Below are positions 1-32,000 of a stretch of DNA of 32,000 nucleotides, piece by piece; within the stretch, counting starts at the first letter, position 1; the number at the start of each line of letters is the position of its first letter. This DNA is from Cylindrospermopsis raciborskii Cr2010 (GTDB taxonomy: Bacteria > Cyanobacteriota > Cyanobacteriia > Cyanobacteriales > Nostocaceae), in the NCBI RefSeq assembly GCF_003367075.2, contig NZ_CP065936.1, positions 1,560,001 through 1,592,000 on the forward strand, written 5' to 3'. The position numbers and the translations under genes are program-made. The notes beneath the pieces are model-generated. The model did no database searches and had not been told where the DNA came from. It saw nothing but the letters and a program-made list of their open reading frames with translations.

Positions 1-248
1 CAGGAGGTAATTATATAAATCCGTTCCTAAACCCAAGGTTTGATTTGTCATGGTATGGTATAAGGGTGATTTTTATCCATTATATCTTCTGCGCACTGGG
101 AGCAGAGCTGAATATGTTGAGAGATGTTGCGGTCATGCAAAAAGTTGATCTTCGTTCCCAGGTTTAAACTTATAATCTAAAAAATGTTCTTGGAGAGCCA
201 GGTGTTATTATGTGATATCATCAGCGGTTTGTATTTAAGGGGGTAAAG

Positions 249-1187
249 ATGAGTCGTCCAATTATTCTCGGTATTGTCGGTGATAGCGCTGCAGGAAAAA
301 CTACCCTCACTAGGGGTATAGCCCAGGTGCTAGGACCAGAAAATGTAACTCTCATCTGTACTGATGATTATCACCGGTATGACCGTCAGCAAAGGGCAGA
401 AACTGGCATTACTGCTCTCCATCCAGACTGTAACCATCTGGACATTATGCAACAACATTTGGCTCTTTTACGCACGGGTCAACCTATTCTCAAACCAGTC
501 TATAGTCATAAAACGGGAACCTTTGAACCACCTCAATACATTAAACCCAATAAGTTTGTCATTATTGAAGGGTTACTGGGCTATTCTACCCGTGCTGCAC
601 GTGACGCTTATGATGTCAAAGTCTATCTAGCTCCTCCAGAATCTCTACGAGCTGATTGGAAGATTAAAAGGGATACCCAAAAGCGGGGTTATACCAAAGA
701 ACAAGTGTTAGCAGAATTAGAAAAGCGGGAACCAGATTCAGAACAGTTTATTCGTCCTCAACGTCAATGGTCTGATATTGTAGTTACCTTCTATCCCCCC
801 AATGACAATGAAACAGAAAATGGTGGACATCTTAATGTCCGGTTAATCTTGCGCCCTACTATTCCCCATCCTGATTTTACTCAAATTCTTCATCCAGATA
901 ATGATGACTCAGAATCACCTGTGCGTTTGGGACTGGATAGGGATATGGGTAAACCAGTTGACGTGTTAGAAGTTGATGGACACGCAACTTTAGAACAGGT
1001 TAATAAAATAGAGCATGTTATGTGTAATGATATGCCCCATCTTAGAAATGTGTGCGATCGCGAAATTAATCCTGAACTGGGTAAGATTGCTGGCACAACT
1101 GGGGAAACTTTGCAAAGTTATCCATTGGCAATAACACAATTGATAGTTACCTATCACATGTTGAAGGCGACCCAAGGGCATTCTTAA
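249..1187 (+). CDS. Phosphoribulokinase/uridine-kinase family protein (PRK-like paralog)
   Basis: 312-aa ORF. The motifs GDSAAGKTT (P-loop), LICTDDYH, IIEGL and WKIKRD line up with cyanobacterial PRK (GDSGCGKST, ICLDDYH, VIEGL, WKIQRD as I recall them). The P-loop Cys is Ala and the C-terminal third diverges. Confidence 0.8.
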   Translation: MSRPIILGIVGDSAAGKTTLTRGIAQVLGPENVTLICTDDYHRYDRQQRAETGITALHPDCNHLDIMQQHLALLRTGQPILKPVYSHKTGTFEPPQYIKPNKFVIIEGLLGYSTRAARDAYDVKVYLAPPESLRADWKIKRDTQKRGYTKEQVLAELEKREPDSEQFIRPQRQWSDIVVTFYPPNDNETENGGHLNVRLILRPTIPHPDFTQILHPDNDDSESPVRLGLDRDMGKPVDVLEVDGHATLEQVNKIEHVMCNDMPHLRNVCDREINPELGKIAGTTGETLQSYPLAITQLIVTYHMLKATQGHS

Positions 1188-2028
1188 AGGAAGGAGCGAG
1201 GGTGTGATGAGACAAAAAGCCATACCAATCATCTAAGCCTGCACCAGTGGTAGCAGAAACTTGATAAACCCGAATGTGGGGATTAACCTTTTTCGCATAG
1301 TCAATACATTTTTCCACATCAAACTGTAAATAGGGCAATAAATCTATTTTAGTCAGGATCATAACATCACTGAGACGAAAGATGTGGGGGTATTTCATGG
1401 GTTTATCTTCCCCTTCTGTAACTGAGAGAATGACAACCTTAGTCTGCTCCCCCAGGTCAAATAATGCGGGACAGACTAAATTGCCCACATTCTCTATCAT
1501 CAATACAGAATCCAAGGGAGGTTGAAGTTCCTGTATTCCCCTTTCTATCATAGCTGCATCTAAATGACAACCTGTACCCGTATTTATTTGTATTACCTTG
1601 CAACCTGTGGATTGGATTTTTTGTGCATCGTTAGTGGTTTCCTGATCTCCTTCGATTACACTAATATTTAACTTGTGTTTTAAGTCATTAATTGTGCGAG
1701 TTAACAGAGTGGTTTTACCTGCACCTGGAGAACTCATCAGGTTGAGAGCTAGGATATTTCGCCCTTTAAACCACCCTCTATTTTGAGCAGCTATTAAATT
1801 ATTTTTGCCTAGAATTTCCTGTTCTAGTGATATGGTTGTGTGGTGAATTTTAGCATGAATATTTGCTGGAGATTGGTCATGTTGGTGATGATGTTCATGA
1901 ATATGGGAATGGCTAATTAGGGTTCCATCAGCTAGGGTATGGGTATGATAGTCCCAATTTACAGGAGGGGTATTCATATTAGTAATTCTGGCTTCTTGAT
2001 TGCTATCACATCCGCAGGTTACACACAT
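1147..2028 (-). CDS. hypB: Hydrogenase nickel-incorporation GTPase HypB
   Basis: N-terminal MCVTCGC metal-binding motif, a His-rich stretch (HSHIHEHHHQHD), the GSPGAGKTT P-loop and a CobW/HypB-type G-domain. The start overlaps the hypA stop (ATGTGTGTAA). Confidence 0.95.
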   Translation of the reverse strand: MCVTCGCDSNQEARITNMNTPPVNWDYHTHTLADGTLISHSHIHEHHHQHDQSPANIHAKIHHTTISLEQEILGKNNLIAAQNRGWFKGRNILALNLMSSPGAGKTTLLTRTINDLKHKLNISVIEGDQETTNDAQKIQSTGCKVIQINTGTGCHLDAAMIERGIQELQPPLDSVLMIENVGNLVCPALFDLGEQTKVVILSVTEGEDKPMKYPHIFRLSDVMILTKIDLLPYLQFDVEKCIDYAKKVNPHIRVYQVSATTGAGLDDWYGFLSHHTLAPSFKNALGSPSTCDR

Positions 2029-2360
2029 AATTCCTCCACTTCTATTTCCTTAATTTTTAATTCCTGACCTGTAATTAAATCCAACTGTACACTACCACAG
2101 GGACAGATTCCAAAAGGTTTATCTACCGTAAATGTGACACCACATTGTTGACATCTGGCCATTCCAGGGATCTCTATAATTTCTAATTTTGCTCCTTCAA
2201 CTATTGTACCCTGGGCACAGATATCGAAACAGAATTCTATCGCATCTGGCATTATGGCAGATAATTTACCTATTTCCAACGTCACCCGCTTAACTCGATG
2301 CTTGTGGGCATTTTCGCTGACCAGGGCAATAATGTTACGAGTTATTCCCAATTCGTGCAT
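2019..2360 (-). CDS. hypA: Hydrogenase maturation nickel metallochaperone HypA
   Basis: 113 aa with an MHELGIT N-terminus and two Cys pairs (CQQCG ... CPCGS) forming the HypA zinc site. It sits between hypE and hypB. Confidence 0.95.
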   Translation of the reverse strand: MHELGITRNIIALVSENAHKHRVKRVTLEIGKLSAIMPDAIEFCFDICAQGTIVEGAKLEIIEIPGMARCQQCGVTFTVDKPFGICPCGSVQLDLITGQELKIKEIEVEELCV

Positions 2361-2395
2361 ATTTTATATATCCTAATATCCCGAATACTATTAGA

Positions 2396-3499
2396 TTAAC
2401 ATATTCTCGGTAGCTGCTCTCCCACCAACATATCCACCATTCTTTCTGCACCAAAAACAGTTTTTAAAAAAACTATTCCAGGTAGTTGGTCAACTACTTG
2501 TCCAATAATTGCTGCTTGTTTTCCCAAGGGATGATCTTGCATGGTGGATAATACCAGTTCTGCTTGCTCCTGGGGAACAACAACCACTATTTTACCTTCG
2601 TTGGCTAAATACAATGGATCTAAACCAAGTATTTCACACATTCCAGTCACCTCCTCTCTAATGGGAATGGTCTGTTCATTGATTTTTATCCCTAGATTTG
2701 CTGTTTGGGCAAATTCGTTTAATACTGTCGCCAAACCTCCCCTAGTTACATCTCTCATAGCATGAATATCAGGACAGACCTTGATAATTTCAGCTACCAG
2801 TTCATGCAATGGTTGACTGTCGCTTTCTATATCTGTTTCTAATTCTAATTCTCCTCTAGCTATTAAAATTGCCGCACCATGATTCCCTATTTCTCCATTA
2901 ATAATTACCATATCCCCCGGTTGAATATGGCGAGGTGAAATTTTAATTCCCTGGGGTATTATCCCTATCCCAGCAGTATTAATAAATAATTTATCCGCAG
3001 AACCACGATGCACTACCTTGGTGTCTCCTGTAACTATTTGCACTCCCGCTTTTTGAGCAGCATGTTGCATACTCCCCACTACTTTTCTTAATGTTTCTAA
3101 TGGCAAACCCTCTTCTAAGATCATGCTACAACTTAAATATAGGGGTTTAGCACCCCCAACTGCCAGATCATTAATTGTGCCATTAACAGCTAAATCACCA
3201 ATATTGCCACCGGGGAAAAACAAGGGATCTACCACGTAAGAATCGGTGGTAAATGCTAATCTATCTCCCAGTTTTCCCAGGGTTGATAAATCAAAACTTG
3301 CCTGATCTTCTAATTGTGATAAAATCTCATTATGGAAATTTTTCACAAATACATCATGAATTAAATCGCTCATAGCTTTACCACCACTACCATGGGATAG
3401 GTTAATATGGCTATCTTTAACTTGATGGGAGCGACGACCTACCTGTGCTATTTTTTGAAATAGGGGATTTTGATTTTTCTGATTTTTATCTATTGCCAT
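2396..3499 (-). CDS. hypE: Hydrogenase expression/formation protein HypE (carbamoyl dehydratase)
   Basis: AIR-synthase/PurM-like fold motifs (HGSGG, DSYVV, GGNIGDLAVNGTINDLA) and the diagnostic C-terminal PRIC. The ORF extends to 3556, but that would overlap hypD. The ATG at 3499 (MAIDKNQ...) lies 8 nt after the hypD stop and is preferred. The ATG at 3532 is an alternative. Confidence 0.9.
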   Translation of the reverse strand: MAIDKNQKNQNPLFQKIAQVGRRSHQVKDSHINLSHGSGGKAMSDLIHDVFVKNFHNEILSQLEDQASFDLSTLGKLGDRLAFTTDSYVVDPLFFPGGNIGDLAVNGTINDLAVGGAKPLYLSCSMILEEGLPLETLRKVVGSMQHAAQKAGVQIVTGDTKVVHRGSADKLFINTAGIGIIPQGIKISPRHIQPGDMVIINGEIGNHGAAILIARGELELETDIESDSQPLHELVAEIIKVCPDIHAMRDVTRGGLATVLNEFAQTANLGIKINEQTIPIREEVTGMCEILGLDPLYLANEGKIVVVVPQEQAELVLSTMQDHPLGKQAAIIGQVVDQLPGIVFLKTVFGAERMVDMLVGEQLPRIC

Positions 3500-3506
3500 A
3501 CAATTG

Positions 3507-4634
3507 CTATATAAGAGCTGATAATCTGCCATATTTATAATATGCTGCACAAGCACCTTCAGAGGAAACCATACAAGTTCCTATGGGTGTTTCTGGTGTG
3601 CAAGCTGTGCCAAATACTTTACATTCCCAAGGTTTTAAAACTCCTTTAAGAATTTCTCCACATTGACAGGCTTTATGATCGGGCACTTTCAAATTGGGAA
3701 TAGTAAATTTGGCTTCTGCATCAAATTGAGCATATTCGGGACGTATTTTCAAACCAGAATTAGGAATTTCTCCCAACCCCCGCCATTCAAATTTCTCGCG
3801 AACTGTAAAAACCTGATTCATGGCTTGAATGGCATTTTGATTTCCCCCTTTCTCAACTAACCGATTATATTGGTTTTCTACTTCACACCGATTTTCTTCT
3901 ATTTGTTTTAATAACATCCATATAGATTGGAAAATATCCAATGGTTCAAATCCAGAAATGACAATCGGTTTATGATATCTTTCGGGAATAAACTCATATG
4001 GATCTGTTCCAATAACCATGCTTACATGACCTGGACCAACAAAACCATCTAGTTGTAAATCTGGATTTGCTAATAATGCTTCCAATGCTGGTATAACTAA
4101 TACATGATTGGAAAATAAACTAAAGTTTCTAATGTTTTCTGCTGCTGCTTGTAATATGGTAAATGCAGTGCTAGGAGCAGTGGTTTCAAATCCTAAACCA
4201 AAAAATACTATCTCTTTTTCAGGGTTTTCCTTGGCAATCTTTAAACTATCCAGAGGAGAATAGACCATTCTAATATCTGCTCCCTCAGCTTTTGCTTGTA
4301 ACAAGCTGGTTTTAGACCCTGGAACCCTCATAGCATCCCCAAAAGTAGTGAAAATAATCTGCTGGTTTTGGCAAAGGGCGATCGCATCATCTACTCTACC
4401 TTTTGGCATGACACATACCGGACATCCAGGTCCATGAATCAGTTCAATATTATCTGGTAATATTTCCTCAATGCCATATTTAAAAATCGCATGGGTGTGA
4501 CCACCACACACTTCCATTATTTTCAGGTGTTTGTTTTTGTGGGAATTTCTTGAGATTTGAAGACTCAGTTGTGCAATTTCTTTTTGTAAACCTTGAGCTT
4601 TTTCGGGGTTACGGAATTCATCTACATATTTCAT
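3507..4634 (-). CDS. hypD: Hydrogenase formation protein HypD
   Basis: 375 aa with MKYVDEFR at the N-terminus and the CGGHTH, GPGCPVCV and FETTAP motifs typical of HypD. Confidence 0.95.
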   Translation of the reverse strand: MKYVDEFRNPEKAQGLQKEIAQLSLQISRNSHKNKHLKIMEVCGGHTHAIFKYGIEEILPDNIELIHGPGCPVCVMPKGRVDDAIALCQNQQIIFTTFGDAMRVPGSKTSLLQAKAEGADIRMVYSPLDSLKIAKENPEKEIVFFGLGFETTAPSTAFTILQAAAENIRNFSLFSNHVLVIPALEALLANPDLQLDGFVGPGHVSMVIGTDPYEFIPERYHKPIVISGFEPLDIFQSIWMLLKQIEENRCEVENQYNRLVEKGGNQNAIQAMNQVFTVREKFEWRGLGEIPNSGLKIRPEYAQFDAEAKFTIPNLKVPDHKACQCGEILKGVLKPWECKVFGTACTPETPIGTCMVSSEGACAAYYKYGRLSALI

Positions 4635-4649
4635 AATTTTACCAAGGTG

Positions 4650-4928
4650 TTATAAATCGCTCCTTTGCAGGTCTTTAGTATCACCATAACTGTTAGCAAT
4701 TTCCTGTAAAAGGGCTAAGGTTTCTGCTGCTTCCTGTTCATTAATTCTGTTCATAGCAAAACCCACATGAACTAACACCCAATCTCCGAGACATTTTTCG
4801 GGTGGGTGTTCCTCATCAACAATACATGCTATATTGATTTGACGCTTAACTCCTCCAACCTTAACTATTGCTAGTTTATGTTCTGGATTGCTGATTTCTA
4901 TTATTTGTCCAGGTATTCCTAAACACAT
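4650..4928 (-). CDS. hypC: Hydrogenase assembly chaperone HypC/HupF family
   Basis: 92 aa with the canonical MCLGIPGQI N-terminus (essential Cys2). It lies directly upstream of hypD. Confidence 0.95.
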   Translation of the reverse strand: MCLGIPGQIIEISNPEHKLAIVKVGGVKRQINIACIVDEEHPPEKCLGDWVLVHVGFAMNRINEQEAAETLALLQEIANSYGDTKDLQRSDL

Positions 4929-5036
4929 ATCTTTTTCTCGACCTAATTAGAGTTTACTAGAGTTTAACATACATCTTTGGAAAGAAAATGTGGCGTTGCA
5001 CAATAATTGAGGTTCAATCATCTGATATCTACCGCT

Positions 5037-6584
5037 CTAGCTACGAATCACTGTAATGGTTCTTCCCTCTCGACTAATGGCCTGTTCCATACTAATCCTC
5101 TCACCCATGGGTGGTAATCCCGGACGGTGATCAAAAATTACTAACCAACCTCTATCTAATCCTAACCCACCCAGATACTTATCCAATTGGGTCAAACCCT
5201 TCGTTAACGGATCCGATTTTCCCCTCCAAACCTTTAACTCTATGCCCATCACTACCTTGCCATAGCGTAAACAAATATCCATTCTTCCAGAACCAACGGC
5301 ATATTCCCGTTCTAAAGTGCCACCACCATTCACTACCCGATGTAAAAACGCCATCAAAACTAAATGGGGAGCAATTTCATGATAAGGCGCACTTTTGAGT
5401 AATGGTTCCCCATGTTGTCGCCAAAACTCTAGGAAAGCATTTAAGAGTTTGTCAGGATTTAAAGTATTATCAGTATTTAACCAAGTAGGTTGAATCTGGG
5501 GTAGACTATCCTGACTACCCTGGGACAAAACACGAGGAATCACCTCCTGGTAAATGGGATTGGCAATGGTTAGTCCTCCCAAGGGACTGCGCTTTACCAA
5601 GCCTAAATCTAGCAAGAAACGGCGATCATCCTCTGGGGTATCTGGTAAGTCCGATCCAGCTAACATGGGTTGAATAATGGCTTTGACCCGATCTTCCCGT
5701 AAGCGCTCTGCCAAACTATCCAAATGGGTATCCTGGCGCTGAATCAGAACTTCTTTGGCTTGGTTAATTACTTCAGCGGTAATGGGTTGAGTAATATCTT
5801 TCACTAACACCTGAGTGGCTTGACGAGCTAGGGCGTTTACTAACCATGGTTGCCCATCGGTTAAATAAAATGCTTGTTTAATTGCTTCCGGGGTAAAAAT
5901 TTGTCCTGTAGCTTGCGTATGTTGTAAGTAAAGTTCTTCCACCTCTGACAGAGTGAAATTACTTAAAGTCAAGGATTCCGCTTTGATATTGAAAGGACTT
6001 GACGTATTCAGTCGTTCACTTCCACCAGATTTAACCTTATAGTCCCGCACATCCCGCATACCAATTAACCCCACCGAATGGGGAAATCCCCGAGGACGAC
6101 GGGGAAAACCTGAGCGTAATTGTCTTAAAATTAGGATTAAAGCTTCATCTGTTAGGGAATCGATTTCATCTAAAAAGATTACAAGAGGTCTTGGAGATTG
6201 TGCGGACCACTCACTTAAAGTTTTGCCTATTCCTGAGTCTGTTTCACGCTCTGGCCAATAGGATGGTTGTAGTTCTTTGGGTAAATAAAATTTGATTGCC
6301 TGTTTCCATTCTTCTAAAATAACCTGCTCCGCTTGCTGGGGATTATGGGAGAATACTGATCCCACTTCAACGGAAAGCATAACTGCGGTATATTTTCCAC
6401 TATCAGTCAATTCTCGTGCTAAGGCTATCATAGCTGTAGTTTTGCCGACTTGTCGCGGCGCGTGAATTATAAAGTAGTTTTCTCCGTCAATTAGTGCTTT
6501 CAAATCCGGTAGTCGAGCTGTGGGAGAGAGCATATAGTGGATTTCGGATTTACAGGGTCCAGCAGTATTAAAGTATTTAGGCAT
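5037..6584 (-). CDS. AAA-type ATPase fused to a C-terminal PD-(D/E)XK nuclease-like domain (function unknown)
   Basis: 515 aa. Walker A is HAPRQVGKTT and Walker B is LVIFLDEIDSL. The C-terminus has GRMDI-x11-GIELKVW, a D...ExK nuclease-type motif. The N-terminal YFNTAGPC...HYML signature matches a widespread family of orphan ATP-binding proteins. The gene is inserted between hypF and hypC. Confidence 0.8.
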   Translation of the reverse strand: MPKYFNTAGPCKSEIHYMLSPTARLPDLKALIDGENYFIIHAPRQVGKTTAMIALARELTDSGKYTAVMLSVEVGSVFSHNPQQAEQVILEEWKQAIKFYLPKELQPSYWPERETDSGIGKTLSEWSAQSPRPLVIFLDEIDSLTDEALILILRQLRSGFPRRPRGFPHSVGLIGMRDVRDYKVKSGGSERLNTSSPFNIKAESLTLSNFTLSEVEELYLQHTQATGQIFTPEAIKQAFYLTDGQPWLVNALARQATQVLVKDITQPITAEVINQAKEVLIQRQDTHLDSLAERLREDRVKAIIQPMLAGSDLPDTPEDDRRFLLDLGLVKRSPLGGLTIANPIYQEVIPRVLSQGSQDSLPQIQPTWLNTDNTLNPDKLLNAFLEFWRQHGEPLLKSAPYHEIAPHLVLMAFLHRVVNGGGTLEREYAVGSGRMDICLRYGKVVMGIELKVWRGKSDPLTKGLTQLDKYLGGLGLDRGWLVIFDHRPGLPPMGERISMEQAISREGRTITVIRS

Positions 6585-6630
6585 AATTGTGAGCTATAAT
6601 TTAGATTGATTCTTGGGTCGGAACGCTTAG

Positions 6631-9030
6631 TTAGGCATTTTGCCCACATCTAGCTGCAACAATCATAGCTTGTCCCAGAGATATTCCTCCATCATTTGGA
6701 GGTACTTTACTATGGGTAAAAACTTCCATGCCCATATTTTGCAGTAATTTAGTTGTTTGCTGCAAAAGAATTCGGTTTTGAAATACTCCCCCGGTTAGTG
6801 CTACTTGATTAGTTTTATATTCTTGACTCAATTGTTTAACTGTTTCTATAATCAAATGGGCTAGAGTTAGGTGAAACTTGGCAGCTATTTCCCCTATTCC
6901 AACTTGTTGGTTTATATCCTCTAAGATTCCTTTCCATATAGAAGCTGTGTTTACATAGTACATTCCATCTAACTTTTCAATATTTTGATGTGATGGATAA
7001 CTGGATATATCATTTAGTATTTCAGGACTAATACAGGACTCCATTTCTATAGCTGCTTGTCCCTCGTAGGTACATTCTTCTCGACAAATGCCAATTGCTG
7101 CTGCTACCGCATCAAATAACCTACCAACAGATGATACAAGGGGTGAGTTAATATTTTTTTCCACCATTTGATCTAGCAATTTCAAAGGTTGTTTTTGTAG
7201 AAACTGCACAATTTCTAGAGATGGATATTGTTCTTGAACCTCTTGCCAATTTAAAGCACTATTGAGGTGAGCATAAGTATTTCTCCAGGGTTGATAAATA
7301 GATTGTTTTCCCCCTATCATAGGTACTGGTTTAAAGGTAGCCAGTCTTTGGTAATTAGAATAATCAGCCAGGAAAAATTCTCCTCCCCAGAAATTACCAT
7401 CTTCTCCATATCCTAAACCATCAAAAGCTACACCTAATACTGGCTGGCTATTTAAAGGTATTTTGTTTTCCGCTAGACAAGCTGCAATGTGAGCATGATG
7501 ATGTGGAATTTCATAAAGTTGGATTTCATTACTGACTGCTAATTGTCTACCCAGTTTTGATGATAAATATTCCGGATGTTTATCAATGGCAATAATTGCT
7601 GGTTTATGGGCGAATAAATTGAGATATAAATTTAGGGTTTCTTGATAGGTAGCAAAAGCGGAGGCATTTTCTAAATCTCCTAAATGTTGTGATAAAATAG
7701 CCTCACCTGCTCTCAATAAACAAAAGGTGTTTTTCAATTCCCCACCCATGGCTAAAATAGGTGGTGTCTTTTCAAGACCTTGTGGTAAAATAATCGGTGC
7801 TGGTGCATATCCCCTAGCGCGTCTGAGAATTTGGATTTTTTGATTAACTACTCTCACTACTGAATCATCTACTCGGTTAATAATATCTCGATTATGTAAT
7901 AAAAAATAATCAGCTATTGGAGCTAACTTTTTTTTAGCATCTGAATTATCAATACATTGAGGTTCATCGGCAATATTACCACTGGTCAGAACTATGGGAA
8001 CATTCATTCTCCTGAGAATTAAATGATGTAAAGGAGTATAGGGCAACATAAAACCCAGAGTGTTTTGACCAGGTGCGATCGCCCTGGCTATGGGATTCCC
8101 TATTTGGGATTTGACTGAGTTAGGTGGCAAGTTATTTTGGGGATTAATTTTTAATAAAACAATTGGTGCAGCAGGACTAGTTAATAAATCTTTTTCTAAA
8201 TCAGAAATCTGACAATATTGAGATATTATATTGATATCTCTAGCCATTAAAGCAAAAGGTTTATGATAACGTTTTTTTCGCTGTCGTAATTTTTCAACTA
8301 CAGTTTCTTGGGTAGCATCACAAGCTAAATGGAAACCGCCTAACCCTTTAATAGCAACGATTTCACCTTTTTGTAATAAAGTACAAACTGCATCAACCTC
8401 ATCCAACATAGAAAACATATCCCCAGTGATAGGTTGACCATCAGCACGTTCTAACCATGCGCGGGGACCACAACGAAAACAAGCTACGGGTTGAGCGTGG
8501 AAACGTCTATTATTCACATCTTCATATTCCTGGTTACATTCTCCACACATAGGAAAATCTACCATGCTAGTATTATTTCTATCGTAGGGAATGGCCTGCA
8601 TAATACTTAACCGTGGTCCACAATGGGTACAGTTAGTAAAGGGGTAGCGGAAATAACGACTAAAGGGATCAAAAATTTCCTTTTGACATTCATCACAGGT
8701 TGCAGCATCGGGAACAATTTCCGTTTTCACTGGTGTTTCCATACTGGGAGAAATGATAAATTCTTTGAGTTCATCACCATGGAAATCATTAGACCCAGAA
8801 AGTGGACTCCTGATTAGTTCATGAATTTGAGCTAGGGGTGGACAGTGGTCATACAGTTGCTGCACAAAAGCAGTTATCTTTTCCTCACTCCCTACAATCC
8901 GGATTAAAACTCCATCCCCATCATTACATACATCTCCTTTTAAACCAGCATTTTTAGCCAAGCGGTAAACCGTGGGACGAAAACCTACACCCTGAACAGT
9001 ACCCCTAACTCTTATTTGCTCTGTTCTCAT
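6631..9030 (-). CDS. hypF: Carbamoyltransferase HypF
   Basis: 799 aa. It has an N-terminal acylphosphatase domain (VRGTVQGVGFRP), paired CxxC zinc-finger motifs (CDECQKE, CTHCGPR, CGECNQE, CFRCGPR), a YrdC-like region and a Kae1-like C-terminus. Confidence 0.95.
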   Translation of the reverse strand: MRTEQIRVRGTVQGVGFRPTVYRLAKNAGLKGDVCNDGDGVLIRIVGSEEKITAFVQQLYDHCPPLAQIHELIRSPLSGSNDFHGDELKEFIISPSMETPVKTEIVPDAATCDECQKEIFDPFSRYFRYPFTNCTHCGPRLSIMQAIPYDRNNTSMVDFPMCGECNQEYEDVNNRRFHAQPVACFRCGPRAWLERADGQPITGDMFSMLDEVDAVCTLLQKGEIVAIKGLGGFHLACDATQETVVEKLRQRKKRYHKPFALMARDINIISQYCQISDLEKDLLTSPAAPIVLLKINPQNNLPPNSVKSQIGNPIARAIAPGQNTLGFMLPYTPLHHLILRRMNVPIVLTSGNIADEPQCIDNSDAKKKLAPIADYFLLHNRDIINRVDDSVVRVVNQKIQILRRARGYAPAPIILPQGLEKTPPILAMGGELKNTFCLLRAGEAILSQHLGDLENASAFATYQETLNLYLNLFAHKPAIIAIDKHPEYLSSKLGRQLAVSNEIQLYEIPHHHAHIAACLAENKIPLNSQPVLGVAFDGLGYGEDGNFWGGEFFLADYSNYQRLATFKPVPMIGGKQSIYQPWRNTYAHLNSALNWQEVQEQYPSLEIVQFLQKQPLKLLDQMVEKNINSPLVSSVGRLFDAVAAAIGICREECTYEGQAAIEMESCISPEILNDISSYPSHQNIEKLDGMYYVNTASIWKGILEDINQQVGIGEIAAKFHLTLAHLIIETVKQLSQEYKTNQVALTGGVFQNRILLQQTTKLLQNMGMEVFTHSKVPPNDGGISLGQAMIVAARCGQNA

Positions 9031-9064
9031 GTTTTTACTGCAAAAGCATATTCATATTATATTC

Positions 9065-12000
9065 TAATAGGGTTGGTGGAATATTCAAGGGGAGGTTAGA
9101 AAATGCGATCGCTCTTATGAATGAGGTTGTCTATCCGAATATCAAATATTGGTGGTTGAAAAAAGACCTTATATGCGGACACAGATTCCCATGATGAAAA
9201 TATATCATTGTCAAGTCAAGTAGTCAACCCCCCAATGGAAAATTTTCTGGTGCGTAATACATATTAGGGTTGATGGAATATTAGGAGGGTTGGGAAATGC
9301 GATCGCTCTTATGAACGGGATTGTCTATCCAGGAATATGAGATGTTGATGGAATATTAGGAGGGTTGGGAAATGCGATCGCCTTTATGAAGGGGGTTGTC
9401 GATCCGAATATCAAATATTGGTGGTTGAAAAAAGACCTTATATGCGGACACAGATTCCCATGATGAAAATATATCATTGTCAAGTCAAGTAGTCAACCCC
9501 CCAATGGAAAATTTTCTGGCGCGTAATACATATTAGGGTTGATGGAATATTAGGAGGGTTGGGAAATGCGATCGCCTTTATGAAGGGGGTTGTCTATCCG
9601 AATATCAAATATTGGTGGTTGAAAAAAGACCTTATATGCGGACACAGATTCCCATGGTGAAAATATATCATTGTCAAGTCAAGTGGTCAACCCCCTAATG
9701 GAAAATTTTCTGGCGCGTAATACAGGGTTGATGGAATATTAGGAGGGTTGGGAAATGCGATCGCCCTTATGAAGGGGGTTGTCGATCCGAATATCAAATA
9801 TTGGTGGTTGAAAAAAGACCTTATATGCGGACACAGATTCTCATGATGAAAATATATCATTGTCAAGTCAATTAGTCAACCCCCCAATGGAAAATTTTCC
9901 GGCGCGTAATACAGGGTTGATGGAATAGGAGGGTTGGGAAATGCGATCGCCTTTATGAAGGGGGTTGTCGATCCGAATATCAAATATTGGTGGTTGAAAA
10001 AAGACCTTATATGCGGACACAGATTCCCATGATGAAAATATATCATTGTCAAGTCAAGTAGTCAACCCCCCAATGGAAAATTTTCTGGCGCGTAATACAT
10101 ATTAGGGTTGGTGAAATATTAGGAGGGGTTGGGAAATGCGATCGCTCTTATGAACGGGATTGTCTATCCAGGAATATGAGATGTTGATGGAATATTCGGA
10201 GAGGGGACTAAAAAATGCGATCGCCCTTATGAAGGGGATTGTCGATCCGAATATCAAATATTGGTGGTTGAAAAAAGACCTTATATGCGGACACGGATTC
10301 CCGCGATGAAAATATATCATTGTCAAGTCAAGCAGTCAACCCCCCAATGGAAAATTTTCTGGCGCGTAATACATATTAGGGTTGGTGAAATATTAGGAGG
10401 GGTTGGGAAATGCGATCGCTCTTATGAACGGGATTGTCTATCCAGGAATATGAGATGTTGATGGAATATTCGGAGAGGGGACTAAAAAATGCGATCGCCC
10501 TTATGAAGGGGATTGTCGATCCGAATATTAAATATTGGTGGTTGAAAAAAGACCTTATATGGGCACACAGATTCCCATGATGAAAATATATCATTGTCAA
10601 GTCAAGCAGTCAACCCCCCAATGGAAAATTTTCTGGCGCGTAATACATATTAGGGTTGGTGAAATATTAGGAGGGGTTGGGAAATGCGATCGCTCTTATG
10701 AACGGGATTGTCTATCCAGGAATATGAGATGTTGATGGAATATTAGGAGAGGGGACTAAAAAATGCGATCGCCTTTATGAATGGGGTTGTCGATCCGAAT
10801 ATCAAATATTGATGGTTGAAAAAAGACCTTATATGCGGACACAGATTCCCATGATGAAAATATATCATTGTCAAGTCAAGCAGTCAACCCCCCAATGGAA
10901 AATTTTCTGGCGCGTAATACATATTAGGGTTGGTGAAATATTAGGAGGGGTTGGGAAATGCGATCGCCTTTATGAAGGGGGTTGTCTATCCGAATATCAA
11001 ATATTGGTGGTTGAAAAAAGACCTTATATGCGGACACAGATTCCCATGGTGAAAATATATCATTGTCAAGTCAAGTGGTCAACCCCCTAATGGAAAATTT
11101 TCTGGCGCGTAATACAGGGTTGATGGAATATTAGGAGGGTTGGGAAATGCGATCGCTCTTATGAACGGGATTGTCGATCCGAATATCAAATATTGGTGGT
11201 TGAAAAAAGACCTTATATGGGCACACAGATTCCCATGATGAAAATATATCATTGTCAAGTCAAGTAGTCAACCCCCCAATGGAAAATTTTCTGGCGCGTA
11301 ATACAGGGTTGATGGAATATTAGGAGGGTTGGGAAATGCGATCGCCTTTATGAATGGGGTTGTCGATCCGAATATCAAATATTGGTGGTTGAAAAAAGAC
11401 CTTATATGCGGACACAGATTCCCATGATGAAAATATATCATTGTCAAGTCAAGTAGTCAACCCCCCAATGGAAAATTTTCTGGCGCGTAATACATATTAG
11501 GGTTGATGGAATATTAGGAGGGTTGGGAAATGCGATCGCCCTTATGAATGGGGTTGTCTATCCAGGAATATGAGATGTTGATGAAATATTAGGAGGGGTT
11601 GGGAAATGCGATCGCCTTTATGAAGGGGGTTGTCTATCCGAATATCAAATATTGGTGGTTGAAAAAAGACCTTATATGCGGACACGGATTCCCATGATGA
11701 AAATATATCATTGTCAAGTCAAGTAGTCAACCCCCCAATGGAAAATTTTCTGGCGCGTAATACAGGGTTCGTGGAATATTTGAGGGGAGGTTAGAAAACG
11801 CGATCGCCTTTATGAATGGGGTTGTCGATCCGAATATCAAATATTGGTGGTTGAAAAAAGACCTTATATGCGGACACAGATTTCCATGATGAAAATATAT
11901 CATTGTCAAGTCAATTAGTCAACCCCCCAATGGAAAATTTTCTGGCGCGTAATACATATTAGGGTTGATGGAATATTAGGAGGGTTGGGAAATGCGATCG

Positions 12001-12442
12001 CCTTTATGAAGGGGGTTGTCGATCCGAATATCAAATATTGGTGGTTGAAAAAAGACCTTATATGCGGACACAGATTCCCATGGTGAAAATATATCATTGT
12101 CAAGTCAATTAGTCAACCCCCCAATGCAAAATTTTCTGGCGCGTAATACAGGGTTGGTGAAATATTAGGAGGGGTTGGGAAATGCGATCGCCTTTATGAA
12201 TGGGGTTGTCGATCCGAATATCAAATATTGGTGGTTGAAAAAAGACCTTATATGGGCACACAGATTCCCATAATGAAAATATATCATTGTCAAGTCAAGT
12301 AGTCAACCCCCCAATGGAAAATTTTCTGGCGCGTAATACATATTAGGGTTGGTGAAATATTAGGAGGGGTTGGGAAATGCGATCACTCTTATAAAGGGGA
12401 TTGTCGATCCGAATATCAAATATTGGTGGTTGAAAAAAGACC
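9065..12442. repeat. Non-coding tandem repeat array: 16 units (11 of ~186-195 bp, 5 of ~269-274 bp) built from head (H) and tail (T) modules
   Basis: The marker GGTGGTTGAAAAAAGACC (GATGG... at 10811) recurs at 9151, 9420, 9614, 9803, 9989, 10263, 10537, 10811, 11006, 11195, 11384, 11654, 11846, 12040, 12230 and 12425. The spacings are 269, 194, 189, 186, 274, 274, 274, 195, 189, 189, 270, 192, 194, 190 and 195 bp. There are 21 head modules, giving 20 perfect GCGATCGC sites plus one degenerate GCGATCAC. The last unit is truncated after ...AAGACC at 12442. Confidence 0.97.
9199..9227 (-). promoter_or_regulatory. hypF-proximal copy of the array-borne sigma70-type promoter (-35 TTGACT, 17-nt spacer, extended -10 TGaTATATT)
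   Basis: The minus strand reads GGGGGGTTGACTacttgacttgacaaTGaTATATTttcatcatggg. The -35 box is at 9227-9222 and the -10 box at 9204-9199. The predicted TSS is near 9192, about 160 nt upstream of the hypF ATG (9030). This is a sequence prediction only. Confidence 0.5.
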
Positions 12443-12590
12443 ACATTAAGTAGGGAGGCACAATTATTTGTAGGATGGGTCGCGAGACCCATGGGGGCGT
12501 TGAGTTTCATACTTCAACCCAACCTACGTTCATCTTAGATTTAATTCCACCCACCCACTTAGGTAGCGTCGAGGAGGGAATAAGAATGGC

Positions 12591-13181
12591 TTAATGCCAA
12601 ACGTAGATAAGTACAAACAGAATAATCCAAATAACATCAACAAAGTGCCAAAACAAAGAGGTTGAGTTTACCCCAAAGTGACCATGATCGTAATTGCCAG
12701 GAAGAAAAGAGCGCATGAGAATTATCAACTGCAATAGAATACCTGTGAGAACATGTAACCCATGAAATCCCGTTAATAAATAAAACATACCGCCGAATGT
12801 ACCGGAAGTAAAGCCAAATTCCAGTTGACTCCACTCCACATATTGACCATATAAGAAATAAGTACCCATAGCGATTGTGGCTAATAAGTATAATCGAAAT
12901 CCAGGTAAATCATGTTTTTGTAAACGTCTTTCAGCCAAATAAATTACAAAACTACTAGAAACCAGAATAATTGTGTTAATTGTGGGACTTACTATTTCCA
13001 GTCCTTCCACCCCAGCAGGAAGCCAATTGGAATTGGTAGTTTTATAGACGATATAACCAGCAAAAAAACTGAGAAATATGACACTTTCCGAAAGTAGAAA
13101 AACAATAAAACCAAACATTTTACTGCCTTCTTCATCATGACCATGTTGAGATTGAATAGGATTGTTGAGCGAGCTTTCCAT
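12591..13181 (-). CDS. coxC: Heme-copper oxidase subunit III (ARTO-type operon)
   Basis: 196-aa polytopic membrane protein with subunit III motifs (FFAGY, YGQYVEW, GFHGLHV, WHFVDVIW). It is the last gene of the coxBAC operon. Confidence 0.9.
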   Translation of the reverse strand: MESSLNNPIQSQHGHDEEGSKMFGFIVFLLSESVIFLSFFAGYIVYKTTNSNWLPAGVEGLEIVSPTINTIILVSSSFVIYLAERRLQKHDLPGFRLYLLATIAMGTYFLYGQYVEWSQLEFGFTSGTFGGMFYLLTGFHGLHVLTGILLQLIILMRSFLPGNYDHGHFGVNSTSLFWHFVDVIWIILFVLIYVWH

Positions 13182-13268
13182 GATAGTTCTCCTTAGATAA
13201 TGGTTATAGAAATAGGTTTTTTCAAGAAAAGAAAGAGGCGTTTTCGCCCCTTTCAGGTGAGGTGATAT

Positions 13269-14942
13269 TTACTCAACCATTTCCATGGTAGAATTCTCCA
13301 GATTAGCGGTTAATGGTTCCGACTTACCATAACCGTATGGTTCACTAATAATGATAGGAATTTCTTCAAAATTTTCTACCGATGGAGGTGAAGAAATGAG
13401 CCATTCTAAACCTATAGCTCGCCAAGGATTAGGTGGAGCTTTCTCACCGTCTAACCAAGAAACTAAAATGTTGAAAATAAATGGTAAAGTGGACATTCCT
13501 AACAGAAATGCTCCCAGACTAGCCAAAATATTCCAAAACGTGTACTCTGGTGCATAGGAAGCAACTCTTCTTAACATCCCCTGCAAACCCAGAGGATGCA
13601 TAGGTAAAAAGTTTAAATTTGTACCAATAAATGCCAACCAAAAATGCACCCTTCCCCAACCCTCATTAAACATTCTTCCAGTCATTTTGGGGAACCAATG
13701 ATAAATAGCAGCATACATTCCCATAGTTACCGTTCCATATAGTACATAATGGAAATGTCCCACTACAAAATAGGTATTATTCACATGAACATCAATGGGA
13801 ACCGACGAGAGCATAATCCCAGTAATCCCAGCAAAAACAAACATGATTAAACCACCCAGCGCAAACAACATAGGAGTGGTTAATTTAATTTTGCCTCCCC
13901 AAATCGTTCCTACCCAAGCAAATACCTTAATTCCCGTAGGAACGGAGACAAACATAGTAGTCAGCATGAACAATAACCGCATCCAACCAGGAGTTCCACT
14001 CACATACATGTGGTGTACCCAAACAATAGCACTAACCACCGCAATTAACATGGAAGAAATAGCCACTACCTTATATCCAAATAATGGCTTGCGGGAATAA
14101 ACAGGAAAGATTTCTGAAAAAATACCAAATATTGGGAGAATAATCACATAAACTGCAGGATGGGAGTAAAACCAGAAATAATGTTGAAACATAACTGGAT
14201 TACCACCATTAATAGGATTAAAAAATCCCGTTCCCACTGTTAAATCAAACAATAACATTAATGCTCCAGCTGTCAAAGCAGGGAGTCCAAATAATTGAAT
14301 AATTTGAGCACTAAAAACTGCCCAAACAAACAAAGGCATTTTAAAAAACCCCATTCCTGGGGCACGCATTTTGACAATGGTGGTGACAAAGTTCACTGCG
14401 CCCATAATTGAGGAAACACCGGAAATAGCTACAGCTAATAACCAAAGAACTTGACCATTAATTAAATTGCCAGTAGGATTTTGTAAACTGACTGGGGGAT
14501 AGGCCCACCAACCAGCTTGAGCAGGTCCACCGGGAACTGCAAAGCTGGACATGAGTAAAATTCCCACCACAGGAACCATCCAAAAAGCAGCTGCATTGAG
14601 ACGGGGAAATGCCATATCCCTCGCACCAATCATGATGGGTACGAGATAGTTTGCTAGACCTACAAGGGAGGGGAATGTCCATAGGAACAGCATCACTGTT
14701 CCGTGCATGGTAAACATCCCATTATAAACCGTGCGATCTATTAAGTCAGATTCGGGAGTAACTAGTTCTCCCCGCAAAATCATAGCGAAAATTCCACCGA
14801 CAAGAAAGAAAATAAAGGAAGTTACTAGATATTGAATACCTATGACTTTATGGTCTGTACTAAAGGTGAAATAGGTTTTCCAGTGAGTTGGTGTTGGGTG
14901 ATGATTTGATTCACCACCAAGATTAAGTAATATGTTAGTCAT
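13269..14942 (-). CDS. coxA: Heme-copper oxidase subunit I
   Basis: 557 aa with the classic subunit I signatures (TDHKVIGIQY, WFYSHPAVY, VWVHHMY, GHFHYVL). Confidence 0.95.
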   Translation of the reverse strand: MTNILLNLGGESNHHPTPTHWKTYFTFSTDHKVIGIQYLVTSFIFFLVGGIFAMILRGELVTPESDLIDRTVYNGMFTMHGTVMLFLWTFPSLVGLANYLVPIMIGARDMAFPRLNAAAFWMVPVVGILLMSSFAVPGGPAQAGWWAYPPVSLQNPTGNLINGQVLWLLAVAISGVSSIMGAVNFVTTIVKMRAPGMGFFKMPLFVWAVFSAQIIQLFGLPALTAGALMLLFDLTVGTGFFNPINGGNPVMFQHYFWFYSHPAVYVIILPIFGIFSEIFPVYSRKPLFGYKVVAISSMLIAVVSAIVWVHHMYVSGTPGWMRLLFMLTTMFVSVPTGIKVFAWVGTIWGGKIKLTTPMLFALGGLIMFVFAGITGIMLSSVPIDVHVNNTYFVVGHFHYVLYGTVTMGMYAAIYHWFPKMTGRMFNEGWGRVHFWLAFIGTNLNFLPMHPLGLQGMLRRVASYAPEYTFWNILASLGAFLLGMSTLPFIFNILVSWLDGEKAPPNPWRAIGLEWLISSPPSVENFEEIPIIISEPYGYGKSEPLTANLENSTMEMVE

Positions 14943-14984
14943 GATTTTAGATGTTACATTTTACAAATTGGATATTAGCTGAAC

Positions 14985-15926
14985 TTAAAGATGACTATCA
15001 CCCACGAAATTGACCACTGGAGGTGCAGCAGGTGGAACAGTTTTCCAACCCAGTTGGATGTTTTTATTGTGGGTCTGAGCATATTCTGTAGCTGCTTGAT
15101 TGGGAGCAGCTGTAGGACTTTGACTAGCTGCTTTCTTTAACCAGTTTTCATAATCTTCTGGTGCTTGGACTATTACTTTTGCTTCCATAGTCGCAAAGTA
15201 AGTACCACTATATTGAGAGTCGGTAAGACTATATTTACCAATGAGAGTTGGGGTAAATTCAAAGTCTATAGTTTTACCAGGAACAATATCCTGTTTAACT
15301 CGAAATGCTGGAATATAAAAACCATGGAGTACATCTTCTGATTGCAGTGCTAAATGTACACGTTGATTGCTGGGTAAATGCAGTTCCGTACTAGTAATAC
15401 CCTGTTGAGGATAGCTAAATATCCAAGCCCATTGTTTAGCAACTACATCTATGTTTTCCAGAGGTTTATCTAAACTTGTTGCGGTTGGTTCTTGCTCTTT
15501 TTTTCCTAAGCTAAGTTGGATAGGAAGAGGATTATGTAAGTGTAATAAGTGACCAGGTCCCTGGATTCCTATAGTTTCATAAACTTGATAACTGTAGGTT
15601 GCTATCCATAGGACTAACATGATGGGAATAGCAGTCCAAATAATTTCTAGGGTAATATTTCCTTCGATATGTGGACCATCAGTAAAGTCATAGATTCTGG
15701 CTCTATGGAATAGGACAGAATATAAAATTGCTGCTGTAACCCCCAGAAAAATAAAGGCTCCTATGGTTACTAAAAAACTGAATAGATTATCTATCAAATG
15801 TGATTCAGCTGCAGCTTGCGGTGGTAACCAAGAATAGGATTGTTTACCAATAAAGATGCTCAGGAAGGTGATGAATATTCCTAGAGTCATCACAAGAAAA
15901 ATATTCACAATTAACCGGATATTCAT
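14985..15926 (-). CDS. coxB: Heme-copper oxidase subunit II lacking CuA ligands (ARTO/quinol-oxidase-like)
   Basis: 313 aa with two N-terminal TM helices and a cupredoxin domain (DVLHGFYIPAFRVKQD). The CuA motif CxExCGxxHxxM is replaced by DSQYSGTYFATM, so both Cys and the second His are absent. Confidence 0.9.
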   Translation of the reverse strand: MNIRLIVNIFLVMTLGIFITFLSIFIGKQSYSWLPPQAAAESHLIDNLFSFLVTIGAFIFLGVTAAILYSVLFHRARIYDFTDGPHIEGNITLEIIWTAIPIMLVLWIATYSYQVYETIGIQGPGHLLHLHNPLPIQLSLGKKEQEPTATSLDKPLENIDVVAKQWAWIFSYPQQGITSTELHLPSNQRVHLALQSEDVLHGFYIPAFRVKQDIVPGKTIDFEFTPTLIGKYSLTDSQYSGTYFATMEAKVIVQAPEDYENWLKKAASQSPTAAPNQAATEYAQTHNKNIQLGWKTVPPAAPPVVNFVGDSHL

Positions 15927-15986
15927 AGTTATGTCTGGGTGAATTTACTAAGAGAAAATGGGCAATAGGCAAATAGAATAGGTTAA

Positions 15987-16595
15987 CTATTTCCCCAATA
16001 CACTGTTGACATCCTCTCCCATTCTCAACAAATTATCTGCCGTATTATGTACACCAAATTCTGCTGCTAATTGGGCTCCTAGAGTTCCATGCGCGTACAT
16101 AATTACCATGATCAAAACTCCGGCAAAAATATAACTCCAACCTACCTGCATATCGGCATCTTTATAGGTTATATAACGTTGCCATCCTCTCCAAAAGGTC
16201 ATTCCTACCATTAAGGCTAATAAGAAAACACCACCTACACCATGCCACATCATGGTTTCCATAGCTTGCATTCCCCAAGAACTCTTGAGGTTCACCGGTG
16301 GAGTGGCTAATAACATTTCATAAAAACCCGCAGCAACTGTAAAAAATGTAATTACAGATGAAGCTACCATGTTGTACCAACCAACTTCAAATAATTGAGC
16401 TCGGTTGACAGTTAAACCCAGAGATTTAAACAAGAAGTGGTCTATAGGAAATAGAACAGCTACTAAATCGAAAATAACTCCAATGATAAACAGTCCTAAA
16501 GTTAGGTGAACTAGATTTGGATGAATGGGGATTGTGTAGGGTAATCCGTTGGCTCCCATTTGAGCACTTACTTGATCAATTAGTTCTGAATTCAT
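15987..16595 (-). CDS. DUF2231-like integral membrane protein
   Basis: The ORF runs to 16655. However, the ATG at 16595 (MNSELID...) forms an ATGA overlap with the stop of the upstream paralog, suggesting translational coupling. It has a PIHPNLVH motif and several TM helices. Confidence 0.7.
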   Translation of the reverse strand: MNSELIDQVSAQMGANGLPYTIPIHPNLVHLTLGLFIIGVIFDLVAVLFPIDHFLFKSLGLTVNRAQLFEVGWYNMVASSVITFFTVAAGFYEMLLATPPVNLKSSWGMQAMETMMWHGVGGVFLLALMVGMTFWRGWQRYITYKDADMQVGWSYIFAGVLIMVIMYAHGTLGAQLAAEFGVHNTADNLLRMGEDVNSVLGK

Positions 16596-17092
16596 TTCAA
16601 GATTCCATCCTTTACTGCTTCCACAACTGGTACTGTATGAATGCCATAAACCCATACCAGTTCATCACCTAGATATACTTGAAAACCTACTAGTATGGTC
16701 ACCAGTAATCCCACAGCTAAATAGTGCACCGGCAATTTTTGTGGATTACGCGCACGCAGTACATAACGCCAAGCTGTGATTGCAGCTAAAATTCCTGACA
16801 GTGACCAACCAATTAGGGTATGGTAGTTTAAAACTGATTTCACAATATTGTAGGGTTTGGCTAAACCAGCTTCAAACTGACCGAAAATAATTGCTATGAA
16901 AATAGAAACTGTAGCTACAAACAAGTTCCAAAATCCCACTTCATAAAATCTGGTTTTTCCTGTGAAAAAGCCAACTGCATCACAAAAAAATGCAAATAAT
17001 ATCATGGCAATTACGAAGTGAACCACAATCGGATGGAGTGGATCTGGATAGGGTAAATTGTGGTCGTTCAATGAGGTTAAATACTCAAACAT
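16592..17092 (-). CDS. DUF2231-like integral membrane protein
   Basis: 166 aa with a PLHPIVVHF motif and four predicted TM helices. It is a paralog of the next gene and the first gene of the apparent oxidase operon. Confidence 0.7.
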   Translation of the reverse strand: MFEYLTSLNDHNLPYPDPLHPIVVHFVIAMILFAFFCDAVGFFTGKTRFYEVGFWNLFVATVSIFIAIIFGQFEAGLAKPYNIVKSVLNYHTLIGWSLSGILAAITAWRYVLRARNPQKLPVHYLAVGLLVTILVGFQVYLGDELVWVYGIHTVPVVEAVKDGILK

Positions 17093-17560
17093 TAATTTCT
17101 CCTCTTTAGTTAGATGCTCGTCCAGTATTTACAGCTGGCACCAATTTTCGCTGAGCTATATTCATCAGTCACTACCAGATTTTCATATTCTTGTGCTTTT
17201 ATTCTGTTCATCTAGCGTTACTTTTAGATTGATTCCCTAGTGATTTTTCAGCATTTTGTGGTTACAAGTCATAATTATTGGACACCCTTATATTGCGGTA
17301 TTGCGTAACTTTTTGTCCTCTAATTTTTTTAAAAATACCTTATGGGTTACGCTAACCCATCATAACTCGGTCAAAACTAAAAGTTTGACAAAATGGTAGA
17401 TAGCCATGATATTCAACTTCACTGGATGTAGCTATTATGAAATACAAAGAAAATATTTTGATGTCTACTATTTTACATTTAAGAATTATTGCTTTGCTTG
17501 GTAAAGTATAGTTTTGGTAGCTTTCTATAGATGGATCCATGACACATCGCAAAAAAAGGT

Positions 17561-18502
17561 CTATACTCGCAAAATTGCTAAAAATGTACATTCCCAAACC
17601 AGTCGCGGTTGAGCGTAGCACAACAAGTTTTTTCGAGTCTTTTCTAATTCTTGAATAATCTGTGGTTTATGTGTTTTTTGCCAATAATACTGTTGTAAGT
17701 ATTCAATTAACCATAGCTGTCCTTCCGTGTCTAGCTCCCGATCAATTCTTTTACCCAATTCCAAGGCGTGTAAGTATGAGGTGGGCAATTTTTTTACTTC
17801 CTGGAGTAATTCGCTATTAATGCTTTGTAGTTGTTGGTGAGCCAAAATAGCACTTCCCGGACTCCCCGCAGCTAGGTTTAAGATTTCTGGGTGTTCTAAA
17901 ATCTCTAGGTTTCCTGTTCTGGTTAACACCTGAGTTAAACTACTACTGTCTAACCTATAAAAGGGAATTTTTTGACACCGGGAAACCAATGTGGGTAGAA
18001 TAGATTCCGGACTAGGTGCAATTAAAATTAAAGTTGCTCTTCCTGGTTCCTCTAAAGTTTTTAGTAGAGCATTAGCAGCAGATTCAGCCATAGCCTCTGC
18101 TTGCTCTATTACTACCACGCTACGTACAGACTCTAAGGGAGGACGGGATAAAAATTGAGAGATTTCCCTAATTTGCTCCAATCTAATTACCGGTGGTGCT
18201 TTACGCTTAACCTTTTTTTCTGCTGCTTGTGCTGCGGTTAGTCTTTCTCCTTGATATTGATAGGTGGGTTCTACCCAGAATAAGTCTGGGTGATTTCTTT
18301 GACTAACACGGTTTTTTAAAACGGACAATTCTTCACCATCTCTAGAACCAGCAAACAGTAGTTGGATAAAACACGTTGCTGCTAAACTTCTCCCTACCCC
18401 ATCCTTCCCCGCAAATAAGTAAGCTGGTGCAATACGGTTTTGTTTCACGGATGCAGTTAATAGTTCTATGGCTTGTTGCTGTCCTATCAGTTCTTCAAAC
18501 AT
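17561..18502 (-). CDS. holB: DNA polymerase III delta-prime subunit
   Basis: 313 aa. The N-terminus ELIGQQQAIELL...RIAPAYLFAGKDGVGRS, VVVIEQAEAM (Walker B-like) and SRCQ (sensor) are typical of HolB. It lies directly downstream of tmk, a common pairing. Confidence 0.85.
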   Translation of the reverse strand: MFEELIGQQQAIELLTASVKQNRIAPAYLFAGKDGVGRSLAATCFIQLLFAGSRDGEELSVLKNRVSQRNHPDLFWVEPTYQYQGERLTAAQAAEKKVKRKAPPVIRLEQIREISQFLSRPPLESVRSVVVIEQAEAMAESAANALLKTLEEPGRATLILIAPSPESILPTLVSRCQKIPFYRLDSSSLTQVLTRTGNLEILEHPEILNLAAGSPGSAILAHQQLQSINSELLQEVKKLPTSYLHALELGKRIDRELDTEGQLWLIEYLQQYYWQKTHKPQIIQELEKTRKNLLCYAQPRLVWECTFLAILRV

Positions 18503-18518
18503 GAAAATGGAATGGTGT

Positions 18519-19169
18519 CTAAGCAGTAGTGTTCACCAACGATTTTACAAACAAATTGTCAATTAAAATTTTCCTGATGTTTTCCTGGACTAATTCCGGT
18601 TCCCGATTACCATCTACCCGAATTATCTTCGATGGATGGTTTTTAGCTATTTTATTATATCCCTCTTGCACACGATGGTGAAATTCTATTGTTTCTTGCT
18701 CCATTCTATCCAGTTCTGCTTGACCACGTTTACGACTTAGTCCTATCTCTACATCTATATCTAACCAAATGGTTAGGTCACTTTCTAAACCTCCAGTAGC
18801 AATCTGATTAAGTTGGTCAATTATAATCATGTTTAACCCCCTACCATACCCCTGATAAGCAACAGTGGAATTTGTATAGCGATCGCACAGAATATATTTC
18901 CCGGTTGCTAAGTTTGGTTTAATAATACTGCTAACATGTTGTGAACGGTCTGCTGTATATAATAGCAGCTCTGCCATTTCGTCCAGTGGTTGCTCGTAAA
19001 ATGTTTCCAGCAGCAACTTTCTTAAATTTTGTCCCAGGTGTGTTCCTCCTGGTTCGCGAGTTAGCAAAAAAGAAATTCCCAGGGTTTGTAACCACTGCGC
19101 CAACATTTGCATTTGAGTGGTTTTACCTGATCCTTCCACTCCCTCAAAGACAATTAACTTACCTATCAT
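18519..19169 (-). CDS. tmk: Thymidylate kinase
   Basis: 216 aa with the FEGVEGSGKTTQ P-loop, the TREPGGT motif and the DRY motif. Confidence 0.95.
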   Translation of the reverse strand: MIGKLIVFEGVEGSGKTTQMQMLAQWLQTLGISFLLTREPGGTHLGQNLRKLLLETFYEQPLDEMAELLLYTADRSQHVSSIIKPNLATGKYILCDRYTNSTVAYQGYGRGLNMIIIDQLNQIATGGLESDLTIWLDIDVEIGLSRKRGQAELDRMEQETIEFHHRVQEGYNKIAKNHPSKIIRVDGNREPELVQENIRKILIDNLFVKSLVNTTA

Positions 19170-19281
19170 ACTTATAGTATTTGTGGTTTGAAAACGACCA
19201 CATTATAGATCGAGGAAGAATGCTTAGGAAAGGGTCTTGCGGTTAGATTATGTGCTACAATGCCAATTATATATCATAATG

Positions 19282-19558
19282 AAAAGGCTTGGTTGTTGAC
19301 CAAGCCTAGATATATACCAAGTGTTTACCATGCTTATTAATTTAGATTGATAAAAATATAATCTCATCTTCCTAAAGTATAGCTTTAGCCAAAACGCTAT
19401 AAACTTAGTTGATAGACATTGTATGGCTATATGTTGAAAAACTAAGTTTGTACACTTCCATTGGATAGATGAAATAGCAGAAAATAGAACGTAGACTTAT
19501 CGATATATGGTAAACACCTGGTATATATAAAAGGCTTGGATTGTATTCAAGCCTTTTT
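19282..19558. repeat. 277-bp element bounded by ~50-bp imperfect inverted repeats, each arm containing its own AGGCTTG(G)/C(C)AAGCCT hairpin (MITE-like, or a paired terminator cassette)
   Basis: The left arm (19282-19331) is AAAAGGCTTGGTtgttgACCAAGCCTagaTATATACCAAGTGTTTACCAT. The right arm (19507-19558) is ATGGTAAACACCTGGTATATAtaAAAGGCTTGgattgtattCAAGCCTTTTT. The 21-mers are reverse complements with one mismatch. Confidence 0.6.
19529..19558. terminator. Bidirectional intrinsic terminator-like hairpin downstream of tRNA-Arg
   Basis: AAAAGGCTTG-gattgtatt-CAAGCCTTTTT has a 7-bp stem flanked by an A-run and a T-run. It lies 46 nt beyond the 3' end of the minus-strand tRNA-Arg. Confidence 0.55.
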
Positions 19559-19603
19559 CATAGGTTTTTATCGCGGACAAATAATCTGGCAATTTACATT
19601 AAG

Positions 19604-19676
19604 CGAGCGCGGAGGGATTTGAACCCCCGACCCACAGAACCGGAATCTGTTGCTCTATCCACTGAGCCACGCGCCC
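19604..19676 (-). tRNA. tRNA-Arg (anticodon CCG)
   Basis: The minus strand reads GGGCGCG TG GCTC AGTGGAT AGAGC A ACAGA TTCCGGT TCTGT GGGTC GGGGG TTCAAAT CCCTC CGCGCTC G. This is a full cloverleaf with a TTC loop. The 3' CCA is not encoded. Confidence 0.9.
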
Positions 19677-19750
19677 TCATACTCCCAAAAGTATAATGCC
19701 ATTGTAACACGGTTTTACTGGTTAGCTGGAATTATTTCACCAATAATTTA

Positions 19751-21109
19751 TTAAGAATTGTTAAGATTCCCACTCAAGGAAGAAAAATATTGGGACTTCC
19801 ACTCATCTAAATCCGCTAATGATCTATCTCGATAACGCCCGTATTTTTCTGGTTTGCTCTTGATTTTAACGCCCAAATCTGGAACTATGCCAAAATTGGG
19901 TGGCATGGGTTGAAAATGCTTGGGCGCTGCACCACTAATAAACTCAAATAAAGATCCCATCATTGTGGTGTTCGGTAGGGTGAGAGGTTCCTTCCCTAGG
20001 GCAATTCTTGCCGCATTAGTCCCTGCTAGCCAACCACCAGCAGATGCAGCGGTATAACCCTCCGTACCAATTAGTTGTCCTGCTGCTAGTAGGGTATGTC
20101 GTTGTTTAAATTGCAGGGTCGGTAAAACTAACTGGGGCGCGTTTAAAAAAGTGTTCCGGTGCATTACTCCCAATCTAACAAACTCGGCGTTTTCCAAACC
20201 GGGAATCATTCTAAACACCCGTTTTTGCTCCCCCCAACGTAAATTGGTTTGAAACCCTACCATATTCCATAGTTGGCCAGCTTTATCTTCTTGTCGTAAC
20301 TGTACTACTGCGTAGTTACGCTCTCCAGTTCTTTCATCTGTTAAACCCACCGGTTTCAGGGGACCATATCGCATGGTGTCCTCCCCTCTTTGTGCCATTT
20401 CTTCTATGGGTAAACAGGCTTCAAAAAACTTCGCCGTCTCTCTTTCAAAGTCCTTTAATTCTGTTTGTTCCGCTTGGCAAAGTGCTTCCCGAAATTCTAA
20501 ATACTGCTGTTTACTCATGGGACAATTTAAATAGGCCGCCTCACCTTTGTCATAACGGGAAGCCATAAAGGCAATATCCCTATTAATGGAATCCCCTACT
20601 ATTATGGGACTAGCAGCATCAAAGAAGTTGAGATATTCTAATCCCGTGAATTGTTGAATATCAGCGGATAATTGGGGACTGGTTAGTGGTCCTGAGGCTA
20701 AAACCACTATCCCCGCAGGAACTTCCTTTACCTCCCCTCGTCGTAAATCAATCAAAGGGTGATTGGCTAAGGTCTGGGTGAGATCCTCTCCAAATTTTCC
20801 CCTGTCTACCGCTAAAGCACCACCCGCTGGTACTGCATGTTCATCCGCTTTACTAATAACTATAGAGTCAAGTTGTCGCAGTTCTTCATGCAGTAACCCA
20901 GCTGCGCGATCGCTTGCCATAGCTCCAAAGGAATTACTACACACTAGTTCAGCTAAGTTTTCCGTATGATGGGCGGGACTAAAGCGTTGGGGACGCATTT
21001 CGTGTAGAATCACGGGTACTCCTGCTTGAGCTATTTGCCATGCTGCTTCTGTGCCTGCAAGTCCACCGCCTATTACTTGTATTGGTTCTTTTATGAGTTC
21101 TAATATCAT
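19751..21109 (-). CDS. trmFO: Methylenetetrahydrofolate--tRNA-(uracil54-C5)-methyltransferase TrmFO
   Basis: 452 aa with an FAD-binding N-terminus ([16 protein letters not shown]), LVCSNS, and [12 protein letters not shown] motifs typical of TrmFO/Gid. Confidence 0.93.
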
Positions 21110-21118
21110 AGTCGTATT

Positions 21119-21949
21119 TTATAAAACAATATGGGGATGAATAAATTGATAACCCGCATCCTTGAGTTTTTGGTTAGAAACCCAGGTATTATACTGACGA
21201 GTACTTTTGTTGGTAGCATCCCATATTACATTGGGCAAATTATGAGTTTTTAAAACACCATCAATGAGTTCTCGACTAGTAAAATGACTGTCGTCTACTA
21301 AATTATAAATCCCTTGTAACCGTTGCCAACGGGCAAATTCTACAACTCTCACAATATCATCCAAATGTACCCAGTTGGTGATTTCCTCGCCATTTCCCTC
21401 ACGGGTTGTGCCAGCTGTTCTGCTAAATATTTTAATTAATTCTCTTCCTGGTCCATAAATTCCCCCTAACCGCAAAATACAAACGCGCAGATTCTCCGTT
21501 GCTGCTGCTAGTAAAATTTCCTCGGTTTTGCCAAGAATCTGACTGTTCAAATTGGGTGGAGCTGGTGGTGTCTCCTCATCTACCCACACACCGTTTCTAT
21601 CACCATAAATCGCATAACTACTTGTGTAAATTAATTGTTTAATTTTAGGATGGTATTTTATTAAAGAGGTTACTGTTTTAGCAGTTTCCAAATAGGTTTT
21701 TTCATAACTGCTACTACTTTTAGCACCTACAGCTAATAGAACCACATCTTGATTTTTTAAAACCCTATTTAAAACGACTTGGTCATCACCCATAGTGACT
21801 TCAACTGCATCTGCTACTTCTTGTAGGGTTGAGACTTTATGCTCACTGGTAGTAGTTAAAGTAACCCTAAAACTCGGATTTTGCCGCCAAAACTTAGCAA
21901 CCGCATAACCAACATACCCACAACCAATAATTGCTACATTCATAATCAT
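21119..21949 (-). CDS. NAD(P)-dependent epimerase/dehydratase-family (SDR) protein
   Basis: 276 aa with a Rossmann motif (IIGCGYVG) and a YxxxK-like catalytic region (SSYAIYG). The true start may be the Met at residue 3. Confidence 0.75.
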   Translation of the reverse strand: MIMNVAIIGCGYVGYAVAKFWRQNPSFRVTLTTTSEHKVSTLQEVADAVEVTMGDDQVVLNRVLKNQDVVLLAVGAKSSSSYEKTYLETAKTVTSLIKYHPKIKQLIYTSSYAIYGDRNGVWVDEETPPAPPNLNSQILGKTEEILLAAATENLRVCILRLGGIYGPGRELIKIFSRTAGTTREGNGEEITNWVHLDDIVRVVEFARWQRLQGIYNLVDDSHFTSRELIDGVLKTHNLPNVIWDATNKSTRQYNTWVSNQKLKDAGYQFIHPHIVL

Positions 21950-22110
21950 TTACACACCAAAAAAATACTTAACCTTACTCATGCCAACCTTGCGGTTACT
22001 GGCAGCGTGCTTATTTTTACTACCTGTGGCTGATACTTTTTAGGAATAGGATTTAGCATGATATGTAAATGAAAAGCACAATTTCCGTTATACAGGATAC
22101 TCTTTTCTAT

Positions 22111-22782
22111 TTAACCATAAATTGCACCATCAGGCATAATGGCTCCTGTAAGGTTTGCACCCACTAGCTTGACCAGGAGACGCTCCCCTGAGCGCATTCT
22201 AGCACCAGTTAGGTCAGCACCTCGCAGATCTGCACCGCTGAGATCTGCACCTATTAAATTGGCTGAACGTAAGTTTGCCTCTCTTAAATCTGCCAATAGT
22301 AAGTTGGCTCGGAATAAATTAGCTCCTGATAGATTTGCACCTCTAAGATTAACCTTGTGCATAAAAGTATCACTAAGATTAGATCCACTTAAATTGGCAT
22401 AGCTAAGATTTCTACCTGATAGGTCCTTATTGCTGAGGTTAGCATGGCTAAAATCTCTACCACTGAGATCGGGATTTTGGGGAGGGTGTTGATTTGGTCG
22501 GTAATAGTTAGTCTGTGGTGGTGGGTAAGGGGACTTTTTGGATGTAGGTGGCTCAGAATTATGTCCAGGTTGAGACTGGTCTTGAAAGGAGCGTAATTTT
22601 TCCCGTGCTTGATTTAAGGCCTTGATCTTATCATGGGCTTTTTTCTGTAAGCGGTGATTATCCTTAGGTAGGCGATCAGGATGCCAAACAAAAACTAAAT
22701 CTTTGTAAGCTTGGTTAATCTCTTCTATGGTTGCACCAGGCTCTAAGTCTAATAGTGTGTAATAACGCTCCAGTTCGCTCAT
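22111..22782 (-). CDS. J-domain protein with C-terminal pentapeptide repeats
   Basis: The N-terminal DnaJ domain (YYTLLDLEPGATIEEINQAYKDLVFVWHPDR) contains HPD. A Pro/Gln-rich linker follows, then A(D/N)LxG-type pentapeptide repeats. Confidence 0.85.
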   Translation of the reverse strand: MSELERYYTLLDLEPGATIEEINQAYKDLVFVWHPDRLPKDNHRLQKKAHDKIKALNQAREKLRSFQDQSQPGHNSEPPTSKKSPYPPPQTNYYRPNQHPPQNPDLSGRDFSHANLSNKDLSGRNLSYANLSGSNLSDTFMHKVNLRGANLSGANLFRANLLLADLREANLRSANLIGADLSGADLRGADLTGARMRSGERLLVKLVGANLTGAIMPDGAIYG

Positions 22783-22897
22783 GATGATTTATTAGTAGAA
22801 AATCAATTGACATGCTCAGAAGAAAATGAACCTCCCTCTTCCCTAATATTTCAAAATCATTAGAATATATTAAACCATAGCATTGGGAGCATAATTT

Positions 22898-25798
22898 GTG
22901 GTAGCCAATCCCACTTATCGTCAGATTTTGACTGAAACTACCCCTCCACTGGGAGAGTTTGTCAGTAGACACATTGGACCGAAAGCAGGTGATATCCAGG
23001 AGATGCTAAACTCCTTGGGTCTATCTAGCTTAGAGGAATTAATTGAGCAAACAGTACCCAGCTCAATTCGCTTTTTTCAGGAGTTGAACCTACCAGCTGC
23101 ACAACCTGAACATACAGCACTGGCTAAACTCAAACAAATAGCCAATAAAAATCAAATCTACCGCTCTTACATTGGTATGGGGTATTATGACTGTATTACT
23201 CCCCCAGTGATTCAAAGGAACATCTTAGAAAATCCTGGTTGGTATACAGCATACACTCCTTACCAACCAGAAATTGCCCAGGGACGTTTGGAAGCACTAT
23301 TAAACTTCCAAACCATGATCATTGATTTAACTGGATTGGAAATTGCTAATGCTTCTCTATTAGATGAAGCAACAGCAGCAGCAGAAGCCATGAGCATGAG
23401 TTATGGTGTGTGCAAAAACAAATCCTCTAACTATTTTGTTTCCAGCACCTGTCACCCTCAAACCATTGATGTGCTCCAAACCCGAGCTAAACCTTTGGGA
23501 ATTAAAATCATTATTGGAGATCATCAAACCTTTGATTTTGCTGAGCCAATTTTTGGTGCTATTCTCCAATATCCTGGAACAGATGGTAAAGTTCACGATT
23601 ATCGCCAGTTTATAGCCCAGTCCCATGCTCAGGGTGCATTGGTGACCATAGCAGCAGATCCATTGAGTTTGACCTTATTGACACCACCAGGAGAATTGGG
23701 AGCGGATATTGCCATAGGAAGTACCCAGAGATTCGGTATTCCTTTGGGTTTTGGTGGACCTCATGCGGCTTATTTTGCTACTAAGGAGGAGTATAAACGG
23801 TCAGTTCCAGGGCGAATTGTGGGGGTGTCTAAAGATGTTCACGGTAAGCTGGCCTATCGTTTGGCTTTACAAACCCGTGAACAACATATTCGTCGCGATA
23901 AGGCTACTAGCAATATTTGTACAGCTCAGGTACTTTTAGCGGTAATGGCGAGTATGTACGCAGTTTATCATGGTCCCAATGGACTGAAAAAGATTGCAGA
24001 AAATATTCATCAACTGACTAAGGATTTAGCAGCAGGACTGGAAAAATTGGGTTATGAAGTCCTGAATAGGAACTTCTTTGACACCCTGCGTGTGGGGTTA
24101 GGAAATAGGAGTTTGGAAACACTCCTGATAGCTGCAGATGAGAGAAACATCAATTTGCGGATTTTTGATGATGGGGATATAGGAATTTCCCTGGATGAAA
24201 CCACAGGTTTTACAGATGTGATAGATTTGTGGCAGATTTTCGCTTTTGCTAATGGAATAGGGGATGGGTATGGTTTCCCCTTCAAAGTTGAAGAAATTAG
24301 GGAAACTAATTCCTATCTGGGTCAAATTCGCACTAGTCCCTATCTTACCCACCCCATATTTAATAGTCACCATTCTGAAACTGAATTACTGCGGTATTTA
24401 CATCAGTTGGAAACTAAGGATTTATCATTGACAACTTCTATGATTGCCTTAGGTTCCTGTACTATGAAGTTAAATGCTACTTCGGAGATGATTCCTGTTA
24501 GTTGGGCGGAATTTAGCAAAATTCACCCCTTTGCACCAATTACCCAAACTAGAGGTTATCAAATCCTCTTTCAACAATTGGCAACATGGTTAGCAGAAAT
24601 CACCGGTTTTGCGTCTATATCTTTACAACCTAATGCTGGTTCTCAGGGAGAATACGCAGGACTATTAGTCATTCGTGAATATCATCAAAGCAGACAAGAA
24701 GGACACCGCAATATCTGTTTAATTCCCCAATCTGCTCATGGCACAAATCCCGCAAGTGCAGTTATGTGTGGTATGAAGGTGGTAGCTGTCGCTTGTGATG
24801 AATGTGGTAATATCGATTTGGGAGATTTAAGCACCAAGGTACAAAAACATAGTCGTGAGCTGGCCGCTTTAATGATTACCTATCCATCAACCCATGGGGT
24901 GTTTGAAGAAACTATACAGGAAATCTGTGCCCTAGTTCACCAACATGGTGGACAGGTGTATATGGATGGAGCTAATATGAATGCCCAGGTGGGTATTTGT
25001 CGTCCCGGTGATTTGGGTGCGGATGTTTGTCATTTGAACCTACACAAAACCTTTTGTATTCCCCATGGTGGTGGTGGTCCAGGAATGGGTCCCATTGGTG
25101 TTGCTCCCCATCTGGTGGAGTTTCTACCAGGTCATTCTGTGGTTAAATTAGATAGTGACCACGGTGCGGTTTCTGCTGCACCCTGGGGAAGTGCCAGTAT
25201 CTTGGTTATTTCCTGGATGTATATAGCTATGATGGGTGCAGATGGCCTAACTCAAGCAACCAAAATCGCTATTTTGAATGCTAATTACATTGCCAAGCGA
25301 TTGGAATCTTTTTACCCTGTTTTATATAAGGGTAAACATGGTTTTGTCGCCCATGAATGTATTTTAGACCTGCGAGGAGTAAAAAAATCAGCAAACATTG
25401 AGGTGGATGATATTGCTAAACGTCTCATGGACTATGGTTTTCACGCTCCTACGGTCTCTTGGCCTGTAGCAGGAACAATCATGGTTGAACCTACGGAAAG
25501 TGAGTCGAAAGCTGAGTTGGACCGTTTTTGTGATGCACTAATTGCCATTCGTCAGGAAATTTTGCACCTCGAGTCTGGTATTATGAATCCGGAAGATAAT
25601 CCCTTGAAAAACGCCCCCCACACTATACAAAGTTTGATTGTTGGTGATTGGAACCACTGTTACTCCCGCGAACAAGCTGCTTACCCTACGGACTGGACTC
25701 GTCAATTTAAGTTTTGGCCGAGTGTAGGTAGGATAGACGCCGCTTTTGGCGATCGCAATTTTGTTTGTTCTTGTTTACCTTTAGATTCGTACATGTAA
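22898..25798 (+). CDS. gcvP: Glycine dehydrogenase (decarboxylating), glycine cleavage system P protein
   Basis: 966-aa single-chain P protein starting at GTG. It has the motifs [40 protein letters not shown] and [16 protein letters not shown] (PLP lysine). Confidence 0.95.
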
Positions 25799-25801
25799 AA
25801 T

Positions 25802-25826
25802 AGTAGGAGGGGATGGCCCTCCTACT
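25802..25826. terminator. Hairpin filling the 28-bp gap between convergent gcvP and the proA-like gene
   Basis: AGTAGGAGGG-gatgg-CCCTCCTACT has a 10-bp stem. It sits exactly between the gcvP stop (25796-25798) and the proA-like stop (25827-25829). ATTTT follows on the minus strand. Confidence 0.6.
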
Positions 25827-27056
25827 CTAAAATCTCCCATTCCCCTGAATAATATGTTTCACAGTGGTCAAAGTTTCTAAACTAATGAAACCTCTCCTTT
25901 GACCTCTTTGATTTGACATTCCCAAAAACACCGCATCTCCCCTGGAAGAATTACGAGCAAATCGAGGAGAAGCATTGATATATGTGGATGCACTGTTAAC
26001 ACCTAAGGCAAATTGTCTGCTTTCTTGGTAAGACTCTGTGGCTATAGCATCCGCGTGACTACTACTATATTGATTAATCCAGGCGATCGCACTATCTAGG
26101 GTATCTACCAATTTGAAAGCGATGGTCTTATTTAAATATGGAGTTCCCCATTCCTCATCTTGAACCAATTGCAGTTGGGGAAAAGCTTGTACTAGTTCGC
26201 CATCTCCCTTGAGTTGAAAACCCCTGTCTTTTAGACTGTTCCACAGTGCAGATAGGGAGGATGGTAAGGACTGACGGTGGACTAAAACCTTTTCAATAGC
26301 ATTTACTGGATCCGGTTCGCTTTCATGACTATCCAAGACCATCCATCGTACCATTTCTAAGCTCCCATTTAAAGACCAGTAAAGGTAACAATTCCCCATA
26401 GCTGATTTTAATATGGGACAGGTTGCTTGTCTAACTACTTGTTGAATCAAGCTGGAACGTCCATAAGGAATAACCAAACTTAAATAGTCTTCCTGAGTCA
26501 CTAAATCCCTGATAGAAGTGCCATGTTCTGCTGTAATTAATTCTACACAACCACTAGGGAGACCCGCATCTAAAATCGCCGTTTGGAGAATTTCTGCGAT
26601 CGCTCTATTGGAATGACTAGCTTCCGTACTTCCCTTGAGAATAAGGCTATTACCAGTTTTCAGACAAAAACCGGCGGCAATGGCCCCTAATTCCGGTAAA
26701 GCCTCATAAATAAAACCAATTACACCCAAGGGCATAAGTTGGGTATAACTTTGAGAATCTTCCTGTTGATAATCAGCAGTTCTCACCCGTCGTAGGGGAT
26801 CGGATAGTTCCCCCAATCGCTCCAGCAGATCCACGGTTGCTTGCAAGCGACTAGGGGTAAGTTTAAGCCAGTCCAGGATTAATTCTGGAACTGCCATTTC
26901 CCTACTTGCTTCCAAATCAAGGGTATTGGCTTCCAGAATATCATCAAAGGAGCATTTTAGTGCCCTGGCCATTGCCAAAACGGCGCGACTCCGTTCCGCA
27001 CCTTTAGTTGTACCTAATTTGATGGCAGCATGATAAGCACGTTTGGCAATGTTCAT
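25827..27056 (-). CDS. Gamma-glutamyl phosphate reductase (ProA)-like aldehyde dehydrogenase-family paralog
   Basis: 409 aa, colinear with ProA (LKTGNSLILKGSTE, IPYGRSSL, HADAIAT, NASPRF). The catalytic Cys position (recalled for E. coli as STCNTVETLLV) reads PDPVNAIEKVLV here, so Cys is replaced by Val. Confidence 0.75.
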   Translation of the reverse strand: MNIAKRAYHAAIKLGTTKGAERSRAVLAMARALKCSFDDILEANTLDLEASREMAVPELILDWLKLTPSRLQATVDLLERLGELSDPLRRVRTADYQQEDSQSYTQLMPLGVIGFIYEALPELGAIAAGFCLKTGNSLILKGSTEASHSNRAIAEILQTAILDAGLPSGCVELITAEHGTSIRDLVTQEDYLSLVIPYGRSSLIQQVVRQATCPILKSAMGNCYLYWSLNGSLEMVRWMVLDSHESEPDPVNAIEKVLVHRQSLPSSLSALWNSLKDRGFQLKGDGELVQAFPQLQLVQDEEWGTPYLNKTIAFKLVDTLDSAIAWINQYSSSHADAIATESYQESRQFALGVNSASTYINASPRFARNSSRGDAVFLGMSNQRGQRRGFISLETLTTVKHIIQGNGRF

Positions 27057-27071
27057 GTACTAACAATAAAA

Positions 27072-27542
27072 TCAAGGTCTATAATTGAACCAGGCAATAA
27101 TTGCAGGTAGAGTGGCTAATAATACCACAATAGTTGCCCAAATAATCATACCTGAACCATTGGTAAATCGGAATGCTAACGGTAACCCAATAATCGCGAA
27201 TAACAAGATCATGGCTAAAACCATGGGAAATTGATTTTTCCCTAATTTGGGTTGCATTGGGTTCCATTTTCTCCCAGTCCAAGACCAAGTTCGCTTATAG
27301 GGGTAATTAGTACAGAGCTGTTCTAGTACATAACCATTACCTTCTACAACAAATATTTGTTGACAGCGATCGCATCCGAAAGCATCCGTTAGGGTGATGG
27401 GTACTAGGCGGCCCCGATGCCTGCAGGGACAAGCATGATCCGCATCTAGGTCTATTTTTTCTAGTTTCTGAGGTGGCACGACGAGTGTAAATATCTGTAG
27501 CGAGGTTGAGGGGGTGAATTCATTCTGGGTTAAGAACAACAT
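27072..27542 (-). CDS. Hypothetical protein with a zinc-ribbon-like CxC...CxxC motif and two C-terminal TM helices
   Basis: 156-aa ORF with HACPCRHRG...GCDRCQQ and hydrophobic stretches (MVLAMILLFAIIGLPLAF, IIWATIVVLLATLPAIIAW). I recognise no function. Confidence 0.55.
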   Translation of the reverse strand: MLFLTQNEFTPSTSLQIFTLVVPPQKLEKIDLDADHACPCRHRGRLVPITLTDAFGCDRCQQIFVVEGNGYVLEQLCTNYPYKRTWSWTGRKWNPMQPKLGKNQFPMVLAMILLFAIIGLPLAFRFTNGSGMIIWATIVVLLATLPAIIAWFNYRP

Positions 27543-27662
27543 AATTTCAGGAGACCGTTATTAAACTCCAAAGTTTTGAGATTCACGCCTCCTCTAATAT
27601 ATTCTGACTAAAATCAAAACCGCCACATTTCACCAAAATTGAATTGGTGATACTTTTTTCAG

Positions 27663-27734
27663 AGCGGGTAACGCGATTCGAACGCGCGACATCAACCTTG
27701 GCAAGGTTGCGCTCTACCACTGAGCTATACCCGC
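27663..27734 (-). tRNA. tRNA-Gly (anticodon GCC)
   Basis: The minus strand reads GCGGGTA TA GCTC AGTGGT AGAGC G CAACC TTGCCAA GGTTG ATGTC GCGCG TTCGAAT CGCGT TACCCGC T. This is a full cloverleaf. The 3' CCA is not encoded. Confidence 0.9.
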
Positions 27735-27835
27735 ATATTCAACACACTCCTAATATCTCAGATTTTTGGTAGATTGTCAACCCCTATTTTTAAAAAATTC
27801 CTAAATAATAATCCAATAATTTTTGTTCCAGGAAT

Positions 27836-28339
27836 TTAGGATTGGACTGATTTTGCCAGATTGGGGCGCAATTGGCGCATCAAACTAGCCATTTCTATGG
27901 CATCCATGGCATAATTCCAACCGTGATTACTTTTAATCCCTGCTCTTTCCAACGCTTGTTGCATGGTATCTGTAGTCAAAATCCCAAAAATCACTGGCAC
28001 ACCAGTTTGAAAGCTGGCTGCAGCAATTCCTTTAGATACTTCAGCGGATACATAATCAAAATGAGGTGTTTGTCCCTTAATTACTGCACCTAGACATATT
28101 ATTGCATCATAACGTTGAGAAATTGCTAACTGACGCGCCACTGTGGGAATTTCAAAACTACCGGGAACCCAAACATAATCTACTTGATTTCCTTGGGGGT
28201 CAGGATTTATCCCATGACGCTTGAGACAGTCTTGGCATCCTTCCAACAGCTTTACAGTCACGAGGTCATTGAAGCGACCAATAACCAGAGCAAACTTTAA
28301 AGCTTCCGCTTGAGTAAATGTTCCCTCAAAAACTGCCAT
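27836..28339 (-). CDS. ribH: 6,7-dimethyl-8-ribityllumazine synthase
   Basis: 167 aa with [23 protein letters not shown] and [14 protein letters not shown] motifs typical of RibH. Confidence 0.93.
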
Positions 28340-28494
28340 TATTGCCTCTTTAAGTAAATATAAAGGATTAAATTTGTTTAACTGTAACTTAGGGTAAAAA
28401 GATAGAAGAGTGGATAAGTATAAACAGTTAAGTTAATAACTATCAGCTCCTCTAATCTTTAGATTATGGTTTTTTGTCCATTGGTAATTGTTCT

Positions 28495-28683
28495 TTAAAC
28501 CACAAAGAAGTTTAATACACCAACCAAAAGGACTAAAGCAATCCAAATTCCGGAACCGAGCCAAAGGAGCTTTTTGGAATCAACCCAGTTTTGAGGGGTT
28601 GCGTAAGCAACAGGAACACCTACCACCAGGACGAAAGAGAACAAAACCAAAGATACTAAAGCAAATTGGAATACTATGGTCAT
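28495..28683 (-). CDS. psbZ: Photosystem II reaction centre protein Z (Ycf9)
   Basis: 62 aa with two TM helices. The sequence [33 protein letters not shown]... matches PsbZ. The overlapping plus-strand ORF 28488..28742 is discounted. Confidence 0.9.
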
Positions 28684-28801
28684 TTTACTTTTCCCAATAC
28701 ACCGAAATCATGACTTGTAAACGGACTGTCGCGTTATCATAGACAGAGTTACATAATTTTATCATCAAATAAATCCCTTATATTGGGAAGTCCCCCCTGT
28801 T

Positions 28802-31540
28802 ATGGAAATAATTCTTTGTCACACAACTGCTGATTTTGACGCTTTAGGGGCGGCGGTGGGATTAGCTTGTCTTAAACCAGGTAGTAAAATAGTATTGACT
28901 GGAGGAGCCCATCCACCAGTAAGAGACTTTCTCTCCCTATATCGAGATGAGTATCCCCTAATTGAAAAACGTTCTGTCAACTCTGAGCATATTCGCTTCT
29001 TAAGCATAGTAGATACCCAACAGCGCAATCGTTTAGGTAAAGTCCAAGCATGGTTAGACCTAGCCAATCTAGTAGAAGTTACAGTTTACGATCATCATAT
29101 CAATCAAGAGAGTGACATTATTGCCACTAGGTTATATATTAGTGAAGTAGGTGCAACAACCACCCTAATAGTAGAAGAGTTAATTAAAGAGAATATAATT
29201 ATTAATGCTGCTCAAGCTACAGTGATGGCTTTAGGCATTCATGTAGATACAGGTTCCCTAACCTATGGTCAGTCTACAGCGAGAGATGCAGTAGCATTAG
29301 CTTGGTTAATGGAGAGGGGAGCAAATCTAGGAGTAATTGCCACCTATAGAGATCCTGGGTTATCACCAGAAATTCAAAGATTATTAGGTGAATGTTTACA
29401 AAGACTAGAATATTTGTGTTGGAGGGGGTACACCATTGCTTGGATGACCCTGAAAACAGATAATTTTGTTCCTGGGCTATCAGGTTTAGCAGCGCAACTG
29501 ATGCAGTTAACAGAAATTGATGCCTTACTTTTAGCCCATGAATATACATATAACGATGCCGAATTAAGATTAACAGTAATTGGTAGAACCCAAATTCCCC
29601 ATACTAACCTAAATATATTATTTACCCCATTTGATGGTGGTGGGCATTCTCAAGCAGCATCCTTAAATGTTAAAAACACCAGTTCAGCCATAGTTTTAGA
29701 AAACCTATTAGCTGGACTAAAACTGCAAATTCCCCAACCACCCATAGCCAGAGATTTAATGTCTTCTCCTGTGAGAACTATCAGACCAGAAACCACAATT
29801 GCTCAAGCTCAAAGAATATTATTACGTTATGGACATTCTGGGTTATCTGTGGTCAATAACCAAGACAAGTTAGTAGGTATTATTTCCCGAAGAGACCTAG
29901 ATATTGCCCTACATCATGGTTTTGGTCATGCACCGGTTAAAGGGTATATGACCACGGATTTAAAAACCATTACACCCCACACCGAATTACCACAAATCGA
30001 GTCCTTAATGGTAACTTATAACATTGGCAGATTGCCAGTTTTAGAAAATGGTAATTTAGTGGGTATTGTCACCAGAACTGACCTTCTCAGACAACTGCAC
30101 CAACTGGAAATTAAAAATTTGCCATTAGCACCACAGAGTAATGGTCAGGAATTAGATTCAATTAAGTTAAACCTGGAATTAGAACATCGACTTGCTCCCC
30201 AATTTTGGCAATTATTAACTAGAGCATCCCAAGCAGCGCAAGCAAGAGGTTGGCATTTGTATTTAGTTGGTGGGGCGGTTAGGGATTTGCTATTAGAGAA
30301 TGATCCAAGCAACCAATTAATGCTCCATGATATTGACCTAGTAGTAGATGGTTTTCATCAAAGTGCAGATGTGGGAGCTGGAGTAGAATTAGCCAGGGAG
30401 CTACAGCAAATTTATCAAAATAGCCGTTTAGAAATTCATGGAGCATTTCAAACTGCGGCGTTATTGTGGCATAAAGATCCGGAATTAGATTGTTTATGGG
30501 TAGATATTGCCACAGCTAGAACAGAATTTTATCCTTATCCTGCAGCAAATCCAGAAGTAGAAGCCAGTTCCATTCGGCAAGATTTATATAGAAGAGACTT
30601 TACAATTAATGCCATGGCACTAAGATTAACATCTCCCCACTGTGGTGAATTACTAGATTTTTTTGGTGGATTAATAGATTTAAGATCCCGAAAAATTAGA
30701 GTTTTGCACCCCAATAGTTTTATTGAAGATCCCACCCGAATTTATCGAGGAGTGCGGTTTGCCATCAGGTTTGGTTTTGCCATTGAACAGCGAACTGCTG
30801 AGTACATCCATTATGCCATTAATAGTGGTGTTTATGATAGAACAGTGCAAGAAAATATCAAAACACCAGCTTTGCATACTCGATTGAAAGCTGAATTAAA
30901 ACTGATTTTACAAGCACCCTATTGGCAATCGGCTTTAAAATTATTAGATCAGTTAGGAGCTTTACAATGTATTCATTATACCTGTAATTTAAATTATGGC
31001 ATCTTGCGAGAATTGGTTTTATTGGAAAAACTATTGAAAATTCAAGACAGATTTTGGCAACCAGCTCAACAATTACCACCTACTTGGTTAATACGGTTAG
31101 AGATATTAATTAGCAGCTTAGAACCAGAGTATGGAAGTAAGGTGGCAGAAAACTTACAATTATCAGACAGCAGTGTAAATAGACTCAAGAAGCTGGGAGC
31201 AGCACAGGTAGAAATAAATAGAGAGTTGCCAAATTGTGAATTAGCCAGTGCAATATTTAACCTACTACAAAAATATGACTCCGGAACTTTAATGTTGATA
31301 GCTGTAAAAAGTTCCCGAGAGATTAGAAGAAAAATCTGGTATTATTGGAGGGATTTAGTGCATGTTCAACCTTTATTAAAGGGAGATGACTTAAAAAAAA
31401 TGGGTTACAAACCAGGTCCAATTTTCAAGCATATTTTAGATCATTTATTGATTGCTACTCTGGATGGTAAAATTAAGACTAAGACCCAAGCAATGGAATT
31501 TTTAGCTCAAGCTATAAACTCAGACGAATCCAGTTTTTAA
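28802..31540 (+). CDS. Multidomain DHH/DHHA1 phosphoesterase - CBS pair - poly(A) polymerase/CCA-adding nucleotidyltransferase fusion
   Basis: 912 aa. The DHH motifs are HTTADFDALGA, YDHH and FDGGGHSQAAS. Two CBS repeats follow (LMSSPVRTI...GIISRRDL and YMTTDLKTI...GIVTRTDLL). The NTase head has LYLVGGAVRDLLL, DIDLVVDG and RRDFTINAM. Confidence 0.85.
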   Translation: MEIILCHTTADFDALGAAVGLACLKPGSKIVLTGGAHPPVRDFLSLYRDEYPLIEKRSVNSEHIRFLSIVDTQQRNRLGKVQAWLDLANLVEVTVYDHHINQESDIIATRLYISEVGATTTLIVEELIKENIIINAAQATVMALGIHVDTGSLTYGQSTARDAVALAWLMERGANLGVIATYRDPGLSPEIQRLLGECLQRLEYLCWRGYTIAWMTLKTDNFVPGLSGLAAQLMQLTEIDALLLAHEYTYNDAELRLTVIGRTQIPHTNLNILFTPFDGGGHSQAASLNVKNTSSAIVLENLLAGLKLQIPQPPIARDLMSSPVRTIRPETTIAQAQRILLRYGHSGLSVVNNQDKLVGIISRRDLDIALHHGFGHAPVKGYMTTDLKTITPHTELPQIESLMVTYNIGRLPVLENGNLVGIVTRTDLLRQLHQLEIKNLPLAPQSNGQELDSIKLNLELEHRLAPQFWQLLTRASQAAQARGWHLYLVGGAVRDLLLENDPSNQLMLHDIDLVVDGFHQSADVGAGVELARELQQIYQNSRLEIHGAFQTAALLWHKDPELDCLWVDIATARTEFYPYPAANPEVEASSIRQDLYRRDFTINAMALRLTSPHCGELLDFFGGLIDLRSRKIRVLHPNSFIEDPTRIYRGVRFAIRFGFAIEQRTAEYIHYAINSGVYDRTVQENIKTPALHTRLKAELKLILQAPYWQSALKLLDQLGALQCIHYTCNLNYGILRELVLLEKLLKIQDRFWQPAQQLPPTWLIRLEILISSLEPEYGSKVAENLQLSDSSVNRLKKLGAAQVEINRELPNCELASAIFNLLQKYDSGTLMLIAVKSSREIRRKIWYYWRDLVHVQPLLKGDDLKKMGYKPGPIFKHILDHLLIATLDGKIKTKTQAMEFLAQAINSDESSF

Positions 31541-31566
31541 AAACTAGATTTACTACACTATGACCT

Positions 31567-32000
31567 ATGACAGAATTGAGTGGCATAATTTTGGCGGGTG
31601 GTAAAAGTTCTAGAATGGGCAAAGACAAAGCTCTAATTCCCATTGGGGGAGTCCCTTTGTTAGAAAAGGTCTATCATGTGGCTAAAAGTTGTACTAACAA
31701 GATATATGTGGTCACACCCTGGGTGGAAAGATATGAAGATCTATATTTACCAGGATGTGAATTTATTCAAGAGGACCCAAACCATACCCAAGGTCCCCTA
31801 GTAGGTTTTGCTAGGGGAATGGAAAAAACAGTCACAGAATGGGTTTTGTTATTAGCTTGTGATTTACCAAATTTGCAAATTCCAGTTTTCCAAGATTGGG
31901 TACAGGAATTGGACAATACACAACCCCAAAATATTGCCTGGTTAGCGAAAAACGATTATGGTTGGGAACCTCTTTGCGGTTTCTATCGCACTAGTTGTTT
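31567..32000 (+). CDS. mobA: Molybdenum cofactor guanylyltransferase MobA (3' end truncated by the window edge)
   Basis: A manual translation from the ATG at 31567 gives MTELSGIILAGGKSSRMGKDKALIPIGGVPLLEKV...LLLACDLP, with the MobA GxxLAGGxSxRMG and ACD motifs. The frame is open to the end of the window. It is absent from the ORF track because no stop is reached. Confidence 0.8.
   Translation, partial: MTELSGIILAGGKSSRMGKDKALIPIGGVPLLEKVYHVAKSCTNKIYVVTPWVERYEDLYLPGCEFIQEDPNHTQGPLVGFARGMEKTVTEWVLLLACDLPNLQIPVFQDWVQELDNTQPQNIAWLAKNDYGWEPLCGFYRTSC

Follow-up and report, generated by a model that had tools for sequence, protein, structure and literature searches.

The array and its flanking genes

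The region analysed is part of a stretch of 32 000 nt from Cylindrospermopsis/Raphidiopsis raciborskii Cr2010, referred to below as the window. It contains two clusters on the minus strand, separated by a long spacer. The upstream cluster, DUF2231-DUF2231-coxB-coxA-coxC, ends with coxC, and from the cox operons of Anabaena we take it to be cox3/ARTO-like. The downstream cluster, hypF-cyrO-hypC-D-E-A-B, begins with hypF. HypF, CoxC, CoxA, CoxB and two DUF2231 proteins were confirmed with Pfam.

Tandem repeats occupy 3378 of the 3560 nt (95%) that separate the hypF start (9030) from the coxC stop (12591), in keeping with the initial annotation that an array nearly fills this space. It is built from two modules, T (125 bp) and H (~64–79 bp), and each unit comprises one T with one or two H. 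The H-T unit is ~190 bp, and units overall are about 190–274 bp in length. Anchor motifs place 15 complete and one truncated T modules and 21 H modules within positions 9065–12442 of the window; there are 16 T starts (the last cut at 12442) and 15 T ends, and each H is centred on a HIP1 site, with five H-H pairs. This reproduces the earlier count of 11 H-T and five H-H-T units. Tandem Repeats Finder gives periods of 189–190 and 269–274 bp with 91–96% matches over 9072–12442. Higher-order repeats are present, for example three near-identical 274-bp units. Read on the minus strand, the array opens at GGTCTTTTTTCAACC (T position 93). The features are as follows.

6631–9030, minus strand: hypF (799 aa), downstream of the array and in the same direction
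9031–9064, minus strand: unique sequence between array and hypF ATG, only 34 nt
9065–12442, minus strand (predicted orientation): whole tandem array, 15 complete units and one truncated
9065–9261, minus strand: U1 (H-T, 197 bp), adjoining hypF; T 9137–9261; H variant with TTGAAT
9227–9199, minus strand: U1 promoter motif, −35 TTGACT 9227–9222, TG-extended −10 TATATT 9204–9199; predicted start ~9192, 162 nt upstream of the hypF ATG
9262–9530, minus strand: U2 (H-H-T, 269 bp); T 9406–9530; promoter motif 9496–9468
9531–9724, minus strand: U3 (H-T, 194 bp); T 9600–9724; promoter motif 9690–9662, −35 variant TTGACC
9725–9913, minus strand: U4 (H-T, 189 bp); T 9789–9913; promoter motif 9879–9851
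9914–10099, minus strand: U5 (H-T, 186 bp); T 9975–10099; promoter motif 10065–10037
10100–10373, minus strand: U6 (H-H-T, 274 bp); T 10249–10373; promoter motif 10339–10311
10374–10647, minus strand: U7 (H-H-T, 274 bp); T 10523–10647; promoter motif 10613–10585; leader variant GTGCCC
10648–10921, minus strand: U8 (H-H-T, 274 bp); T 10797–10921; promoter motif 10887–10859
10922–11116, minus strand: U9 (H-T, 195 bp); T 10992–11116; promoter motif 11082–11054, −35 variant TTGACC
11117–11305, minus strand: U10 (H-T, 189 bp); T 11181–11305; promoter motif 11271–11243
11306–11494, minus strand: U11 (H-T, 189 bp); T 11370–11494, identical to the T consensus; promoter motif 11460–11432
11495–11764, minus strand: U12 (H-H-T, 270 bp); T 11640–11764; promoter motif 11730–11702
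11765–11956, minus strand: U13 (H-T, 192 bp); T 11832–11956; promoter motif 11922–11894
11957–12150, minus strand: U14 (H-T, 194 bp); T 12026–12150; promoter motif 12116–12088
12151–12340, minus strand: U15 (H-T, 190 bp); T 12216–12340; promoter motif 12306–12278
12341–12442, minus strand: truncated unit adjoining coxC, one H and a T tail only, no promoter
12443–12590, minus strand: unique spacer on the 3′ side of coxC; GC-rich hairpin at 12475–12492 (plus-strand ATGGGTCGCGAGACCCAT)
12591–13181, minus strand: coxC, upstream of the array and in the same direction

A weak promoter-like sequence (TTGAAT-16-TAGAAT, 9088–9061) overlaps the 34 nt before hypF, with its −35 inside the H of U1. Neither module is significantly similar to the spacer 12443–12590. 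The idea that T or H stems from native flanking sequence, either the terminator region of coxC or the region upstream of hypF, was rejected for want of significant similarity. T was likewise rejected as the ancestral hypF promoter; neither Sphaerospermopsis nor a lineage with a 94%-identical HypF has T or H upstream of hypF.

The array is non-coding, as first proposed: its longest ORF is 93 aa and all six frames are broken, with no continuous frame of the kind expected of a repeat protein. Nor is it a CRISPR, because T and H are both repeated and there are no unique spacers.

All short-read contigs at this locus end within the array. The array is nevertheless genuine and not an assembly artefact, because four other long-contig assemblies have it with other unit orders and copy numbers. 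The five assemblies contain 15, about 19, 30, 32 and 33 units. The initial annotation would have lost most of its interest had long reads collapsed the array to one or two copies; this does not apply, the copy number being real and strain-variable.

A promoter motif in every complete T module

All 15 complete T modules contain, on the minus strand only, the sequence TTGACT/C-17-TATATT with an upstream TG. The parts in order are an A/T-rich UP-like tract, the −35 element TTGACT, a 17-nt spacer and the extended −10 element TGaTATATT. Going by its sequence, this is a near-consensus promoter of the sigma-70/housekeeping type. The predicted promoters are directed towards hypF, and the minus strand is that of both cox and hypF. 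They were overlooked in the initial annotation because the plus strand was read. On the 3′ side is a 34-nt initial region ending in T6, followed by a conserved tail. The same motif is found in 33, 30–32, 30 and 27+ copies of other arrays.

The longest invariant run in 73 T copies, taken from three strains and gathered without the promoter as anchor, is the 25-nt TTGACTTGACAATGATATATTTTCA, which spans the promoter (permutation p = 2e-5). The block is kept in 28 of the 30 copies of a second array described below; the other two have changes in or just after the −10 hexamer. Its invariance could in part reflect homogenisation between copies rather than selection. In four arrays T diverges by 3.0–3.4% and the physically linked H by 9–13%, so that T is slower than the adjoining H by 3–4 times in all four. 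H is a fast-evolving filler module centred on its HIP1 site.

There is no NtcA motif (GTA-N8-TAC) and no terminator-like site in the array, no TCCGGA (DIF) motif in 9065–12442, as had been noted, and no plus-strand promoter in the units.

Other strains and a second array

The cox–hypF array is present in every strain sampled at the locus (15 to 33 units). At least two strains have a second array, of >30 units and flanked by a purE-like gene and hemC, so the unit is not specific to the cox–hypF spacer. Array 2 is directed at the 3′ end of a convergent gene and a DUF4277 IS lies inside it. The two arrays have polymorphisms in common, and interior copies are better preserved. Together they amount to ~7–14 kb, kept at the same two loci in all sampled strains.

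The initial annotation had asked whether the unit is locus-specific or dispersed. The array near hemC argues against the former, and the unit always occurs in arrays, with no MITE pattern. A dispersed MITE family was rejected: there are two loci, always with large arrays, and no solitary T or H was seen in the window or in the flanks of the fetched loci. Outside the array the 32-kb window contains zero copies of T or H (chance expectation 0). Exact-match scans of genome and metagenome collections with a 20-nt T word returned T at the hypF locus only. A metagenome scan with a loosened promoter word gave 23 chance matches and one true match, at the same hypF locus. BLAST of the unit against plasmids and phages found no match, and three viral pattern scans gave chance matches only or none. 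ORFs derived from the unit occur in C. raciborskii only.

In cylindrospermopsin-producing (CYN+) strains hypF has been inverted together with one promoter-bearing unit, which is U1, and IS1 adjoins the array. In CS-505, 30 units persist though hypF has been inverted away, and these now face IS1 and the 3′ end of hypF.

A related core in Spirulina

A contig of Spirulina sp. carries 360-bp tandem units with the promoter motif, a 34-nt leader and a T-run. What these units have in common with T is limited to the A/T tract, the −35 element, an identical 22-nt core, the leader and the T-run; the leader is similar in register (p about 6e-4) and the T-run is at the same 34-nt distance. Conservation of the core is supported by a single outgroup, represented by one low-coverage contig. 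The tex gene on that contig is a genuine Spirulina gene and is the only visible neighbour of the array, which is directed away from it. Relatives of this strain have no array upstream of tex.

RNA and coding potential

Rfam, which had been suggested as a check, was searched at both gathering and permissive thresholds; the queries were the window, the array and the Spirulina units. The only matches were two tRNAs outside the array. At E ≤ 10 no family matches the array, the library being possibly without an NsiR1 model, and no CRISPR family rises above chance. The folding of unit RNA from either strand is no better than that of shuffled sequence, and the short leaders form weak hairpins that again fold no better than shuffles. 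Predicted duplexes with the 22 gene starts in the window have energies weaker than those of shuffled controls, giving no predicted target.

The array has no coding signal. On the plus strand each H contains AGGAGG-N8-ATG, and this ATG begins a mini-ORF of five codons. A second ORF, of 25 codons, overlaps the first at ATGA, and the RNA predicted from the minus strand lies exactly antisense to this second ORF. Gene callers annotate ORFs of 54–96 aa in the arrays of several genomes. The ORF variants are mostly non-synonymous, and include a premature stop in U8 (TGG to TGA) and a site that alternates between TAG, CAG and TGG. The predicted peptide is charged, not hydrophobic.

Comparison with known tandem arrays

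In Nostoc PCC 7120, NsiR1 is encoded upstream of hetF by 12 tandem copies, each with its own promoter (PMC9045159). The likeness extends to tandem direct repeats in Nostocales, a promoter per repeat (here as a motif only), non-coding sequence, slightly divergent ‘sibling’ copies and a position next to a heterocyst-related gene (PMC9045159). NsiR1-type arrays had been named as the closest precedent with another gene context, and this stands for the architecture. In NsiR1 a DIF1 element, TCCGGA, at −35 confers heterocyst-specific transcription, whereas here the −35 is TTGACT, in a promoter motif of the housekeeping sigma-70 type with an extended −10. NsiR1 lies upstream of and antisense to hetF, while here the flanking genes are coxC and hypF and there is no hetF in the 32-kb window. 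It is an sRNA of ~60 nt with a terminator; here there is no terminator per unit, no Rfam match and folding equal to that of shuffles. The units here are also composite (T with variable H, about 190–274 bp), and there are 15–33 copies at each of two loci, varying with strain.

In Trichodesmium erythraeum IMS101 an array of >6 kb contains seven repeats of 736–973 bp, each with its own transcription start, and yields 44.7% of primary reads (PMC4143802). Like the C. raciborskii arrays it is a non-coding tandem array on the kilobase scale, lineage-restricted in sequence, in a filamentous diazotrophic cyanobacterium (PMC4143802). In C. raciborskii each complete unit has a promoter motif, from which a start per unit is predicted. 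The C. raciborskii units are shorter by a factor of 4–5, and there are many more of them. No partly duplicated neighbouring gene was seen within these units, and the 20-nt T promoter-core word has no exact match in Trichodesmium. Judged by sequence and layout, the C. raciborskii arrays resemble NsiR1 and the Trichodesmium repeat RNA in architecture and form a new sequence family.

The LDR (Ldr/Rdl) and SIB (Ibs/Sib) loci of Escherichia coli are tandem type I toxin–antitoxin modules with repeats of a few hundred bp, each combining a strong sRNA promoter with a small, SD-led ORF encoded on the other strand. The units here are alike in length and in having a predicted sRNA-type promoter opposite an SD-led ORF. 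They differ in that the ORF is non-hydrophobic, lacks a promoter and, with its stops and non-synonymous variants, is not conserved, and in a copy number an order of magnitude higher.

Like a bacterial VNTR or macrosatellite, the cox–hypF array has head-to-tail units in strain-variable copy number, with higher-order repeats and a better-preserved interior. It is unlike one in that the units are long and composite, with a complete promoter under apparent constraint, and in that the module is common to an unrelated cyanobacterium.

DISCUSSION

We tentatively favour the reading that the array is made up of non-coding transcription units that are autonomous. C. raciborskii has at least two such arrays, with copy numbers that vary between strains. 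RNA polymerase would start about 7 nt downstream of every TATATT, at 15 places here and at 30–33 in other strains. The product would be a non-coding RNA, rich in C and with little structure, which would either end near the U-run (about 35–40 nt) or continue through H and the next units. By analogy with the NsiR1 array and the Trichodesmium repeats, many copies may mean a large dose of RNA, and what is selected may be the RNA or the act of transcription. The unit adjoining hypF may double as the hypF promoter, and copy number would shift by unequal recombination. The initial annotation left the choice between RNA genes, a promoter or decoy array and a satellite open; on the present evidence, autonomous transcription units are preferred to both a promoter array for hyp and a dispersed MITE.

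It is somewhat unlikely that the array is a neutral or selfish macrosatellite, in which a unit, perhaps derived from a mobile element, has grown by unequal recombination and the promoter is vestigial with no function in the cell. The wide differences in copy number between strains and the higher-order repeats would fit such an origin, as would the proximity of the arrays to rearrangement borders and to IS elements (in CYN+ strains IS1, in array 2 the DUF4277 IS), the failure to find RNA structure, a terminator or a target, and the polymorphisms common to arrays 1 and 2, which are expected from gene conversion. Against this, T evolves more slowly than the linked H in every array compared, the 25-nt promoter block is invariant, promoter, leader and T-run are conserved in another cyanobacterial order, and both arrays are kept in a streamlined genome of ~3.9 Mb.

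The array might instead act in cis: each unit would repeat the hypF promoter and 5′ UTR, and the tandem copies would jointly raise transcription of the hyp (hydrogenase maturation) operon. All the promoters face hypF with no terminator between, unique DNA before the ATG is very short, and exactly one promoter-bearing unit stayed with hypF after the cyr-associated inversion. We nonetheless give this a low probability. The array is not simply a hyp promoter array because the 30 units of CS-505 persist after that inversion. No gene downstream of array 2 shares its orientation, and the Spirulina array faces away from tex. Leaders of 3–7 kb would be wasteful, and a related lineage has hypF directly behind holB with no array.

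Similarly improbable is a bank of binding sites acting at the level of DNA, which would titrate or position sigma factor/RNA polymerase, a transcription factor recognising TTGACTnnTTGACTTGACA, or a nucleoid or partition protein. It would account for a promoter spacer that is normally free to vary, yet is invariant and identical in Spirulina. The T tail conserves TTGAC direct repeats and an AATAT-N3-ATATT palindrome, and the density of HIP1 sites in the array is 19 times that of the remainder of the window. However, no candidate binding protein is encoded nearby, we know of no bacterial system with 190-bp units at such a scale, and transcription is the simpler reading because the motif is also a textbook promoter.

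An array of small peptides or type I toxin–antitoxin modules, in which the T promoter makes the antisense RNA, was rejected on the variant pattern and is very improbable despite the strong SD-ATG arrangement, the exact antisense overlap and the annotated ORFs, since the units have no plus-strand promoter, the variants are mostly non-synonymous and include stops, the peptide is charged and unit lengths are not multiples of 3.

Returning to autonomous transcription units, the core common with Spirulina sp. points to a mobile promoter/RNA module described in no database. A broader proposal, which we regard as unlikely, concerns the T core of ~95 nt, which runs from the UP-like tract through the −35, the invariant spacer and the extended −10 to the 34-nt leader and the U-run. 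This core would be an undescribed, horizontally spread ‘promoter plus tiny RNA’ module that tends to amplify into kilobase arrays in the unrelated Raphidiopsis and Spirulina, its abundant RNA acting as a global sink or regulator and its copy number tuning physiology. If so, 45–65 near-consensus promoters per genome would place the RNA among the most abundant in the cell, it could serve for example as a sponge for RNA polymerase/sigma or an RNA-binding protein, and variation between strains would tune the physiology of a bloom-forming toxic species.

Cylindrospermopsin-producing strains are set apart by the hyp/cyr rearrangement, and the array marks one of its borders. The array also splits every short-read assembly at the cox–hypF locus, and its copy number could be a strain-typing marker. 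The C. raciborskii genome is among the smallest of the filamentous cyanobacteria, and yet it keeps these kilobases of non-coding arrays with dozens of near-consensus promoters. If the promoters fire, this would be a third, sequence-unrelated case of tandem non-coding RNA in cyanobacteria after NsiR1 and Trichodesmium, and the arrays could take a large share of transcription.

Organization of the array between coxC and hypF

The array lying between coxC and hypF (array 1) is built from a 125-bp module T and a module H of ~64–79 bp, arranged as H-T or H-H-T units. The principal features are:

6631–9030, minus strand, flanking open reading frame of hypF
9065–9261, U1, the H-T unit adjoining hypF
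9065–12442, array 1
12591–13181, minus strand, flanking open reading frame of coxC

The array covers 3378 of the 3560 intergenic bases, so that it nearly fills the gap, as the initial annotation had proposed. Upstream are coxA, coxB and two DUF2231 genes, and downstream is hypF-cyrO-hypC-D-E-A-B. Tandem Repeats Finder gave periods of 189–190 and 269–274 bp over 9072–12442, with 91–96% matches. Counting of anchor motifs located 16 T starts, 15 T ends and 21 HIP1-centred H modules, with H doubled in five cases, reproducing the 11 H-T and five H-H-T units counted in the initial annotation; the sixteenth T start belongs to a truncated T that ends at 12442. Each H module has one HIP1 octamer (GCGATCGC) at its centre, giving a density of 5.9 per kb in 9065–12442 compared with 0.31 per kb in the rest of the window (19-fold). 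Neither T nor H occurs in the window outside array 1. The encoded HypF shares 98% identity with a protein cluster that bears the name Cylindrospermopsis raciborskii; Sphaerospermopsis, the genus that follows, is at 75%.

The two DUF2231 membrane-protein genes are adjacent, ahead of coxB (15987–16655 and 16592–17092, minus strand), and as listed their reading frames overlap by 64 nt. CoxC is 225 aa in other annotations vs a 196-aa reading frame in the window listing. The choice of start codons in the cox cluster is uncertain.

The array is not a CRISPR, as it has no unique spacers, and it is neither a repeat protein nor otherwise coding, since the longest reading frame is 93 aa and frames are broken by a TAG/CAG/TGG site and other variants; both exclusions had been made in the initial annotation. 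The Rfam search called for there matched no family to the array, ruling out a known RNA family, and searches of phage and plasmid DNA ruled out these origins. The sole Rfam matches in the window are two tRNA genes (19604–19676 and 27663–27734, minus strand).

A promoter and leader in each T module

Every complete T has a full predicted promoter on the minus strand (the cox/hyp strand), overlooked in the initial annotation. It comprises an A/T tract (GAAAATTTTCC), a −35 element TTGACT (TTGACC in two window copies), a 17-nt spacer and TG-A-TATATT, scoring 10/12 with an extended −10. The plus strand has no comparable site within the units. The leader, just downstream of the −10, runs for 34 nt and is followed by T6 (GGTCTTTTTT). 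There is no terminator-like hairpin in array 1, and the absence of the TCCGGA DIF1 motif reported previously was borne out.

A weak plus-strand promoter-like site (TTTACT-18-TATATT, 9/12) lies at 9034–9063, divergent from hypF. Its predicted start is the first base of the array, from which transcription would follow the G-rich strand, in antisense to every T promoter. Chance alone is expected to produce a match this strong.

Copy number among assemblies

The coxC–hypF locus has 15 T modules in the window, 33 in GCA_006523545.1, 32 in the complete chromosome CP073250.1, 30 in the complete CS-505 genome and about 19 in GCA_036409495.1, and the order of units varies across the five assemblies. 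Array 1 is thus not an assembly artefact collapsing to one or two copies, a possibility raised in the initial annotation, since the same locus holds about 19–33 T in four other assemblies. Short-read contigs reach no more than one or a few units from coxC or hypF before they stop. The sequence of GCA_036409495.1 is noisy, with many small indels and scrambled stretches in its array region relative to other strains (locus L046, 2960–7554), probably from uncorrected long-read error; it was taken only for a rough copy count.

A second array beside hemC

A protein search with a reading frame read across units gave 17 matches, all from C. raciborskii or unnamed metagenome entries. One of these led to a second T-H array (array 2) in GCA_006523545.1 (VHLJ01000003.1; locus L053, about 1905–10870), located between a purE-like gene and hemC. 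At least two strains have this hemC-side array, as contig ACYA01000060.1 of the CS-505 draft (locus L060, 1–2450) begins within it. In GCA_006523545.1 it has 27 plus 6 promoter-bearing units, split by a 2.2-kb insertion sequence (L053, 3100–5309) with a DUF4277-type transposase and inverted repeats CCCACATTCCGCACCCT, which sits within a T leader and has the target duplication ATATAA. The promoters of array 2 are directed away from hemC, toward the 3′ end of a convergent gene. Within one strain the similarity between arrays 1 and 2 is 94.9%, compared with 95.4% within arrays, and polymorphic sites are common to both.

When genomes and metagenomes were scanned for exact matches, T turned up at the hypF locus only, and neither the window nor the flanks of the fetched loci had a solitary T or H. 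To the earlier question of whether the unit is locus-specific or dispersed the answer is neither: it recurs at hemC, and in the loci and collections scanned lies only within arrays.

A sequence of ~80 nt (GTAGGGTGA..AATGTTG.ACTTAGACCGCATCC.GAATCAAGAGC.ACTGCTACGAGC) occurs in CS-505 between cyr and hypF (locus L052, ~2760–2840) and again directly against the hemC-side end of array 2 (L053, ~10870–10950). It is probably the remnant of a repeated or mobile element.

Conservation of T and H

A set of 73 complete T copies from three strains was gathered by whole-module Hamming distance, so that the promoter was not the anchor. The longest invariant run is 25 nt (TTGACTTGACAATGATATATTTTCA; permutation p = 2e-5), spanning the spacer and the −10 plus four more bases. 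T copies diverge by 3.0–3.4%, and H of the same unit (first 41 ungapped bases) by 9–13%, an H/T ratio of 2.7–3.9-fold in four arrays. Being linked, the T and the H in a given unit should share a genealogy, so the slower divergence of T indicates that T is under constraint, or else that H is hypermutated; homogenisation among copies could also contribute to this pattern. That the array is a neutral or selfish satellite is possible though rather unlikely.

Rearrangement at hypF

In non-toxic strains the promoters of array 1 are aimed into hypF, with 34 unique bases from array to ATG, and U1 probably supplies the hypF promoter. Genomes of cylindrospermopsin producers (CS-505, a strain from Lake Wivenhoe and a contig labelled Chrysosporum bergii ANA360D) carry one T-H unit plus hypF as an inverted segment with respect to cox and the array. 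At the junction is an IS1 transposase and then a cyr polyketide synthase gene, which starts about 500 nt past a T cut off at position ~26 (L052, 1–14134, CS-505 LYXA01000001.1; also loci L006 and L054). The hyp/cyr rearrangement therefore has the array as one of its borders. After inversion 30 units are still beside coxC, facing the 3′ end of hypF.

In a lineage with 94%-identical HypF (locus L040, 6850–7000, Logan SRR26511549), which may be a Raphidiopsis brookii D9-like genome, holB is fused directly to hypF at a TTTTGC microhomology, and the locus has neither a DUF2231-coxBAC cluster nor an array. In Sphaerospermopsis, hypF is preceded by hupS and an NHL-repeat gene, and T and H are absent there. 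The inverted hypF, the orientation of array 2 and these comparisons of neighbours indicate that the array is maintained independently of hypF; an array serving specifically to promote hyp transcription is improbable.

A related module in Spirulina

A scan of 185,579 species genomes gave one other true match, a 2.3-kb contig of Spirulina sp. 06S082 (NZ_JAYGHV010000474.1, locus L007). Its tex shares 97% identity with the tex of Spirulina sp. CCY15215, so the contig is not Nostocales contamination. Divergent from tex are at least 2.2 tandem units of 360 bp (1501–2300), running off the contig end; close relatives of this strain have no array upstream of tex. The Spirulina units and T share only the A/T tract, the −35 TTGACT, an identical 22-nt core (TTGACTTGACAATGATATATTT), the leader (64% identical, in register; p about 6e-4 vs shuffles) and the T-run, at exactly the same distance of 34 nt. 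Two unrelated cyanobacteria, of different orders, have thus each amplified units around the same module, which argues that the promoter–leader module itself is the functional or mobile entity. Each 360-bp unit also has two hairpins, CGGGGATTGAAAATCCCCG and AATCCATTAAAATGGATT.

DISCUSSION

The most likely mechanism, proposed tentatively, is that the T modules are autonomous transcription units for a non-coding RNA whose dosage follows copy number. It builds upon the observed anatomy, conservation pattern, variation in copy number and independence from neighbouring genes, to which it adds promoter activity, transcript ends and any trans function as predictions. Each T would be read by the housekeeping RNA polymerase, giving a C-rich (about 26% C, 15% G), weakly structured RNA that would stop near the U-run or run on through H, which would add a CCUCC-rich stretch. 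Many copies would provide a high RNA dosage, and unequal recombination would alter their number.

The tail of T beyond T6 is also well conserved and includes a palindrome, AATAT-TTG-ATATT; array 1 has no NtcA motif (GTA-N8-TAC). We give little credence to an array that binds or titrates a protein. An array of peptide genes or type I toxin–antitoxin systems is highly improbable: the plus strand has Shine–Dalgarno-led reading frames of 5 and 25 codons exactly antisense to the predicted RNA, but these lack a promoter, the peptide is charged, there is a premature stop and variants are mostly non-synonymous.

An array of non-coding transcription units would resemble in architecture the NsiR1 array upstream of hetF, whose 12 tandem sRNA genes have a DIF1 promoter apiece (PMC9045159), and that of Trichodesmium, where seven repeats each have their own transcription start and account for 44.7% of primary reads (PMC4143802). 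NsiR1, suggested initially as the closest precedent, holds as such for architecture, but differs in motif, locus, terminator and homology. One exact 20-nt word of the T promoter, the only word compared, had no match in Trichodesmium. By these sequence comparisons the T-H array is a new family, which at best works like the NsiR1 and Trichodesmium arrays. The 2010 CS-505 genome paper noted one internally repetitive non-coding cluster ‘occurring 39 times’ (PMC2821919), which may be the T-H unit, never characterised. The T-H array is real, unusual and largely undescribed.

Follow-up and report, generated by a model that had tools for sequence, protein, structure and literature searches.

Repeated promoters that point the same way upstream of a transcription unit are familiar from the P1 and P2 promoters of rRNA and from the spacer promoters of eukaryotic rDNA intergenic spacers, and tandem intergenic repeats form a general class in bacteria that includes variable-number tandem repeats (VNTRs) and satellite-like arrays. 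Filamentous cyanobacteria additionally carry the intergenic LTRR, STRR and HIP1 repeats, among which the LTRR has a 37-bp unit with the character of a CRISPR repeat. The LTRR in the hyp region of Nostoc 7120 is a 23-nt sequence (AAATCCCTATCAGGGATTGAAAC), and for these repeats PMC2408588 cites Masepohl et al. (1996). The closest known systems also include NsiR1, an array upstream of hetF in heterocystous cyanobacteria that comprises 12 tandem copies with a promoter in each (Ionescu et al., 2010; PMC4030482).

In the 32,000-nucleotide stretch of DNA analyzed here (the window), a head-to-tail array of about 3.4 kb separates hypF, a hydrogenase-maturation gene, from a cytochrome oxidase operon (Table 1). 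Read on the minus strand, its unit runs from an A/T tract through GGGGGG and a promoter-like site to a conserved T module, followed by one or two variable head (H) modules that contain HIP1 (GCGATCGC); the 21 head modules within the 3.4 kb carry 20 exact HIP1 copies and one GCGATCAC variant. TRF reported periods of 189, 190, 269 and 274 nt at 91–96% identity, and longer periods of 274, 384 and 462 nt that correspond to higher-order repeat blocks of the kind found in satellites and VNTRs. A repeat search found no array units in the rest of the window, and dispersed solo copies were found neither in the window nor in the retrieved loci. The hairpin element that bounds the array on the cox side (fold of positions 12440–12600, −49.2 kcal/mol, z −2.35) also forms this boundary in strain GIHE 2018.

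Table 1. Features of the array and its surroundings, in window coordinates.
Feature	Position	Strand	Remarks
hypF	6631–9030	−	TIGR00143, E 2.2e-245; heads hypF-(515-aa ORF)-hypC-hypD-hypE-hypA-hypB; the other hyp genes were also identified
Unique leader, array to hypF ATG	9031–9071	−	Perfect TATAAT at 9056–9061, overlapping TAGAAT at 9061–9066
Tandem array	9072–12442	−	15 complete units of 186–274 nt and one truncated unit at the cox side
Invariant T-module block (example)	9137–9168	−	Half-palindrome AATAT-N3-ATATT (GAATATCAAATATTGGTGGTTGAAAAAAGACC on the plus strand); 16 copies
Segment of ~42 nt downstream of −10 box	9157–9198	−	Ends in T6 run (TTCATCATGGGAATCTGTGTCCGCATATAAGGTCTTTTTT); sole transcribed part homologous to the Spirulina array
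Promoter-like site 15 (hypF-proximal)	9199–9227	−	TTGACT; predicted start near 9192
Promoter-like site 14	9468–9496	−	TTGACT
Promoter-like site 13	9662–9690	−	−35 variant TTGACC
Promoter-like site 12	9851–9879	−	TTGACT
Promoter-like site 11	10037–10065	−	TTGACT
Promoter-like site 10	10311–10339	−	TTGACT
Promoter-like site 9	10585–10613	−	TTGACT
Promoter-like site 8	10859–10887	−	TTGACT
Promoter-like site 7	11054–11082	−	−35 variant TTGACC; missed by the TTGACT pattern, caught by the promoter scan
Promoter-like site 6	11243–11271	−	TTGACT
Promoter-like site 5	11432–11460	−	TTGACT
Promoter-like site 4	11702–11730	−	TTGACT
Promoter-like site 3	11894–11922	−	TTGACT
Promoter-like site 2	12088–12116	−	TTGACT
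Promoter-like site 1 (cox-side end)	12278–12306	−	TTGACT, 17 nt, TGn, TATATT
Long imperfect MITE-like hairpin	12443–12575	−	Between ctaE/coxC stop and array; cox-side array boundary
Cytochrome oxidase subunit III (ctaE/coxC)	12591–13181	−	Last of the co-oriented coxBAC operon genes, upstream of the array

The array shares with NsiR1 the head-to-tail arrangement of repeats in a Nostocales genome, their single orientation, a promoter for each repeat (here predicted from sequence) and the vicinity of a gene linked to diazotrophic physiology. In contrast, the NsiR1 promoters are HetR-dependent and carry the DIF motif TCCGGA, whereas those of the array follow the sigma-70 consensus, and DIF control was rejected because TCCGGA is absent from positions 9031–12590. 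The NsiR1 product is a defined sRNA of 60 nt, and its arrays occupy a single conserved syntenic position near hetF in all heterocyst formers; in the array no hairpin or defined 3′ end was found, and its family occurs in one clade, at two loci, in 0–38 copies. Rfam searches revealed no sequence homology between the two. With VNTRs and satellites the array has in common that copy number is polymorphic among strains, that higher-order blocks are duplicated, that the units evolve in concert and that those at the edges are degraded; it differs from them in its long units (189–274 nt), in array lengths of 3–9 kb and in a complete near-consensus promoter that also occurs in an array of another cyanobacterial order. 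Like the LTRR, STRR and HIP1 it is an intergenic repeat of a filamentous cyanobacterium, with HIP1 inside its head modules, but the LTRR and the heptameric STRR do not resemble the 190-nt unit and have no promoter. The likeness to rRNA P1/P2 and rDNA spacer promoters lies in repeated co-directional promoters upstream of a transcription unit; those systems, however, comprise two or a few promoters at a fixed, conserved position serving one operon, whereas the promoters of the array number in the dozens, vary among strains and face the wrong way at the second locus.

Several other identities of the unit were rejected. ORFs of 42–93 aa occur on both strands, but a protein-coding repeat was dismissed on the grounds that variants between copies, inspected in the frame of the per-unit ORF, are mostly non-synonymous. 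The minus-strand ORF found in each unit, from an ATG in the promoter to a TGA in the next −35 box, has as its only homologues ORFs inside Cylindrospermopsis arrays, and the plus-strand AGGAGG-N8-ATG mini-ORFs show mostly non-synonymous variants and only spurious ORFs of the same arrays as homologues. One array ORF of the window, looked up in public assemblies, had no match (P0121 was traced only to a 576-nt DNA contig), and no mention of the ORF locus tags called inside arrays was found in papers. A plasmid or phage origin was discarded in the absence of any blastn match at E values up to 0.01, one viral-contig match being a lone 21-mer, and derivation from a MITE or transposon was discarded because internal inverted matches are only 9–15 nt long and none lies at the unit ends.

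The initial annotation assigned an extended −10 promoter to each of the 15 complete units, and pattern and promoter scans recovered all 15 on the minus strand exactly where it had placed them. The 17-nt spacer, the TG at −15/−14 and the −10 box TATATT (5/6) are present in 15 of 15 copies, which read TGA-TATATT throughout, with A and T at positions 2 and 6, respectively, of the −10 box. The −35 box, described as TTGACT in every copy, has this sequence in 13; in sites 7 and 13, the two copies with a GTGG spacer, it reads TTGACC (still 5/6 to TTGACA), so this hexamer is not unaltered in all copies. The sites conform to extended −10 promoters of the sigma-70 type (group 1 sigma, “type 1”), with a −35 box near TTGACA, a spacer within 16–18 nt, a −10 box near TATAAT and TGn. 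The resemblance is strengthened by an A4T4 tract, read from the sequence at about −54 to −47, because it sits where the UP elements of Escherichia coli lie, and again because the sequence in common with an independent tandem array in Spirulina is exactly the promoter plus the initial ~42 transcribed nt. From these features we infer that the unit promoters would fire.

Because the 15 copies derive from one unit and are not independent events, the chance expectation has to be set for a single unit. Over both strands of a random 189-nt unit, about 0.002 sites would be expected to score 10/12 or better with TGn and a 17-nt spacer, and the remaining 28.6 kb of the window contain only one comparable promoter site; the promoter match is genuine and, for a single unit, clearly exceeds chance. 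The further claim that mutations spare the hexamers proved weak. About 23% of alignment columns are variable among 31 short units, and a hand estimate from that percentage puts the probability of no more than one variable column among the 14 positions of the hexamers and TG at about 0.13. In addition, a 31-nt non-promoter block (TTTTTCAACCACCAATATTTGATATTCGGAT) is as invariant as the 25-nt promoter core, which makes conservation within the clade uninformative: concerted evolution keeps copies alike whether they are functional or not, and such conservation proves nothing about function. The positions directly after the predicted start are among the most variable of the unit, and the head module is its most variable part. 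AGGAGG (CCUCCU in RNA), said to occur once per head module, occurs 16 times against 21 head modules, and the suggested anti-Shine-Dalgarno seed is without support because the head module varies most.

The Spirulina array (Spirulina sp. 06S082) has a 360-nt unit that is otherwise unrelated to that of the window, and local alignment limits the homology to the promoter and ~42 transcribed nt including the T-run; it starts with the promoter and ends immediately behind the T6–7 run. Within the 42-nt segment, 27/42 positions are identical, compared with 6–16/42 for chance hits, and none of 100,000 shuffles reached 27/42. The TTGAC repeats of the unit are conserved in the Spirulina array as well, whereas local alignment did not detect the AATAT-N3-ATATT palindrome block there. 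The alignment shows the promoter cassette to be homologous across genera (Cylindrospermopsis window versus Spirulina), the Spirulina side of the comparison being one 2.3-kb contig of low coverage. The tandem array is absent from close relatives of Spirulina sp. 06S082.

In the window, the ~42-nt segment has a predicted fold of −3.9 kcal/mol (z +0.74) and no stable hairpin, and RNA structure beyond that of shuffled controls was found neither in the first 45 nt nor in ~140 nt of the predicted transcripts (z +0.74, +1.46 and +0.31). A 7-bp hairpin (−9.6 kcal/mol) is positioned upstream of the T-run in the Spirulina copy; because no hairpin precedes the T-run in the window, unlike in Spirulina, a discrete short RNA is not evident there. 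The terminator scan detected no hairpin with a T-run in the unit or before the hypF ATG, in agreement with the initial annotation, but the read-through deduced from this is weaker than it appears, because most transcript 3′ ends in S. elongatus are non-canonical even though cyanobacteria lack Rho (PMC12642595). Rfam gave nothing in the array at E values up to 5 (the only gathering-threshold matches in the window are two tRNAs elsewhere) and nothing credible on the Spirulina contig.

These data bear on a reading of the locus as a tandem small-RNA gene array like NsiR1, in which each unit would encode a trans-acting RNA of ~40 nt ending at the T-run and the neighboring genes would be irrelevant. 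The extent of the Spirulina homology, from the promoter to just past the T6–7 run, is the footprint expected of a mini transcription unit, and the Spirulina hairpin, the precedent of the 12 NsiR1 copies (PMC4030482) and the predominance of non-canonical 3′ ends in cyanobacteria (PMC12642595) agree with it. Nevertheless, such an array is unlikely, given that the window segment lacks a hairpin and folds no better than shuffles, that the terminator and Rfam searches were empty, that the sequence just after the predicted start varies so freely, and that the arrays are dispensable and differ between strains, whereas NsiR1 is conserved in all heterocyst formers.

An identical HypF protein is encoded by R. 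raciborskii GIHE 2018 (PMC7005129), which places the source in the Raphidiopsis/Cylindrospermopsis raciborskii clade. At the cox–hypF locus, the copy number differs among these closely related strains in the manner of a VNTR, with 15 units in the window, 33 in GIHE 2018, 38 in C. curvispora GIHE-G1, one in L002 and none in L027 (strain UAM/DH-BiRr). When the window is compared with GIHE 2018, matching units are restricted to the array ends, and the interior order is reshuffled with block duplications. In related genomes the family forms another array in the purE–hemC interval (20 copies in GIHE-G1, at least 28 in CS-505, in one orientation), and all promoters of this array converge, in antisense, on the 3′ end of purE; in L002, two inverted units are directed into the 3′ end of a gene with a B3_4 domain. 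Since strong constitutive promoters would flood purE with antisense RNA, weak, conditional or terminated transcription is favored. In the T module, the consensus units hardly differ between the two loci or among the strains, as in concerted evolution, and an edge copy of the purE–hemC array is degraded, with a −10 box of TGTATT. Cross-genome scans for the unit used exact 20–21-mers, and of 18 matches in a metagenome scan L011 alone is a member of the family, the others being chance 21-mers with unrelated flanks. No paper describing the cox–hypF array was found; the internally repetitive cluster that Stucken et al. (2010) mention as occurring 39 times in CS-505 may be the same repeat family.

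Such behavior would also be expected of a transcriptionally inert satellite, that is, a promoter-looking unit without function whose copies multiplied through slippage or unequal crossing-over. In keeping with inertness, copy number is extremely polymorphic, down to complete loss, the loci evolve in concert and contain degraded edge copies, the orientation disregards the neighboring genes, and the sparing of the hexamers is not statistically significant. This explanation is nevertheless very unlikely, because a random unit rarely (~0.002) contains a site of such quality, and because the promoter and 42 nt are precisely the part held in common with an otherwise unrelated array in another order of cyanobacteria, for which chance amplification offers no explanation.

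With regard to hypF, all copies are co-oriented with the hypF–hypB cluster, as originally proposed, the strand of hypF being given by TIGR00143, and the proposed leader of about 160 nt from the proximal copy is matched by a predicted length of ~162 nt. However, the short unique segment between the array and hypF contains a TATAAT 25 nt upstream of the ATG and outside the array, and the promoter scan listed a TTGAAT-16-TAGAAT site that includes the overlapping TAGAAT; the segment is a candidate hypF promoter independent of the array. The segment 9031–9071 is kept in L027, in which HypF is 98% identical and no unit lies upstream of hypF. L002 (an assembly labeled Chrysosporum bergii) has near-identical sequence upstream of hypF and one unit, and the proximal unit (site 15) is retained in L002, L011 and L024. 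In a related lineage hypF directly abuts holB without an array; no related array was found upstream of hypF at the Sphaerospermopsis locus compared, and Nostoc 7120 has no such array there (PMC2408588). The unit was accordingly rejected as an ancestral Nostocales hypF promoter, as this position is occupied in Sphaerospermopsis and Nostoc 7120 by an NHL-repeat gene, with no related sequence (PMC2408588). NtcA control was likewise rejected, the array containing no GTA-N8-TAC and the single match in the window being at 26533.

The initial annotation suggested that the array could act as a multi-promoter amplifier for the hyp operon. The promoter match and the co-orientation on which this suggestion was built hold, but the family is not hyp-specific and has no unit upstream of hypF in a strain with 98%-identical HypF. 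In its strict form, namely that the array evolved to boost or tune hypF–hypB with all 15 promoters reading through, the idea accounts for the position of the co-oriented copies directly upstream of hypF, for the retention of the proximal unit beside hypF in L002 although the upstream DNA was replaced, and for the lack of a hairpin terminator in the unit or before the ATG; cyanobacteria have no Rho (PMC12642595). It is decidedly unlikely in view of the units that converge on purE and the inverted units that face another gene in L002, the strains with none or one unit, the array-free hypF loci of the related lineage, Sphaerospermopsis and Nostoc (PMC2408588), the TATAAT of hypF itself, and the lack of an NtcA box or DIF motif that would tie the promoters to heterocyst or nitrogen control. 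Because the repeat family also occupies another locus, the array does not represent a control device dedicated to hypF; it is dispensable, not hyp-specific and not needed for hypF function, and at the cox–hypF locus it probably feeds some transcription into hypF. The cox operon and the hyp genes, the two neighbors of the array, both serve diazotrophic physiology, which would suit an amplifier.

A function at the DNA level was also considered, in which the triple TTGAC direct repeat and AATAT-N3-ATATT would recruit RNA polymerase/SigA or a regulator and the array would serve as a sink, insulator or chromosome-organizing site. The ~58 near-identical sites per chromosome in GIHE-G1 (both loci), the two separate invariant blocks in each unit and the conservation of the TTGAC repeats in Spirulina would fit this purely inferential reading. 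It is highly improbable, as the arrays have no linked gene for a binding protein, the Spirulina array does not share the palindrome block, and neither of the two regulator motifs scanned (NtcA GTA-N8-TAC and DIF TCCGGA) was matched.

The best explanation, to which we give about even credence, is that the array is a clade-specific, recombination-driven, promoter-bearing satellite of Raphidiopsis/Cylindrospermopsis with a small promoter/short-transcript cassette at its core. The conserved cassette would comprise the A/T tract, the −35 box, the extended −10 element, the −10 box and ~40 transcribed nt ending at the T6–7 run, with the HIP1-containing head modules as freely varying filler, and unequal crossing-over and gene conversion would expand, shrink and homogenize the arrays within and between loci. 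Beyond the observed anatomy, promoter match, copy-number polymorphism, second locus and cassette homology, we infer for the fate of the array transcripts that RNA polymerase initiating in the array and passing the T-run would lengthen hyp transcripts at the 5′ end by nested stretches of C-rich, unstructured sequence, so that copy number could modulate hyp expression as a side effect. A bolder proposal, which is rather unlikely, is that the ~70-nt cassette, consisting of the promoter and a ~40-nt transcript with a terminal U-run, is a hitherto unrecognized, horizontally spreading mini-gene amplified into kilobase arrays in distant cyanobacteria (Cylindrospermopsis/Raphidiopsis and Spirulina), either as dozens of copies per chromosome of a gene for a very short regulatory RNA or as a tunable entry bank for RNA polymerase; the latter would allow copy-number-tunable rewiring of downstream genes, in sense at hypF and in antisense at purE. 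The sharing of the promoter cassette across orders is the most curious element of the system.

If the promoters of this satellite fire, a natural bacterial gene cluster would be fed by a promoter bank that varies from 0 to 38 copies among strains, and heritable variation in expression through unequal crossing-over would become accessible to direct test. The host is a bloom-forming, toxin-producing cyanobacterium, and the cylindrospermopsin cluster inserts at the hyp locus (PMC2821919). The arrays are an obvious marker for strain typing. Short-read contigs end at them in L002, L024, L027, L034 and L036, and short-read assemblies of the clade break at hypF and purE because the arrays sit there.

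All 15 promoter-like sites listed in the initial annotation were recovered on the minus strand at exactly the coordinates given, and each of them (15/15) combines a 17-nt spacer, the -10 hexamer TATATT and a TG two bases upstream of it. The -35 hexamer TTGACT, described there as common to every copy, was found in 13 copies and is replaced by TTGACC in two 'GTGG' copies. An A4T4 tract, as read from the sequence, precedes the promoter at approximately -54 to -47, the region occupied by UP elements in E. coli. Because the array copies represent a single event that was amplified, chance must be judged for one unit at a time: 2 Mb of Markov sequence, matched in composition to the window or to the array and counted on both strands, gives approximately 0.002 sites per 189 nt that score 10/12 or better and also have TGn and a 17-nt spacer, and the rest of the window (28.6 kb) contains one site of equal quality. 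Recognition by the housekeeping sigma factor is judged reasonably likely because of the match quality and the conservation between genera. That mutations spare the hexamers is an argument of no weight: 23% of the columns vary among 31 short units, clustering in head modules, around the predicted start site and at positions 6–8 of the spacer, and an invariant block outside the promoter (31 nt, TTTTTCAACCACCAATATTTGATATTCGGAT) is longer than the invariant core of the promoter itself (25 nt, TTGACTTGACAATGATATATTTTCA).

Features of the window and of the second repeat locus
Feature	Position	Strand	Remarks
Tandem array	9072-12442	promoters on minus	periods 189-190 and 269-274 nt; identity 91-96%
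-35 variant TTGACC ('GTGG' copies)	9662-9690 and 11054-11082	minus	promoter scan
hypF	6631-9030	minus	TIGR00143, E 2e-245
515-aa ORF between hypF and hypC	5037-6584	minus	faint AAA-ATPase (AAA_16/AAA_35) similarity only
Perfect TATAAT	9056-9061	minus	25 nt upstream of hypF ATG, outside repeats
TAGAAT overlapping TATAAT	within 9056-9066	minus	25-30 nt upstream of hypF ATG
Long imperfect hairpin, GTAGGTTGGGT...ACCCATCCTAC	12443-12575		between coxC stop and array; -49 kcal/mol, z -2.35
Two DUF2231 membrane-protein genes	15987-17092	minus	preceding coxB
Two tRNA genes	19604-19676 and 27663-27734	minus	only Rfam matches in window
purE-hemC array, GIHE-G1	L033 8290-12381		20 promoter copies
purE-hemC array, CS-505	L035 6165-11832		at least 28 promoter copies

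A scan of the whole array for terminator-like hairpins followed by a T-run found none, in line with the earlier view that the unit lacks an intrinsic terminator, and the RNA predicted from it is poor in G (15%, against 25.5% C), with no structure beyond that of shuffled controls. Cyanobacteria lack Rho (PMC12642595), and read-through into hypF is therefore favoured; a stop at the conserved T-run may occur instead, since just 22% of S. elongatus transcription units end in a site like a canonical intrinsic terminator (PMC12642595).

When 185,579 species-representative genomes were scanned for exact 20-mers, the promoter was located outside the Cylindrospermopsis/Raphidiopsis clade in Spirulina sp. 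06S082 only, where it lies within a 360-nt tandem repeat beside tex; the sole other match, in Mucilaginibacter (L001), is a chance match. Spirulina relatives whose Tex is 97% and 91% identical lack this array, which is therefore strain-specific there too. Local alignment of the window unit with the Spirulina repeat covers approximately 70 nt, with nothing else alignable, and takes in the -10 hexamer with its extended -10, a triple TTGAC and a stretch of approximately 42 nt that closes with a T6-7 run. The 42 positions downstream of the anchor include 27 identical ones, a value reached in 0 of 100,000 shuffles, and 18 chance matches gave 6–16 of 42. A 7-bp hairpin (-9.6 kcal/mol) precedes the T-run in the Spirulina copy, whereas the window copy has none (fold -3.9 kcal/mol, z +0.74). 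This apparent homology is the only evidence that the promoter cassette is constrained or mobile for which concerted evolution does not account, and a cassette common to two cyanobacterial orders is of note.

Profile matches confirmed the hypF–hypB cluster on the minus strand as originally described, with a 515-aa ORF between hypF and the downstream genes hypC, hypD, hypE, hypA and hypB, while coxB, coxA and coxC lie upstream of the array on the same strand. In Sphaerospermopsis, hypF and hypC are adjacent, without the 515-aa ORF, and other small ORFs occupy this position in a metagenome relative (L011).

Copy number at the coxC–hypF locus ranges from 0 to 38, which is of note at a physiologically relevant operon. 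The window HypF is identical to that of Raphidiopsis (Cylindrospermopsis) raciborskii GIHE 2018 (PacBio assembly; PMC7005129), in which the coxC–hypF gap of 7.3 kb holds 33 promoter copies in a single orientation; between the two, the terminal units alone correspond, and the interior order differs, with block duplications. The complete genome of C. curvispora GIHE-G1 has 38 copies in an 8.9-kb gap. One unit beside hypF remains in L002, a contig labelled Chrysosporum bergii, in which unrelated sequence (L002 3990-5000) leading to a polyketide synthase gene has taken the place of the DNA upstream of GGGGGGTTGACT, and C. raciborskii UAM/DH-BiRr (L027), whose HypF is 98% identical, lacks units altogether at the same junction. 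In a further relative (L026; HypF 94% identical), tmk-holB abuts hypF directly, and relative to it window positions 9040-17567 form an 8.5-kb indel, flanked by the short direct repeat TTTTGC(G/A)G, with the array, the hairpin element, coxCAB, an 89-aa ORF and the two DUF2231 genes inside it; L026 may derive from a Raphidiopsis type that does not fix nitrogen and has lost this oxidase operon. No array is found upstream of hypF in Sphaerospermopsis (HypF 75% identical) or in Nostoc PCC 7120 (PMC2408588), both of which have the usual NHL-gene–hypF arrangement. The array is dispensable. The TATAAT/TAGAAT segment persists in the zero-copy strain and is a candidate native hypF promoter.

A second locus was reached through a search with a spurious plus-strand array ORF, which matches only ORFs called inside Cylindrospermopsis arrays. 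The same repeat fills the purE–hemC gap (4–6 kb) in C. curvispora GIHE-G1 and C. raciborskii CS-505, and in both strains all promoters lie on the strand running antisense into the purE 3′-end, with no terminator in between; in one copy at the array edge towards purE, the critical A of the -10 hexamer is replaced (TGTATT). In L002, a gene with a B3_4 domain has two further units pointing into its 3′-end. The repeat family is thus not specific to hypF. Consensus units from both loci and all strains have a nearly identical T module, with differences confined to the head module, and arrays within one genome have variants in common, which is a signature of concerted evolution.

The initial annotation, in which all promoters are aimed at hypF, had proposed, among other options, that the array could act as a multi-promoter amplifier for the hyp operon. 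This interpretation is partly supported. The promoter resemblance stands, given its rarity by chance; a dedicated role is weakened by the second array facing purE the wrong way, by the zero-copy and one-copy strains, by the direct fusion of hypF to holB in the L026 lineage and by the survival of the hypF-proximal TATAAT in a strain without units. A promoter-bearing satellite is therefore the best account. Such a satellite would have a small transcription cassette as its core, recombination would amplify and homogenise its units, and any effect on hypF at this locus would be incidental and possibly copy-number-dependent.

No published description of the array was found in the literature, although Stucken et al. 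(2010) report an internally repetitive cluster with 39 occurrences in CS-505, which may belong to the same family. The array has its closest functional parallel in the NsiR1 array near hetF, which likewise consists of tandem copies (12) with their own promoters (PMC4030482); unlike the hypF-upstream array, NsiR1 has a DIF motif, a defined sRNA with a terminator and conserved synteny, and the two have no sequence homology. The array behaves like variable-number tandem repeats, but its units are unusually long and carry a complete promoter. Searches of the array for an NtcA box, a DIF motif, Rfam families (E up to 5) and plasmid or phage similarity found none. The unit lacks the terminal inverted repeats of a MITE, and a coding role was rejected: ORFs occur on both strands, but the copy variants are mostly amino-acid-changing and relatives are found only inside arrays.

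On the plus strand, each head module (9283-12367) contains AGGAGG-N8-ATG followed by a 5-codon mini-ORF (MRSPL/MRSLL), whose stop codon, TGA, overlaps the start codon of a 25-codon ORF (ATGA arrangement), resembling a ribosome-binding site with translational coupling; it is probably fortuitous, because the plus strand has no promoter there and the copies differ non-synonymously. The hairpin beyond the array looks like either a palindromic element of MITE-like type or a 3′-structure that stabilises the RNA of the cox operon, and GIHE 2018 has the same coxC–hairpin–array junction. The DUF2231–coxB operon presumably resembles the heterocyst-type alternative oxidase cluster of Anabaena. The replacement sequence upstream of hypF in L002 recurs in L027 (1-140), whose contig ends after approximately 150 nt and hence shows no polyketide synthase gene. 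This arrangement agrees with published work in which the cylindrospermopsin cluster inserts at the hyp locus (PMC2821919). L002 has units in inverted orientation on the opposite side of hypF, which suggests a repeat-mediated inversion.
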